A model generated the notes under the pieces. That model worked only from the letters and a program-made list of their open reading frames with translations. It made no database searches and was not told the origin of the DNA. Shown piece by piece: positions 1 to 64,000 of a stretch of 64,000 nt of DNA (within the stretch, counting starts at the first letter, position 1; each line of letters starts with the position of its first letter). Both the position numbers and the translations under genes were made by a program. Source of the DNA: Terriglobia bacterium (GTDB lineage: Bacteria; Acidobacteriota; Terriglobia; JAJPHL01; JAPKYU01); contig CBDCVK010000009.1 of the NCBI GenBank assembly GCA_965223005.1, positions 1 to 64,000 on the forward strand, in the 5' to 3' direction.

Positions 1-129
1 GCTGCAGTGGGCAACGGCGTTGTCACCACGGTTGTGAACGGTCTGTTCATCGCCGCACTGCTGGTGATCTTCGGCACTGCGGGGGGCTGGCGCTGGTCCA
101 TGGACGAGATGATTATGAACCGGCGCTAG
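1..129 (+). CDS. 3' end of a membrane protein (DoxX-like C-terminus), truncated by window edge
   Basis: Frame 1 reads ...NGLFIAALLVIFGTAGGWRWSMDEMIMNRR*: a hydrophobic helix then a G-x-G-x-x-S-[LM]-D-like end as in DoxX proteins. Confidence 0.4.
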   Translation, partial: AAVGNGVVTTVVNGLFIAALLVIFGTAGGWRWSMDEMIMNRR

Positions 130-141
130 GGTTCCGCTCTC

Positions 142-1590
142 CTAGGCGCCTTTCCCTGACAGCACGTGTGGAATGGTACGGAGCAGGATCTTGAGGTCCA
201 GCAGCAGGCTCCAGTGGTCAATGTAGTGTAGGTCCAGCCGCATCCAGCTCAGGAAATCCAACTTATTGCGCCCCTCCAGGGCCCACAGGCAAGTCAGGCC
301 CGGCTTCATGCGCAGGCGGCGGCGCTGCCAGCGCTCATACTTTTGCACCTCTTCGGGAAGGGGTGGCCGCGGGCCGACAAAGGACATGTCGCCCTTCAGA
401 ATGTTGAGCAGTTGCGGCCATTCGTCTACGGAGAATTTTCGCAGCAGCCGTCCCACTGGCGTGACCCGCGGATCACGGGAGGACTTGAACACCGGGCCGT
501 CCATCTCGTTCAGGTGCTCCACTTCGGCAAACCGCGCGGTGGCGTCCTGATACATGGAGCGGAACTTGTGAAGGCGGAAACGACGCCCGTTCAGCCCGCA
601 GCGCACCTGGGAAAAGATGACCGGACCGGGCGAGGTGAGCCGGATGGCGGCAGCCACCAGCAGAAACAGCGGGGCCAGCAGCAGCAGCAGCACCGAGGCC
701 AGCACCACGTCAAAAACCCGCTTCAGGAACAGCAGGTATTCGTTTTCCGGCGTGGTGCTGAAGGTCAACAGCGGCAGCCATTGCAACTTCTCTAGGTAGA
801 TTTCCGAGGACAGGTGCGGGAAAAAGTTCACCAACACCCGAGCCTTGACTCCTTCTTCCTCGCAGGCCAGGAAAATCTCCTCCATCTGCTCCAGATCCTG
901 CTTGGACACCGCGAAAATGATTTCATCCACCACGTGTTCGTGCAGCATCTGGGGCAGCTGCTGGCGGTCCCGGATCGGGTAAGCGCGGCGCAAGCCGCTG
1001 GCTTCCAGCGCCGCCCCCTCGGCGGGCGCCCCGTTGGAGGCGGTCCCGGGCCGCTCGCGCACGAATGCCAGCACCTGCGCGCCCAGATCCTCGTTGGCTT
1101 CAATCAGCCGCGCTACCTCCAGCGCGCTCGGACCGGTTCCAACGATGACACAGTAGCGGATCTGCCCCGTGTCATGTCGCCGCAGTCGGCGCAGCGAGCG
1201 CGCCGAAAGGCGGTAAACCAGCAGCACCACCGTGTTGAGGATAACGAAGAACAGGATGAAGAGCCGGCTGACGTAGCCCAGCTTCAGCAGGTAGAGCCAG
1301 CCCATTAGCACGGCTGTGCCCAGCAGTCCCTGACGCAGCGTGTCGCCCAGGATGCGCGGCACCTCGAACAATTCCGGGCGGCGGTAGATGCCCATGGCGG
1401 CGCCCACCATCCACCAGATGCCCAGCACACTGGCCAGCACCCCGACAAACACGCTTCGTTCCAGGTAAAACAGCTGCAGCTCGGGCAGCTGTTGCCGAAG
1501 CAAATAGGCCGCTTCAAATGTCAGGACCGTGATGGCCAGGTCGGCCAGTGCCAGCTGCAGTCCCAGAACCTTGCTTCGACGACTAAACAT
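142..1590 (-). CDS. Polyprenyl-phosphate glycosylphosphotransferase (WcaJ/WbaP-type priming sugar transferase)
   Basis: N-terminal TM helices, Rossmann-like middle (CVIVGTG), C-terminal KFRSM, DPRVTPVG, DEWPQLLNILKGDMSFVGPRP, KPGLT motifs. Confidence 0.95.
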   Translation of the reverse strand: MFSRRSKVLGLQLALADLAITVLTFEAAYLLRQQLPELQLFYLERSVFVGVLASVLGIWWMVGAAMGIYRRPELFEVPRILGDTLRQGLLGTAVLMGWLYLLKLGYVSRLFILFFVILNTVVLLVYRLSARSLRRLRRHDTGQIRYCVIVGTGPSALEVARLIEANEDLGAQVLAFVRERPGTASNGAPAEGAALEASGLRRAYPIRDRQQLPQMLHEHVVDEIIFAVSKQDLEQMEEIFLACEEEGVKARVLVNFFPHLSSEIYLEKLQWLPLLTFSTTPENEYLLFLKRVFDVVLASVLLLLLAPLFLLVAAAIRLTSPGPVIFSQVRCGLNGRRFRLHKFRSMYQDATARFAEVEHLNEMDGPVFKSSRDPRVTPVGRLLRKFSVDEWPQLLNILKGDMSFVGPRPPLPEEVQKYERWQRRRLRMKPGLTCLWALEGRNKLDFLSWMRLDLHYIDHWSLLLDLKILLRTIPHVLSGKGA

Positions 1591-1692
1591 CTGCCAACAA
1601 ATGTACTTTCTGTGAAGTCATGGTTTACCTCGGGAAACCACAGGCGCGGCAGGATGCGGAAGTGCCAGTCCTCAAAGACGCGCACATCTTAT

Positions 1693-1828
1693 CAGTGGAA
1701 TCGGGAGGATACAAGCTGGCCAGTGGAACCGGGCCAGTGGAATCGGGCCAGTGGAATCGGGCCAGTGGAATCGGGCCAGTGGAATCGGGCCAGTGGAATC
1801 GGGAGGATACAAGGAGGATACAAGCTGG
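1693..1828. repeat. 14-bp tandem repeat CAGTGGAATCGGGC (6 tandem units 1721-1803 plus one at 1693) with duplicated GGAGGATACAA(G) flanks
   Basis: Directly visible; no unique spacers. Confidence 0.95.
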
Positions 1829-2002
1829 AAGCCACCTGGGCAGTCTGCCGGTTCCCAGGCGCCCGGTAAACTGGCGAAACCAAACCAGACCTGCCCAGAT
1901 ACCTGCACAGGCAACCAAGTCCGTGGCAGAGCAGCAGCCTGTGCCAGCTGGCCGGTTGCGGGAAGCGCTTGGCGTTAGTCCCCGTGTCATAATCTGAACC
2001 GT

Positions 2003-3283
2003 ATGCTCTGGGCGGTGGGGCTGCTGGTGCTATTACAAAGTGTGCGTTCGCTGCTGAATGCGCGGCGCTGGCTATCCTTCATCCATCGCTACAAACAGGG
2101 TCGCGACAGACAGGGTGCAGGCTCCCCGTTGCGCGAAACAGGTCATGCAGATGCTGCCGCAAGCGGCGCTCCCCATTCCCGGCTCCCCGCTCAAGATGAC
2201 ACCCCACCGCTCAGCCTGATTGTGCCCTGCCGAGGATACGAGCCGGGACTGGAGGAGAACCTGGCCGCCTACCGCCAGCAGGATTATCCCGACTACGAGC
2301 TAATCTTTACCACCTCGGGACCGGAGGATCGGGCATCGGCGACTGCCAGCGCCATCCATGGCGCCCGGCTCATCTACGCCGCACCTCAGTTGGATGAAGG
2401 GGAAAAGGTAACGAGGCTGCGCGCGGCGGTGCGGCAGGTACGCCCGTCCAGCCGGGTGCTGGTGTTTGCCGATTCGGACGGTCGGCCTGACCCCAGGTGG
2501 CTCCGCGAACTGGTGCGGCCCTTGGCGCGACCCGAACAGGAAGTGGGCGCGACCACCAGCTACCGCTGGTACCTGCCTCCCCGCAGTGCCCTCGGCCGGA
2601 GCCTGCCTTCGATTTTCCGAGCCGTGTGGAATTCCTTTATCGCTTCGGTGTTGGGCGATCACAGCCGGAACTTTTGTTGGGGCGGCGGGACAGCGGTGCG
2701 CCGCGAAACCTTCACTCGCCTGAACGTGGACCGTTACTGGCGCGGCTCGGTAAGCGACGACTACCGCCTCACGACCGCGTTGCGGGAGGCCGGCCTGTCC
2801 ATCCGGTTTGTGCCCACCTGCCTCGTCCCCACACACGGCGACTGCGAGTGGGGTGAGCTATTCTCCTGGACGACGCGGCAGATCATCATCACGCGGGTTT
2901 ACGCCCCCAGGCTGTGGCAACTGGGCCTGGCATCCAACGGCCTCTATTGCGCTGCAGTGGCGACGCTGCTTTGGGCATCGTCCTCACCGCCAGCCCTCGC
3001 GCTGCTGGCGGCGATCGGGCTAGTGGGTATGGCCACCGGCGCTGCCCGCGTCGCCGGGGCCAGTGCCGCAATGCCGGACCACCTGGACGAAATCCGACGC
3101 ATGCGCTGGGCTTTCATTCTGCTGGCGCCGCTGATACCGCTGCTGATGTTTTACAACTTCACCCGCGCGGGGTTCACCCGCACCATCGCCTGGCGGGGCA
3201 CGCGCTACCGGCTCGGCGGGCCGCAACAGACGGCTGTGCTTCACCGGGCACCTTCCCCGGACTCTGAATTCCTGTTCCTGTAA
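2003..3283 (+). CDS. GT2/GT21 glycosyltransferase (ceramide glucosyltransferase/HpnI-like)
   Basis: IVPCRG, FADSD (DxD), SDDY, WTTRQ motifs, C-terminal TM helices and WRG-x-x-Y end. Confidence 0.85.
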   Translation: MLWAVGLLVLLQSVRSLLNARRWLSFIHRYKQGRDRQGAGSPLRETGHADAAASGAPHSRLPAQDDTPPLSLIVPCRGYEPGLEENLAAYRQQDYPDYELIFTTSGPEDRASATASAIHGARLIYAAPQLDEGEKVTRLRAAVRQVRPSSRVLVFADSDGRPDPRWLRELVRPLARPEQEVGATTSYRWYLPPRSALGRSLPSIFRAVWNSFIASVLGDHSRNFCWGGGTAVRRETFTRLNVDRYWRGSVSDDYRLTTALREAGLSIRFVPTCLVPTHGDCEWGELFSWTTRQIIITRVYAPRLWQLGLASNGLYCAAVATLLWASSSPPALALLAAIGLVGMATGAARVAGASAAMPDHLDEIRRMRWAFILLAPLIPLLMFYNFTRAGFTRTIAWRGTRYRLGGPQQTAVLHRAPSPDSEFLFL

Positions 3284-3311
3284 CCCGGGACCGAGGGTAA
3301 ACTGACTGAAT

Positions 3312-3926
3312 ATGCGCTCAAAGTTCAGCTTAGCCAGTTTTTTTGTGACGTTCCTGCTGAATTGTGTTGCTCTTGCCATGGCAGCTCCCCTTGCCCTCGG
3401 CGCTGCCGTCGGGGAACGTGACCTACCACCGGCCGACCTGGACCGGGTCCGGGAGGGTAGCCTGGCTCCGGATTTCACCCTCCAAGACCAGGCCGGCGAA
3501 CTGGTGACGCTTTCCAGCTTTCGGGGGAAGAAAAAAGTTGTGCTTGTGTTTTACCGCGGCTACTGGTGAGGCTACTGCATGAAGCAGCTTGGAGAGCTGC
3601 GCGATCTGTTGAGTGAAAGTGGGCGCCAGGAAGTGGAACTCCTGGCGGTGAGTTCCGATCCGCCGGACAAGCTGCGGACGATGATTGAGCGTATACGGGC
3701 CAAGTCACCCGGCGCGGTGACTTACCGGTTGCTGTCGGACGCCGACCACCGGGTGATTGACCGCTACGGCTTGCGCAATGAAGCCGCCGCCGCCAAGGGC
3801 CGCTTCATTCCCCATCCCACCACCTACGTGCTGGATAAACAGGGCAAAGTGGTATGGCGCTTCACCGAAGTGAATTTCAGGGTGCGCCCATCGAACGAGG
3901 CGATCCGCCAGGCGCTGCAAAAATAG
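3312..3926 (+). CDS. Exported AhpC/TSA peroxiredoxin-like selenoprotein (UxxC; in-frame TGA 3567-3569 = Sec), 204 aa
   Basis: ORFs 3312-3569 and 3579-3926 share a frame; joined they read APDFTL...VVLVFYRGYW-U-GYC-MKQL...AVSSD...HPTTYVLDKQGKV; TGA sits at the first Cys of the CxxC; signal-peptide-like N-terminus. Confidence 0.9.
3584..3600 (+). promoter_or_regulatory. Putative bacterial SECIS hairpin
   Basis: GCAGCT-TGGAG-AGCTGC perfect 6-bp stem starting 14 nt after the UGA, G-containing apical loop. Confidence 0.7.
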
Positions 3927-4023
3927 ACGGTGGTCGGCTCTGAGGTTCCGGCGCTAGGTGCCCGGCTGGCACTGGGCATTGTGCGCCAATGGAAGGCCTC
4001 CTCTGGAATGGCTCTGCGGTGGA

Positions 4024-4635
4024 TTAGTCCAGAGGGGCGCGATTGGCGTCCAGTATTTCCTGGACCATCGAAGAGAATTGTAAAACCTGGATGGGCTTGT
4101 ACAGGTAGGGGCAGCCTGTACTCTTTAGGAACTCGCGGGTCTCCGGGCCGGTGTCTCCAGTGATAAAAATAATCTGGCGCTTGCTACCCAGCGCCTGCTC
4201 TTCAACGAAGCGGAATACTTGCTTGCCGTCCAGGCCGGGCATGTGGATGTCGCAAATCACAAGAGAGTACTGTTGCTCAACCAGTTTTTGCAGCCCTTCC
4301 TTCCCGTTGCTGGCGACCTCCAGCGTGCAGTCCTCTGCTTCGAGTATCTTGCGTAGGAGGATGGGCGTCAGGTCGTCGTCGTCAATGATCAGGATGCGGT
4401 CGTGAGGGCGCGGGGCAGCGGGCTGGGTGACCCCGACCTCGGGCTCCACTTCGGACGGCGGGGGAGATCCCTTCCAATCCAATAATTCCCACTCGGTCAA
4501 GCCCACGCAATAGTTGCAGTTGCGCTTGGGTAGCTGATTTTGCCTGAGGGCCAGCACCTCGTCCGAGAGAAGCTTGTGCACCACACGGGAGCCGCAGTAG
4601 CGGCAGCGCATCGAGGCTTCGTACAGGATCATCAT
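4024..4635 (-). CDS. Response regulator receiver protein with N-terminal CxxC...CxxC zinc-ribbon-like domain
   Basis: CRYC...CNYC, Pro-rich linker, receiver motifs ILIIDDD, CDIHMPGLDG, FITG, YKP. Confidence 0.85.
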   Translation of the reverse strand: MMILYEASMRCRYCGSRVVHKLLSDEVLALRQNQLPKRNCNYCVGLTEWELLDWKGSPPPSEVEPEVGVTQPAAPRPHDRILIIDDDDLTPILLRKILEAEDCTLEVASNGKEGLQKLVEQQYSLVICDIHMPGLDGKQVFRFVEEQALGSKRQIIFITGDTGPETREFLKSTGCPYLYKPIQVLQFSSMVQEILDANRAPLD

Positions 4636-4767
4636 GGCCGTTGCACCCCGTGGGGAGCGTGCTCCAGACAACTATAGGCTCTTCCGGAGGGCTCGGTCAA
4701 TGTTCGGAGGCCCTTCCGGCCGCCCCGGCGTCGTCAGCCTCGGAGGAAGCCGGGAAGTCCACTCTTC

Positions 4768-5868
4768 CTAGAGGTTCAACTCTGCGGGCCGAACGGGTTG
4801 GTGAAGTTCTTGCGAGCGGCGCACAGCGAAGGCCAGCCGCAAACTGTTGAGATTGTCCCGCCCTGAGGTGGCCGGCTCCGAGCCCGTGGCGATAGCTTCC
4901 ATCAGCGACAGCATCGGCCCGGCAAAGGCGTCCGGCATCCACTTGTCCTGGAATCCGACATCCAGCCAGCAAGAGGGTAAGTACTGCCGGGTGATAAAAG
5001 AGAACTCGTCGGTGCGGCCGTGGGGATACCCGTAGTGGATGCCGAAGTTTCCTTTGGCCACGCCTTCGCTCCCCTCCACGCGAAACCGGGCATAAGTGTC
5101 ACCGGCATGGTTATTGTGGTTGGTACGGTGCAGCAGCTGCAGCCCGCCGGGGTACTCCAGCAAGGTGTTGGTCCGCGTTTCCCCCTTCAAGGCCTGTCCC
5201 GGCCATTTCCCGCAAATGGAGTAGACCCACTCGGGCTCCCCGTAGAGAAAGCGGCTCACGTCATAAAAATGGATCGAATAGTAGAGCACGTCGAAGGGAT
5301 CAACTTCCAAAACCCAACCGCCCAGACCTTCCCAAAGGTTGATCTCAAACTCGGTACGGAGCGGCTCTCCGAGCCAGCCCCGGCGTATCAATTCCTTGAC
5401 CGCCCGCATCGAGGGCGTCCAACGCATCTGTTGGTTGACGGCAACCTTCAGCCCCCGGGCCTCGGCCAGCTCAACCACTTTGCGCGCATCCCTGTACCGT
5501 ACGGCAAAGGGTTTTTGGCAGAGCAGGTGCCGGCCTGCTTCCAGAGCCTGGCAGGCAATTTCCGGCTGGAACTCCGCCGGCACGGCGATGTCCACGATCT
5601 GTACGCTGTCGTCGGAGAGCAGAGCCGAAAGGTCAGGATAGACCTTGGGCACCTGGAACTCCTTGGCCACGGCCTTTGCCTGCTCCTGGTCAATATCGGT
5701 AATTCCGACGACTCTCAAGTTCCAGTTGCGGTAGACCGGCAGGTGGGCGTAGCGCGCGATCTTGCTTGCACCCACAATAGCGATGCCGTAGTCGGCGCGA
5801 GGTTTCGCGCCCATGGTGCCGGCCAAATCTAGATCTATATTTTCTGATTCTCGCTTTTCCCTATCCAT
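4768..5868 (-). CDS. Gfo/Idh/MocA family oxidoreductase
   Basis: IAIVGASKIA, HLLCQKP, NQQMRW, YSIHFYD motifs. Confidence 0.9.
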   Translation of the reverse strand: MDREKRESENIDLDLAGTMGAKPRADYGIAIVGASKIARYAHLPVYRNWNLRVVGITDIDQEQAKAVAKEFQVPKVYPDLSALLSDDSVQIVDIAVPAEFQPEIACQALEAGRHLLCQKPFAVRYRDARKVVELAEARGLKVAVNQQMRWTPSMRAVKELIRRGWLGEPLRTEFEINLWEGLGGWVLEVDPFDVLYYSIHFYDVSRFLYGEPEWVYSICGKWPGQALKGETRTNTLLEYPGGLQLLHRTNHNNHAGDTYARFRVEGSEGVAKGNFGIHYGYPHGRTDEFSFITRQYLPSCWLDVGFQDKWMPDAFAGPMLSLMEAIATGSEPATSGRDNLNSLRLAFAVRRSQELHQPVRPAELNL

Positions 5869-6020
5869 GCGACTCCCTTTCTTCGATCAAACGAACATGA
5901 TCCGCTGAGGAAAGAGTGCCCAACCGCCGGCGCCGGCTTGACCTCGAAAGCTTGACCTCGAAAGCCGGATGGCTTGCACCGTGCCCGGCTGGTCCCGGCC
6001 TGCCTGGTCTTGGAGCGCGG

Positions 6021-7166
6021 CTACGAGGTTCCGCCGCGCAGCAGCATGCCCTTGATATAGTCCTGCTGCTTGGAGTCTTCGCTGAAGGCCTGCTGCATCT
6101 GGGACAAATGCCGGTAACGATGGCTGATTAGGCTTTCCGCGTCAATCTTGCCGTCGCGGATGTACTCCATGGCCCTCCGGTAAATCGTTGGGGTTCCGTC
6201 GGCATCGAACCCTCCGGAGGCGCCGGCCGTGGTGACCAGGACATGCTCCATGACCTGGAGAGGCGTCAGGCATCCAATATCTCGGCCGGAGTGGCCAGCC
6301 CCGTAGAGCAGCAGGGTCCCCTGCCGGCGGAGAATCAAGGGAATACAGTCAAAGATTTCTCCGACCCCGGATGCCTCGATCAGATACTGCGCCCCCTGGC
6401 CATGGGTGCGCTGCTGGATCTCAAAGGCCAGATCCGTCTTCCGTACATCGAGGGGCGTGCCGCCCAGCTTCTCGGCCAGTTGCAGTTTGCTTGCCCGCAT
6501 ATCTGCGACAAAGATCTCGCCGTCGAAATTCCGGATCTTCCGTAAATACTGAAGGAACAGCAACCCACTCGGTCCGGCACCCAGGATCACGACGTACCGA
6601 ATCCGACGCCGCCCCTCGAACGAATAGCGGTTGTGAGCCGCTTCCATCCGGTCGCTGGCGTGAAGCACGCACCCCAGAGGTTCGATGATAGCGCCCTGAA
6701 AATCGGGCATGGTCGGGGGCAGCAACACGACATTTGCCTCCGGAACGCTGACGTGGTCGCTCAGCGCGCCCGGCACCCCGGTGACGCCCAACTCCTGGCT
6801 GAACTCGCATTGGTGGGAATCCCCAGTCTCACAAAATTCACAAAGCTGCGAGCGGCCCTGGCTGGAGCAGTTCAGGACCTGGTCCACCACCACCCTGTCG
6901 CCGGGCTTGACTTTTTTCACCTTCCGACCGGCGGCCTCCACAGTTCCGCAGAATTCGTGCCCCAGGATTTGCGGCTTCTCCCCCAACGGGATCGGCTGGC
7001 CGTGCGAATCGCGGCTGAGGTTGAGCAGCCCCTGAAAGATGTGCAGGTCCGTTCCGCAAATCCCGACCGCACCCACTCGAATGAGCACATCACGGTCCCC
7101 AGGAACAGGTTTGGGAATCTCGCGAAGCTGAAATTTCCCAACTTCTTCAAGGACCAAAGCGTTCAT
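6021..7166 (-). CDS. Zinc-dependent alcohol dehydrogenase (MDR family)
   Basis: GICGTDLH, LGHEFCG, Cys cluster, EPLGC, GAGPSG. Confidence 0.92.
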   Translation of the reverse strand: MNALVLEEVGKFQLREIPKPVPGDRDVLIRVGAVGICGTDLHIFQGLLNLSRDSHGQPIPLGEKPQILGHEFCGTVEAAGRKVKKVKPGDRVVVDQVLNCSSQGRSQLCEFCETGDSHQCEFSQELGVTGVPGALSDHVSVPEANVVLLPPTMPDFQGAIIEPLGCVLHASDRMEAAHNRYSFEGRRRIRYVVILGAGPSGLLFLQYLRKIRNFDGEIFVADMRASKLQLAEKLGGTPLDVRKTDLAFEIQQRTHGQGAQYLIEASGVGEIFDCIPLILRRQGTLLLYGAGHSGRDIGCLTPLQVMEHVLVTTAGASGGFDADGTPTIYRRAMEYIRDGKIDAESLISHRYRHLSQMQQAFSEDSKQQDYIKGMLLRGGTS

Positions 7167-7208
7167 ACCAATGCTCCTTAAAGCTTAACGACTTGGCCGC
7201 CAAGACCG

Positions 7209-8255
7209 CTAAGACTGGTTGCCAGCCTGTACCCCATAGCGCTGTGCCGTCTCGGAGATCTGCCTCCATGTCTCATCCGCCACCGGGATCCCGTCCCTTT
7301 CCCGGCGCACTCGCTCTCTACGCTCGGGCTCGCCGGGGACAAGAATTTCGGTAAATCCTGGCATCAGCGGGCTGCTCTTGACGTATTCCACAAGTTGCTC
7401 GACGTCGGCGTCAAAGATCTTCCGATCGCGGAATTGCTGAATGTCAAGAACCACCGCCAGGAAGCTATTGCCGATACGCGTGGCGGTGGGACCGCAGCAA
7501 CCGGCACCGGAGAAGGCTCCAGCAAGAATGTCGCTGAGCAACCCCAGGGCGAAGCCCTTGTGCCCGCCGAAGGGGAGCAAGGCGCCCTCGGGCGGACCGA
7601 AGAAATCGGCGGGGTTGGTCGTCGGCTGCCCCTCCGCATCAACAATGCAATTGGGGGGAACTTGTTTCTTACCGTGGAGTGCCACGGTGACCTTGCCGCC
7701 GGCAATCGCGCAGGTGGAGATATCCATGACCAGAGGTTCCTGAGGCGGTCGGGGTATCGCCATCGCAATGGGGTTGGCCGAAAGCCGCCGCTCCCGGCCA
7801 CCCCAGGGCGCCACTATCTGGCCGGCGCCATGCGTATTCATGAACAAGATGCCGGCCATCCCGCGCTGGGCCGCAAGGCGCGGGTAGTCACCGCCCCTCC
7901 CCAGGTGGTTGCACTGCCGCACGGCGACCACGCCAACTCCAACGCTGGAAGCCTTTCGGATGGCTACCTCCATGGCTTCGATCCCCACCACCTGTCCCCA
8001 ACCCCAGTTGCCATCAATGACGGCGAAGGCACCGCTTTCTTGGACCACCGAAATCTGCGCCCCGACGTGGATCAGCTTCTGCTCCATCCGTTCGACGTAT
8101 TCGGGAATGCGCACCACCCCGTGCGAGTCATGCCCCTCCAGGTTGGCTTCGACAAGGGCATCGCCCACGATGCGCGCCTCCCGCGCGGTGGCGCCGGCGG
8201 CTTCCAAAATCTCTCTGGCGGTTTCCCGAAGTTGCGACGGCTGAATGTTCGGCAT
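7209..8255 (-). CDS. Ldh_2 family (type 2 malate/L-lactate/sulfolactate-like) oxidoreductase
   Basis: GHDSHGV, NHLGR, NPIA, LLPFGGHKG, ILVPGEPE. Confidence 0.93.
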   Translation of the reverse strand: MPNIQPSQLRETAREILEAAGATAREARIVGDALVEANLEGHDSHGVVRIPEYVERMEQKLIHVGAQISVVQESGAFAVIDGNWGWGQVVGIEAMEVAIRKASSVGVGVVAVRQCNHLGRGGDYPRLAAQRGMAGILFMNTHGAGQIVAPWGGRERRLSANPIAMAIPRPPQEPLVMDISTCAIAGGKVTVALHGKKQVPPNCIVDAEGQPTTNPADFFGPPEGALLPFGGHKGFALGLLSDILAGAFSGAGCCGPTATRIGNSFLAVVLDIQQFRDRKIFDADVEQLVEYVKSSPLMPGFTEILVPGEPERRERVRRERDGIPVADETWRQISETAQRYGVQAGNQS

Positions 8256-8264
8256 AAGAGCTCC

Positions 8265-8345
8265 TTATAGCGCCCAGGCAATGGCGCGAATCTGCGAGGC
8301 CTCGCGACCAGCCAGCTTGAGCGGAATCACCGCCAGGTGAAATGC
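8265..8345 (-). pseudogene. C-terminal remnant of a cyclase (kynurenine formamidase-like) family gene
   Basis: Minus strand reads AFHLAVIPLKLAGREASQIRAIAWAL*, like the cyclase C-terminal PLK-x-x-G-x-x-x-S-x-x-RA-x-A motif; in-frame stop upstream at 8382-8384 and no ATG. Confidence 0.6.
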
Positions 8346-8529
8346 CTGGAGTGATGGGGCCCCAATCTTACCTTCACTCCATCAAATTCGGGATTCAGAA
8401 AACGCGGGCAGGCCCTATCTAAGCGTCCCGTGTCTCCCGGCAAACGGGCCTGGCATGCAGCGAAATTGTGCCTCAAACGGGGTGCCAGCAGCCGGGCTAC
8501 GCGATATGATTAGTCAACGGAGGACAGCG

Positions 8530-9522
8530 ATGAAACGTGTCTTAACCTGTGTCGTGTGTGTAGCAAGTTCGTTGCTCATTTGTCGCACCGTGCTTGCAGA
8601 GACCCATCGGTTTAAGCCAGTCCGGTACTACAACACCTTCTCATTTGCCCATGAGCCGGTATTGCGTATCAAGCCCGGTGACCGCGTCATTACCGGGACC
8701 ATCGACGCACGAGGCCACGATGCCCAAAACAACAAAGTCGGTGAGCCGCCCAACCCGCAAACCGGTCCGTTCTACATCGAAGGGGCTGAACCCGGCGACG
8801 TGTTGGTCATCCGGCTGGAAAAAATTGAGCCGAACCGTTCCACAGCATGGTCGAGCACTCTGCTTGCGCCTTACACCGCTGACCCGACTTTCCTTCGACT
8901 GAAGGCTGAGCGGAAGCGCAGCACCGAGACCTGGCGCGTGGATCGAGGGCGTCGGGTCGCTCGTCCAATTTCCAAGTCCATGTGGCCGCAAGGGATCGAG
9001 GTTCCGCTGCGTCCCATGCTGGGTTGCGTTGGCGTAGCACCGCCTAGGAAGGAGGCGGTTCCGACCAGCACGCCAGACTCATTTGGCGGCAATATGGACT
9101 ACAACGGAATGGTAGCTGGGACCAAGCTCATGCTTCCCGTGAACGAGCCGGGAGCTCTGCTGTTTGTCGGCGACGGTCACGCCAGGCAAGGGGATGGGGA
9201 GGTTGTCGGCAACGCCCTTGAAATTTCGATGGATGTGGAATTTTCCGTTGATCTCATCAAGGACAAGAAAATCAATTGGCCGAGGCTGGAGAACGATGAA
9301 TACATCATGGTGCTGGGCAGCGCCAGACCTCTGCTCCAGGCCCTGCAGCATGCGACTACAGAGCTGCAGCGGTGGCTGATGACCGACTATGGCTTCAGCG
9401 AGCGGGGTTCTTCGCTACTGATGGGTCATGTGCTGGAGTACGACATTGCTAATGTTGTGGACCCGCACTTCACTGTGGTAGCGAAAATGCGAAAGGAGTT
9501 CTTGCCGCCTGCTCGAAAATAG
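8530..9522 (+). CDS. Acetamidase/formamidase family protein with signal peptide
   Basis: NPQTGPFYIEGAEPGD, GGNMD, GDGHARQGDGEV, ALE. Confidence 0.92.
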   Translation: MKRVLTCVVCVASSLLICRTVLAETHRFKPVRYYNTFSFAHEPVLRIKPGDRVITGTIDARGHDAQNNKVGEPPNPQTGPFYIEGAEPGDVLVIRLEKIEPNRSTAWSSTLLAPYTADPTFLRLKAERKRSTETWRVDRGRRVARPISKSMWPQGIEVPLRPMLGCVGVAPPRKEAVPTSTPDSFGGNMDYNGMVAGTKLMLPVNEPGALLFVGDGHARQGDGEVVGNALEISMDVEFSVDLIKDKKINWPRLENDEYIMVLGSARPLLQALQHATTELQRWLMTDYGFSERGSSLLMGHVLEYDIANVVDPHFTVVAKMRKEFLPPARK

Positions 9523-9538
9523 TGAGTTGAAATGCCTG

Positions 9539-11047
9539 CTACAGCTTCTGGTTTTTCAGCCAGTCGTCGTAAGTCATACCGGGCGGCCCGGCCCACTTGT
9601 ACGTGTCGAAAACGGCGGCGTTGCCGAGTACGCGTGGGTCCCCTTCGTCGCGGAGCATCTGCTGCATTTCAGCACGGAGCTTCCCTTTCGTTTCCGCGTG
9701 CATGGGATCAGCCGCCAGGTTGTGAACACAATCGGGATCTTGCCCAATACGGTAAAGCTCCTCCGCGGGCCGCTTGCCGAACGACAACGCGTAGTACTTA
9801 TTGAAGTTCCCTAAGAGAACGGATTTCGTCGGGCTGCCGTCGCAGTTTTGGTAGCCGGTCTCTGGATTTCCCGCCGGCCAACGGTCCGGCTCGTAATTGT
9901 GAATGTACAGGTACTCCGGGGTCCGCAGCGCGCGCACCGGATATCCCCAATTGTTGGGACGCCCCAGATCGTGACGTTCCTTACCCGCCAGCACCCGCGT
10001 GCGGCTTGAGTCAATGAGACCTGACTTGCCTTGCCTGAGAGTCTCAAGGAAGCTGTGGCCTGTCATTTGCGTGTGAGGCTTGATGCTCGCTAACTCCAGA
10101 AAGGTGGGTGCAAAGTCACGGGCGTTGATAAAGTCGTCAATGACGAGGCCTCCTTTGATCCCTCCCCACCGAACAGCAAGAGGCAGGTGGAAGCCGTGTT
10201 CGTAGATCTGACCCTTGACGCGCGGGAAGGGCATCCCGTGGTCTGACGTCACGAGAATGAAGGTGTTGTCCAACTCCCCGATTTCTTCGAGCTTCCGAAT
10301 GATCCTCCCAAGCTGCGTGTCGAACCATTCCACTGCAATCGCATAATCGAGCATGTCACGCCGAATGGTGGGGTGGTCCGGGTAGTAAGCCGGCAGGGGT
10401 ACTTCCTTTGGGTCCTTACCGCTGCGCACACCCGAGCCGTACTCGTAGTCGCGGTGCGGCTCAGTGGGTCCGAACCAGAAGCAGAAGGGTTGCCCGGGCC
10501 TGCGGTGCTCGAGGAAGTATTCGAAGTTGCGCGCGTAGTCTTTCGACGACATGGATAGGAAGGGAGCTTTCAGGCTGTACTTCGCATATTCAGGGCCAGC
10601 GGGATTTCGCTTGAAGCCACCCGCTCGATAGTCCCCGGGACCCCATCCCTTGCCGGTGTATCCGATCAGATATCCGGCTTCCTCGAGTAGATCGGGGTAG
10701 ACCGCAAACTTGGACGGGAAGATCCCCCAGTGGTTCGCGGCTTCTTCCAACTGCCACGTGTTCCGGCCAGTTAGGATACTTGCGCGACACGGACTGCACT
10801 TGGGATTTGACGTAAAGCAGTTGTTAAACAGAGCCCCTTCTCGCGCGATCCGGTCGAAAACCGGCGTCTTAACCCACTTCGAGCCATATGCGCCGGCGTG
10901 GCCGTGTGACCAATCGTCTGCAGTCGTATAAAAAATGTTCGGCCGACGCTGGGGTTCAGCTTTCGCGGCTTGGGCTCCATGATGCGTGGCAGCCAAAGCC
11001 AGCGCAGAGAAAAGCAATCTGCGTCTCGAGAAATTCATTGTCGTCAT
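9539..11047 (-). CDS. Sulfatase (Tat-exported; sulfamidase-like)
   Basis: SRRRLL Tat motif, PNIFYTTADD, CSPCRASILTG (CxPxR), TSDHG, EELY...DP. Confidence 0.93.
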   Translation of the reverse strand: MTTMNFSRRRLLFSALALAATHHGAQAAKAEPQRRPNIFYTTADDWSHGHAGAYGSKWVKTPVFDRIAREGALFNNCFTSNPKCSPCRASILTGRNTWQLEEAANHWGIFPSKFAVYPDLLEEAGYLIGYTGKGWGPGDYRAGGFKRNPAGPEYAKYSLKAPFLSMSSKDYARNFEYFLEHRRPGQPFCFWFGPTEPHRDYEYGSGVRSGKDPKEVPLPAYYPDHPTIRRDMLDYAIAVEWFDTQLGRIIRKLEEIGELDNTFILVTSDHGMPFPRVKGQIYEHGFHLPLAVRWGGIKGGLVIDDFINARDFAPTFLELASIKPHTQMTGHSFLETLRQGKSGLIDSSRTRVLAGKERHDLGRPNNWGYPVRALRTPEYLYIHNYEPDRWPAGNPETGYQNCDGSPTKSVLLGNFNKYYALSFGKRPAEELYRIGQDPDCVHNLAADPMHAETKGKLRAEMQQMLRDEGDPRVLGNAAVFDTYKWAGPPGMTYDDWLKNQKL

Positions 11048-11350
11048 CGTTCCACTCTTGAGTAGCTACGTCGAAGAAATGAGTTGGTCCTACGTAATGT
11101 TATTATCACGAGGGCCTTGAAAATCGATGATCTTTGGCGACAGCCCTCGAACCTGCCTCACCGCTATCACTTGTTTCTCCTGGACGACTTCTGAGCAGCT
11201 AGATTGCAACGACGCCACCCAAGAGAGGCCGCGGCGGTCTGGGCTTGAGCGACAGAGGTAGCAGGTGTATGCTCCTGAGCGAAGAGGAAGCTTAATCCGG
11301 CTAATGACGAAGCCGGAGATAACATCATTAAGGAGGAAGGGACTCTTCCT

Positions 11351-13954
11351 ATGAGAGCAAGGATTTACTTTTTTTGTCTTCTGATTGCAACGGGCGCACT
11401 GTCGGGGTTGGTGAAAGCGAGCGAGCTGGCCGTGCTTACAGCAGAAACCTGGGAGGGGTATGCACCCCAGGGGAAAGAGGTGGACTCCATTTATGGCGAC
11501 TTCGTACTGCGCAATGACCGGCTGGTAGCAGTGGTGGCAAGACCTGTCAAGGGCCGCAACGCGAACACGACGGTGAAGCAGGTGGGGGGTGCCGTCATCG
11601 ACTTAACTGAGCGTCACCGGCTGAACGATCAACTCAGCGCCTTCTATCCCGGCGCCCGGCAGTACCCGCTACAGCTTCATGGGCTGAAGGTGCTGTACCC
11701 GGATGTCAAGGAGGAGCCGGGAAAGGCGTTAGTTGAAGGCCCATCTGTCGAACTGCGGTGCATCAGCCCTGCCCGGGAAGGCCACCCCGAAATGGAGCTG
11801 ATCTATTCTCTGAAAGATGGTGAGCCCTATCTCCGTGTCACTTCAATTTATCGCAACCCCTGGAAAAGTCCGCTGATGATTTCCTTGGTGGATGAAGTCC
11901 GAGCGGACATCACCTTCGAAAAGACACGCGACGGCGAGTCGAAGCTCTTCTGGGTTTATGACAAATGGTTCGGACAGGCTTATGGAATTCTGGCCGAGGA
12001 CCACACGATCCAGAGTCAGGGAGACGAGTACAACCGAGCTACAGCCCTGCACTATCTGAAGGACGGTCAGGAAACGGTGAAGCTAGGAGCGGGGCAAAAG
12101 TATGTGCTCTCACGCCGCCTTTTTCCAAAAGCAAACCTTGTAGGTGTGAAATCACAAGCCCGGCTGATTGACGGCGAGTCTCTCTTCCCCGTCAGCTTGA
12201 ACGTCACCGACGCTGGCGGGCAGCCGGTCGCCGATGCCGATGTAGCGCTCCTCTTAAGTGGGAGGCCCTACGGAAACGCCCGGACCTCCGAGCGCGGCCG
12301 GGTGGAATTCCCCCTGCCGCCCGGGAAATTTCGGGCCAACGTGTCGGCTTTGGGGCGAGATGCCCGAGAAGTTTCTTTCCAAGTGACGGGTTCGAGGAAA
12401 GAGCTGAGCGTCGAATTCCCCATCGCCTCGCGGGTGATAGCCCGGGTCAGTGATGTGAAAGGAAATCCCATCGCCTGCAAGGTCCAATTCCTTGGCATAG
12501 AAGGGACAGAATCGCCCCACTTTGGCCCGGATAGCGGGGAGCACGCGGTGCATAACCTTTACTACAGCCACGATGGCCGATTCACACAGATTCTGCCCTC
12601 GGGCACCTACCAAGTCATCGTCAGCCACGGACCCGAATACGAGGCTGTCTTCACGCGACTGGAAGTTGGGCCGGGCCAGGAGGTCCCCCTGCGGGCTACC
12701 CTGAAGCGTGTGGTCAACACAACTGGTTGGGTTAGCGCCGACTTCCACAGTCACTCCAGCCCCTCGGGGGATAATACTGGCAGCCAGCTTGGCCGGGTCC
12801 TGAACTTAGTGGCTGAACACCTGGAGTTTGCGCCGTGCACCGAGCATAATCGGCTTTCCACCTACGTGCCCCACCTGAAGAGGCTTGGCATCGAGCAGGC
12901 GCTGGCAACGGCAACAGGAATAGAGCTGACCGAACCGACCCGTACTCTCAGTCAAGTGAATCACCAGAACGCCTTTCCCCTGATTTTGAAACCTCACACC
13001 CAGGATTGGGGTGGCCCCCTCCCCCACGAAGATCCCCTGGTGCAAATCGAGCGCCTGGCCCTTTGGGACAGCGGCAGTGAAAAGTTGGTTCAAGAAAATC
13101 ACCCAGATATCGGGCAGCTCTTTTTTGACAAAGATGGCGATGGCCACCCTGACGGTGGCTTCAAGAAAATGTTCGGTTATATGGACGTAATTGAAGTGCA
13201 CCCGCTGGAAAACATCATCCCCTTTCAGATTACCTACCTGCGTACCTATCGGCAAAAAACTACGTTGCGGAACCATCGCATCTTTAACTGGCTCCAGTTG
13301 CTGAATCAAGGCTACCGGATTCCCGGCGTGGTCAACACGGACGCTCACTACAACTTTCATGGCTCGGGCTGGCTGCGCAACTATCTCCGATCCCCTACCG
13401 ACGACCCTGCCCACATCAAGACCATGGATATTGTTCACGCCGCTGAGCGGGGCAATCTCATTATGACCAACGGGCCGTTCTTGGAAGTCCACGCAAGAGC
13501 AGCAGGGGAGGGTCCTAACAGCAACGGCACGGCCGGCGACGACATACGGGCGCCTGACGGCAAGCTAACCCTCCACGTGCGTGTGCAGTGCCCCAATTGG
13601 TTTGACGTTGACCGGGTACAGATACTCATCAACGGACAGCCGGATCCCCTGCTGAACCACACTCGTGCAAATAACCCCGCACTTTTTTCAGACGATGTGG
13701 TGAAGTTCGACTACAAGATCCCGGTCGAGCTGAAGAGCGATGCCCACCTGATTGTCGTTGCCGTTGGCGAGAACTCTAAGCTCGGCCCCGTGATGGGGCC
13801 CGAGCGCGGTAAGGCGGCGCCCCTGGCCGTGAGTAATCCCATCTACGTGGACGTTGATGGAGACGGTTTTAAGCCCAACGGCGATACGTTGGGATCGCCC
13901 TTACCCGTGAGGCTGGAGCGTCCTGTGGAGAAACCCGCCAAAGCATCAAACTAA
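11351..13954 (+). CDS. Exported CehA/McbA-like PHP-domain metallohydrolase with beta-sandwich domains
   Basis: Signal peptide; DFHSHS, TEHN, NHP, NTDAH, TNGP, SNPIYVD motifs. Confidence 0.8.
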   Translation: MRARIYFFCLLIATGALSGLVKASELAVLTAETWEGYAPQGKEVDSIYGDFVLRNDRLVAVVARPVKGRNANTTVKQVGGAVIDLTERHRLNDQLSAFYPGARQYPLQLHGLKVLYPDVKEEPGKALVEGPSVELRCISPAREGHPEMELIYSLKDGEPYLRVTSIYRNPWKSPLMISLVDEVRADITFEKTRDGESKLFWVYDKWFGQAYGILAEDHTIQSQGDEYNRATALHYLKDGQETVKLGAGQKYVLSRRLFPKANLVGVKSQARLIDGESLFPVSLNVTDAGGQPVADADVALLLSGRPYGNARTSERGRVEFPLPPGKFRANVSALGRDAREVSFQVTGSRKELSVEFPIASRVIARVSDVKGNPIACKVQFLGIEGTESPHFGPDSGEHAVHNLYYSHDGRFTQILPSGTYQVIVSHGPEYEAVFTRLEVGPGQEVPLRATLKRVVNTTGWVSADFHSHSSPSGDNTGSQLGRVLNLVAEHLEFAPCTEHNRLSTYVPHLKRLGIEQALATATGIELTEPTRTLSQVNHQNAFPLILKPHTQDWGGPLPHEDPLVQIERLALWDSGSEKLVQENHPDIGQLFFDKDGDGHPDGGFKKMFGYMDVIEVHPLENIIPFQITYLRTYRQKTTLRNHRIFNWLQLLNQGYRIPGVVNTDAHYNFHGSGWLRNYLRSPTDDPAHIKTMDIVHAAERGNLIMTNGPFLEVHARAAGEGPNSNGTAGDDIRAPDGKLTLHVRVQCPNWFDVDRVQILINGQPDPLLNHTRANNPALFSDDVVKFDYKIPVELKSDAHLIVVAVGENSKLGPVMGPERGKAAPLAVSNPIYVDVDGDGFKPNGDTLGSPLPVRLERPVEKPAKASN

Positions 13955-14025
13955 CCTGCACTGTGGGTGACCAGCGGCCGGGACGGTGATGATAAGCCGG
14001 AGCGGTGATGATAAGAAGGATGGGT

Positions 14026-15027
14026 CTAGAACCACAACGCCTTGTTCACGACGTTCCGCAGAGGTTCCTGGCGAGCAAACCTTCCAACGTTATCGAGAAC
14101 CACCTCCAGATGTCGTTGTGGGATCCGTGGCGCGTAGCCTGCGACGTGCGGCGTAATGATGACGTTCTCCATTCTCCACAGTGGATGGTCCGGGGGCAGC
14201 GGTTCCACCTCGAACACGTCCAGCCCCGCCCCGCCGATTTCGCCTGCCTCCAGCGCCGCCGTCAGGGCCGCCAGGTCCACAATCACCCCCCGCCCCACGT
14301 TGATTAGGCATGCCGTGCGCTTCATTTGCCGGAACTGTTGCTGGCGGAACATCTTCGCCGTTTGCGGAGTGTGAGGGGCGGCGATGACGACGAAATCCGA
14401 CTGGGCCAACAGATCCCCAAGCTGCTCCGGCCCCCACAGCGCTGCCACCCCCTGGGGAGCCTGGGTCTGGACAGGGTCCACGGCTACCACACGCATGCCG
14501 AACGCCAGTCCCCGCCGTGCAACCTCGCCCCCGATACCACCCAGTCCAACGACACCGCGCGTCGCATCCGAGAGATGCAGGTGCGCCTCCGTCCCCTCGG
14601 TCGGCACCGCGGGGCCGATGGCAAAGTTTGCCCACCCTGCGTCATCGCCCACCGGTCGCCACCGGCACTCCACTTGGTTGCGGATATACCGATGGAAGTT
14701 TCGGGCGAAGCACAGAATGTAGCCGAAGACGTGGTCAGCGATCACGTCGGAGTACAGACCACGCATGTTGGTCAGCACACACGGGTGCTCGATCAACTGC
14801 GGGAACAGGTAGTGCTCGAGGCTGGCCGTGGGGGCCTGCACCCAGCGCAGTTGCCGCGCCGACCGCAGCAGCTCGGGCGTGATCTTGCCGAAAAATCCGT
14901 CGGCGGCCACGATCTCCTGGAGCGCCAGCAACTCATCGGCGGCGTTGACCACTTTCATGTTCCCCGCCGCCACCGCGATCTGGTCGAACCTCTCCAGCTC
15001 TATCGCCGGATGGATCACCAGTTTCAT
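14026..15027 (-). CDS. D-2-hydroxyacid dehydrogenase
   Basis: GVVGLGGIG, INVGRG, LDVFEVEPL, TPHVAG. Confidence 0.93.
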   Translation of the reverse strand: MKLVIHPAIELERFDQIAVAAGNMKVVNAADELLALQEIVAADGFFGKITPELLRSARQLRWVQAPTASLEHYLFPQLIEHPCVLTNMRGLYSDVIADHVFGYILCFARNFHRYIRNQVECRWRPVGDDAGWANFAIGPAVPTEGTEAHLHLSDATRGVVGLGGIGGEVARRGLAFGMRVVAVDPVQTQAPQGVAALWGPEQLGDLLAQSDFVVIAAPHTPQTAKMFRQQQFRQMKRTACLINVGRGVIVDLAALTAALEAGEIGGAGLDVFEVEPLPPDHPLWRMENVIITPHVAGYAPRIPQRHLEVVLDNVGRFARQEPLRNVVNKALWF

Positions 15028-15143
15028 GTCCGGGATTCTACCAGCTTCCGCTTATGCCGTGGTGCGACGAGGTCGCGGGCCCCTACGGGGAGGCCGGCTT
15101 GTTGGACAAAGGCAGGCCGCAACCACAGTTTTTCGCGGACGAG

Positions 15144-15767
15144 CTAGTACGGATAGCTTGGCTTTTGAACTCGTGGAAGGAAGCGTTGGACATCGCGGAG
15201 CAGCTCGGAATTCCAACGTGGCCCTTTCTTCTTCTTGAGAAACTTGACGTCGGCGAAGCGGCGGTCATAGATCAACGCTTTTTCGTAGGTGCGTACCGCA
15301 TCCTCCTGTTGACCGGCTTTGAACAGTGTCAGGGCTAGCCCTGCGTAAGCCTGGGGCGAGGTCGTATCCAGCTTAACGGCGAGGTTTAGCTCATCCAGGG
15401 CACGCTCAACTTCTCCGCGCAGATAGTAAACATAACCGAGATAGCAGTGGGCTCCAGACTCGTAGGAGTCGACTTCTAAGGCTCGGCGGAATTCGGCTTC
15501 GGCTTTCGCGAGCTTGTCTTCTCGTAGGTAGCGCAATCCCACGTAGACATAAGCCTCTGCCATGTTCGGGTCGTTCTTCAGCGCTTTCTTGGCCTCGCTG
15601 GAGGCCTTGTTGATGTCATACCTCGCAGCGGCCGCGCGCGCCCGTATCAGGTGCGTGTGGGCTTTCTCTCTCTTCTTCCAGTTATCCTCGGCGGGCAAGC
15701 CCGCCGGGACTCCAATGGAAAGGGCCAACGCCACCATTGCTGTTTTCAGAACCGTGTTACCTCTCAT
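15144..15767 (-). CDS. Exported tetratricopeptide repeat protein
   Basis: Signal peptide; about 4 TPR units (AEAYVYVG, AHCYLG, AYAGLA). Confidence 0.88.
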   Translation of the reverse strand: MRGNTVLKTAMVALALSIGVPAGLPAEDNWKKREKAHTHLIRARAAAARYDINKASSEAKKALKNDPNMAEAYVYVGLRYLREDKLAKAEAEFRRALEVDSYESGAHCYLGYVYYLRGEVERALDELNLAVKLDTTSPQAYAGLALTLFKAGQQEDAVRTYEKALIYDRRFADVKFLKKKKGPRWNSELLRDVQRFLPRVQKPSYPY

Positions 15768-17341
15768 GGCGCTTCCTCCTGTGGAGTCGTCGAAAGGCGA
15801 GCTGGACTATCGGCGGGTCTCTCGGTCGTCAGCACCAGGCCTCGCGTGAAGCCACCGAGAGCCGTGGGAGTTTGGAGCCCCTGTGTTGCTTCCACCACGG
15901 CTTCCCGGACAAAGTCGAAGAGTTCTCCCACCGAAACGTCATGATCCTTATTCATGTCAGCTTCTCCGTTCAGGCCCTGTAGGACGAAGTACGTGAATGC
16001 CCCATGTCCGCCGCCCCAGACATCGGACTCTTGGGAAGATTCATCGACATTGCTCGCGGTAAGAACAGCGCGATTCTTGCTTTGGCCAAGCCGGCTCCAT
16101 TCTTGGTGAATCAGATTCTGAAATCCTTCTCCCACTCCGGCGCTATGGCATGCGTCGACGAAGGCAACTGCGCTGCCCTTGATCGTGGTCTCAAAGGCGG
16201 CTTGCAGCTCCCACATGGGTATCGCCGTGCCCCCGATGTTTTTATAATCCGTGTCCCACGGTAAGAGGTAGAGATTCTGCGGGCGGCGGGGATCGGGTAC
16301 ACCGTGGCCTGCAAAATAGACGAACACCAGATCCTGCGAGCTCGGCCGGGTGAGGAAGGTGAACAGGGCGGTGCGGATACTCGATGCAGTGGCATTTTCG
16401 TCCGTCAGGTAGAGCATGTTTGAGCGGCGGACTCCGCCTCCCTGCGGATCGAGGAGGAACTTGCGTATGGCGGCAGCATCATTATCAGCAAATTGCAGGT
16501 TCAAGCGCCGGTCGCGATAACTCGAAATACCGATAATCACGGCATAGCGTTCACCGGTGTTTCGCAGCCCGCGAACGACCGGAATCCGTAGCTGAGTGCG
16601 GCTGCCATGCCCATCGGAGGCCACCAATTCCACTTCGTCTGCTTTGGACTCCAAGGGGACTTCTGCCCCGAAGCTGTGCACCGATCCGCCCAGATCAGGA
16701 ATTCCCTCGGGAGCGGACGCCGGAGATTCGAGGGGACGCAGTGGAAAGGGTTGTCCGTTAACCGATAGTGTCAGCTCGGGGGTTTCCGCGCTGATGTACC
16801 CTCGCAGGAGAACCATGGGGGTATGCTCAATGGGTCCTTGCGGTGCAGTGAGCCGGATCGCTGGTGGGCGGGCTCTGGACTCCCTGATCTCGGTGATGAC
16901 CTGAATCTCCCGCAGAGAGGTGGGCTCATTCTGAACATCGAATAGGAAACTGGAATAGAGAAGGCGGCCGTAGATGGTTTTCGCCCAGGCCTCCAGCGTA
17001 TTCCTGCCGGGTTTTAATAAGAAGTTCGGGCGGTGGTTCAAATTGAGCTCACACAGAATACCCTCAGGGCTGGAACGGACAGACATGATGATGTTCGCGG
17101 CCTCTCCATTGAGGCGCACATGAATGCCGCCATAGGGAACCTCTTGCGCGCTTCGCCGAACGTGGACCAGGAGCCGGTTTACAAAACGGTGAGGCAAAAT
17201 AGTGGCCCGGCTTTGTTTGATTTCGAGGTCGAGTTCGGGGATCTCAAGCAAAAAGGCATCCCTTTGCCTCCGCTGCGCTGTGCTGGTGGGCCAGGGCAGT
17301 GCTATCGCGAGCACTAGCAGGGTCGTCAAAGCACGCATCAC
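15764..17341 (-). CDS. Exported caspase-family (peptidase C14) protease with N-terminal Ig-like domains
   Basis: Signal peptide; RYAVIIGISSY, FAGHG (His), DACHS (Cys), GHGAFT, EF-hand-like DMNKDHDVSVGEL, QTP. Confidence 0.9.
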   Translation of the reverse strand: MMRALTTLLVLAIALPWPTSTAQRRQRDAFLLEIPELDLEIKQSRATILPHRFVNRLLVHVRRSAQEVPYGGIHVRLNGEAANIIMSVRSSPEGILCELNLNHRPNFLLKPGRNTLEAWAKTIYGRLLYSSFLFDVQNEPTSLREIQVITEIRESRARPPAIRLTAPQGPIEHTPMVLLRGYISAETPELTLSVNGQPFPLRPLESPASAPEGIPDLGGSVHSFGAEVPLESKADEVELVASDGHGSRTQLRIPVVRGLRNTGERYAVIIGISSYRDRRLNLQFADNDAAAIRKFLLDPQGGGVRRSNMLYLTDENATASSIRTALFTFLTRPSSQDLVFVYFAGHGVPDPRRPQNLYLLPWDTDYKNIGGTAIPMWELQAAFETTIKGSAVAFVDACHSAGVGEGFQNLIHQEWSRLGQSKNRAVLTASNVDESSQESDVWGGGHGAFTYFVLQGLNGEADMNKDHDVSVGELFDFVREAVVEATQGLQTPTALGGFTRGLVLTTERPADSPARLSTTPQEEAP

Positions 17342-17345
17342 GCTC

Positions 17346-18974
17346 CTACTGTCGTTGGCCGGCGGGCGAGAGCTGCGTCACGTCAGCTGACGGGGCGAAC
17401 TCGACATGCAAGACAGGCGGCATGGCCCATTCATTGTCTCCGCTGAGGGACAGATAATCGTAGAGAATGTGGATATTGAACGGGATCCGCCCGCCGTTTG
17501 TTTTCTGGTAGAGCCGAACATACGTCTTGATCTCTTTTTGGGCCTGAGAAAGAAGAGACGGGTCATTTTGCTTGAGCAACGCGAGGGCGTATTCCAGATG
17601 CGGCTCGGGAAAGGATCCGCGTCCCTCGTCGTAGCGGATGGCGCTTTGGAAGTGGCGGATGGCCTTTTGGTCGTCCGACGACTTTCGCGCGGTCAATTTG
17701 TAGACGCGGCCAAGGTGATAGTGCGTCGCGGGGTCCGAGGACCGCAAAGCCACCGCCCCTTCCAGATTTGTACGGGCCATCTCGAACAGGTCGTACTTGA
17801 GGGCCAGGATTCCGTTGTCACGTTTGACAGACGCCATCAAGAGGGCAAACTCGGGGGAGGCTGCCCGCAGCCCTCCGGAACTTCGCTTCTCGATTTCCGC
17901 TTTCAGCCCCTGATTCAGCAGGGTCTGGATGTGCTGTCGTCGACTGGCGAGGTTCCCTGTGCTCCCATAATGGAAGGCCATTCCGACGCGAGCATCGCTG
18001 CGGATGGCCTGTTCCACTGCTGCAAAGAGCCGGGGTGCTTCGCGGACATCGAAGTTGTGGCGCAGGGTCTCTCGTGCAGCGAACTCGTCAGCATCTTTTT
18101 CCTGAACGTTGGTCCAGTCTGTAAACTTGGGCTGGCGCAAGCTCTCGGCGATCCCCGCGGCAGCCACACCAATTGCCCCTCCGAGTACAGCTCCTACGGC
18201 TGCCCCTTGGCCGCCCCTCGTCGCGCCACCGACGGCGGCCCCGAGGCCGGCCGCAACAGCACCCAGGATGGCTGCTTTCTTTTTTGAAGAACGGATCTTC
18301 TCAACCTCAAGCATCTGTTCGAGTAAGGTTCCTCGGGTCTCGGCATAGGCGTGACGGTGCTCGATGTGGCCGATTTCATGGCCGAGCGCGTAGGTCAACT
18401 GAGCTTCGTTGTCCAGCATGGCGAGCAGGCCGGTCGTGATGTAAACACTACCGGTGCTGAGCGCCCAGGCATCGGGCCGTGGGTCATTCACGATGCGGAA
18501 TGCATAGAACTGGCTGCTGGTCCTTGGCACAAGAGACTGGCCAAGGTGGTTCACGAAATCCTGCAGCATCGGGTTGGAGTAGTAGAACCCGCGGGTGCGG
18601 TTCAGGCGATAAGCGCGCTGAATGTCTGCACTGTGTCTGGCCGTATAGAACTCGTTGAGCAGCATCTTGAACTCGGGCCGTTGTGCTAGCTTCTCCATTT
18701 TTTCCCGCTCTTTTTTCTTATAGCTTGGAGAACGGCGGTTGACGTAGTCGTCCAGGTTCTTGACCACTCTTTCGATTTCACCCTTGTCACCCTGTTGATA
18801 GGCAGCAAGGAGGCGGTTCCATAAATATTGCACGCGTTGATAGCGTTTGGCGGCATGAGCTTCCCCGGCTAAGACTTGACCTTCGTCGGAGTAATTGTTC
18901 TGAGCGAATGTCGGCGTGCTCATAGCAAATAGCGTGATTCCAATCAGAATGGACAGTATTGACTTGGCCCTCAT
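17346..18974 (-). CDS. Exported M48 family zinc metallopeptidase with glycine zipper and C-terminal TPR-like helices
   Basis: Signal peptide; AWALSTGSVYITTGLL, EAQL...HEIGH, QEKDAD third ligand, TPR-like C-terminus. Confidence 0.88.
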   Translation of the reverse strand: MRAKSILSILIGITLFAMSTPTFAQNNYSDEGQVLAGEAHAAKRYQRVQYLWNRLLAAYQQGDKGEIERVVKNLDDYVNRRSPSYKKKEREKMEKLAQRPEFKMLLNEFYTARHSADIQRAYRLNRTRGFYYSNPMLQDFVNHLGQSLVPRTSSQFYAFRIVNDPRPDAWALSTGSVYITTGLLAMLDNEAQLTYALGHEIGHIEHRHAYAETRGTLLEQMLEVEKIRSSKKKAAILGAVAAGLGAAVGGATRGGQGAAVGAVLGGAIGVAAAGIAESLRQPKFTDWTNVQEKDADEFAARETLRHNFDVREAPRLFAAVEQAIRSDARVGMAFHYGSTGNLASRRQHIQTLLNQGLKAEIEKRSSGGLRAASPEFALLMASVKRDNGILALKYDLFEMARTNLEGAVALRSSDPATHYHLGRVYKLTARKSSDDQKAIRHFQSAIRYDEGRGSFPEPHLEYALALLKQNDPSLLSQAQKEIKTYVRLYQKTNGGRIPFNIHILYDYLSLSGDNEWAMPPVLHVEFAPSADVTQLSPAGQRQ

Positions 18975-19484
18975 GGTATCCCTCCTTGGCCTTGACGGCC
19001 CGAGACTTGCGCTTACAGGTTTGCTTAGCAGGAACTTCCGATTTGATCTCCCCTTCGGACAAAAGCATACGCCTGGCGCCTTGTCGACTCAAGCTTTCAG
19101 ATCACCCCTAACCTCGTGCGGGGACATTGCGGCTGGTTTTGGCCTCTGCCTGCCCCCCTAGGTCCAGTTTGATGCTCCTTGGAGGGCCTCACCGAATGGA
19201 CAGTATTGACTTGGCCCTCATGGTATCCCGGTCCTTGGCCTTGACGGCCCGAGACTTGCGCTTACAGGTTTGCTTAGCAGGAACTTCCGATTTGATCTCC
19301 CCTTCGGACAAAAGCATACGCCTGGTGCCGACAAGCCTTGTGTGCGGGAACGGAAAGGGTACGCCTGGCGCCTTGTCGACTCAAGCTTTCAGATCACCCC
19401 TAACCTCGTGCGGGGACATTGCGGCTGGTTTTGGCCTCTGCCTGCCCCCCTAGGTCCAGTTTGTGCTCCTTGGAGGGCCTCACC
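18947..19484. repeat. Diverged direct duplication of about 247 bp covering the M48 gene start and upstream region
   Basis: Copy 1 at 18947-19193, copy 2 at 19194-19484; copy 2 has 43 extra bp and small indels. Confidence 0.9.
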
Positions 19485-19578
19485 TCACCGAACGCGATTT
19501 CACCCGTAGCCGGTGGAATACCGATGCGCTGTGGACTTGGTATCACTGCGCGATGTAGGGTGCTAACTTGCCTGCAAA

Positions 19579-19623
19579 TCGACACGGCGGGGGTCAGCGG
19601 TTCGAGCCCGCTCGGACCTACCA
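19579..19623 (+). other. 3' half of tRNA-Val(GAC), att-like remnant
   Basis: TCGACAC anticodon loop, GGCGG, variable loop GGGTC, T arm AGCGG-TTCGAGC-CCGCT, acceptor strand CGGACCT-A-CCA; no complementary 5' acceptor strand or D arm upstream. Confidence 0.8.
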
Positions 19624-19753
19624 ATGCTTTCAGCAGCTTGGGCTTTCAGCAGCCTGGCAGCGGCAACGTATCATTTATTAGGGTGGCAGATGAGGGTATG
19701 AGTGTGACAGATGAGGGAGTAAGAAGGAGAAAATCCTGGAGAGGAGCACGCCC

Positions 19754-21775
19754 GTGATAAAGCGAGACCGAAGGTGGAAAGCATGCCTGATATGGGGCAT
19801 TTGCATGAGCGTCGGCTTTGTAGTTGGGAGGACAGCGGTTTCCCCAGTGTTGTCTGCCGCACCGGCCGATAAATCTTCGCCCCGATTCGTAGCCCATAAC
19901 CGAGCCTCGGGAACCACAGCCCTAACCAAGCGCTCTGGTCGTAGCGTCATGTGGTCAAGTCCCATCGATTGGGACGGCGATGGCGACCTGGACCTGATTG
20001 CTGATCAGCGGGTGTACGAAAATGTGGGCGGAGGAGTTTTCAAAAAGGGCCCTCTACTTTCCTTTCTGCACTGGCGCTCCTACATCTGTCTAGCCGACCT
20101 GAACGGGGATGGTCGGAGGGATATCGTCGACGGAGGCGAGAGTAAGCCCGAGATCCGCCTGCGCCTCAACACGGGTCGGCCCGGGGAGCCTACCTTCGGC
20201 GCGCCCCAGGGGTTGGTTTCATCGTCACTCTTTGAAAGTGCGCGGCCCGCCGGACGGAAACCGCTTACCCGCGGTGCGCCTTTCGTGGCCGATTGGAACG
20301 GGGATGGGCTTCCAGATTTGCTGGTGGGGACGCGCGATATTTGGACGGATTATTTCGCTTATCCAATTCCTGGCCGTTTTCCACCCAGTGGCCGCGCCAG
20401 CTTTGGCCAGATTCACGGCGAGCTTTATTTCCTGCCCAACCGCGGCACCCGCACCCAACCCCGCTTCCCTCGTGTCGAACCGCTCCTGCTGGACGGCCAT
20501 CCGCTGACTGTCTTCGGAATCTGCAGCCCCACCGCTGTGGATTGGGACGAGGACGGCGACCTGGACCTGCTGGTCACCCAGGAATCTTTCCCGATTCTGT
20601 ACTTTGAAAATGTCGGGTCTTCCACTCAGCCGAAACTCGCACAACCCCGACATCCCTACATTGAGTATCCAGGCATCTACAGCAAGGTCTCCGTTGTGGA
20701 CTGGGACGGCGACGGGCTGTTTGACCTGCTGGCTTCCAGTGAGGACGGCGAATTCCTTTTTCGCAATACCGGCAAACCAGGTGAGCCGTACTTTTCCGGA
20801 ACTTTTGAGGCTTTCAGGGAGACGGCAGCGGAGGTCTGGGCTCCGGGCTTTTCCACACCCGATGCGGTCGATTATGACGGTGACGGGGACCTGGACCTGG
20901 TGGTGGGAAGTGACGATGGCGAGTTCCGTTTGTTCCGCAACATCGGGACGCGAAAGACGCCAGTCCTCGCCGAAGGAGAGCTGCTTCGCTTTGCCGATGG
21001 CAAATCCCTGCGCATTGTCGTGGAAACGGGGTATCAACCGCAGGGGCCGGTGGAGCGTTTCTGGGGGTATTCATCGCCTTCGCTGGTGGATTGGGATGGC
21101 GACGGCGACCTAGACCTGCTCTCGGGCCAGATCGGAAGGTCGGGATACCTGTTATTCCGGAACGAAGGCGGTCGTCGGGCACCGGTGTGGGCTGAACCGC
21201 GGCTGCTGGAAGCGGCAGGAAAGATCATCCGCACCAGAGGGCATGCCCGCGTGAGACCGGCGCCGGTGGACTGGAATGAGGATGGGTTGATGGATTTGGT
21301 CGCCGTGAATGACCGCTACGGGTACACCCTGTATCTGCGGAAGCGAGATGAAACCGGCGCACTCCTGCTTCAGGCCGGGGCACCGCTGGCGTTCCAGTCC
21401 GGAGCTCCAGTCGTCTTCTCCAAGCTGGATAACCCCTACGGCCAGCGTGACAAACCGAATGTTTACGACTGGGATGGCGACGGCGACTGGGATATCCTCG
21501 CGGGACTGCTCTTTTCCGCCCCAGTCCTTTTCCTAGAGAATGTGGGGAGCAATGAAAAACCGGTATTTGCCGAAGGGAAGGAAATAACAGACCTGGATGG
21601 AGTGGCCCTTCGAAAACGGGGCCGGGAACTACTGGAAGGTTGGACCCACACGCCCAACATTGAGGTGGCCGACTGGAATGGGGACGGAGTGCCGGATCTG
21701 CTGGCAGGTCAGGACATGGGTTTTGTTCTTTTCTTTGACGGCACGACGCTAAGCCCCAAACCGAGAAAGAGGTAG
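19754..21775 (+). CDS. Exported FG-GAP/VCBS repeat beta-propeller protein
   Basis: About 10 D[WY][DN]GDG-x-x-DL repeats, F-x-N-x-G motifs, signal-like N-terminus. Confidence 0.88.
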   Translation: MIKRDRRWKACLIWGICMSVGFVVGRTAVSPVLSAAPADKSSPRFVAHNRASGTTALTKRSGRSVMWSSPIDWDGDGDLDLIADQRVYENVGGGVFKKGPLLSFLHWRSYICLADLNGDGRRDIVDGGESKPEIRLRLNTGRPGEPTFGAPQGLVSSSLFESARPAGRKPLTRGAPFVADWNGDGLPDLLVGTRDIWTDYFAYPIPGRFPPSGRASFGQIHGELYFLPNRGTRTQPRFPRVEPLLLDGHPLTVFGICSPTAVDWDEDGDLDLLVTQESFPILYFENVGSSTQPKLAQPRHPYIEYPGIYSKVSVVDWDGDGLFDLLASSEDGEFLFRNTGKPGEPYFSGTFEAFRETAAEVWAPGFSTPDAVDYDGDGDLDLVVGSDDGEFRLFRNIGTRKTPVLAEGELLRFADGKSLRIVVETGYQPQGPVERFWGYSSPSLVDWDGDGDLDLLSGQIGRSGYLLFRNEGGRRAPVWAEPRLLEAAGKIIRTRGHARVRPAPVDWNEDGLMDLVAVNDRYGYTLYLRKRDETGALLLQAGAPLAFQSGAPVVFSKLDNPYGQRDKPNVYDWDGDGDWDILAGLLFSAPVLFLENVGSNEKPVFAEGKEITDLDGVALRKRGRELLEGWTHTPNIEVADWNGDGVPDLLAGQDMGFVLFFDGTTLSPKPRKR

Positions 21776-21803
21776 TGTTCTGGTCGTAGTCGCCTCACCT
21801 GGC

Positions 21804-23168
21804 TCAGGCACCTCTGGCGGCGATCTCTTGAAGCGCGGCCAGGACTTTCTCGACTTCGGGCATGGTATTGTAAACATTAGGGCAGAGGCGAAGCTTCGGC
21901 TCCTTCCCGGGGAACAAGGCCCCGCCCACGCCATAATCTTCGTACAGCCGCTTGTAAGCCTTCTCGTGGTCGACAGCGCCGCCTAAGCCAAAGATCACCA
22001 CGCCCAAACTGAGAGTGGGATCAAGGGAGGTGTAGAGCTTGCTTCCAGGAATCCTGGCGATACCCTCCTTGAGGGCCGTGGCAAGCTGTCGAACCCTGCC
22101 TTCGATGGGGACGTCCCCGATGAGGTTGTGAAAATCCACCGCCTTACCTACCGCTGCCAGCGTGGCGTCATTGCGCTGGCCCAGGCTCTCGAATTTTCGA
22201 GCGCCCTTGGGCTCGGGAGCCACTTCAGCCCCCCAGCCTGATCCCACCGCCAGGGGCCAGTAGTTCTTGATGCGCTCTTTTCTCACATACAAGACCCCAG
22301 CTTCCTTGGGACCCATGAGCCACTTGTGCGCGCTACCTGCATAGGAATCGCACCCGATTTCATGAAGGTTGAGCTTCTTCACGCCGAACGTCTGAGCCCC
22401 GTCGATATGCGCGATGACGCCACGCTCATGCGCCATAGCGCAGAGCTCCTTCGCCGGAAGCGCGGCGCCGCTAACGTTGGATACGTCCGAGAAAGCGAGG
22501 ACCTTCGTGTGCGGTGTGAAGCCCTTGCGGAACGCCTCAAGGATCTCCTCGGCGCTTCCGGGAGGCCAGTCCAAACTCACATACTTGACCTTGAAACCAT
22601 GGCGGGCACCCCGCACCCTCCAGGCCACATTATTCGTGGGATGGTTCTGGTCCCAGCAGAGTACCTCCTCGCCCGGCCCGAGGTTCAGAGCACTCACTAC
22701 GACGTTATTGCCCTCGCTGGTATTTCGAACAAGAGCGATTTCCTCCGGCCCGGCACCCAGTAGCCGGGCCAGCTTTGCTCGGGACGATTCCTGCAGCTCA
22801 TCGTACTTCGCACGGTTCTGGAACGAAGCGTCTTGGTCCTCATCCCGGATGTAGCCAAAGACTGTCTCCATGACCGAGAAAGGTGATGGACAGAGGTTAG
22901 CCGAGTTCATCAAGATGAGCCCGTCGCGGAGGATGAACTGCTCCTTGACCAAGCCCCAGAAACTTTCCCCACTCAACTCGGGCCGGCCGGTACGGTAATC
23001 TCCTGTGGGGTCTGCCCTCTTCGGCGAGCGCGCATCCGGTGAACCGCTGAAGGCCGGGAGCTTTGCGGAAAAGGCAGCCGCAGCCGCAGTCGCTGCCCCG
23101 AGTCGCCTCAAGAATTCACGCCGCGGGACCTGCCAGCAGGACTCAGAAATCGATGTGATTGGAACCAT
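21804..23168 (-). CDS. Tat-exported class V PLP aminotransferase (isopenicillin N epimerase/cysteine desulfurase-like)
   Basis: PRREFL Tat motif, RNTSEG, DGAQ, SAHKWLMGP. Confidence 0.9.
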   Translation of the reverse strand: MVPITSISESCWQVPRREFLRRLGAATAAAAAFSAKLPAFSGSPDARSPKRADPTGDYRTGRPELSGESFWGLVKEQFILRDGLILMNSANLCPSPFSVMETVFGYIRDEDQDASFQNRAKYDELQESSRAKLARLLGAGPEEIALVRNTSEGNNVVVSALNLGPGEEVLCWDQNHPTNNVAWRVRGARHGFKVKYVSLDWPPGSAEEILEAFRKGFTPHTKVLAFSDVSNVSGAALPAKELCAMAHERGVIAHIDGAQTFGVKKLNLHEIGCDSYAGSAHKWLMGPKEAGVLYVRKERIKNYWPLAVGSGWGAEVAPEPKGARKFESLGQRNDATLAAVGKAVDFHNLIGDVPIEGRVRQLATALKEGIARIPGSKLYTSLDPTLSLGVVIFGLGGAVDHEKAYKRLYEDYGVGGALFPGKEPKLRLCPNVYNTMPEVEKVLAALQEIAARGA

Positions 23169-23422
23169 GGGATCCTCTCTAAGCCCGGGTTATCTAAGCC
23201 CAGGTTGCTGCCCGGGTATTTGCGAACCCCCTCGTCTCCCTGCTTTAGCGCCATGCTAGCACACCTGGGCGGACAATTTTTCCTTGTCTGCGGCTACGCC
23301 GGCGTAGGTTGTCCGATGAAGGCCAAAGCTTCTTGCGATGTTGCATGAAGGGCTGTACCCTCGCGGATGGCAGGCATACCTTATTCTCGAAAGTTGCAAT
23401 TCAATATAACGAAGGAGAGCCT

Positions 23423-24181
23423 ATGAACCGGAAAAGCGTACTTATAACGGGCATGAGCGGTCTGATTGGTAGCGTGGTGCGCCAGCATCTGGAAGACAAA
23501 TATGTGCTCAGCGCGCTGAACCGTCGGGACGTGGCTGGCGTGGAATGCCATCGAGCCGACATTGCAAACCTGGAAGCGATTCAGCCGGCATTTGAGCACA
23601 AGGATGTGGTCGTGCATTTGTCGGCCGTTGCGTCTGACACCGCAACATGGGAAGAGGTCCTTCACAACAATATCATCGGCACGTATAACGTTTTCGAAGC
23701 CGCACGCCGCGCTGGAGTCAAGCGCATCGTCTATGCGAGCAGCGGAGCAACCATCAGCGCGTGGGAACGACAATTTCCTTATAGTGCGATCGTCCGGGGA
23801 CGCTATTCCGAGGTCCCTCAGACGTGGCAGCAGATCACCCATGAATCGCCGGTCCGACCATCTGGGTTTTACGGGTGCAGTAAAGTCTGGGGCGAAGCCA
23901 TGGGACGGTACTTCTCGGACGCCTACGGCATGTCCGTCATCTGCCTGCGTATTGGTGCAGTGAACCGCGAAGACCGCCCGCTGGAGACTCGGCAGTTCTC
24001 TGTCTGGTGCAGCCAGCGCGACATCGCGCAGATGATCGAGCGTTGTATTGCGGCACCCGAAAGCGTGCGCTTTGATATTTTCTACGTTGTGTCGAACAAC
24101 AAGTGGAGCTATCGGGACTTGAAGCATGCACGGAAAGTCATCGGTTTCGAGCCACAGTCCTCCGCAGAGGATTATCGCTGA
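23423..24181 (+). CDS. NAD-dependent epimerase/dehydratase (uronate dehydrogenase-like)
   Basis: ITGMSGLIG, YASS, YGCSK, LRIG; SD GAAGGAG upstream. Confidence 0.88.
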   Translation: MNRKSVLITGMSGLIGSVVRQHLEDKYVLSALNRRDVAGVECHRADIANLEAIQPAFEHKDVVVHLSAVASDTATWEEVLHNNIIGTYNVFEAARRAGVKRIVYASSGATISAWERQFPYSAIVRGRYSEVPQTWQQITHESPVRPSGFYGCSKVWGEAMGRYFSDAYGMSVICLRIGAVNREDRPLETRQFSVWCSQRDIAQMIERCIAAPESVRFDIFYVVSNNKWSYRDLKHARKVIGFEPQSSAEDYR

Positions 24182-24290
24182 AGGCAGGTGCCGGATACTT
24201 CCAGTGCAAAGCTGGCAGCCAGGCTAAGGTCTTGCATGCCCAGCGAACAAGGCGAAGTCCAGATGGGCCGTACCCGCTAAACGGGAGAGC

Positions 24291-24518
24291 ATGGCTTCCA
24301 TGAAATCGTTGGATCAACTTTGTGTGAACACCTTTGGCGGCGCTGATGCAAACCCATTCCATTTTCATCTTTACCCACGATAGCATTGCCCTGGGCGAAG
24401 ACGGACCCACCCACCAGCCGGTCGAGCACTTGTTCAGCCAGCCGAGGTAGTGCTGGAGAAGCTGGGGTTCACGCCGGACGCGGTGGCCGAACGCGCCCGG
24501 ACACTTGTAGGGAGGTAG
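24291..24518 (+). pseudogene. tkt: Transketolase remnant: three fragments joined by large deletions and frameshifts
   Basis: [14 protein letters not shown] (24291-24332), [35 protein letters not shown] (24334-24438), [26 protein letters not shown] (24438-24518). Confidence 0.88.
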
Positions 24519-24683
24519 TTGATGCGAGTTGCGGCCGCGGCCGATCATGCCGGATTTTCCTTGAAACAGGAGCTTGTCGCCTTGTGGCCGAACGCGCCCG
24601 GACACTTGTAGGGAGGTAGTTGATGCGAGTTGCGGCCGCGGCCGATCATGCCGGATTTTCCTTGAAACAGGAGCTTGTCGCCT
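24483..24683. repeat. 100-bp direct tandem duplication (tkt end plus rpiB start)
   Basis: 24483-24582 matches 24584-24683. Confidence 0.92.
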
Positions 24684-25090
24684 ACCTGAAAAGTCTGGGC
24701 CACGAAGTTGTTGATTTAGGCACGCACAGCACCGAGCCGGCGGACTACCCTGACTATGCCGAAGCCGTCGGTCGCGCCGTGTTGAGTGGACAAGCCGAGC
24801 GCGGCCTCCTCCTCTGCGGCAGTGGCGTGGGCGCCTCGGTGGCGGCGAACAAGCTCCCCGGCATCCGCGCCGGGATCTGCCACGATACCTACTCGGCCCA
24901 CCAGGGCGTCGAACACGACGGCATCAACGTGCTGGTGCTGGGCGCTCGAGTGATTGGCTCGCAACTGGCACGGGAGCTGTTGCGCACTTTCCTCGAAGCG
25001 CATTTCACCGAGGAAGAACGCCACCGTCGCCGGCTGAATAAAATCAGCGCGCTGGAAGCCGCCTTCAACGCCAGCAAGGGGAAACCATGA
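24623..25090 (+). CDS. rpiB: Ribose 5-phosphate isomerase B
   Basis: ADHAG, DYPD, CGSGVG, ANK, EERHRRR. Confidence 0.95.
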
Positions 25091-27873
25091 ACCCACTCAA
25101 GGAGCTCGAGAAGTGCGGCCAATCGATCTGGCTCGACTACATCCGACGCAGCTTGATGACCAGCGGCGAACTCGGACGGTTGATCCGGGAAGACGGCCTG
25201 CGTGGTGTCACCAGCAATCCGACGATCTTCGAAAAAGCCATCTCCGGCAGCAAAGACTACGATGACGCCTTGCGTCTCCGGCTCGGTGAGGATCCTCACG
25301 CCGACGCTGCTGTGCTGTTCGAGATGCTGGCGATCGAAGATATCCAGAAAGCGGCCGATGCGTTCCGCCCGGTTTATGAGAGCACCCAGGGAGCCGACGG
25401 CTTCGTCAGTCTGGAAGTCTCGCCCCGGCTGGCACATGACACCGAGGGCACCCTCGCCGAAGCGCGTCGCTTGTGGAAGGCACTGGACCGCCCCAATGTG
25501 ATGATCAAGGTGCCCGCGACGCCCGAAGGAATTTTCGCCATCGCAGCACTCATCGGCGAAGGAATCAACGTCAACATCACGCTGATGTTTTCTTTGGCGC
25601 ACTACGAAGCGGTGGCCCAGGCTTATCTTCGTGGGCTCGAGCGGGCCTCCGAACCGCAACGGGTCGCTTCGGTGGCTTCCTTCTTTGTCAGCCGAGTGGA
25701 CACGGCCGTGGACCGCAAACTGGAAGAAATTGGGACGCCGGAAGCTTTGGCCCTGCGAGGCCAGGCCGCGGTTGCCAATGCCAAGATGGTCTACAGACGC
25801 TTCCGGGAAATTTTCAACGCGGAGTCGTTCGCTGCGCTCCGCGAGCGCGGCGCTCGCGTGCAGCGGCCGCTGTGGGCCAGTACCGGCACCAAGAACCCTG
25901 CCTATTCCGACGTGCTCTACGTGGAGGAGTTGATTGGCACGGACACGGTCAACACTGTGCCTCCGGCCACTTTGGATGCCTTCGGGGACCACGGCCGCGT
26001 GCGAGGCAGCACCGTGGAGGAGGGGCAGGCGGAAGCCGAGGAAACGCTGAGCCGCCTGGCCAAGCTCGGCATTGACCTGGACGTGATCACTGAGAATCTG
26101 CAAGCAGACGGCGTCGGCTCCTTTGCGGCTTCCTTTGAGCAACTTCTCGGCGCGTTGGAAGAAAAGCGCAAGGTGCTGCTGGCAGGCCAGGCAGCCCGGG
26201 AACAGCTGAGCCTCGGAAGCTACCAGAGCAAAGTGCAACAGCGGCTGCAAGCCTGGCAGAAGGATCGCTTTGCTTGTCGCCTTTGGCAGAAGGATCCGAC
26301 TCTGTGGTCGCCGCAGCCAGTGCCGGAACTCGTCGACCGTCTGGGGTGGCTCAACCTTCCCGAACAGATGCATGGACAGCTCGATGAGCTGGCAGGTTTC
26401 GCCCAGCAAGCCATGGCTGACGGCATCCGCCATGTGGTTCTTCTGGGGATGGGCGGCTCCAGCCTGGCGCCAGAAGTTTTCCAGCAGTCTTTCGGTAACG
26501 CGCCGGGTCATCCCGCTCTGCTTGTTCTCGACAGTACGCACCCTTCGGCCGTGCGCACCGTCGAGAAGAGCGTCGATTTGCTGCACGCTCTGTTCCTGGT
26601 CTCCAGCAAGTCGGGCACGACCGGCGAGACCCTCTCGTTTTTCCGTTATTTCTGGGAACGAGTCAGCCGGTTGACCAGCACACCCGGACGTCACTTCGTT
26701 GCCATCACGGATCCGGGAACGCCGCTGGAAAAACTTGCTACGGAACGGCAGTTCCGGCGCACTTTTTCCGCGCCCGTCGAGGTCGGCGGGCGGTATTCGG
26801 CCCTCAGCGTCTTTGGTCTGGTGCCGGCAGCGCTCATCGGGGTGGATGTGCACCAGCTCTTGGACCGGGCATGGCAAATGGCGGAGGCCTGCGCCTTTTG
26901 CGTTCCGGAGTCCGACAATCCGGGGTTAACGCTGGGATCCGCCGTTGGGGAACTCGCGCTGGCAGGACGCGACAAGGTGACGTTCTTGGCCTCCGCCTCA
27001 CTGGCCTCTTTGCCGGCCTGGGTAGAACAGCTGATTGCCGAGAGCACCGGCAAGGAGGGAAAAGGCATTCTCCCGGTCGCTGACGAACCAGCGCGTCCCG
27101 CTGCTGGCTACGGCCCAGACCGGCTCTTCGTTCACCTGTCCAGGGATGGGCCTAAGGATGGGCCTAGGGATGGAGAAGAAGACTCCGAGCTGGAGACACA
27201 AGTGGCGGCGCTGGAAGCTGCGGGCCATCCGGTGATTCGCCTGAGCCTCTCTGAGATGGTGGATCTGGGCCAGGATTTTTTCCGCTGGGAAGTGGCCATT
27301 GCGGCCGCGGGTGCCGTTCTCAGGATCCACCCATTCAACCAGCCGGATGTTCAGTTGGCCAAAGAACTGGCCCGGCAGGCGATGGGACAGGCAAAAGGCA
27401 AAGCGAAAGGATCGCGCAATGGAGCGAAGCCAATATCGGCGGCCCGGCGAAAACAGCTGGCTCAAGCTGTGGAGAGCTGGCTGGCTAGCGCCGGGCCCGG
27501 AGCCTACATCGCGCTCCAGGCCTACCTGGCGCCGGCGGCCGATGTAACAACGGCTCTACAGGAAATTCGCCGAGCGCTGGGGAGCCGCCTGAAGGCTCCC
27601 ACGACATTGGGGTACGGCCCACGCTTCTTGCACTCCACCGGCCAACTGCACAAGGGCGGGCCGAACACGGGCCTATTCTTGCAGCTGGTGGACAACCCGC
27701 AAGAGGACCTGGCGGTGCCGGAAACCGAGTACACGTTTGGAGCCCTGATTCAGGCTCAGGCCCTGGGCGATTTCCTGGCCCTGAAGCAGCGCGACAGGCG
27801 TGTCCTGCGGATCAATCTGGGCAGCGATGTCACCGGTGGGCTCAAGCGCCTGGCGGAGGTGCTGCATGGCTGA
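25087..27873 (+). CDS. tal-pgi: Bifunctional transaldolase / phosphoglucose isomerase
   Basis: [25 protein letters not shown], then [34 protein letters not shown]. Confidence 0.95.
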
Positions 27874-28486
27874 GATCACCACGCTGTTTTGGGATGTGGG
27901 CGGCGTGCTGCTGACCAATGGTTGGGACCGCTCGGCGCGCCGCCGGGCTGCCGAACAGTTCCACTTAGACTGGGAAGAGTTTGAGGATCGGCATGACCTG
28001 GTGGTGACTGACTTTGAGAAAGGTCGCCTCACCCTGGACGAATACTTGCAGCGAACTGTCTTTTATCGGGCGCGCGCGTTTAGCCAGGACGACTTCACGG
28101 CCTCTATATTTACTCAATCGCAGCCGCTGCCCGAGGTGCTAGCGCTGGTGGAGCGATTGGCGAACTCCGGGAAGTATCTGATGGCCACGCTGAACAACGA
28201 GTCCTTGGAGTTAAACCTCTACCGCATCGAACAGTTTCGGTTGCGCGATTACTTCGATGCCTTTTTCAGCTCTTGCTTTCTGGGTGTGAAAAAACCTGAG
28301 CGCGGGATCTACCGTCTGGCCTCGCAAATTACCCAGCGGGCGCTGGAAGAATGCCTCTTCATTGACGACCGGACCTTGAACCTGGAGTGTGCGCAGCTTC
28401 TGGGCATGCGGACCGTTCACTATCAAGATCCAGCGCAGCTGCGCCGGCAGCTTCGGCAGCACGGCGTAGAGGTTGACTCTGGATGA
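27866..28486 (+). CDS. HAD family phosphatase
   Basis: FWDVGGVL, KP, FIDD; overlaps tal-pgi stop. Confidence 0.88.
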   Translation: MAEITTLFWDVGGVLLTNGWDRSARRRAAEQFHLDWEEFEDRHDLVVTDFEKGRLTLDEYLQRTVFYRARAFSQDDFTASIFTQSQPLPEVLALVERLANSGKYLMATLNNESLELNLYRIEQFRLRDYFDAFFSSCFLGVKKPERGIYRLASQITQRALEECLFIDDRTLNLECAQLLGMRTVHYQDPAQLRRQLRQHGVEVDSG

Positions 28487-28514
28487 CCATCTGGATAACC
28501 AGAGGAGGGACGCC

Positions 28515-29423
28515 ATGGAATTGGGGATGATTGGGCTGGGCCGTATGGGGGGAAATATGGTCGAGCGGCTCTTACGCGGCGGCCACCGCGTAGTGGGCTA
28601 CGCCCGGGATCCAGGATCGGTCCGGCGGGCGGTGGAGAAAGGCGCGGTCAGTGCCAACTCGCTGCCGAATCTGGTGGAGCAGCTCAAGCCGCCGCGGGTG
28701 GTCTGGCTGATGATCCCGGCCGGCAACCCGGTGGATGAAACGATAGAGGCGCTGTTGCCTCTGTTGAACCAGGATGACGTGATTGTGGATGGTGGCAATT
28801 CCAACTACAAGGACACGATGCGACGCGCTGCTGCAGTCAAAGAGAAAGGGCTGCAATTTGTGGATGCCGGCACCAGCGGCGGCGTTTGGGGTCTTCGCGA
28901 GGGCTATAGCATGATGATCGGCGGCGAGGCGCAGGTCGTCCAGCGGCTCTCGCCCATCTTCCAGACACTGGCGCCGGCTGCCGACAAGGGCTGGGGACAC
29001 GTGGGTCCGAGCGGCGCCGGGCACTTCGTCAAGATGGTTCACAACGGCATTGAATACGGCCTGATGCAGGCCTACGCCGAGGGGTTTGCCCTGATGGAGA
29101 GCAAGAGCGAATTCGGCTTGAACCTGCAGCGGATCGCCGAAATCTGGCGGTACGGGAGCGTAGTGCGGTCCTGGTTACTCGACCTGACGGCACAGGCTCT
29201 GAACGAGAACCCCCGGCTGGAAGGCATTGCTCCCTATGTGGCCGACTCTGGGGAAGGCCGCTGGACGGTTCTGGAGGGAATCGAGCTGAGTTGCTCTATT
29301 CCGGTCATCACTCTGGCCTTGCAGCGCCGCTTCCGCTCGAGGGAAACCGAGCCGTTTGCGGACAAACTCCTCGCCGTCATGCGCGAGCAATTCGGCGGTC
29401 ACGCGGTGAAGCGAGACACATGA
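28515..29423 (+). CDS. gnd: 6-phosphogluconate dehydrogenase (decarboxylating, short form)
   Basis: [32 protein letters not shown]. Confidence 0.95.
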
Positions 29424-29424
29424 G

Positions 29425-30879
29425 ATGACCGGGTCTTCCAATCCCCGAACAGACGCCCATTTGTTCGTGGTCTTTGGCGCGACCGGCGACCTGATGCGCC
29501 GCAAACTCCTGCCCTCGCTCTATCGCCTGGCCACCAGCGGGCAGCTCAATCGCTGCCTGATTCTGGGTGTGGCCCGGAAAAGCGAGCCGGGCGAGGCCGG
29601 CTTCCGGGCGCTGGCGCGGGAGGCATTGAAGGCTGAGGGCGTAGAAGCGGGCGAGTTCAGCAGCCGCTGGTGCGATCAGTGTTTGTACTACCAGCCAATT
29701 GGCAAGAGCACCCCGGAGGACTTCCGGTCTCTGGCCGGGCGCATTGCCGAGCTGGAGCAGGTACACGGCCTGCCGGGGAACCGGGTGTTCTATCTGGCGC
29801 TGGCACCAGCAACGTTCCCGGCTACCATCACGGGACTTGCCGATGCTGGGTTGAACCACAGTTCAGGCTGGACCCGTCTGGTGATCGAGAAACCCTTTGG
29901 GCGCGACCTGGTCTCTGCGCGGGAGCTGAACGGCCTGGTTCATCGCCATTTTGAGGAATCGCAGGTCTATCGGATTGACCATTACCTGGGCAAGGAGACA
30001 GTACAGAACTTGCTTACTTTCCGCTTCGCCAATTCCCTCTTCGAACCCCTTTGGAACCGCGACCGGGTACACAGTGTAGAAATCACCGTGGCGGAAAGTT
30101 TAGGAGTCGAGAAGCGGGCTGACTACTACGAACAAGCCGGTGCTTTGCGCGACATGGTGCAGAATCACTTGACCCAGCTGTTAACGCTGACAGCCATGGA
30201 AGTTCCTGTGGCTTTTGACGCTGACTCCATCCGTGACGAAAAAGTTAAAGTGCTGCGATCGATTGAGCGTATCCGGCCGGAGAGCGTGGTCCTTGGTCAA
30301 TACAGCCGAGGCAAGCTGAACGGGACGGAGGTGGCGGCCTACCGGGAGGAGCCTGGTGTGGCCCTCGACTCGCAGACCGAAACATTTGTGGCGGCCCGCC
30401 TGGAGATAGCGAACTGGCGATGGCACGGGGTTCCGTTCTATCTTTGCACCGGTAAACGGTTGCCCCGCCGAGTGAGCCGGATTGCGGTCCGGTTCCGGTG
30501 CCCTCCAGTAACCTTCTTCCAACCGTTTGACTCGTGTAAGATTCACTCGAACGCTTTAGTGATCACGCTGCAGCCTGAGGAAGGGTTCGACCTGCACTTC
30601 GAAGTGAAGACGCCGGGCCAGCAACTAACGCTCCAAACACATCGTCTCCACTTCCGCTACGAGGAGGCCTTTGCTCCTCTTGCAGACGGATACGAGACAC
30701 TCCTGCTGGACATCCTCGCCGGTGACCAGACTCTGTTCGTGCGCGATGATGAAGTAGAAGCCTCCTGGCGCTTGTACACGCCTTTGCTCGAACAGCGTGG
30801 CCCTGTGCACTCCTACGCAGCCGGTGGCTGGGGTCCGCCGGAAGCCGAGCAGCTGCTTGAATCGGGAGGGAACCATTGA
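29425..30879 (+). CDS. zwf: Glucose-6-phosphate 1-dehydrogenase
   Basis: [28 protein letters not shown]. Confidence 0.96.
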
Positions 30880-31353
30880 AATCGTCGCAGGCGAAGAGCT
30901 GGTGACGGAATAGAACCTGAGGCAGGAAACCTGATACTAGGAAGGCAGAGCGCTATATTCTGTAAAGAAGCAGGGCGGCAGCCACGGCAAGCACACTGAC
31001 CGTAGCCGCCACAAGCAGCGTCCTCTTCAAGAGGCCAAAAAAGATCGTGCGCATCCGGATTTGACCTAGCGCGAACCGAACGTTCTCTAAGAAACCCCAG
31101 TGAGATGGAGGCTTTCCACTCTCCCCGAAGTTCGTAAAAGAGCCGATTATAGCCATGAACGAACTGGCCAGCAACTCCCCGGTACCGAATTATCGGATTG
31201 TTAGCACCTTGGTAACGCCTGCGGCCCGGACGTCTGCGGCACGGTATGGCCGGGGCCAGAGGCCGCCCCAGACTGTGTTAAAATGGTAGTAGCGGCGGCG
31301 AGTGATGGTGTTTGCCGCGCAGAGTAGAAGGAAAAGCCCAGGAGGAAAAAGCA

Positions 31354-31689
31354 ATGGGACACAACGAGGAAGGTGGCAACGGAGTACTCTGGTTCTTGGC
31401 TGGGGTCAGCTTCGGGGCAGCAGTGGCTTTGCTGTACGCGCCCCGCTCTGGCCGCGACACGCGCCGCTATCTTTCCAGAAAGGCCAATAAGGCGCAGCAC
31501 TTCGTTTCCGACAAGGCCGAGGAAGCGCGCGAATTCGTTTCCGATAAAGCCGAGGAAGCGGGCGACTTCGTTTCTGACCGGAGCCATGAACTCTACGACC
31601 GCGGCCGGGAAGTGGTGGACCGGGGCAGGGAATTCGTGGAAGATGCCTCAGAGTTGGTAGAACGCGGTCGCAAGTACGTTCGCAGCTAA
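31354..31689 (+). CDS. YtxH-domain protein
   Basis: FLAG...GAAVALLYAPRSGRDTR followed by 11-aa repeats; SD AGGAGG. Confidence 0.88.
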   Translation: MGHNEEGGNGVLWFLAGVSFGAAVALLYAPRSGRDTRRYLSRKANKAQHFVSDKAEEAREFVSDKAEEAGDFVSDRSHELYDRGREVVDRGREFVEDASELVERGRKYVRS

Positions 31690-31703
31690 CAGTTCGACAG
31701 CCG

Positions 31704-32576
31704 ATGCCGGATCGGATCACGCTGGGCGACTATGAGCTGGTCCTGGTCTCCGACGGCACCTACCAGCTAGATGGAGGCGCCTATTTCGGCGTGGTCCCGA
31801 AGGCACTGTGGAGCCGCAAAAAGGGAGCCGACGAGGGAAATCGCATTCGAGTCGGACTGAACTGCCTTGTGGCCCGCAGCGACCGCCACACGATCCTGAT
31901 CGAAACCGGCATTGGCGAGAAATTAGACGAGAAGCGTGTTCGCCTCTACGGTGTCGCGCGGCAGCGCAGCTTGCCGGAAGACATCGCCGCCCACGGCATT
32001 GATCCTGACTCCATAGAACTAGTCGTCGACACACATCTGCACTTCGACCATTGCGGGGGCAACACCCGATGGCAGGGCGGCCGGGCGGTGCCCGTCTTCC
32101 CCCGGGCCCGCTACTTCGCGCAGCGTGGCGAGTGGGAGCATGCCCACCTCCGCCATGACCGCGACCGCGTCAGCTACCTGGACGAAAACTACGAACCACT
32201 GGTCGCCAGCGGCCAGATGACGCTGCTGGACGGCGACGCCACCCTGGTGCCGGGTCTGGTTGTTCGGGTCACGCCGGGGCACACGAGGAACCTGCAGGTG
32301 GTGCTGATCCAGTCCGGCGGGCAAACCTGCGCCTACTTCTCCGATCTGGTCCCCTCCACTGCCCACCTGAACCCCACCTGGGTCATGGCGTTCGACCTGT
32401 TTCCGCTGGAGACCATCGAAAACAAAAAGCGCCTGCTTGCGCAGGCAGCCGCCGAGAATTGGCTTTGCGTCTTCGTACACGACGCGGAACACCCCTGGGG
32501 CTATGTGCGCGCCGGCGAGGGCGGCAAGTACGAGTATGAACCGGTGGCCGCGACCGCCCCGGTCAAAACCAGCTAG
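31704..32576 (+). CDS. MBL-fold metallo-hydrolase (YtnP-like)
   Basis: LDGGAYFGVVPK, THLHFDHCGG, PGHT. Confidence 0.92.
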   Translation: MPDRITLGDYELVLVSDGTYQLDGGAYFGVVPKALWSRKKGADEGNRIRVGLNCLVARSDRHTILIETGIGEKLDEKRVRLYGVARQRSLPEDIAAHGIDPDSIELVVDTHLHFDHCGGNTRWQGGRAVPVFPRARYFAQRGEWEHAHLRHDRDRVSYLDENYEPLVASGQMTLLDGDATLVPGLVVRVTPGHTRNLQVVLIQSGGQTCAYFSDLVPSTAHLNPTWVMAFDLFPLETIENKKRLLAQAAAENWLCVFVHDAEHPWGYVRAGEGGKYEYEPVAATAPVKTS

Positions 32577-32579
32577 GAG

Positions 32580-32599
32580 GCGGCCGGCGGTCCGGCCGC
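32580..32599. terminator. GC-rich hairpin between convergent genes
   Basis: GCGGCCGG-CGGT-CCGGCCGC; no U tract. Confidence 0.35.
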
Positions 32600-32695
32600 T
32601 CCAGAACAACTACGGCAGCGTGCCCGTCGCAATTTGCCACCGGAAGCCCCCCTCTGCCAAAGCAGTTGCCGCACCCGCGGGCACCAGCACACGCT

Positions 32696-34198
32696 CTATT
32701 TCGGCACCGGCTTCCAAGTTTGGCCGCCGTCAGCGGTGCGCAGGCGGCGTCCTGAGCGGGTCAGGATTTCGCCGGTAAGCGCGTTCGTGAAGGAGATAAT
32801 CACAGGATCTTTTGCTCCCGTCTCGACGGGCAGGTCCCAGCTTCGGCCCAGGTCGGCAGAGTGCGCCACCCGGCCGCCGGGCAAAAGCACCCACAGGTGA
32901 TCGCCGAAAACGGTGAAATCAGTGACCTCCGCGCCCGACGGGCCCGTCGGTATGGTCAGCGGCTTCCATTCGTTAGATTCGGCTGGGGTCACCAGCAGCA
33001 GTCCGGAGACAGTTAGAGCCAGGCGGTGCGTCGCGGCCGGGATTTGTTTGCGGAACTGCCCGTACCTCTGAGCGTCGCGCCCCTTAAGCCCCGTTTCCAG
33101 CCCCGTTGTCGCGCTGGCCCTCCCCGCGCGTCTTTGGCGGCGGGCTCCAACCTCGGCCGCCTCGATCTCCTTTTTTTCCTCCAAATCGGCGCGTTTGGCG
33201 AGCCGGCCCTCGAGGGCCAGGACGCTCTTGGACGCGTTCTTCGGCTCGGCCTGCATCCTTCGCAATTCCTTCGATCGCGACGGCTTCGGAGCGGACTGGG
33301 CCCGAGGACGGTCGGCGAGCTCGTTGGCCACCGAGCTCTTAGCTTGTGCTTCGGAGGCGCGTTGTGCGAAGGCATCGTCGACCGCCTGCGACCCGTCTTT
33401 CGTCTTGCGCGCGCGCTCAGCGGAACTTTCGAGATGCGCGAGCCGATCTGCTTCGGATGGAGACCCCGATGGGGGCGCCGATGGAGACGGGGGAGGTGCA
33501 GCCGCCGGGACAGGAGCCGCTGCTCGCGCCCCCTTTTCGGCGAATTGTTCGGCGAAGCCGCCCTGGAGCTCTCGCCGTGTTTGCGGCAGCCGCTCCTGTT
33601 CCTCAGTACCCACTGCCGCTGTCGTTCCCCCAACTGTCGTTCCCCTAACTGTCGCTCCCCCAACCGGGTGTGCCTTGTCAGCTTCGCTTAGCAGGACGCC
33701 GCGACTGGTGGCGGCCTCTGCGGGAGCCTGAGGCGCGGGAGCGTAGGCGTGTGACTCGCCTGTCGGCGACTCCGGCTCCGGGGTCGCTTGCTCAGCAACT
33801 CGGCCAGGCGCAGTGGAAGGGAGGGGGGCCACGATCTGGAAGCGCTCGTAGTAGATGAACGACCCTACCAGGATCACGCCGGCCAGCGTGGGCAACGCCC
33901 AACGCCAACGAAACAGCAGAGGAGCGCGGGGCACCCGCGCGGTCTGCGTACCTGCGGCCGCGGCACCAGCGGCCGATTCCTGCGGCGCCAGGCGCACCAG
34001 ACGCACCACAGCAGCCTGGCAGGCCGCACATGTGGCCAGGTGCTGCTCCAGGCGCTCGCGGGTCGTCTGGGGGAGTTGGCCTTCCGCGTACGCGGCCAGC
34101 AGCTCGGCGTTGTCGCAGAGTTCACCGCCCGCCGCGCCCTCCCAGTTTCGCCGCCGCAGCAAGTCCTCCAGAGGTGTGTGGTCGTCCGGCACGTGCAC
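32696..34198 (-). CDS. zf-HC2 anti-sigma factor with TM helix, long linker and C-terminal BNR/YCF48-like domain
   Basis: HLATCAAC, TM segment, SADLGRSW and TADGGQTW Asp-boxes. Confidence 0.8.
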   Translation of the reverse strand: MHVPDDHTPLEDLLRRRNWEGAAGGELCDNAELLAAYAEGQLPQTTRERLEQHLATCAACQAAVVRLVRLAPQESAAGAAAAGTQTARVPRAPLLFRWRWALPTLAGVILVGSFIYYERFQIVAPLPSTAPGRVAEQATPEPESPTGESHAYAPAPQAPAEAATSRGVLLSEADKAHPVGGATVRGTTVGGTTAAVGTEEQERLPQTRRELQGGFAEQFAEKGARAAAPVPAAAPPPSPSAPPSGSPSEADRLAHLESSAERARKTKDGSQAVDDAFAQRASEAQAKSSVANELADRPRAQSAPKPSRSKELRRMQAEPKNASKSVLALEGRLAKRADLEEKKEIEAAEVGARRQRRAGRASATTGLETGLKGRDAQRYGQFRKQIPAATHRLALTVSGLLLVTPAESNEWKPLTIPTGPSGAEVTDFTVFGDHLWVLLPGGRVAHSADLGRSWDLPVETGAKDPVIISFTNALTGEILTRSGRRLRTADGGQTWKPVPK

Positions 34199-34206
34199 TT
34201 TGGCCC

Positions 34207-35049
34207 CTATTTCTGAACGGCAGGCGTGCCGCGATCTTGCACGCTCCGCCGAATCTCCAAGCTGCCCTGCGCAGCCTGATACAGGCAGCGCCTCACTTCG
34301 TCCTCCTCCAACCGGTGCTCCTTCTTCAGGATGCTAGTCAGGGTCTGGCGCAATTGGCTACGAGCCCGGTCCAGTTCGCGGCTGGCCGTGGCCTCATGCA
34401 CCCCTACCAGAGCGGCGGCTTCGCGCAGGGTCAGCCCATGAAAACAGTAAAAATCCAACAGCAACTTCTGGCGCGGCGGCAGTCGTTGCAAAGCCGTTTC
34501 CAGCGCGTTCTGGGCCATGCGCTCGTATTGTCCCTGCTCGACCGGATCGGCAAGTGGTGCTGCGGATACGGCCTGGCCGGCTGATTCCCGCTCCTCCAAT
34601 GAGACTTCCTTTTTCTCCGAGCGCAAGCGATCCACGTAGCTCTGGTAGAGGACCGCGCGTAGCCACCCTGCCAGCGAACTGCGCCCGGCGAAGGAGGCCA
34701 GCCGCGCCCGCTGCTCATAGAGTTCGCCAAACATTGCGTCGGCCAGCTCCTCGCCGCGCGGGCCTGCTAGCGCACGTCCAGCCGCCCGCAGCGGTCCGCA
34801 AAGTTCCTCAAAGAACTGCCGCCAGGCCCGCTCGTCGCCGTGCGCACAGGCAGCCGCCAGCGCCAGATCGCGCAGCCGGACCGAGCGCAGGTATTCCTCC
34901 GCGCTGCCCTCCCCGCCATATTTCTCCAGCGATGCGTGCGCTGCCTGAGCAAAAGCCTCCAGTGGCAGTCCCCAGGAGGAGGCGGGCGTCGCCGAGTAGA
35001 GCTGCTCCAGCAGGCGACGGTAGCGGGATTGGAATTCTGCCGCCGTCAT
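34207..35049 (-). CDS. ECF-type sigma-70 factor with N-terminal extension
   Basis: DLALAAACAHGDERAW, FAGRSSLAGWL, region 4 LTLREAAALVGVHEATASR. Confidence 0.87.
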   Translation of the reverse strand: MTAAEFQSRYRRLLEQLYSATPASSWGLPLEAFAQAAHASLEKYGGEGSAEEYLRSVRLRDLALAAACAHGDERAWRQFFEELCGPLRAAGRALAGPRGEELADAMFGELYEQRARLASFAGRSSLAGWLRAVLYQSYVDRLRSEKKEVSLEERESAGQAVSAAPLADPVEQGQYERMAQNALETALQRLPPRQKLLLDFYCFHGLTLREAAALVGVHEATASRELDRARSQLRQTLTSILKKEHRLEEDEVRRCLYQAAQGSLEIRRSVQDRGTPAVQK

Positions 35050-35156
35050 GACTTCTTCCAAAGATTATACGCGGCCCTGGGGCGGCCCGCACTTCCGCAG
35101 GGGTGATTCCTTTGGGAGCAACGGCAGAGGGCATATACTGGGCTTTCGGCCCAAGA

Positions 35157-35220
35157 GCCAGGCTAAGGCTAAGCTAACTAGGCTAAGACCAGGGTAAGAC
35201 CGGGCTAGGACCAGGCTAGG
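35157..35220. repeat. Degenerate 11-bp tandem repeat (ACCAGGCTAAG-like)
   Basis: ACTAGGCTAAG-ACCAGGGTAAG-ACCGGGCTAGG-ACCAGGCTAGG at 35177-35220 plus partial units. Confidence 0.8.
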
Positions 35221-35248
35221 AGAAGATGGCTGGGCTGAGAGCGCGCTA

Positions 35249-36424
35249 ATGGCCTTTCCGTTTCGCGGCGTGGACTTCATGGAGGTGGACTCGCTGTTCA
35301 GCTCCGAGGAGTTGCTGGTGCGTCAGACCACCCGCGAATTTGTGGAGAACGAAGTCATTCCCATCATCGAGGAGCATAACCGGGAGGGGAAATTCCCGTT
35401 GCACCTGGTCCCGAAGATGGCCGAGCTGGGGTTTCTCGGGGCCAACCTGCGAGGCTATGGCTGCGCAGAGATGTCCAACGTCGAATACGGCCTGATGATG
35501 CAGGAATTGGAGCGGGGTGACAGCGGCCTGCGCAGCTTCGCCAGCGTGCAGGGCGCGCTGGTCATGTACCCGATCCTGGAGTTTGGCTCCGAGGAGCAAA
35601 AGCAGCGGTGGCTGCCGCGGCTGCAAAGTGGCCGGGCCATTGGCTGCTTTGGATTGACCGAACCCGACTTCGGTTCCAACCCTGCTGGCCTGCGCAGCCG
35701 CGCCGTCCGGGACGGGCGCCACTACGTGCTCGACGGCGAGAAGGCCTGGATCACCTCCGGCAGCATCGCCGACCTGGCGCTCGTCTGGGCCAAGACGGAG
35801 GACGGCGTCATTCGCGGCTTTCTGGTCGAAAAGAGCACCCGGGGGCTCACAGCGCGCGACATCAAGGAAAAATTTTCCCTGCGGGCTTCGGTCACCAGCA
35901 GCCTGTCGCTCCAGGACGCGCGGATCCCATGCGAAAACCTGCTTCCCGATACCGATGGATTGAAAGCAGCGCTGATGTGTCTGAACCAGGCGCGCTATGG
36001 CATCGGCTGGGGCGCGCTGGGGGCGGCCATGGCCTGCTACGAGACCGCCCGGCAGTACGCGCTCGAACGCCGCCAGTTCGACAACAGACCCATCGCCGGC
36101 CATCAACTAGTCCAGCAGAAGCTGGCCTGGATGATCACCGAGATTACCAAGGGGCAGTTGCTGGCGCTGCACGTGGGAAGGCTGAAGGACGCCCGCCGCG
36201 CCCACCACGCCCATATCTCCATGCTGAAGCGCAACAACGTGGAAATGGCGCTGGAAACGGCGCGCCTGGCTCGTGACATTCTGGGAGCCACCGGCATCTC
36301 CGAGGAGTACCCCGTCTTCCGGCATATGTGCAACCTGGAGTCGGTTAAGACTTACGAGGGCACGCACGACATCCACACCCTGGCGATCGGCGAGAGGATC
36401 ACTGGGATTTCAGCGTTTTCCTGA
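35249..36424 (+). CDS. gcdH: Glutaryl-CoA dehydrogenase-like acyl-CoA dehydrogenase
   Basis: ELERGDSG, GCFGLTEPDFGS, CLNQARYGI, TYEGTHDIH. Confidence 0.88.
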   Translation: MAFPFRGVDFMEVDSLFSSEELLVRQTTREFVENEVIPIIEEHNREGKFPLHLVPKMAELGFLGANLRGYGCAEMSNVEYGLMMQELERGDSGLRSFASVQGALVMYPILEFGSEEQKQRWLPRLQSGRAIGCFGLTEPDFGSNPAGLRSRAVRDGRHYVLDGEKAWITSGSIADLALVWAKTEDGVIRGFLVEKSTRGLTARDIKEKFSLRASVTSSLSLQDARIPCENLLPDTDGLKAALMCLNQARYGIGWGALGAAMACYETARQYALERRQFDNRPIAGHQLVQQKLAWMITEITKGQLLALHVGRLKDARRAHHAHISMLKRNNVEMALETARLARDILGATGISEEYPVFRHMCNLESVKTYEGTHDIHTLAIGERITGISAFS

Positions 36425-36483
36425 TCTTCTTTTCCTGATCGTCTGGGAGAATGCGCTCCGGTATAGCAGACAGCCGGTAAATC

Positions 36484-36966
36484 ATGATTCGCACCCCACA
36501 CATTGTCCTGCTGGCCGGCGCCGTGGTTGTGACGTTGTTGGCCGGCCTGGCGTCGCTGCTCGATTCTTCCTGGGTGTACCTGTTGTTCCAGGCGGTATGC
36601 CACCAGCAGACGGAACGGGCATTGTGGTTTGCGGGTGGTCCCATGGCGGTATGCGCGCGCTGCTTCGGCATCTATGCCGGAGCAGTGCTGGCGCTGCTGG
36701 CCAGGCTTCCGGCCCGGCCGCGGACACTGGCGACGGCCAGCCTGTTGCTGGCCGCCGACGTGGGCAGCGAGTGGCTGGGGCTGCGTCCGCCTTGGGCCAT
36801 GGGGCGGCTGCTGGTGGGTTTGCTGGTTGGCGCAACGGCCACGCCGTTCATCGACGGGGAACTGGCTCAGGCTATGCGGCCGTCACGGAAGGAAGCTGTG
36901 GTCCGCCGGAGGCGTCGGAGTGGCAAGCTTGCCCTGACTGAGATCACCCAAGGCCGCGCCAATTGA
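36484..36966 (+). CDS. DUF2085-like membrane protein
   Basis: CHQ...R...MAVCARCFGIYAG motif and TM helices. Confidence 0.75.
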   Translation: MIRTPHIVLLAGAVVVTLLAGLASLLDSSWVYLLFQAVCHQQTERALWFAGGPMAVCARCFGIYAGAVLALLARLPARPRTLATASLLLAADVGSEWLGLRPPWAMGRLLVGLLVGATATPFIDGELAQAMRPSRKEAVVRRRRRSGKLALTEITQGRAN

Positions 36967-37661
36967 TGGAACGCTGTCCCAATTGCGACGCCGAATTGCC
37001 GGCGATTGCGTATTTCTGCCCCATTTGTGGACAGAAGCTCGAGACCTCCGAACAGCCGCCGGATAGCGCAGCGGCTTCCGAAGATCAGCCAGAGGAGGAA
37101 TCCCCAAGCACTCAGGATTCGACAGTCCTCGCGCCGGAGCCGGAAGTGGCTCCGGCACCTCCAGGCTGGCGAGTGGCGCCGGTTTCCGGACCGCAGATGG
37201 TGGGCCCGGCGTTCTGGGCTGCCGTCGCTGCCGGGGTGCTGGTGGGCGTGCCCGGCACCAGCAACTGCGCTTGCCTGTGGATGCTGGGCTGCGGGGCGCT
37301 GGCGGTTTTCTTCTTTCACAAGCAATTTGGCCGTACAACCTTGCCCAACGAAGCAGCCCGCTTGGGAGCCCTAAGCGGCCTTTTCGGCTGCCTGGTGGCC
37401 TCCCTGGTGGCCGTGGTTTCCCTTGCCCTGATCCGGCGCAGTACTCTGGGGTTTGTGGATCAACTGCGCGAGAACCTGGAGCGGTCAGCGCCCATGCTGA
37501 AACCCGAGGATGCGGCTCAAATCCAGGAGCTGATCAATGCGCCAGGCGGCGCCGCCGTGCTGCTGGCGATGCTCGCTGCCTTCTATCTGTTCAGTTTCCT
37601 TGCGCTCAGCACGCTGGGAGCCCTGCTGGCCGGCTCTCTCGCCCGCCGCCGCTCCGAGTGA
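36966..37661 (+). CDS. Zinc-ribbon domain membrane protein
   Basis: CPNC...FCPICG, then about 4 TM helices. Confidence 0.78.
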   Translation: MERCPNCDAELPAIAYFCPICGQKLETSEQPPDSAAASEDQPEEESPSTQDSTVLAPEPEVAPAPPGWRVAPVSGPQMVGPAFWAAVAAGVLVGVPGTSNCACLWMLGCGALAVFFFHKQFGRTTLPNEAARLGALSGLFGCLVASLVAVVSLALIRRSTLGFVDQLRENLERSAPMLKPEDAAQIQELINAPGGAAVLLAMLAAFYLFSFLALSTLGALLAGSLARRRSE

Positions 37662-37751
37662 TTTTTGCGCTTCGCTGTCATCCCTTTCTTCGCAAGGCAC
37701 TCCCCTCGGGATGACTCTGGCTGTGCTCAGGATGGAAATGCCACAGATGTC

Positions 37752-39296
37752 CTAGGCAGGCTGGAGCAGAGGACTGGTCCCGAACAGGTTGCCGCGGTTG
37801 AGCAGGTTCTTGGGGTCCAGGGCCAGCTTGATGCGCCACATGGCCTCGAGCACCTCCGGCGGATACAGCAACTTGAGTAGGTGGGCTTTGCTCTTGCCCA
37901 GGCCATGCTCGGCCCCCACCGTGCCGCCCAGCTTCACCGCCTGCTCGGCGAATTTCAGCAGCAGAGCTTTGGCCGCATCGAAGTCGGCTTCATTGGTTGG
38001 CAGCATGTTTACATGCAGGTGGCCGTCGCCGATGTGGCCGTAGATGGTGTACTGGTCGGCGCCGGCAAACAGGGCGTCCAGTTCGTGGTGGTAGAAGGCG
38101 AGAATTTCCTGAGTCCGCTCTACGGGGACCGCTTGGTCGGTGGCTAGCTTGGGATAGCCGTTGAGCCGGGCGGTGTCGTTGACGATCAGGGCGATGGCGT
38201 GGCGAAATTCCCGGAACTTTTCCCGCTCCACGGCCGAAACAGCAAACCAGGAATCCTCCAGCAACGCGTCTTGTTCGCCGATCAGCTCCAGCCAGCGCTC
38301 GGCGGCCTCTTCCCGCGGGCCGTCGCCGATTTCCTGCTCCAGCAAAATCGCGGACTGGGCCTGGGCAGGAATTTCCGGATAACGGTGCAGGCGCAGCAAA
38401 GTGAGTGAATTGTGGTCGAAAAACTCCAGCAGTCGCGCGGAGGTCGGGTCCGCCCACTCCGAGTCGTGGGCGAGGCGCTGCGCTCGGGTCGCAAAGTCCA
38501 GTGCGGCCCTCTCGCTAGAGTAAAAGATGACGCCGCCCAGGACCTCGCCGGGCCAGGGCAGCAGCGCCAGCTCGGCTTCGGTCACCACGCCCAGGGTTCC
38601 TTCCGAGCCAATGAACAAGTCCACAAGGTCCATGCCCGGCCGAAACCAGTAGCCGGCGGAATGCTTGGTAGTGGCGGGCATGGGAAAATCGGGCAGACGA
38701 ATTTCGCGCATGTCGCCGCTGGCCCGCACGATCTGGAAGCATCCTGCGGCGTTGGCTGTCACCTCGCCGCGCACGAGTTCCAGCAGGTCGCCGTTCGGTA
38801 ACACCAGTCGCAGGCGGCGTACGTGGCGGCGCGTCGCCCCATACTTGAAGCTGCGCGCGCCGGAAGCGTTGCAGGCGATGGTGCCCCCGATGCTGGCGTG
38901 GATCTCGGTGGGATCCGGCGGGTAGAATTGCCTGGTCTGCTGGGCCGCCGCTTGCAATTCTTTCAGCAAAACTCCTGGCTGAATGCGCGTGCCTCCCGGG
39001 GCAATTTCGAGAATGCGGTTTAGCCGCTCCACAGACAGCACCCAGCCGCCCTGCGCCACCCGGGCTCCTGTGAGCCCGGTGCCGGCGCCTGAGACTGTCA
39101 CCGGCGTCTCGGTGCGCACCGCTTCGCGCAGCACGGCGCTGACCTGGGCTTCATCGTCGGGAAGCAGCAGCAATTCGGCGCGTCCGGTAAACCCGGAAGC
39201 GTCCTCGACGTAGGGCTCCAGGACCTCCGATTCGCTGCGGCGCGGACACGGCCCCGCAGCAAGTGGCGCAGCTCTCGCATACGCGCGGTGGCCCAT
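37752..39296 (-). CDS. FAD-binding oxidoreductase (GlcD / D-lactate dehydrogenase family)
   Basis: GAGTGLTG, YPPDP, NASG, GSEGTLG, GHIGDGHLH, AEHGLG. Confidence 0.92.
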   Translation of the reverse strand: MGHRAYARAAPLAAGPCPRRSESEVLEPYVEDASGFTGRAELLLLPDDEAQVSAVLREAVRTETPVTVSGAGTGLTGARVAQGGWVLSVERLNRILEIAPGGTRIQPGVLLKELQAAAQQTRQFYPPDPTEIHASIGGTIACNASGARSFKYGATRRHVRRLRLVLPNGDLLELVRGEVTANAAGCFQIVRASGDMREIRLPDFPMPATTKHSAGYWFRPGMDLVDLFIGSEGTLGVVTEAELALLPWPGEVLGGVIFYSSERAALDFATRAQRLAHDSEWADPTSARLLEFFDHNSLTLLRLHRYPEIPAQAQSAILLEQEIGDGPREEAAERWLELIGEQDALLEDSWFAVSAVEREKFREFRHAIALIVNDTARLNGYPKLATDQAVPVERTQEILAFYHHELDALFAGADQYTIYGHIGDGHLHVNMLPTNEADFDAAKALLLKFAEQAVKLGGTVGAEHGLGKSKAHLLKLLYPPEVLEAMWRIKLALDPKNLLNRGNLFGTSPLLQPA

Positions 39297-39369
39297 CGCA
39301 GCTAGCTTATCTCCGGGCAGGTGCGCAGCATTCAGATTCGCAGGCGCTTCTACTATTAAATATCCGGTA

Positions 39370-40242
39370 TTAAATGTCTGGGCCTTCTTCTTCGGCAGCT
39401 GGCAGGTGCAGGTGGTTCGTTTCCAGGTAGCCTTTGAGCACGTCGAAACCCTCCTGCGGCGAGTCCGCGTACTGGAACAACTCCAGATCTTCCGGACTAA
39501 TGGCGCCCCACTCGGCTAGCTTCTCCAGACGCAGAACACTGTCCCAGTACTGGCGGCCGTAGATGAGGACGGCTATTCGCTTGGCAAGCCGGTTGGTCTG
39601 GACCAGGGTCAGCAGTTCAAATAGCTCATCCAGCGTACCGAAGCCGCCCGGGAAAATCACCACCGCCTTGGCCAGATACACGAACCAGAACTTCCTCATG
39701 AAGAAATAATGAAACTGGAAGCTTAGCTCAGGGGTGATATAGGGGTTAGGGGGTTGTTCGAAGGGGAGGGAGATATTGAGGCCGATGCTCTTTCCCCCGG
39801 CTTCGGAGGCGCCCCGATTGGCCGCTTCCATAATGCCTGGTCCACCGCCGGAGCACACGACAAACCGGCAGCGGGCAAATGGCAGGGGCTTGGCCCAGGC
39901 GGTCAGCAGGCGCGCCAGCTCCCGTGCTTCCTCATAATAGCGCGACCAGTTCAGCGCGACTCCGGCCTCCTTAACCTGCTCCGCAAGCTGTGGATCGCGG
40001 TTTGCGGCGTCGGCTTGCTTCAACACCTGGAGCTGCCGTTCTGCCTCCTGGCGGCTGTGCACGCGGGCCGAGCCGAAAAACACCACCGTGTCCTGGATGT
40101 TCTGGCGCCGGAATCGAGCCAGCGGCTCCAGGTATTCGGAAAGAACGCGCAGCGCGCGGGCATCGGCGCTGGCCAGGAATTTCGCGTTTTCGTACGCCAG
40201 GGCCGGCGCGCGATTCTCGCGCTGTGTTTGAGGGTCGTTCAT
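39370..40242 (-). CDS. LOG family protein (cytokinin-activating/lysine decarboxylase-like)
   Basis: FFGSAR, GGGPGIMEAANRGA, FHYFFMRK, PGGFGTLDE. Confidence 0.93.
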   Translation of the reverse strand: MNDPQTQRENRAPALAYENAKFLASADARALRVLSEYLEPLARFRRQNIQDTVVFFGSARVHSRQEAERQLQVLKQADAANRDPQLAEQVKEAGVALNWSRYYEEARELARLLTAWAKPLPFARCRFVVCSGGGPGIMEAANRGASEAGGKSIGLNISLPFEQPPNPYITPELSFQFHYFFMRKFWFVYLAKAVVIFPGGFGTLDELFELLTLVQTNRLAKRIAVLIYGRQYWDSVLRLEKLAEWGAISPEDLELFQYADSPQEGFDVLKGYLETNHLHLPAAEEEGPDI

Positions 40243-40445
40243 GGCAGTGGTTATACTACGCCGGGCCGATAGCGACGCAGAAAATTGGCGAGAAGCCATC
40301 GAGTCGCGCGACGTAACGCAGGATCTCAGCATTCAGGGAAAGCTTCTCGACAGTGCAGCAAATCGTCTGATATTCTTTCCCGCTTCCCGGCTTCTTCGGT
40401 GTTTGTAGTGCGTGGGTGTTCCTGAAAAACCCAGAAGGAGACGCT

Positions 40446-40793
40446 ATGCCCAACCCTGTGGTGCACTGGGAAATTGCGGTGAAAGATGCTGAACAGGCCA
40501 AGAAGTTCTACAGCGCCCTGTTTGAGTGGAACATTGATTTCAGCAACCCGATGAATTACGGGATGACCAACACTGGAGGTCTGAACGGTGGCATCTTCAA
40601 GCCACCTAAAGGCGCTCCCAATTACGTGACCTTCTATGTACAGGTGGACGACATTGACGCTTCCCTGAAGAAAGCGGGAGAGCTTGGCGGCAAGGTGGTC
40701 GTTCCCAACACGCCGATTCCAGGTATGGGAGCCTTCGGCATGTTTGCTGACCCGGAAGGGAACGTCGTTGGGGTGTTTAAGGGCCAATCCTAG
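40446..40793 (+). CDS. VOC/glyoxalase family protein
   Basis: VVHWEI, FYSALFEW, DPEGN; SD AAGGAG. Confidence 0.9.
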   Translation: MPNPVVHWEIAVKDAEQAKKFYSALFEWNIDFSNPMNYGMTNTGGLNGGIFKPPKGAPNYVTFYVQVDDIDASLKKAGELGGKVVVPNTPIPGMGAFGMFADPEGNVVGVFKGQS

Positions 40794-40849
40794 CCGCCAA
40801 CGCCGCAGAGGCCGGCTAGGCCGTTCCGCCGCTGGCGGTGAATCCTTGC

Positions 40850-42154
40850 ATGCCGAAGCCGGATTCCAGCATCGAAGTCAGCAAGCTAGCGCAGGTCGTC
40901 GAGCCGGAAGTGCCGGTGGCCGCGGTTCCGCAGCCACCGGTGCGCCGGATGTTTCGCGCACTGCGGCACCCGCAGTACCGGTTGTTTTGGAGCGGCAACT
41001 TCATCTCCAACACCGGCACCTGGATGTACACCCTGGCGCAGGGCTGGCTGGTTCTGCAGCTGACCGATTCCCCGTTTTGGCTGGGACTGGTGGGGTTCAC
41101 CTCCTGGATTCCGCTGCTATTGTTCACTCCGCTCGGCGGGGTCATCGCCGACCGCGCCGATCGCCGCCGAGTGATGCTGCTGGCGCAGTCGGCGCTGATG
41201 GTCCTGGCGTTTCTGCTGGCCTTGCTGACCTCGCTGGACATCGTCAACATCCGGCATATCCTGGTGCTCTCGTTCCTGTCGGGAATGGCAATGGCCATGA
41301 ACACGCCGGCTTACCAGGCCAGCTTGCCCGAACTGGTGGGGGCCGAGGATCTGACCAACGCGATCGCGTTGAACTCAGCCCAGTACAACTTGTCTCGCAT
41401 GCTGGGGCCCGCCCTGGCAGGCTTGGCTATGGACCGCATCGGAGTCGCCGGCTGCTTCTACCTGAATGCCTTTAGCTTCCTGGCGCTACTGTTGGCGCTG
41501 GCGCGGATTCGCCTGCCTGCCCGCGCCGCCGCCGATGCCGGAAGCTCCGGTCGGCTTTGGAAGCCGCTGCTGGCTACCTTTTACTACCTGCGCCAACACC
41601 GCGTGCTGCGCACCTTGATCCTGCTGGAAGCGCTGGCGAGCTTCTGCGGCATGCCCTACATCGTGCTGATGCCCGTGTTCGCGCGCGACGTCCTGGAGGT
41701 GGGGCCGCGCGGCTTCGGATACCTGATGGGGGCGGCCGGGGTCGGCGCGCTGTCAGGCGCCCTGCTGCTGGCCTGGCGCGGCGACCGGTCGCGGAAAGGC
41801 GCCTTCGCGCTGCTCTCCGCGCTGGTGTTTTACGCCGCGCTGATCGTTTTTGCCCTTTCCCGCCGGTTTGATCTGGCACTGGTGGCGCTGGCGCTAAACG
41901 GCGCGACCATGGTGACCGCCATATCCACCATTAACAACCTGCTTCAGAAGTACGTTGCCCCCGAGATGCGCGGCCGCATCATGGCCACGCACGCGATGGC
42001 CTTCCTGGGCTTGGCTCCACTCGGCGGCCTGTTGGCTGGCGCGGTGGCCGAGCGCGTCGGAGCGCCGGTGGCGCTGGCTTCGCTTTGCCTGGTCGCGCTG
42101 GCCATCACTGCCGTCGTGCGCCTTCGGATGAGCGAATTGCGCGACCTGGCATAG
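40850..42154 (+). CDS. MFS transporter (MFS_3/EntS-like)
   Basis: 12-TM pattern, GVIADRADRR, RMLGPALAG, EMRGR. Confidence 0.92.
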   Translation: MPKPDSSIEVSKLAQVVEPEVPVAAVPQPPVRRMFRALRHPQYRLFWSGNFISNTGTWMYTLAQGWLVLQLTDSPFWLGLVGFTSWIPLLLFTPLGGVIADRADRRRVMLLAQSALMVLAFLLALLTSLDIVNIRHILVLSFLSGMAMAMNTPAYQASLPELVGAEDLTNAIALNSAQYNLSRMLGPALAGLAMDRIGVAGCFYLNAFSFLALLLALARIRLPARAAADAGSSGRLWKPLLATFYYLRQHRVLRTLILLEALASFCGMPYIVLMPVFARDVLEVGPRGFGYLMGAAGVGALSGALLLAWRGDRSRKGAFALLSALVFYAALIVFALSRRFDLALVALALNGATMVTAISTINNLLQKYVAPEMRGRIMATHAMAFLGLAPLGGLLAGAVAERVGAPVALASLCLVALAITAVVRLRMSELRDLA

Positions 42155-42212
42155 CGGGCCTCTGAATCTCCCCGGCAGAGCCCGCGCCACGAGTGCAGCA
42201 AGCCGTTCGCCC

Positions 42213-44834
42213 CTACTCCAGAACGCGGCACAGTTCCTTTTCCAGCGCCGACTGCCACTCAGGATCCAGCGGGCCGCCCTCGCGAGTGACGTAGAAAACG
42301 TCAATGACCATGGGTCCCTGGGTGTCGGCGAGCACGACTTCGATGTTGCAGCCGTGCGCCGAAAGAACGTTGGAGATGCGGTAGAGCAAGCCGGGCCGAT
42401 CGCGAGTGATCACCTCCAGTAGGGTGCTCTGGGCCGAGGCCGAGCTGTCGAAGCGGACCCGCGTTTCCACGCGATAGCTGGCCCGTCCGGGTATGGGCCG
42501 GTCCAGCCTCCCGGCAATCATCTTGGCCACGTCTGTCTTGCCCAGGATGGCGTCTTCCAGCATCTTCAGCAGGCGTTCCGATTCCTCGGAATTCAATTCC
42601 AGCGTCCGGTGCAGGTCCACGAACTGAAAGGTGTCCAGCACGATGCCCTGCCGGTTGGAGAAGGCTTCCACCTTGTGGATGTTTGTCCCGAAGGCCGCCA
42701 GGGCCCCGGTGATGGCAGCAAACAGGAACGGGTGATCGAAGGTGAGGACCAACAACTGGTGGTGGCCATGATGGCGGCTCAGCGAAAACTGGACCGGCCG
42801 ATGCGCCAGCTGCTGGGCCAGCCCAAAGTGCGCCAGAATCTCGGCCGGGGTATGCGTCTTCAGGTAGCGGCGGGGGAAGCCCTCCAGGAACGCGGTTACT
42901 TCGGGGCGAAACGACATGGCCATTTCCCCGGGCTCGGCGCGGTCAGTGTCCAGTTGCCGGGTGAGTTCATTGTGGGCGGCCAGGTAGAGCTGCCACAGCA
43001 TCTCTTCCTTCCACGGCGTCAGCGCGCCAGGGTTCACCGACTGGATGTCGGCGTAGGTGAACAGGCAAAGCATCTTCAACCGTTCCGTGGTTTCCATACG
43101 GGCGGCAAACTCTTGGATCGTCTCCGGGTCAGACAGATCGCGGGTGCCGAGGGTGGTGGACATCAACAGATGGTTTCCCACCAGGAACCGGACCAACTCC
43201 AACTCGGCTTCCTCCATTTTCAGCCGGGTCAGAATGGGATCCAGCAACCGCAGCGAAACTTGTACGTGCTCGCCGTACCCGCTCTTGCCAAGGTCATGGA
43301 AGAGCAGGGCTAGCAACATCGGCTCAGGATGATCCAGCTCGGCGAACACTTCGGCGAAGCGGGCCGGGAAACGGCCCTCGGGTGTGCGCTCGTTCTTCTT
43401 GCGTCCGGCCAAGGGTTTCAACTCTTGCAGGTGTTTGATGGTCAGCAGGGAGTGCTCGTCCACCGTGTATTTGTGGTAGAGGTCCCGGATCACGAGCGAC
43501 TCAATCAGGCGGAACTCGGGGAACAGCGCCCCCAGCATTCCCAGTTCATGCATGGCCGCCAGGGCCGTATAGGCGTGTGGCAGCGCCAGAATGCGCCGGA
43601 AACGGGGCCACAGATCGGAGAAATGCTGCGCCCACTCAGCCAGTTCGGCGAGTTGACGCTCGAGGCGGCGTTCCGTTTCCAGGCTCAGAGCGACCCCGTG
43701 CCGAGCCTGAAACTCAAACAGATCCAGCCACAGGCCCGGGTCCCGTTGCGCGTGGATGGGATTGCGCAGGAACACCTCGCCGCTGTGGACTGCAAAGTCG
43801 GTGTTGGAAAAGCGCTCCTGCCGCTGCTGCAGCCAGCGGGAAAGCGTAGAACGCGGCGCGGCCGACTGGCGCAGGGAGTGGCTGACCATCCGATAGATGT
43901 GGCGCACGTGGCCAAAATAAGACCGCATCCACTGTTCCGGGCTAGAGTGTTCCGCGCTGGGGTGTCCGGCGCTGGCATCGCCCTGGCTTGGCCGGCCCTG
44001 GCGCGCCAGCTCTTCCTGCAAGTCGAAGCTGAGCGTGTTGGCGTCGCGCCCGCACAGCAGATGCAGTTGGGCCCGGGCCGCAGCGAGAAACTGGTGGGCG
44101 GCAGCCACCTCGCGCCGCGCGGTTTCGGGCAACTCCTCCCGGGGCGGCACGCTCTTTTCCTCGGCGCGCAAGATCCGCGACAGCCAGCAAGCGAGCTGGT
44201 AGTCGCGCAAGCCCCCGGGCGATTCCTTGACGTCGGGTTCCAGGTGGTAGATGGTTTGGCCAAATTTCTTGTGGCGGAATTCGGCCAGGCTTATCAGGTT
44301 GTGCAGCAGCACCGTCCGTTCACGCTGCACCAGGCGCGGCAGCGTTTCCTGTTGCAGCCGGTCGAACAGTGCCCGATCGCCGGCCACAAAGCGCGCATCC
44401 ATCAGGGCCACGCTGAATTCGGTATTGCCCTCCGCCAGCGTGCCGCATTCGGCCAGCAGTCGGACCGAGTGTCCCAGGCGCAGCCCGGCGTCCCACAGTT
44501 CCCGGAGGAACTCGGCGATTTGCTCGCGGGGGACTGGTTGCCCCACTTGACGGGCAAACAGCAGCAGCAAGTCCACATCGGAGTGAGGGAACAGCTCCCG
44601 GCGGCCGTATCCTCCAAGAGCCGCCAGGCAGAAGCCGGAGGGACCGATGGGATCCGCAGACAAGTACCGGGTGTAGGCCGACAGCACCAGTTCGTCCACG
44701 GCTGCCGACCGCCCGTGAACCAGAGCGTACCCGTCCCCGGAGGCAAGAAACTCTTCGCGGAGCTGGGCGGAGCGGCGCTGATAAGCGGGCGCGGCCTTGA
44801 CTTTACTCGGCGCCGAGCTACGACTGCCTGCCAT
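42213..44834 (-). CDS. glnD: [Protein-PII] uridylyltransferase
   Basis: GGYGRRELFPHSDVD, LEPDVKESPGGLRD, HKYTVDEH, HDLGK, two ACT domains. Confidence 0.95.
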   Translation of the reverse strand: MAGSRSSAPSKVKAAPAYQRRSAQLREEFLASGDGYALVHGRSAAVDELVLSAYTRYLSADPIGPSGFCLAALGGYGRRELFPHSDVDLLLLFARQVGQPVPREQIAEFLRELWDAGLRLGHSVRLLAECGTLAEGNTEFSVALMDARFVAGDRALFDRLQQETLPRLVQRERTVLLHNLISLAEFRHKKFGQTIYHLEPDVKESPGGLRDYQLACWLSRILRAEEKSVPPREELPETARREVAAAHQFLAAARAQLHLLCGRDANTLSFDLQEELARQGRPSQGDASAGHPSAEHSSPEQWMRSYFGHVRHIYRMVSHSLRQSAAPRSTLSRWLQQRQERFSNTDFAVHSGEVFLRNPIHAQRDPGLWLDLFEFQARHGVALSLETERRLERQLAELAEWAQHFSDLWPRFRRILALPHAYTALAAMHELGMLGALFPEFRLIESLVIRDLYHKYTVDEHSLLTIKHLQELKPLAGRKKNERTPEGRFPARFAEVFAELDHPEPMLLALLFHDLGKSGYGEHVQVSLRLLDPILTRLKMEEAELELVRFLVGNHLLMSTTLGTRDLSDPETIQEFAARMETTERLKMLCLFTYADIQSVNPGALTPWKEEMLWQLYLAAHNELTRQLDTDRAEPGEMAMSFRPEVTAFLEGFPRRYLKTHTPAEILAHFGLAQQLAHRPVQFSLSRHHGHHQLLVLTFDHPFLFAAITGALAAFGTNIHKVEAFSNRQGIVLDTFQFVDLHRTLELNSEESERLLKMLEDAILGKTDVAKMIAGRLDRPIPGRASYRVETRVRFDSSASAQSTLLEVITRDRPGLLYRISNVLSAHGCNIEVVLADTQGPMVIDVFYVTREGGPLDPEWQSALEKELCRVLE

Positions 44835-44904
44835 AGCTTTCCAGTTCACCATAGCGCGTGAAAACGCGCAACTGAAGCTGGTTATCCGGGCCATCGGAAT
44901 TTTC

Positions 44905-44910
44905 TATAAT
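44905..44910 (+). promoter_or_regulatory. Perfect -10 hexamer TATAAT upstream of the structured region and bshA
   Basis: TATAAT in a GC-rich genome, 5 nt before the start of the long hairpin; no clear -35. Confidence 0.45.
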
Positions 44911-44915
44911 TCCCC

Positions 44916-45061
44916 GCCAGTGTTGGCTTTTCGGCATCTCCTGGAAGCCTGAGCTGGGCGCTTCACTGATGAGTACGACTAACTACGCGCCGATGTCTTT
45001 GTGGCTTGGTGGTGAAACGAAGGACCGACCCGGTGGTCTTGGGCGTTCCTTAGCCAAAGGC
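44916..45061 (+). ncRNA. Candidate structured RNA (long imperfect hairpin; 6S-like RNA or bshA leader)
   Basis: Nested pairings TTGGCT/AGCCAA, GGAA/TTCC, GCCTGAG/CTTGGGC, CTGGG/CCCGG, TTCACT/GGTGAA, ACTAACTAC/GTGGCTTGGT. Confidence 0.4.
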
Positions 45062-45079
45062 GTATTACACTGAAGGTGC

Positions 45080-46225
45080 ATGAAGATTGGGATTACCTGC
45101 TATCCGACCTATGGGGGCAGCGGGGTGGTGGCCTCCGAACTGGGGATGGAATTGGCGGCACGCGGTCACCAGGTCCATTTCATCACCTACGCTCGCCCGA
45201 TCCGCCTGGACGTATCGGCCGACTCCGCGATCGCCCAAAATATCACCTACCATGAGGTGGAGGTGACCACCTACCCGTTGTTCGACTACCCGCCCTACAC
45301 GCTGGCACTGGCCACTCGCATGGCCGAAGTGGCCCTTGCGGAAGGGCTGGACCTGCTGCATGTGCACTACGCGATTCCTCACTCGGTCAGCGCCTACCTG
45401 GCCCAGGCCATGCTGGTCAGCCAGTCCGGGCGCCGCCTCCCCTTTGTCACCACCCTGCACGGGACCGACATCACCCTGGTGGGTACAGATCACTCCTACT
45501 TGCCCATCACTCGATTCGCCATCGAGCACAGCGACGGCGTCACCGCCATCAGCCACAACCTGCGCGAGACTACCCAACGGGATCTGGAAATCCAGCGCCC
45601 GATCCAGGTCATCCACAACTTCGTGAACTGTGACCTCTACCACCCGAAGCGCGATGAGCAGGCCCGGGCGGTGCTGGCCCCGGCCGGGGAGCAGTTGGTG
45701 GCCCACCTGTCCAATTTCCGTGCAGTCAAACGAGTTGCTGACGTGGTCGCTGTGTTTGCCCGAGTGAGAAAGGAAATGCCGGCCAGGCTGCTGATGATCG
45801 GCGACGGTCCGGAACGGGGCAACGCCGAGTACGTGGCACGCCAATGGGGCGTGGAGCGCGATGTGTTGTTCCTGGGCAAGCAGGACAACGTGCATCGCCT
45901 GCTGCCGCTGTGCGAGGTGTTGCTGCTGCCCAGCCGGATGGAATCCTTCGGGCTGGCGGCGCTGGAAGCTATGGCCTGCGGGGCGGTGCCGGTGGCCACC
46001 CGGGTTGGAGGCGTCCCGGAGGTCATTACCGATGGGCACGACGGCTACCTGAGCGAGGTCGGAGACGTGGAAGCCATGGCCGGGCGCGTGCTACTGCTGC
46101 TCCGCGAGCCGGAGCGGCGGCGCCGCACCTCCGAGGCCGCCCGCAACACGGCACTCACCCGCTTTTGCGCTACCTTGATTCTTCCCCAGTACGAGCGTTA
46201 CTACCGCCAGGTGCTGGAGCGCTGA
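45080..46225 (+). CDS. bshA: N-acetyl-alpha-D-glucosaminyl L-malate synthase (bacillithiol synthesis)
   Basis: MKIGITCYPTYGGSGVVA, HVHYAIPH, TTLHGTD, SNFRAVKR, ESFGLAALEA. Confidence 0.93.
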   Translation: MKIGITCYPTYGGSGVVASELGMELAARGHQVHFITYARPIRLDVSADSAIAQNITYHEVEVTTYPLFDYPPYTLALATRMAEVALAEGLDLLHVHYAIPHSVSAYLAQAMLVSQSGRRLPFVTTLHGTDITLVGTDHSYLPITRFAIEHSDGVTAISHNLRETTQRDLEIQRPIQVIHNFVNCDLYHPKRDEQARAVLAPAGEQLVAHLSNFRAVKRVADVVAVFARVRKEMPARLLMIGDGPERGNAEYVARQWGVERDVLFLGKQDNVHRLLPLCEVLLLPSRMESFGLAALEAMACGAVPVATRVGGVPEVITDGHDGYLSEVGDVEAMAGRVLLLLREPERRRRTSEAARNTALTRFCATLILPQYERYYRQVLER

Positions 46226-46316
46226 AGCCGTCAGGCTACGGCAGGCTACGCCAGCCAGGGCAGGGATGGCCCTGCCCGGTCATGAGCGCGGAGAACAGTG
46301 GAAAAAGGCGGGGCGC

Positions 46317-47258
46317 TTACTTGGCTCTGGAGTAGAGGTGGGCCACGTACTGCCCGTAGCCGTTGTAGGGCTGGGTCGGCCGCCGCTCGCGCGTGTCAAT
46401 CATCTGTTCGGTGGCCTGCGACCAGCGCACGTGCGGCACCTTGGGATTCACGTTGGACCAGAAATCATATTCCTTGGGCGCAACCTTGTTCCAGAAGGTG
46501 GGTGGCTGCTTCTTGGTGAACTCGACTTTGACGATGCTCTTGATGCTCTTGAAACCGTACTTCCACGGCACGATCATCCGGATCGGCGCGCCGTGCTGTT
46601 TCGGCAGGTCATGGCCGAAAATCCCGGTGACCATCAGGGTCATTTCATTGGCGGCTTCGGCCATCGTCAGCCCCTCGTGGTACGGCCAGGGATACCAGTG
46701 ATACTTCGCGAAGCCGGGAGCCTCGCCGGGCCGGAAGAAGGTTACAAAGCGCACGAAGTTAGCTGAAGAAAGGGGCTTCACGTACTCCAGAAAAGCCTTC
46801 ATGGGAAAGCCGATCCAGGGTACGGCCATGGCCCAGGCTTCCACGCAGCGGAACCGGTAGAGGCGCTCCTCCAGCGGCATCTTGCGGATCAGGTCCTCAA
46901 CGTCCAGTTTCAGCTTCTTCTGGACCAATCCGGTGACTTCAATCGTCCAGGGATGCGTCGTCAGCTTCTGGGCCAGGCGAGCTGGAGCGGTCTTGTCCTG
47001 CTGGTCGAACTCGTAGAAGTTGTTGTAGGTGGCCGCGACGCGCTCGTCGGTGAGGGGCCTGTCCAGCTTGTACTTGGGATTGCGGCCGACAGCAGCCTCA
47101 GCGGCTTCTGGGAAGGCCAGCCCGCTTGCTCCCAGCGCGGCGGCGCCGATGGCGCCGGCACGCAAAAACTGGCGACGGTTCAGAACGGCGTCTTCAGAAG
47201 TGGCCAGCCGTTCCGGAATCTCCCAGGGGCGTGGAATTCGGATCAGCATGTCCTTCAT
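46317..47258 (-). CDS. msrP: Protein-methionine-sulfoxide reductase catalytic subunit
   Basis: Tat NRRQFL, YNNFYEF, RFRCVEAW, PWKYGFKSIK, NVNP, NGYG. Confidence 0.95.
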   Translation of the reverse strand: MKDMLIRIPRPWEIPERLATSEDAVLNRRQFLRAGAIGAAALGASGLAFPEAAEAAVGRNPKYKLDRPLTDERVAATYNNFYEFDQQDKTAPARLAQKLTTHPWTIEVTGLVQKKLKLDVEDLIRKMPLEERLYRFRCVEAWAMAVPWIGFPMKAFLEYVKPLSSANFVRFVTFFRPGEAPGFAKYHWYPWPYHEGLTMAEAANEMTLMVTGIFGHDLPKQHGAPIRMIVPWKYGFKSIKSIVKVEFTKKQPPTFWNKVAPKEYDFWSNVNPKVPHVRWSQATEQMIDTRERRPTQPYNGYGQYVAHLYSRAK

Positions 47259-47360
47259 TTTACCATGAATCCATCATGGCAGAACGTATCCAAGCCTGCC
47301 CAAACTGGGCCTGCCGGAAACTGGGCGTGCCGGAAATCGTGCCTGCTAGTCGCCGGCCCG

Positions 47361-48092
47361 CTATGGGCCCCGCACCAGGGGAACAAACGAAACGGGAAGC
47401 ACCGACCGGACAACGTAGCGACCGTGCTGATCCTTCTCCACCAGGCGCAAGTGCTGATTCCCCGAGGGGCCTGTCGGGATCACCATGCGTCCGCCCGGCT
47501 TTAGCTGGTTGAGCAGCGCCGGCGGGATTTCCGTGGGCGACGCGGTGACAATGATCAAGTCGTAGGGTGCGTGCTCAGGCCAGCCGTGGTTGCCGTCGCC
47601 CTGGCGCACTTCCACGTTGTTGTAGCCCAGTTTCTTGAGCCGTTCTGCCGAGCTCCTCGCCAGCTCAGGCACAATCTCGATGGTGTACACCTTGGAGATC
47701 AGCAAGGACAACACCGCGGTCTGGTAGCCGGATCCGGTGCCGACTTCCAGGGCAACGTGCTCCTTCTCCGGCTGTAGTTGCTCGGTCATGAAGGCCACAA
47801 TGTAAGGTTGGGAGATGGTTTGGCCGGCGGCCGTGGGCAGGGGTGTGTCGTCGTAGGCTCGCCTGGCCAGCGAAGGCCTGACGAAGAGGTGCCGGGGCAC
47901 TTTCCGCATGGCCTCCAGCACCCGCAGGTTGCGCACGTCGCGCGCTTCGATCTGTTCGCGTACCATGCGGGCGCGCGCCTGCTCCGGCGTCTCGTCGCGC
48001 GGCGGGCAGGCCGCTACGCTGAGTGAGGCCAGCGCCAGGAGCACGACCCGCAAAGCCGGTCGCAGGTTGCCCGTACCGGCACGCTCATTCAT
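47361..48092 (-). CDS. pcm: Protein-L-isoaspartate O-methyltransferase with lipoprotein-like N-terminus
   Basis: VPRHLFV, QTISQPY, EVGTGSGYQ, GWPEHAPYD, FVPL; LASLSVAAC lipobox-like. Confidence 0.93.
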   Translation of the reverse strand: MNERAGTGNLRPALRVVLLALASLSVAACPPRDETPEQARARMVREQIEARDVRNLRVLEAMRKVPRHLFVRPSLARRAYDDTPLPTAAGQTISQPYIVAFMTEQLQPEKEHVALEVGTGSGYQTAVLSLLISKVYTIEIVPELARSSAERLKKLGYNNVEVRQGDGNHGWPEHAPYDLIIVTASPTEIPPALLNQLKPGGRMVIPTGPSGNQHLRLVEKDQHGRYVVRSVLPVSFVPLVRGP

Positions 48093-49338
48093 AACGCAGG
48101 CACGTGATGGGATCGAGGTTGGCGGCCCGATTGGCCGGGTAAAAGCCAAAAAACAGGCCCACCGAGACAGAGATCAAAAAACCCAGCGTCACCCACAGGA
48201 GGGAAACTTCGGTCGGCAGCAGGGGAAACACCAAGTGCACCGTCCAGCTCACTGCAATACCCAGCACAATGCCCAGCACGCCACCAAAACTGGTCAGAGT
48301 GATGGCTTCGATCAGGAACTGGGCGCGGATATCCTGCCGCCGCGCACCCACGGCCTTGCGGATGCCAATTTCCTGGGTCCGCTCGGTCACCGAGATCAGC
48401 ATGATGTTCATCACCCCGATGCCCCCCACCAGCAGGCCAATGGAGCTGATCACAGCCGTCAGCAGGACTAGCGCCCCGGTCAACTGCTCCCACAGGTCGG
48501 TAAGGAAATCCGGGGTTGCGATCTCAAAGTCATTCTCGGCACTGAGCGGCACCCGCCGCAGGCGCCGCACGATATGGGTCACTTCGTCCTTGGTCTGCGA
48601 CAGGAGCGACGGGTCGGGTGTGCTGACCGCAAGGAAGTGTTCGCGGCTCTCCGGGTAAAGCTTGTGGAAGGTGGAGTAGGGAATGATGACGAACCGATTC
48701 ACACCCGACTGGCCGAACAGCCCGGCATCCTTCTCCATCACCCCGATGACCTCAAAGCGCAGGCCGTTCAGAACGACCTCGCGGCCCACCGGGTCCACGT
48801 TGGGGAACAGCGAGGTGGCTACGGCCGCCCCCAGCACGCACACGTAGCGGCTGTGCGCCAGGTCATAAGGACTGATGAAGCGCCCGTCGCGGACGCCAAA
48901 CAGCGGGAGGACTTCGGCGTACTCGGGGTCGGCGCCCCGCAGGATGGGGTCCTTCACCTGCTCGCGTCCGGCGCGGATTTCGTTGCTTCCCCCAAAGAAA
49001 AGGGCCCGCGTGCCGAAAGCGGTGACGTACTCGCAGGAGCGGCAGCGTTCCCGGATGTAGAGCGCGTCTTCGTAGCGAAAGTGCTTGCGCAGCCGGATCT
49101 TCTCCGGCAGGCGTCCGAAGCGGCCAAAGGGCATGCGGCTGAGAAAAAGCACGCGCGAGCCGAACGACTGCACCCGGTCGCCCACATGGCGGTTGAGCCC
49201 CTGGATGATGGCCGCCACTGCGATGACCGAAGTCACTCCAATGACAATTCCCAGCACGGTCAGCGCCGAGCGCCGCTTGCGCACCCGCAGCGTGTCCATT
49301 GCGACCAGGAAATTCTCTTTCAGTTCATCACGCGTCAT
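48085..49338 (-). CDS. ABC transporter permease (MacB/FtsX family)
   Basis: LTVLGIVIGV, VGGIGVMNIMLISVTERTQEIGIRKAVGA. Confidence 0.94.
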   Translation of the reverse strand: MTRDELKENFLVAMDTLRVRKRRSALTVLGIVIGVTSVIAVAAIIQGLNRHVGDRVQSFGSRVLFLSRMPFGRFGRLPEKIRLRKHFRYEDALYIRERCRSCEYVTAFGTRALFFGGSNEIRAGREQVKDPILRGADPEYAEVLPLFGVRDGRFISPYDLAHSRYVCVLGAAVATSLFPNVDPVGREVVLNGLRFEVIGVMEKDAGLFGQSGVNRFVIIPYSTFHKLYPESREHFLAVSTPDPSLLSQTKDEVTHIVRRLRRVPLSAENDFEIATPDFLTDLWEQLTGALVLLTAVISSIGLLVGGIGVMNIMLISVTERTQEIGIRKAVGARRQDIRAQFLIEAITLTSFGGVLGIVLGIAVSWTVHLVFPLLPTEVSLLWVTLGFLISVSVGLFFGFYPANRAANLDPITCLRYE

Positions 49339-49346
49339 CAGAATAG

Positions 49347-49419
49347 GTGCCAGGTTTCAGGTATCAAGTGCTAGGTTCAGATGTCAGGGGTTTGCTGAGT
49401 CTGACACGTGAAACCTGCT
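49347..49419. repeat. Heptamer (CAGGTNT-like) short tandem repeats with inverted copies
   Basis: GGTGCCA-GGTTTCA-GGTATCA-AGTGCTA...GATGTCAG, then CTGACAC-GTGAAAC-CTG. Confidence 0.6.
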
Positions 49420-49423
49420 TTTT

Positions 49424-50644
49424 TCATTCGCTCCTCAGGGCCACCACCGGGTCCAGGCGGGCGGCCTGGGTCGCCGGGTAGATTCCGAAAAACAACCCGA
49501 TCGAGGAGGCCAACACCACGCCCAGCACCGCTACCCACAGCCGAACCTCGGCCGGAAAGCTGGTGAAATTCCTCAGTGCCGTCGCCGCCCCGAAGCCGAG
49601 CAACACCCCCACCACTCCGCCGAGTACACACGACAGCAGTGCCTCTGCCAGAAACTGGCGCAGGATGTCCTGTTGGCGAGCTCCGCAGGCCCGGCGCACC
49701 CCGATCTCCTTGGTGCGCTCGGTGACGGAGACCAGCATGATGTTCATGATGACAATGCCTCCAACCACAGCGGCAATCAAAGAAATCAGGACAAACACCA
49801 CAAAAAACGCGGAACTGATGGAACGCCACAGGTCCAGGTAAAAGTCCGGGGTAACGATGTAGAAATCTTCTTTGGCTCCTGGGGCGACGTGTCGGCGGGC
49901 ACGCAGCACGACCCGCACTTCGTCCTGCGCCGCCTGGTAGGCCGCCTCGCCTGAGGCCTGCACGTGCAGCTTCAGGCTGTGGCGTGGGCCGTGCAGCTTG
50001 AAGAACAGCGGCAGCGGCAGAATCAGGAAATTGTCCTGCTCCTGGCCCAAAATGGAGCCGATTTCCTCGGTGGTGCCTACCACCCGCAGTTGCTGCGAAC
50101 CCACCCGCACCACCTTGTCCAGGGGGTCAGTGGCGGGGAACAGGTGTTCGACCAGGCCGTGGCCGATGACGCAGACTGGGGCAGCCTTCTGCTCCTCAAA
50201 TGGGCTGAAATAACGACCGCGCTCCACTGTGCGGGTGCCGATGTTGCTCATGTTGGCCGTCTGGCCGAGTATGTGGACGTCGGCCAGCTCCTGGTCGCGG
50301 TAGCGTACCCGCGCCGGAGCATCCACCTGCGCTCCTACGGCAGCGCAGTGGCGGCAACGCTCGCGAACCGCCTCCAGATCCTCCACCACGATGTCCTTGT
50401 TGCGCCGGGCCCGCAGGAACTCTTCAAAGTCGGAGATGGCCACTGGCGTCTTGGAAACTTGAAAGACATCAATGCCCAGGTTGGCAATCTTGTCTTTGAC
50501 GTAGGCGTTGGCGCCCTGGATGAGTGTCATCACGGTAATGAGCGTGGCCACCCCCATCGCCAGACCCAGTTGGGTGAGGAAGAAGCGCAACCGGTACGCC
50601 CGCACACCCGCCCAGGCCATCGCCGCCATTTCGCGGAAATTCAT
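49424..50644 (-). CDS. ABC transporter permease (MacB/FtsX family)
   Basis: VGGIVIMNIMLVSVTERTKEIGVRRACGA, GIYPA...LDP. Confidence 0.94.
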   Translation of the reverse strand: MNFREMAAMAWAGVRAYRLRFFLTQLGLAMGVATLITVMTLIQGANAYVKDKIANLGIDVFQVSKTPVAISDFEEFLRARRNKDIVVEDLEAVRERCRHCAAVGAQVDAPARVRYRDQELADVHILGQTANMSNIGTRTVERGRYFSPFEEQKAAPVCVIGHGLVEHLFPATDPLDKVVRVGSQQLRVVGTTEEIGSILGQEQDNFLILPLPLFFKLHGPRHSLKLHVQASGEAAYQAAQDEVRVVLRARRHVAPGAKEDFYIVTPDFYLDLWRSISSAFFVVFVLISLIAAVVGGIVIMNIMLVSVTERTKEIGVRRACGARQQDILRQFLAEALLSCVLGGVVGVLLGFGAATALRNFTSFPAEVRLWVAVLGVVLASSIGLFFGIYPATQAARLDPVVALRSE

Positions 50645-50772
50645 TTCTCCTTATGATTATACGCTGCCGGAGGTGGATGTTCCCGGCACGAAGAGATCCG
50701 CCCTGACGCAGCTACGGGCGCGGACACAGCCTTCCCCGCAGACCTCTGTCGCTCAGCCCCGCGAGCCGCGGT

Positions 50773-51165
50773 TCAGTTGCTGACCACGCTGTTGTAGCTG
50801 GAGGCGCGGACGGCCGAGTAATGCTCTTGCCATTTCTCGTGCGCCGAGTGGTCGGCGTACCGCTTGAGCGCCTCCGGGTTTTCAAACTCGATCACGAAGA
50901 CGGCGTTGAAGTCGGCCGGCTGAACCTTGGTGGCTTTGATCCACACGTTCTTGATGCCGGGTATCGCCGCGGCCATTTCTTTGACCCCGTCCAGGGCCTT
51001 CTGCTTGTCGGCGTCGGTGGCATCCGGCTTCCACTGAATCGTGACTATGTGCACCAGGGTCTTGGGCGCTCCGAACGTGTTCTGACCGACAACCACCGCT
51101 GCCCAGAACAGAGCTAGGGTGACGGCCAAAACCACTAGCCTGCAATGTATCGCTCTTAAGGTCAT
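50773..51165 (-). CDS. Dabb (stress-responsive A/B barrel) protein with signal peptide
   Basis: HIVTIQWK, IPGIK, YADHSAH; SD GGAGG. Confidence 0.85.
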   Translation of the reverse strand: MTLRAIHCRLVVLAVTLALFWAAVVVGQNTFGAPKTLVHIVTIQWKPDATDADKQKALDGVKEMAAAIPGIKNVWIKATKVQPADFNAVFVIEFENPEALKRYADHSAHEKWQEHYSAVRASSYNSVVSN

Positions 51166-51203
51166 TCCGTTTCCTCCAGTCGAGACTGAGAACACAGCTC
51201 TCG

Positions 51204-51515
51204 TTACATTTCCACTTCGATGTCGGAGCCAACAACGCGCACCGGAAACGATTGGACCTGAGCGCGGGCGGGCGGCCCCTTGACTTCGCCCGTGGTGACG
51301 TCAAAGTGGGCGCCGTGCCAGGGGCAGGTTACCTCGTTGCCCTCCAGTAAACCCTCCGACAATGGCCCGCCTGCGTGCGTGCAGGTGTCTTCAATGGCGT
51401 AGTACTTGCCGCCAACCTGGAACAGGGCGACCGCGCGCCCAGCGACTTCTACCAGCTTGCCACTCGAGGGGTCTCCAAACTCCGCCGTGGTAGCCACTTT
51501 GACAAATTCAGCCAT
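51204..51515 (-). CDS. Rieske-type ferredoxin
   Basis: CTH...CPWHG; SD AAGGAG before MAEFVKV. Confidence 0.93.
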   Translation of the reverse strand: MAEFVKVATTAEFGDPSSGKLVEVAGRAVALFQVGGKYYAIEDTCTHAGGPLSEGLLEGNEVTCPWHGAHFDVTTGEVKGPPARAQVQSFPVRVVGSDIEVEM

Positions 51516-51570
51516 GGGTGTCTCCTTTTCGTCCGGTCGTCTGCTGATTCTGCTGATGAATGATGCGTGC

Positions 51571-52224
51571 TCATTGCTGCAGCCCGTAGCGTACACCGAA
51601 TCGCGCCTGCATGAAGGTATCGAGAACCTGGGTGTAGAAACGCTGGCTGTGCTCACGCACCGCCCGCTCGGCTTCCTGGGGCGCGGCGTAGTGGTGCAAC
51701 TCGTGAAGGAACACGTCGAGCAGGCCCAGCCGGTAGCGGAACACCTCCAGCTCTTCCCGGTCTGCCTGCTGTACGGAAGGTTCAATGGCCAGGTCGGAGA
51801 GCAATAGCGGCTGCCACTCGCGGATGGTTTGAAAGGCCAGGTCCAGCTCGCCTACCGGCACCCCGCTAAGGGTTCGCAGTTTGCGGGCAATGCGAGTTTC
51901 CGTTCCCGAACGGTGGTGATGCCCCAGGCACCCGCAGGGGTTTCGGCGCCGCAGGATGACCACCACGATCGGCGGCACTTTCTTCAGGACTGCCTCGTAC
52001 TGCCGGCGGATGGCAGTGGGAATCGTCAGCCAGGTTTCTTCCAGCGCGCCTCGCAACTCAGCGGCGGGAGCCCGCTCGCGCCGCGAGTGGGCAATCAAGA
52101 CCAGCGGCAGTTCCGGTGCCGGCCGCACCAGCGCCTGTTCGGAGCCCCGCAGGCTGAGATACAGCCGCCACAGGAGCCCCGAGCTGTGAACCCGCTGGGC
52201 GCTGGAACCGAGTGGCCGCCGCAT
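51571..52224 (-). CDS. Hypothetical protein with HExxH motif
   Basis: FLHELHH and CGCLGHHH; fills the gap between the Rieske gene and glnE. Confidence 0.65.
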   Translation of the reverse strand: MRRPLGSSAQRVHSSGLLWRLYLSLRGSEQALVRPAPELPLVLIAHSRRERAPAAELRGALEETWLTIPTAIRRQYEAVLKKVPPIVVVILRRRNPCGCLGHHHRSGTETRIARKLRTLSGVPVGELDLAFQTIREWQPLLLSDLAIEPSVQQADREELEVFRYRLGLLDVFLHELHHYAAPQEAERAVREHSQRFYTQVLDTFMQARFGVRYGLQQ

Positions 52225-52291
52225 TCGCTGATTGTACAGCCGCTGATTGTACTGCGCCAGAGCGCAGACGGACTATGCTATATAAGCGAAC

Positions 52292-55200
52292 GTGGAAGCG
52301 GCGTTGAGATCGGTCCAGTTCCTCCAGCCGGCGCGCGCAAGGGAAAACTTGGCGCGGCTCGAGCGGGAGCTGCCACCGGCGGCGCAGCAAGCGCTGCCGC
52401 GCCTTCTCCCCAGCGTGCCGGATCCCGATACGGCGCTCAGCAACCTGGAACGCTTCGCAGCTGCGGCGACGCCCGAGGTCCGCGAGTATCTGGGGCTGCA
52501 CCCGCCGGCATTGCACCATCTGCTGTCCCTGTTTGCTTATAGCCAGTTCCTTGCCAACACGCTGATTAGCCAGCCGGATCTGGCCCTCTGGCTGGAGCAG
52601 GAGCCGACCCTGTACCGTGTGAAAACGGCGGAGGAGATGTCCCATTCGCTGAGCGCATTCGCGGACGAACCGCAGCAATCCGGCGTCGAGCTTGCAACAC
52701 TGTTGGCCCGGTTCAAGCGGCGCGAGTACCTGCGCATCGTCTTGCGCGACGTTCTACATCTGGCGACGCTGCCGGAGATCACGCTGGAGCTGTCCGGGCT
52801 AGCCGACGCGATCCTCGAATACTCGCTGCAACACGCCCAGGCGGAATTGGAAGAACGCTACGGCAAGCCGCTGCTTGAGACCCCGATGCCTGAGACCAAG
52901 GATGCCGCCGGTAGTGAAAATGCCGAGTGCCCCATGACTATCCTCTCCATGGGCAAACTCGGCGGCAACGAGCTGAACTACAGCTCCGACATTGACTTGG
53001 TCTTTCTCTACCGTGGCAATGGCGAGACCAGCGGGGGAATTTCCAACAAGGAGTACTTCGTCAAGCTGGCGCACCGGGTGGTAGGCAGGCTGACGGAATT
53101 TGGCCCCGAGGGGATGGTGTTCCGGGTGGACCTGCGCCTGCGCCCCCAAGGCGGGGAAGGCGACCTGGCCATTTCGCTGGAGGGCGCGCGCCAGTACTAC
53201 GGCGAGCGTGCCCGGGACTGGGAACTGCAGGCGCTGGCCAAGGCCCGCCACTCGGCCGGCGACGCGGCTTTAGCGCGCGATTTCCTGGAGTACGTCCAAC
53301 CGCTCATCTACCGCACCTCGGTGAACTTCGCGGCCATTGACAGCGTGCTGTTTGCCCGGGAACGCATCAGCACTGCTCTCGAGCGGCGGTCCTTACGAAA
53401 CCCGGGCATTAACGTCAAGCTGGAACGGGGCGGCATCCGAGACATCGAGTTTCTTGCGCAGTGTCTGCAGCGGCTCTACGGCGGGCAGCAGAGCTGGCTG
53501 CGCTCCGGCGGGACCCTGTTTGCCCTGCAAAAGCTGGCTGAGAAGGGCTACCTGCGGCAGCGCGACTACGGCCCGTTGAGCCGCGCCTACCTGTTCCTGC
53601 GCCACATCGAGCACCTGCTGCAACTGGACCGCGGCCAGCAGACGCACCGCTTGCCTACCTCGCCCGACGCGCTGGCCGTGCTGGCGCGCCGCGCCCGCCT
53701 CGACCAGCACACGGGCGTCTCCGGCGGGAAAGCCACACGCCGGACCGCAGTCGTCCACGCCGAGGTCGGCGAGCCGCATCAAGAGGCGGCTGAGATTCTG
53801 CTGGCCGAAGTCGAGCGGCACATGAAGCAGGTGCGCGAGATTTACGACCGGCTAATCCTGGCTCACTCGCCCTCGAAAGTTGCTCACCGCCCGTTCCGGC
53901 TTGAGCCCGAGGCCCCATTCACCACCGGGGAGCACGGCTATCCCGAACTGCTGCGCTACATCGAGAGCAACTGCCCGCCACTCTATCAGGAGATTTCCCA
54001 GCTCCCGCTGCGGCGCGGGCGGAAAGCCCTGCAGCGGTTCATCACCAGCGCCTACGCTGGCGCGGAGGAGTTCGCCTTCCTCTGCCAGCACCCGCAGGTG
54101 GTGGAGCGGGCCGGGAACCTATTTGAACACAGCCCGTTTCTGAGCGAGCTGCTGGTGCGCCACCCGATGGAAATTTCCGAGTTGCTTGAGCTGCCGCCAG
54201 CGGGCGAAGCACTGGCCCTGGAGGAGCAGGGCCGGTTCCGGGTCGAAGCCGCCTACACGGTGCAGGATGACCCACTGCTGATGCACGTGGCCTGTTCCGA
54301 TGCCCCTTTCGCCGAGAAGATGGCCCTGATGCGCCGGCATCACCGCCGGAACCTAGTACGAGTGCACGCCCACAGCCTGCTAGGCCCCGTTCCGGTTTTC
54401 TCCACGCTGGAAGCCACCAGCGCGCTGGCCGAGCAGGCGTTGCGTGCCGCCTACCAGGCGGCGGTGAAGGAAACGGCGCGCACGATGGCCCACCCCGTCG
54501 GAGACCTGATCGTGCTGGCGCTGGGGCGCCTAGGCATCCGCGAATTCGACATCGCCTCCGACGCCGACCTGGCTTTTCTCTACCGCGGTGGCGATCCGGA
54601 GGCCAAACACTTCTGGACGCGGGTGGCGGAACGGATGATCGAGATTCTGTCGGCCTACACCGGGGAGGGAACGATTCTTGCGGTGGATACACGCCTGCGC
54701 CCACGCGGCCGCGAGGGCGAACTGGTAGAAGCCGAAGCGGGCTTTGCGGAATATTTCGCCTCGGCAGCGCAGCCCTGGGAAGCCGTCACCTACATGAAAT
54801 CGCGAGTGGTAGCCGGCGACGTTGCCGAGGGCACGGTGCTGCTGACGCGCATCCAGAACACGATCGGTGAGCGCTTTGGGCAAGGACCGGAGGCCGCCCA
54901 AAAGCTGGCCGAGATGCGCAAGAAGCTGGAAGCCATCGCCACCCCTCACAACCGGCTCAAGACTGCCCCGGGCGGCTACTACGATATTGATTTCATCCTG
55001 ACTTACCTGCGCCTGCAGGCGGCTCAGGTCTTTTTTCCCTCACTGAACACTCTGGACCGGCTGCGGGTGGTCGAGTGGATGAACCAGTTGCGCCCCGACC
55101 AGATCCAGACGTTGCGCGAGGGAGCAATGTTTCTGCGTGGGTTGGAGCACGCGTTACGCGTTTCCACAGGTCGCTCTGACAGCGAATTGCCGCTAGCCGA

Positions 55201-55333
55201 CCCTCAGGCTGAAGCCTTGGCGGGGCTGGCCGAGCGCTGGCTGCCCCAAGCCCTGCGCGGCCGCCCCCTGGCGGAGTCTCTAGAAACAGTCACGTCGCGG
55301 GTCCGCGGTGTCTTCCACGAAATCTTCGGGTAG
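52292..55333 (+). CDS. glnE: Glutamine synthetase adenylyltransferase/adenylyl-removing enzyme
   Basis: MGKLGGNELNYSSDID, RVDLRLRP, KLERGGIRDIEF; second domain LGRLG...SDAD, VDTRLRP. Confidence 0.94.
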   Translation: MEAALRSVQFLQPARARENLARLERELPPAAQQALPRLLPSVPDPDTALSNLERFAAAATPEVREYLGLHPPALHHLLSLFAYSQFLANTLISQPDLALWLEQEPTLYRVKTAEEMSHSLSAFADEPQQSGVELATLLARFKRREYLRIVLRDVLHLATLPEITLELSGLADAILEYSLQHAQAELEERYGKPLLETPMPETKDAAGSENAECPMTILSMGKLGGNELNYSSDIDLVFLYRGNGETSGGISNKEYFVKLAHRVVGRLTEFGPEGMVFRVDLRLRPQGGEGDLAISLEGARQYYGERARDWELQALAKARHSAGDAALARDFLEYVQPLIYRTSVNFAAIDSVLFARERISTALERRSLRNPGINVKLERGGIRDIEFLAQCLQRLYGGQQSWLRSGGTLFALQKLAEKGYLRQRDYGPLSRAYLFLRHIEHLLQLDRGQQTHRLPTSPDALAVLARRARLDQHTGVSGGKATRRTAVVHAEVGEPHQEAAEILLAEVERHMKQVREIYDRLILAHSPSKVAHRPFRLEPEAPFTTGEHGYPELLRYIESNCPPLYQEISQLPLRRGRKALQRFITSAYAGAEEFAFLCQHPQVVERAGNLFEHSPFLSELLVRHPMEISELLELPPAGEALALEEQGRFRVEAAYTVQDDPLLMHVACSDAPFAEKMALMRRHHRRNLVRVHAHSLLGPVPVFSTLEATSALAEQALRAAYQAAVKETARTMAHPVGDLIVLALGRLGIREFDIASDADLAFLYRGGDPEAKHFWTRVAERMIEILSAYTGEGTILAVDTRLRPRGREGELVEAEAGFAEYFASAAQPWEAVTYMKSRVVAGDVAEGTVLLTRIQNTIGERFGQGPEAAQKLAEMRKKLEAIATPHNRLKTAPGGYYDIDFILTYLRLQAAQVFFPSLNTLDRLRVVEWMNQLRPDQIQTLREGAMFLRGLEHALRVSTGRSDSELPLADPQAEALAGLAERWLPQALRGRPLAESLETVTSRVRGVFHEIFG

Positions 55334-55385
55334 GTCCAGAGTCAACAATACGAAGTGCAAAGCCTGAAGTCGAAAGCCGTACTCA

Positions 55386-56822
55386 CTAGAGCTTCTGGTA
55401 GGTGTTCCAGACGCCGTAGAAGGCGGCGGCGAAGAAGCCCAGCAGGGAAAGCCACAGGAAGACATCCCACAACAAGCCTGGGGTGAGGCGACGGTCGCTT
55501 CTGCGGTAGCGCATGTAGACGGCAGCGGCGGCGATCATGGGCAGCGTCAGCGCCTGGCCGAACCCGCCAATGATGACCAGCTGCACCGGGTTGGAAACCC
55601 ACACAAACAGGATGAGATGCACAAACGGAAACACGAAGCAGAAACGGCGAATCCACCACCACCGGTCGCCCGGGTGGGTAAGCCGGATGAAGCCATTCAC
55701 CTTCAGAAAATCGGTCAGGGTGCGACCGATGGTGGCGTTGGAGACAAAGAAAGTAGAGAACAGCACGGAAAAGGCGCCGATCACAATGAACCAGAGAGCC
55801 GCCCGCTCGCCCAGCACCGGCACGTACATTTGCGAAAGAGCTTGCAACAGGCCGCTGACAGTACCGGGCAACCCTTCCGGCCCGGTGTATTGGTGTAAGA
55901 CCGCGGCCCCCAGCAGATAGAAGGCCAGTGTGGCCACCGTGAACACGACCATGCTCAGAAAGGCGTCCAAGCGCATCACGCGGAGCCACCCACGGGCGCG
56001 TCGGATCCATGCCTCATCCGTGGCCTCATCCGTGCTGCGCGGGCCGACGTGGCGCGCATAGCCTTTCTCGATGCAGTAGTAGGGGTAGCAGATCAGTTCG
56101 GTGGCTCCCACACCGGTGATGCCAAACATCGCAAACGCCGCCCCAATTGCATGGGGGGGGATCTGGAAAGAAAGCCCGGAGGAGATCTCGCGCCAGCCAA
56201 AGGAGTGGCCGGTCCAGGGCAGCAGCGCCACGCATCCTACGGTCATCATCGTGAAGACCGCCACCAGCAGGACGGAGCTGCGCTCCACCACCGAGTAGGT
56301 GCCCACCGCCAAAAGCGTTGCCGTCAGCAGCGTAACCAGCACCGCCCAAGGCAACTCGGGCCGGGCAGCGAGGCCCACTCCTTCAGCGATCGCAGAGGAA
56401 AGGCCAGGCACAGCCATGTGGACCGCCTGACCAACGCCGCCTACCATGGCTGCCAACTGCGCCTGGACCGCCAGCATCATCACCAGCCACCACCAGGGCA
56501 GCAGGAAGCCTGGCCCGGGCAGTTGCCGAAACCCGTCGAACGTCGTCAGGCCCGAGGAGATGGTGTAGCGTGCCAGCTCGATCTGCGCGAAAGTCTTGAT
56601 GAAGCAGCTCACAATCACCAGCCACAGCAGGGCGAAGCCAGCCTGCGCGCCCACGTGTGTGGTGGCGATCAGTTCCCCGGTGCCCACGATAGTAGCGGCA
56701 AGGATCAGACCGGGACCGATGTGGCGCAGCGATTGCCGCAGCGAAGTCGGCGGTTCCCGGACCGCGTCTTCCGATAAGGTGTAGGGGTCTATAGGAACTG
56801 CGCCTTGGGCCTGCTGCTCCAT
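55386..56822 (-). CDS. Nramp-related (YcsG-like) transporter
   Basis: GPGLILAATIVGTGELI, FGITGVGATE, multiple TM helices. Confidence 0.82.
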   Translation of the reverse strand: MEQQAQGAVPIDPYTLSEDAVREPPTSLRQSLRHIGPGLILAATIVGTGELIATTHVGAQAGFALLWLVIVSCFIKTFAQIELARYTISSGLTTFDGFRQLPGPGFLLPWWWLVMMLAVQAQLAAMVGGVGQAVHMAVPGLSSAIAEGVGLAARPELPWAVLVTLLTATLLAVGTYSVVERSSVLLVAVFTMMTVGCVALLPWTGHSFGWREISSGLSFQIPPHAIGAAFAMFGITGVGATELICYPYYCIEKGYARHVGPRSTDEATDEAWIRRARGWLRVMRLDAFLSMVVFTVATLAFYLLGAAVLHQYTGPEGLPGTVSGLLQALSQMYVPVLGERAALWFIVIGAFSVLFSTFFVSNATIGRTLTDFLKVNGFIRLTHPGDRWWWIRRFCFVFPFVHLILFVWVSNPVQLVIIGGFGQALTLPMIAAAAVYMRYRRSDRRLTPGLLWDVFLWLSLLGFFAAAFYGVWNTYQKL

Positions 56823-56998
56823 GCCGGTTCAAAGTATCGAAATGCCGACAGGCCTGTAAACACTTTCCGCGCGGCTCACAACAGCCGGGAACGAGTCTTG
56901 CCGGCGGGCAGGCTGCCAGTTGAAAAGCGTGTGCCGAGGGTGCTAACTTTCGTTCGCGGGGGAAGTGGGCAGTCTGGGAGGAAGGAGCGCATAGCTTT

Positions 56999-58267
<1,269 letters not shown>

Positions 58268-58312
58268 GCGTTTTGGCCAATCTGAAATCCGCAATTCTTC
58301 TTGGGAGATTCC

Positions 58313-59242
58313 ATGCGTAAAAAAATCACCGTGGTAGGAGCGGGCAACGTAGGCGCTACCAGCGCCCAGCGGCTCGCCGACAAAGCCCTGGGCGACGTGG
58401 TGCTCACCGACATCATTGAGGGCGTGCCGCAGGGCAAGGCCCTGGATCTGCTCCAGGCCGGCCCCGTCGAGGGCTACGATGTGCTGCTCACAGGCGCCAA
58501 CAACTACGAACCCACCGCCCACTCCGACATCGTCGTCGTCACCGCCGGTTTCCCCCGCAAACCTGGCATGAGCCGCGATGACCTGGTGCTGAAGAACTCC
58601 GAGGTGGTGAAGCAGGCGGTGGAGCAGGTGGTGAAGTACTCTCCTGAGTGCATCCTGATCGTGGTCACCAACCCGCTGGACGCCATGTGCCATGTCGCCT
58701 ACGACACTGCCGGGTTCTCCAAGAACCGGGTGATTGGCATGGCCGGCATCCTGGATTCTTCTCGCTTCCGCACCTTCATCGCCCAAGAACTGAACGTCTC
58801 AGTGGAGAACACTCACGCCTTCGTGCTTGGGGGCCACGGCGACACCATGGTGCCATTGGCGCGCTTCTCCACCGTGGCCGGCATCCCCATCACCGAACTG
58901 CTGGACCAAGCCACCATAGACCGGCTCATCCAGCGCACGCGCGACGGCGGCGCCGAGATCGTCAAGCTGCTGAAGGCGGGCAGCGCCTACTACGCTCCCT
59001 CGGCGGCTATAGTCGAGATGGTGGATGCCATCCTGAACGACCGAAAAAAAATCCTGCCTTGCGCCGCGTACCTGGAGGGCGAGTACGGCATCCGCAATCT
59101 GTTTGTTGGCGTGCCCTGCAAACTGGGCGCCCGCGGTCTGGAGCAAGTCCTGGAGATCAAGCTGACCCCGGAGGAAGACGCCGCTCTGAAGAAGAGCGCG
59201 GCGGCCGTGCAGGCGCTGGTAGACGTCATCCGCCGCAAGTAG
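58313..59242 (+). CDS. mdh: Malate dehydrogenase (LDH-like)
   Basis: [26 protein letters not shown]. Confidence 0.97.
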
Positions 59243-59339
59243 GAACGCGAGCGCCCCGCACTTCGGCCTTGAGCCGCTGGTTCCCAATGCAGGTGCGTGC
59301 CAGATTGGCCCTCCGCTTACATCACTAGAGCAATATCGG

Positions 59340-60257
59340 CTAGGGAGATTGCAGGGCTCGCTTGGCGTGGTAGGAGCTGCGCACAAATGGCCCGGACTCG
59401 ACGTGCTGGAAGCCAATGGCGGTGGCAACCTGCTTCAGCTCGGCAAATTCTTCAGGAGTGTAGTAGCGAACAATGGGCAAGTGCTTGGTCGAGGGGCGCA
59501 GGTACTGACCGATGGTAATGATGTCCACCCGGTGTTCATGCAGGTCACGTAGAGTCTGAACGATTTCCTCACGCTGTTCGCCCAATCCCAGCATTATTCC
59601 GGACTTGGTTGGTGTCTGGCCGGATTTAGTTGGGCCGGATTTAGTTGGCGTCTGCGGGGTCATCTCCTTGGCAGAGCGGAGTAGCCCCAGGGAGCGGTGG
59701 TAGCGGGAGCCCGGGCGCACCGGGCGGTAAAGGCGTTCGATGGTCTCGATGTTGTGGTTGAACACGTCGGGGTGAGCGTCGAGCACGATGCGCAAGGCCT
59801 CGAGCGACCCCTGAAAGTCGGGCACCAGCACCTCCACCTTGCAGCCGGGGGTCCGGCGTCGGATTTCAGCGATGGTCAGGGCGAACAGGGCGGCGCCGCC
59901 GTCCTTGCGATCGTCCCGATCCACGGAAGTGACCACGGCGTGCTCGAGCCCCAGCCGGGCCACCGCTTCAGCCACCCGTCGCGGCTCGTCCCAATCCACT
60001 TGCATCGGCGCGCCCTTGGGCACTGCACAAAAGCCGCAGCGGCGCGTGCAGACGTTGCCCAGGATCATGAAGGTGGCCGTGCGCTGCTCCCAGCACTCGC
60101 CGATATTGGGGCAATGGGCGCTTTCGCAGACCGTGTGCAGGCGCTCGCCTTCTATCAGCGCCTTCAGTTCGCGGTAGTTGGGGCCGCCAGGCGCGCGTAC
60201 CTTCAGCCATTTCGGTCGCTCGCCTGCTGCCGGGCGGTTTTCCAGCGTTACCAGCAT
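59340..60257 (-). CDS. lipA: Lipoyl synthase
   Basis: [31 protein letters not shown]; triplicated TKSG. Confidence 0.96.
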
Positions 60258-60429
60258 GGCTCCCCTTATTATGCCAGCGATCGGAGTGCGACTCGGCAAC
60301 AAATGAAATGCCCGGCAATAAACAAGCGAAAGCCCGATGGGGCAGATAACCACAGTAAGAGGGGCTTGGCTCAGCCACCCGGACCAACCATAATAGCGCC
60401 CGCCCAACTCGTGGGCCGAGAGGACTCGC

Positions 60430-61332
60430 ATGACACAAGTAGATCGCATCTCCCTGACTCTCCTTTTTGTTTTGGCCATTTCTCTGCTGATTCCTTTATG
60501 GGCTGATCCTTTATGGTCTGATCCGGCGCCGCCAGCGACCTCGAAAGCCCCCTTTCACAACTCGGTGAAGAAGGCGCTCCAAGAAGGCAAGGTAGTCATT
60601 GGAGCTGCCGTCAATATGGGCAGCGCCGATGCGGCCGCCACGCTGGCCGATGCCGGCTTCGACTTTGTCTGGATCGAGATGGAGCACGGCCCGATCACGT
60701 TGGAGTCGGCCCGGGAGATGATCCTGGCCACGCGCGGTCTGAAGGCGGTGCCCTTCATCCGGGTGCCCGAGAAGCGGCACTGGCTTGCAAAGCGCGTGCT
60801 CGATATCGGCAGTCTGGGTGTGGCCTTCCCCTTCGTTTCCACGCGCCAGCAGGCCCAGCAGGCAGTGGCCGCCTGCAAGTATCCGCCGGAGGGCATCCGC
60901 GGATTCGGCCCGACCCTGGCGGCGGCGCGCTGGGGCCTGTCCAGCAGCGACTATGCTGGTTGGGCCAACGACAACGTGATGGTGATCACCCTGATTGAAA
61001 GCAAGGAAGGGGTGGAAAATATCGAGGAGATCGCGTCGGTGCCCGGCATTGATCTAATGTTTATCGGTACCTCCGACCTCTCCTATTCGCTGGACGTCGG
61101 GGGGCAGGTGGCGCATCCGCGGGTGGAGCAGGCTGTCGCCCGGGTGCTGGCGGCTGGCAAGAAGTACAAAGTGGCGGTCGGCTACCCTACCGGCGACCCC
61201 GCGCAGATGAAGAAACGGGTCAAGCAGGGCTTTCGCGTCTTTCTGGTCGGCAGCGACGTGACGTTGTTGCGGGCCGGGGCCCGTCATTTGCTTACTGGCG
61301 CCAGCGAGGCGATTCCCGGGGGCATTTACTAG
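60430..61332 (+). CDS. HpcH/HpaI aldolase family protein with signal-like N-terminus
   Basis: [32 protein letters not shown]. Confidence 0.9.
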
Positions 61333-61490
61333 ACGCCGGAGTCTCAACTCCTGGCAGCAGGCGGGGCGTGCCGACTGCCGCTCGACCTTCCCGCCAGAAT
61401 ACGGGCGCGTGCACTTCGCCCTGGAGAGAGAGTTTGGGTCGAGTTTGTGTGGCCAATTCCGGCCACCGGGAATATGATGGACGCCGGAGT

Positions 61491-61898
61491 ATGGCGAGGA
61501 AGTACCGACAAAAAGGCTACATGGACGTTGATCGGGAGGCGTCTGGCGAGAAGCGCCCACCGAAACAGGACCTGGGCGGTCCTCGCATGCTGCGCATGCC
61601 CGCCGCGCGGACGGTGATGCGTTGCGCCGGGTGCGGCACGCTGCTTCCTCCGGCGGTGGATACCGGCGGCCAGTGCCCGCGCTGTGGTTTTGAACTGCAT
61701 AGCTGCAAGCAATGCGTCAACTTCGACACGGGCAGCCGCTTCGAGTGCAGTAAGCCGATCGCGGAGCGCATCACCCCCAAAGACGCCCGCAACGAGTGCT
61801 CGTTCTATGAGCCGCGGACGACCGTGGAGCGCGACACCTCCTCCGGCGGCCGGCCTGCCAACGCGCGCAGCGCCTTCGATAATCTGTTCAAAAAGTAG
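61491..61898 (+). CDS. Small Cys-rich hypothetical protein
   Basis: CxxC x3 plus two further Cys; ends AFDNLFKK. Confidence 0.75.
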   Translation: MARKYRQKGYMDVDREASGEKRPPKQDLGGPRMLRMPAARTVMRCAGCGTLLPPAVDTGGQCPRCGFELHSCKQCVNFDTGSRFECSKPIAERITPKDARNECSFYEPRTTVERDTSSGGRPANARSAFDNLFKK

Positions 61899-61945
61899 CG
61901 GCGGCTTTTGACCGGGGGACTTTAGCTTTAGTAGCACAGCGGCTC

Positions 61946-62686
61946 GTGCGGACCACCAGCAGCGAAATCCCACTGCTTCATCTCCAGAAGCGAATCATTG
62001 TCTGCCAGCGCTGCCCGCGCTTGGTGAGGCACCGCCGAAAGGTGGCGCGCGAGAAGCGTCGGGCGTTTCAGGACTGGGACTACTGGGGCCGGCCGCTGCC
62101 CTCCTTCGGCGATCCCGACGCACGGCTGCTGATCCTGGGCCTGGCCCCGGCAGCCCACGGGGGCAACCGCACCGGGCGGATGTTCACCGGCGACCGCTCC
62201 GGCGACTTCCTCTATGGCGCGCTGTATCGCGCCGGGTTCGCCAGCCAGCCCACTGCGGTGCACCGCGGCGACGGCCTCCAGTTGCGCGATGCCTACATCA
62301 CCGCTGCGGTTCGCTGCGCTCCACCCGGCAACAAGCCCACGCTCGAGGAGCAGGCCCGCTGCCGCCCCTTCCTGGCGCGGGAGCTGGAATTGTTGCCCAA
62401 CATCCGGGCTGTGCTGGCCCTGGGCGAAATCGGCTTTGATGGCTACCTCCGCCTGCTCCGGGACACCGGGCGCGTCGCCTCGCTGGCCCCCTATCGCTTC
62501 GCCCACGGCGCCCGCTACGTGCTGCCGCCGCCCTTGCCGGTCCTGTTCGTCTGTTATCATCCCAGCCAGCAGAACACGTTTACCGGCAGGCTGACGCCCC
62601 GGATGCTGGACACGCTGCTCGGCCGCGTCCGCCGCTTCTTAGTAAACAAACGACGGCAAGAAAACGAGGGTTCAAAGAGCAAGTAA
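61946..62686 (+). CDS. Uracil-DNA glycosylase family 5 (UdgB-like)
   Basis: CQRCPRL, GLAPAAHGGNRTGRMFTGD, HPSQQN. Confidence 0.93.
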   Translation: MRTTSSEIPLLHLQKRIIVCQRCPRLVRHRRKVAREKRRAFQDWDYWGRPLPSFGDPDARLLILGLAPAAHGGNRTGRMFTGDRSGDFLYGALYRAGFASQPTAVHRGDGLQLRDAYITAAVRCAPPGNKPTLEEQARCRPFLARELELLPNIRAVLALGEIGFDGYLRLLRDTGRVASLAPYRFAHGARYVLPPPLPVLFVCYHPSQQNTFTGRLTPRMLDTLLGRVRRFLVNKRRQENEGSKSK

Positions 62687-62919
62687 ATGGGAATTTGCAG
62701 CGTTTCTATCAGCACACGATCTGAGACGGAAACGCAACATGTCCTTTTCTGGTAGAAACTTACGGTTCTGGTAGAAACTTACGGGCAAAGCCTTTTTTGA
62801 CGGGGTGACACCAGTGCTTTTCCACGAGGCTTTCAGGGCAATTGGCATATGGTAGAATGGCCGACCGCTTGTCAGAGCACGCCATTTCACCCCTTTCACG
62901 GGGGGGGAGGGTACGCCCA

Positions 62920-63933
62920 GTGGGATTGGACACCGAGCTTCTGCACCAGATGCTGTATTACATGAAACTCCAGCGCGAGCTGGAGGAGCGCATCGAGTTC
63001 AAGCTCTACCGCCAGGGACTGATCGTGGGCGGTGTCTACGGAGGGCGCGGTCAGGAGGCCATTGGGGTCGGCAGCGCGCTCATCTCCCAGCAGGACGATG
63101 TGCTGTGCCCGTCGCACCGGGACCTGGGGGCGTTCCTGGTGCGCGGCATGAGTGCGCGCACGGTGCTGGCACAGTTTATGGGACGGGTGGACGGCCCGAC
63201 CCGCGGGCGCGACGGCAACATGCACATGGGCGACCTGGGCCTGAATCTCATTGCCTTCATTAGCAGCATTGGGTCCATCGTCCCGGTGGCCGGCGGCGCC
63301 GCCCTGGCTCTGCGCTACCAAGGCAAGCCCAACGTGGTCTTCTGCTACTTCGGCGACGGGGCCACCAGCCGCGGCGACTGGCATGAAGGGTTAAACCTGG
63401 CCGCCGTGCAGAAACTCCCCGTCGTCTACCTGTGCAACAACAACCTGTACGCCTATTCGACCCCGGTGGAGTTGCAGATGCCCGTGAAACACGTGGCCGA
63501 CCGTGGCCCGGCGTATGGGATTCCGGCGGAGATTGTGGATGGCAACGATGTCATCGCGGTCCACCAAGCTGCCCAGCAGGCCGTCGAGCACGCTCGCTCC
63601 GGTCGCGGGCCGGCTATGATCGAGTGCAAGACCTTCCGTATGACCGGTCATTCGGCGCACGACAAGGCTGAGTATGTCCCCAAGGCGTTGTTTGAGGAGT
63701 GGGCGAGCAAGGACCCCATCACCCGCCTGGAGGCGGTGATGATGGAGTGGGGCTTCCTGTCGGAGGCGCCACTGGGCGAGTTGAACCGTCGCATCATCGC
63801 CGAAGTGGATGAGGCGGTGAGCTGGGCCGAACAGCGCCCCTTCCCCGATCCGGCTACTGTGCTGGACAACGTGTACGATGGGCGGCAAGAATCGCCGGCG
63901 TCGCGGCGGACCTTTTCCGCCGCCCGGGGCTAA
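62920..63933 (+). CDS. 2-oxoacid dehydrogenase E1 alpha subunit (TPP-dependent)
   Basis: GQEA, HRD, GDGA...NN, DGND, RMTGHS, DPI; GTG start with GGAGG SD (alternative ATG at 62857). Confidence 0.93.
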   Translation: MGLDTELLHQMLYYMKLQRELEERIEFKLYRQGLIVGGVYGGRGQEAIGVGSALISQQDDVLCPSHRDLGAFLVRGMSARTVLAQFMGRVDGPTRGRDGNMHMGDLGLNLIAFISSIGSIVPVAGGAALALRYQGKPNVVFCYFGDGATSRGDWHEGLNLAAVQKLPVVYLCNNNLYAYSTPVELQMPVKHVADRGPAYGIPAEIVDGNDVIAVHQAAQQAVEHARSGRGPAMIECKTFRMTGHSAHDKAEYVPKALFEEWASKDPITRLEAVMMEWGFLSEAPLGELNRRIIAEVDEAVSWAEQRPFPDPATVLDNVYDGRQESPASRRTFSAARG

Positions 63934-64000
63934 CAGCCCGTGTCTAAAATCGCCAGATGGGGAAGAAACATGTTACTTCGGAAATGTTCTTACTTACAAT

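Follow-up and report, generated by a model that had tools for sequence, protein, structure and literature searches.

A UGA-interrupted gene of a Terriglobia bacterium probably encodes an exported redox selenoprotein

Introduction

Two short open reading frames of a Terriglobia bacterium lie in a common frame and are separated only by the codons TGA-GGC-TAC-TGC. The locus raises the question of whether they are the remains of a broken gene, two small genes, or one gene in which UGA is read as selenocysteine (Sec). A preliminary description of the DNA had favored the last possibility, a hidden exported selenoprotein with a peroxiredoxin-like UxxC site. The analysis reported here covers the reading frame, the predicted product, its relatives and the Sec machinery of the genome. 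The locus is very probably a single gene for a 204-residue, presumably exported redox selenoenzyme with the TGA read as Sec.

Results and Discussion

Reading frame and gene structure

A single frame, interrupted once by the TGA, was found on the forward strand of the window, i.e., the whole 64-kb stretch of DNA that was analyzed (Table 1). The two ORFs on either side of this codon (3312–3569, 85 aa; 3579–3926, 115 aa) shared the frame. The elements of the site were as first described: translation through the TGA gave the 204-residue product expected, containing the sequence ...VVLVFYRGYW-U-GY-C-MKQLGEL.... The frame was closed on its 5′ side by another TGA (3303–3305), which makes the ATG at 3312 the earliest possible start. 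No Shine-Dalgarno-like sequence was found at the usual distance upstream of this ATG; a GAGGG was located approximately 14 nt upstream. A promoter and terminator scan of positions 1800–4800 detected no promoter-like site 5′ of the gene and a terminator-like hairpin at 4035–4051, with a site count within the shuffle expectation. In a public protein collection, the two halves (85 aa and 115 aa) were entered separately, which is the splitting by annotation pipelines that the preliminary description had anticipated.

Table 1. Coordinates of the gene and its features in the window.
Feature	Position	Strand	Details and basis
Complete coding sequence of the predicted selenoprotein, AhpC/TSA (redoxin) fold	3312..3926	+	204 residues and TAG stop; read-through, Pfam, in-frame conservation, model
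Predicted N-terminal export signal or signal-anchor, residues 1–33	3312..3410	+	Hydropathy, model, homologues
Predicted selenocysteine codon UGA, residue U86	3567..3569	+	In-frame TGA, conservation, Cys alignment
Redox motif W85-U86-G87-Y88-C89, thioredoxin-type WUxxC	3564..3578	+	Translation, AhpE alignment, model
Bacterial SECIS hairpin, 7-bp stem	3584..3600	+	Folding, covariation, bSECIS criteria
P169 codon in I-P-H-P motif, candidate cis-Pro	3816..3818	+	Near-invariant column, AhpE alignment
True stop TAG	3924..3926	+	Frame

N-terminus and predicted location

The N-terminus contained R2 and K4, followed by an uncharged hydrophobic run of approximately 29 residues (F5–V33), with Kyte-Doolittle 11-residue means of 1.66–2.32 for windows starting at residues 5–24. 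A possible signal-peptidase site followed A22-M23-A24, and homologues had similar hydrophobic N-termini. Judged by its hydropathy, the segment is probably an export signal or a signal-anchor, in agreement with the resemblance to a signal peptide noted earlier. Because the uncharged run is long, the segment may anchor the protein in the membrane instead of being cleaved off. A lipoprotein reading of L-L-N-C18 was rejected, since the Cys was not positionally conserved in homologues and Asn at position −1 is a poor fit to the lipobox.

Fold and active site

The joined product matched the Pfam domain AhpC-TSA (PF00578) across the TGA (residues 49–182; E = 2.6e-32; 111.8 bits, cut-off 26). An AlphaFold2 model had a mean pLDDT of 84.6, with a low-confidence, unstructured N-terminus, and placed U86 after the strand 75–81 and directly before the helix 87–96. 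AhpE of Mycobacterium tuberculosis (PDB 1xvw, 4x1u), a 1-Cys peroxiredoxin (Prx) that is cytoplasmic and lacks Sec, was the top match both in structure (TM 0.87, with the target as reference length; rmsd 1.9) and in sequence (E = 2.7e-16). ResA also matched in structure (TM 0.82–0.85). The ResA/TlpA/CcmG proteins (PDB 1st9, 1su9) gave sequence matches with E = 1.5e-8 to 1.6e-9. In these extracytoplasmic proteins, a thioredoxin-fold domain carrying a W-C-x-x-C-type site follows an N-terminal membrane or export segment, an arrangement that the product would share given its putative N-terminal segment; the predicted Sec takes the place of their first Cys. Searches against NCBIfam yielded 13 weak matches, none of which reached its cut-off, and the top match was a thiol peroxidase model (67.5 bits, cut-off 140). 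Scores were also far below the cut-offs for ResA (NF002854; 51.2 vs. 170 bits) and TlpA (NF047696; 29 vs. 230).

The Prx catalytic site is defined by Pro, Thr and Arg in addition to the peroxidatic Cys, the first two residues forming part of a PxxxTxxC motif. This motif was not retained in the product. In a HMMER alignment to AhpE, the Cys was kept as C89, R82 was opposite the Pro, and U86 was opposite the Thr. The catalytic Arg (R116 in AhpE) was opposite P169, an assignment of moderate confidence because it was drawn from a single pairwise alignment beside a 5-residue gap. P167 and P169 were near-invariant columns forming an I-P-H-P motif, and P169 is a candidate for the cis-Pro of a thioredoxin-type active site, a role known from the thioredoxin fold. 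With U86 aligned to the Thr and C89 to the peroxidatic Cys, the site is thioredoxin-like and not a standard peroxidase site. The early assignment to AhpC/TSA-like proteins with a UxxC site thus stands for the domain and the motif, with the refinement that Sec occupies the Thr position and not that of the peroxidatic Cys.

The protein could nevertheless be a true selenoprotein with another function, namely a Sec/Cys peroxiredoxin variant that detoxifies envelope peroxides. Its closest sequence and structure matches are the 1-Cys peroxiredoxin AhpE and BCP/PrxQ proteins, AhpC-TSA is its strongest Pfam match, and the top NCBIfam match is a thiol peroxidase, albeit far below the cut-off. In addition, C89 is at the peroxidatic position, and Sec generally reacts well with peroxides. 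However, the Pro, Thr and Arg of peroxiredoxins are absent, and W-U-x-x-C together with the I-P-H-P loop resembles the ResA/TlpA-type oxidoreductases, which also match. The UxxC family is also kept apart from the TxxU Sec-peroxiredoxins in the consulted part of PMC1088965. We consider the peroxidase function rather unlikely and favor a thiol:disulfide oxidoreductase, probably with disulfide-reductase chemistry. Because the peroxidatic-Cys position is kept (C89), peroxidase chemistry might still be possible.

Conservation of the TGA codon

Two other genomes of the genus carried TGA at the same codon (G001, 97% identity; G003, 86%), as did five genomes of other families at 46–62% identity. Among 40 relatives, seven genomes besides the present one had TGA orthologues (E 3.8e-47 or better), and TGA-keeping relatives in other families were found down to about 35% identity. 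In a scan of genome contigs, the best 80 related loci had TGA at this codon in 78 cases and a Cys codon in two. Among the taxa in their record titles were Gemmatimonadota, Acidobacteriota, Binatia, Rokubacteria and delta-proteobacteria. Of 201 genomes sampled at the order level, 15 contained an orthologue, and TGA was present in ten of these and absent from five. Both flanks of the TGA were kept in frame in the orthologues.

Full-length Cys homologues (YWCPYC) were common, with the Cys opposite U86; the same arrangement was found in about 6–7 Cys-form loci (L112, L129, L130–L133). Either Cys or Sec had been expected at this position in homologues, and both forms were observed. The Sec form was predominant across several phyla among the closest relatives of the clade. 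The opposite pattern, in which close relatives carry TGC or TGT and this strain alone has TGA, had been named as grounds for abandoning the selenoprotein and did not occur.

SECIS hairpin

The hairpin started 14 nt after the TGA and consisted of GCAGCU(U)/(G)AGCUGC with the loop GGA (or UGGAG). Its stem had six Watson-Crick pairs and one U-G pair, and the spacing from the UGA to the loop was 21 nt. Folded alone, the hairpin had a free energy of −9.9 kcal/mol (z = −2.63), a stability matched by 6 of 200 shuffles. The 66-nt stretch around it was unremarkable in stability (z = +0.55; 143/200 shuffles folded as well), so that the energy by itself is weak evidence and the weight lies on covariation.

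Covariation was computed over 85 orthologous sequences, all of them Sec forms. Here, 93.2% of cells were paired, and both sides had changed in four of the seven pairs. The number of compensatory cells was 50, compared with a shuffled mean of 15.4, and none of 500 shuffles reached the observed covariation score. For example, pair 18-34 occurred both as U-A (40 sequences) and as G-C (27), and pair 21-31 was G-C in 77 and A-U in seven, the latter via the synonymous changes CAG>CAA and CUG>UUG. All seven positions were paired in 52 of the Sec forms, and the first loop base was an invariant G (85/85). In the Cys-form control (n = 6 loci), just 4–6 of the 7 positions were paired, and the loop did not start with G in five of the six. 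Part of the self-complementarity of the stem is due to the conserved peptide Q-L-x-[EK]-L, and these six Cys forms still showed partial pairing. The stem and TGGAG loop reported in the preliminary description were present, and the stem covaried.

The bSECIS model in the consulted part of PMC13188914 specifies a loop of 3–9 nt, an (upper) stem of 4–16 bp, a G in the first two loop positions, a UGA-loop spacing of 16–37 nt and a minimum free energy at or below −7.5 kcal/mol. With its 3-nt loop GGA, 7 bp, 21 nt and −9.9 kcal/mol, the hairpin agrees with this published model on each point. No Rfam match was obtained in the whole window at gathering thresholds, a result that does not count against a SECIS specific to one bacterial family of proteins.

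Selenocysteine machinery of the genome

The preliminary description implied that selA, selB, selC and selD would be encoded elsewhere in the genome, and all four were found, over curated cut-offs. Genes for selA (551 bits) and selB (341 bits) had no internal stops, whereas selD (357 bits) had one TGA of its own. The tRNA-Sec (78.5 bits), called by ARAGORN as tRNA-SeC (tca), was on another contig; ARAGORN detected no tRNA within the window. Among the ORFs of at least 300 aa in the window, 11 of 37 ended with TGA, which argues against a reassignment of this codon.

Sec is also predicted in other thiol-redox proteins. Besides the 204-aa redoxin, the genome encoded a second UxxC paralogue, a TxxU Sec-peroxiredoxin (G000:C10:523863-524306) and the SelD mentioned above.

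Alternative readings of the TGA

If the TGA were a real stop, the locus would be a nonsense pseudogene or two small genes of 85 aa and 115 aa. The separate database entries for the halves and the ATG at 3579, which could start the second half, fit this view. However, an identical-codon TGA in nearly all of the 80 loci, from several phyla, is no repeated accident. The halves are kept in frame and give one AhpC/TSA domain only when joined, and the second half alone would be without the active site. The TGA also has a covarying hairpin 3′ of it, and the Sec machinery is complete. We regard a real stop as very improbable.

An assembly or sequencing error for TGC or TGT would require a single base change, and Cys-form homologues exist. 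The same TGA was, however, present in the two other genomes of the genus. Contigs from four public runs, each belonging to a different study, also spanned the codon, and positions 3558–3611 were free of any of the 40 differences listed (40 of 62). The base error in reads that the preliminary description had allowed for was thus absent from this region among the differences listed, and an error is hardly conceivable. Two of the runs were metatranscriptome libraries; this coverage consists of contigs only and is no proof of transcription.

Reading of the TGA as Trp or Cys without Sec, through a different code or near-cognate suppression, is suggested by Trp at this position in three database homologues (P0006, YWWLYC; P0008, YWWPYC; P0013, HWWPYC), most likely the result of gene prediction under a code in which TGA=Trp, and is scarcely credible given the ordinary use of TGA as a terminator in the window, the complete Sec pathway, the conserved SECIS-type hairpin, and non-TGA homologues that carry Cys, the usual partner of Sec, and not Trp.

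Relation to known selenoprotein families

With the TGA read as Sec, the redoxin matches, by its sequence, the known Prx-like (thiol:disulfide oxidoreductase) selenoprotein family (‘Prx-like 1’, pfam00578, UxxC), which is described in the consulted parts of PMC1088965, PMC2398784, PMC1794560 and PMC13188914. The last of these, a review of 2026, lists the family as ‘predicted with high confidence’ in the part consulted. The selenoprotein was hence hidden with respect to the annotation of this genome, but it is not a new kind, as its family is already in the selenoprotein literature. The protein and the family share AhpC/TSA (PF00578), a thioredoxin-like UxxC where Sec-peroxiredoxins have TxxU, the occurrence of Cys homologues and a SECIS directly 3′ of the UGA, the likeness being to the published description of the family and not to a reference sequence. 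PrxU, the TxxU Sec-peroxiredoxin (NCBIfam NF040737; 35.7 bits vs. a cut-off of 270), belongs to the same Pfam family and is likewise a selenoprotein. In PrxU, Sec replaces the peroxidatic Cys (T-G-G-U), whereas here it would be three residues earlier, with the Cys kept.

The clade described here differs from the family in having a predicted N-terminal export or anchor segment; the consulted parts of PMC2398784 and PMC13188914 do not mention ‘signal peptide’ or ‘periplasm’. By record title, the clade was found mainly in soil-type phyla, whereas the consulted parts of the papers place the family in marine metagenomes and delta-proteobacteria. A literature search returned nothing specific on exported Sec redoxins, or on the Prx-like family in Acidobacteria or Gemmatimonadetes, which is no proof of their being unpublished. 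We tentatively suggest, as a possibility short of an even chance, that these proteins form a separate, undescribed clade within the UxxC Prx-like family. The clade would be exported or anchored, would have its own conserved SECIS within the coding sequence for Q-L-[GV]-[EKQ]-L, would be overwhelmingly of the Sec form, would occur, by record title, in soil and sediment lineages such as Acidobacteriota, Gemmatimonadota, Binatia and Rokubacteria, and would be routinely split.

Proposed mechanism and electron donor

In the mechanism that we propose, the ribosome would decode the UGA as Sec, with the hairpin, which is within the coding sequence, recruiting SelB carrying Sec-tRNA(Sec); selA, selB, selC and selD are supplied by the genome. 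The product, a redoxin of the AhpC/TSA fold, would have its W-U-x-x-C site where the first helix begins, and R82, U86 and P169 in place of the Prx catalytic residues. A signal peptide or signal-anchor would put the catalytic domain on the outer side of the cytoplasmic membrane. There, U86 may act as the attacking nucleophile and form a transient selenenylsulfide with C89, reducing disulfides of the cell envelope, or possibly sulfenic acids or peroxides. Re-reduction would probably proceed via a membrane electron carrier of the CcdA/DsbD type.

The genome encoded a DsbD_TM/CcdA homologue elsewhere (61.1 bits). The neighbors of the gene were a GT2 glycosyltransferase and a response regulator. 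No partner gene emerged from the nearest ORFs of at least 90 aa flanking loci L050–L129 (75 per side, picked by a greedy script and possibly including false ORFs), among which the commonest Pfam was present in 7 of 75 downstream (GCV_T) and 4 of 75 upstream. Genes for CcdA/DsbD or cytochrome c maturation neither adjoined the gene here nor were among the leading Pfam tallies of these 75 + 75 flanking ORFs.

Implications

As no NCBIfam model reached its cut-off, the same split is likely in many related genomes. With its clear SECIS and abundant Cys homologues, this gene is a reasonable candidate for the first experimental verification of the family. Should the separate exported clade prove true, it would represent a selenoprotein that works outside the cytoplasm without being a metalloenzyme, and selenium would be required for envelope redox maintenance in many soil bacteria.

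Gene structure and conservation of the TGA codon

As the preliminary description had claimed, two ORFs lie in one frame, split by TGA-GGC-TAC-TGC. With the TGA at 3567–3569 read as selenocysteine (U86), a single product of 204 residues was obtained (...KKKVVLVFYRGYW-U-GY-C-MKQLGELRDLL...). The ATG at 3312 is the earliest possible start, because an in-frame TGA at 3303–3305 closes the frame upstream. The Pfam AhpC-TSA match (residues 49–182, E = 2.6e-32) ran across the TGA, and translations of orthologues as well as protein homologues showed one conserved frame on both of its flanks. TGA terminated 11 of the 37 ORFs of ≥300 aa in the window; outside the Sec gene it is an ordinary stop there.

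Features of the Sec redoxin gene and its surroundings
Feature	Position	Strand	Details
GT2-family glycosyltransferase gene	2003–3283	+	ends 28 nt before the Sec redoxin gene
First ORF	3312–3569	+	85 aa in the ORF listing
Second ORF	3579–3926	+	115 aa in the ORF listing; frame shared with the first
Hairpin	3584–3600	+	GCAGCUU / GGA / GAGCUGC
End of read-through product	3924–3926	+	TAG
Response-regulator gene	4024–4671	opposite	downstream of the Sec redoxin gene

Forty relatives were scanned for the gene. Both same-genus genomes having it (97% and 86% identity) carried one TGA in the identical place, so this is not a lone TGA strain among relatives with TGC or TGT. The same was found in two genomes from another family of the order (62% and 61% identity) and three from another family of the class (46–47%). 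The read-through translations contained FYRGYW-U-[GSP]-x-C or VYRGHW-U-G-x-C. The distribution is patchy, since no close orthologue turned up in three same-family genomes or in a third genome of the genus (62% complete).

A wider scan, covering one genome per species, found at least 577 relatives, of which the best 80 loci were kept. A motif search found TGA at the codon in 77 of these and Cys in 2; its sole miss (locus L091, FYRGWW-U-PYC) was a TGA form too, giving 78 of 80. Full-length database homologues (~200 aa) bore YW-C-PYC, and the expectation of Cys or Sec at this position was thus borne out. According to record titles, the best 80 came from Gemmatimonadota, Longimicrobiales, Blastocatellia and other Acidobacteriota, Bryobacterales, Binatia, Rokubacteria, delta-proteobacteria and others. 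Around one Cys-form genome, an order-level sample of 201 genomes contained 15 with an orthologue (E of 1e-35 or better), 10 having TGA and 5 lacking it.

A base error at the TGA was also considered. Four public runs, each from a different study, had contigs covering 3567–3569; two runs were of unstated kind and two were labelled metatranscriptomic, although the contigs are no proof of transcription. Strain differences were many to either side of the TGA; among the 40 listed, with 22 more beyond these, none fell within 3558–3611, a 54-nt segment containing both the UxxC motif and the hairpin.

Predicted selenocysteine insertion

The stem-loop reported 3' of the TGA was present, and both covariation and published criteria were in its favour. 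Folded alone, it reached −9.9 kcal/mol (z = −2.63; 6 of 200 shuffles were equally stable). The 66-nt stretch around it showed no excess stability over shuffles (z = +0.55), and single-sequence folding energy is therefore weak evidence. We aligned 54 nt from the TGA onward in 85 Sec-form loci (L024–L031 and the TGA forms of L050–L128 minus L091), without gaps; L032–L038, which are more distant and have partly shifted hairpins, were excluded. In the stem tested (columns 18–24 against 28–34), 93.2% of 588 cells held standard pairs, compared with 85.1% in shuffles, and pairing dropped to 25–49% when the stem partner was slid by 1–3 columns. Four of the seven stem pairs had changed on both sides. 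Compensatory cells numbered 50 against a shuffled mean of 15.4, and none of 500 shuffles matched the observed covariation score. Pair 21–31 was G-C in 77 sequences and A-U in 7, through synonymous CAG>CAA and CUG>UUG changes. Pair 18–34 (U-A in 40 sequences, G-C in 27) links the third base of one codon to the first position of another lying six codons downstream. Judging from these two pairs, protein coding alone cannot account for several of the stem changes.

All seven positions were paired in 52 Sec forms, six in 26 and five in 7, and the first loop position was an invariant G. In a small control of six Cys-form loci with a similar peptide (Q-L-x-[EG]-[LM]), 4, 4, 5, 5, 6 and 6 of the seven positions were paired, and in five of the six the loop contained a K or Q codon (AAG, AAA or CAG). 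The hairpin satisfies the consensus bSECIS model in the legend of Fig. 2 of PMC13188914: an apical loop of 3–9 nt (here 3 nt), an upper stem of 4–16 bp (7 bp), a required G in loop positions 1–2 (present), a UGA-to-loop spacing of 16–37 nt (21 nt) and an MFE of −7.5 kcal/mol or lower (−9.9 kcal/mol).

The implied insertion machinery was located in the organism's own genome (10 contigs, 3.24 Mb). The tRNA-Sec (78.5 bits against Rfam RF01852; called tRNA-SeC, anticodon tca, by ARAGORN) and selA (551 bits), selB (341 bits) and selD (357 bits) all exceeded their curated cut-offs. The organism is thus equipped for selenocysteine insertion. The selD gene (L018, G000:C10:916629-917552) contains a single in-frame TGA, and SelD is therefore probably a selenoprotein here too.

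Fold, predicted active site and probable cellular location

The top solved-structure sequence match was AhpE of M. tuberculosis (E = 2.7e-16), a 1-Cys peroxiredoxin, followed by BCP/PrxQ proteins and ResA. No NCBIfam model matched at its cut-off (best: thiol peroxidase, 67.5 vs 140 bits, and ResA, 51.2 vs 170 bits). The AlphaFold2 model (mean pLDDT 84.6; residues 1–33 of low confidence) placed U86 after strand 75–81 and before helix 87–96, and superposed on AhpE with a target-normalised TM of 0.87 and on ResA with 0.82–0.85. In the AhpE alignment, C89 took the place of the peroxidatic Cys, U86 of the Thr and R82 of the Pro of PxxxTxxC, and P169, which belongs to a nearly invariant I-P-H-P among homologues, that of the Arg. 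The roles of these residues in peroxiredoxins as against thioredoxin-type oxidoreductases are generally known. Because of these correspondences, we predict that a peroxiredoxin-like scaffold here carries an active site of the thioredoxin-type oxidoreductase kind, W-U-x-x-C faced by a proline.

The N-terminus has R2 and K4 followed by an uncharged hydrophobic run (F5–V33), and homologues have hydrophobic N-terminal segments as well. This points to export or to anchoring of the N-terminus in the membrane, which would place the catalytic domain outside. A single DsbD_TM/CcdA-type gene was identified in the genome (61.1 bits). It adjoins a Cys-type redoxin gene (L046 and L134, G000:C10:998567-999840), an arrangement typical of envelope-reducing pathways. 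We conjecture that this carrier might pass electrons across the membrane to the Sec redoxin. Flanking ORF sizes were repeated in both same-genus genomes. When the ORFs neighbouring related loci were tallied (75 upstream, 75 downstream), no Pfam family recurred in more than 7 members, and synteny yields no candidate partner gene.

Related selenoproteins and family assignment

The genome contains two further AhpC/TSA-family genes with TGA. L044 (G000:C10:523863-524306), about 3.4 kb from the tRNA-Sec gene (G000:C10:520416-520506), is a second selenoprotein gene; its motif is of the peroxiredoxin type (F-T-G-G-U-T-K-E), with Sec at the peroxidatic position, and same-genus genomes G001 and G003 have an orthologue with one TGA each. 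L048 (G000:C10:1378591-1378860; VVLFYRGHW-U-PF-C) has no obvious hydrophobic segment at its N-terminus; its product is probably a selenoprotein of the UxxC Prx-like type located in the cytoplasm. In same-class relatives G007–G040, AhpC/TSA-like matches with a single in-frame TGA were numerous, and a genome often had several of them; the TGA position was checked at the loci whose sequence was retrieved. The lineage appears to be unusually rich in Sec-containing redoxins.

The predicted splitting by annotation pipelines has occurred: a public protein collection holds the two halves as separate proteins, and close relatives (65–97% identity) appear in the protein database only as C-terminal pieces of 114–117 aa. 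Truncated or missed selenoprotein genes are described as common in databases (BSepDB, PMC13326102). Three JGI entries (P0006, P0008, P0013) have Trp at the Sec position (YWWLYC, YWWPYC, HWWPYC), most likely from translation with a TGA=Trp table, which would be a second kind of mis-annotation in the UxxC redoxin family.

The UxxC family is set apart from the TxxU Sec-peroxiredoxins in PMC1088965. A table of the GOS paper (PMC2398784) has the entry "Prx-like 1, pfam00578, UxxC", a 2006 survey (PMC1794560) names a "Prx-like thiol:disulfide oxidoreductase" in Geobacter, Syntrophus and Desulfotalea, and a passage of a 2026 review (PMC13188914) counts the Prx-like UxxC family among those "predicted with high confidence". 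The passages of the GOS paper and the review that were searched mention no signal peptides, and literature listings gave no specific hit for exported members, although close relatives might appear in supplementary tables. Both stated defining features, PF00578 and UxxC, were found here. The case for 3312–3926 as a selenoprotein gene is as strong as sequence evidence allows, and by these two features the gene is a new, unannotated addition to the known, predicted Prx-like family. Export and disulfide-reductase chemistry would be the most likely mechanism of its product.
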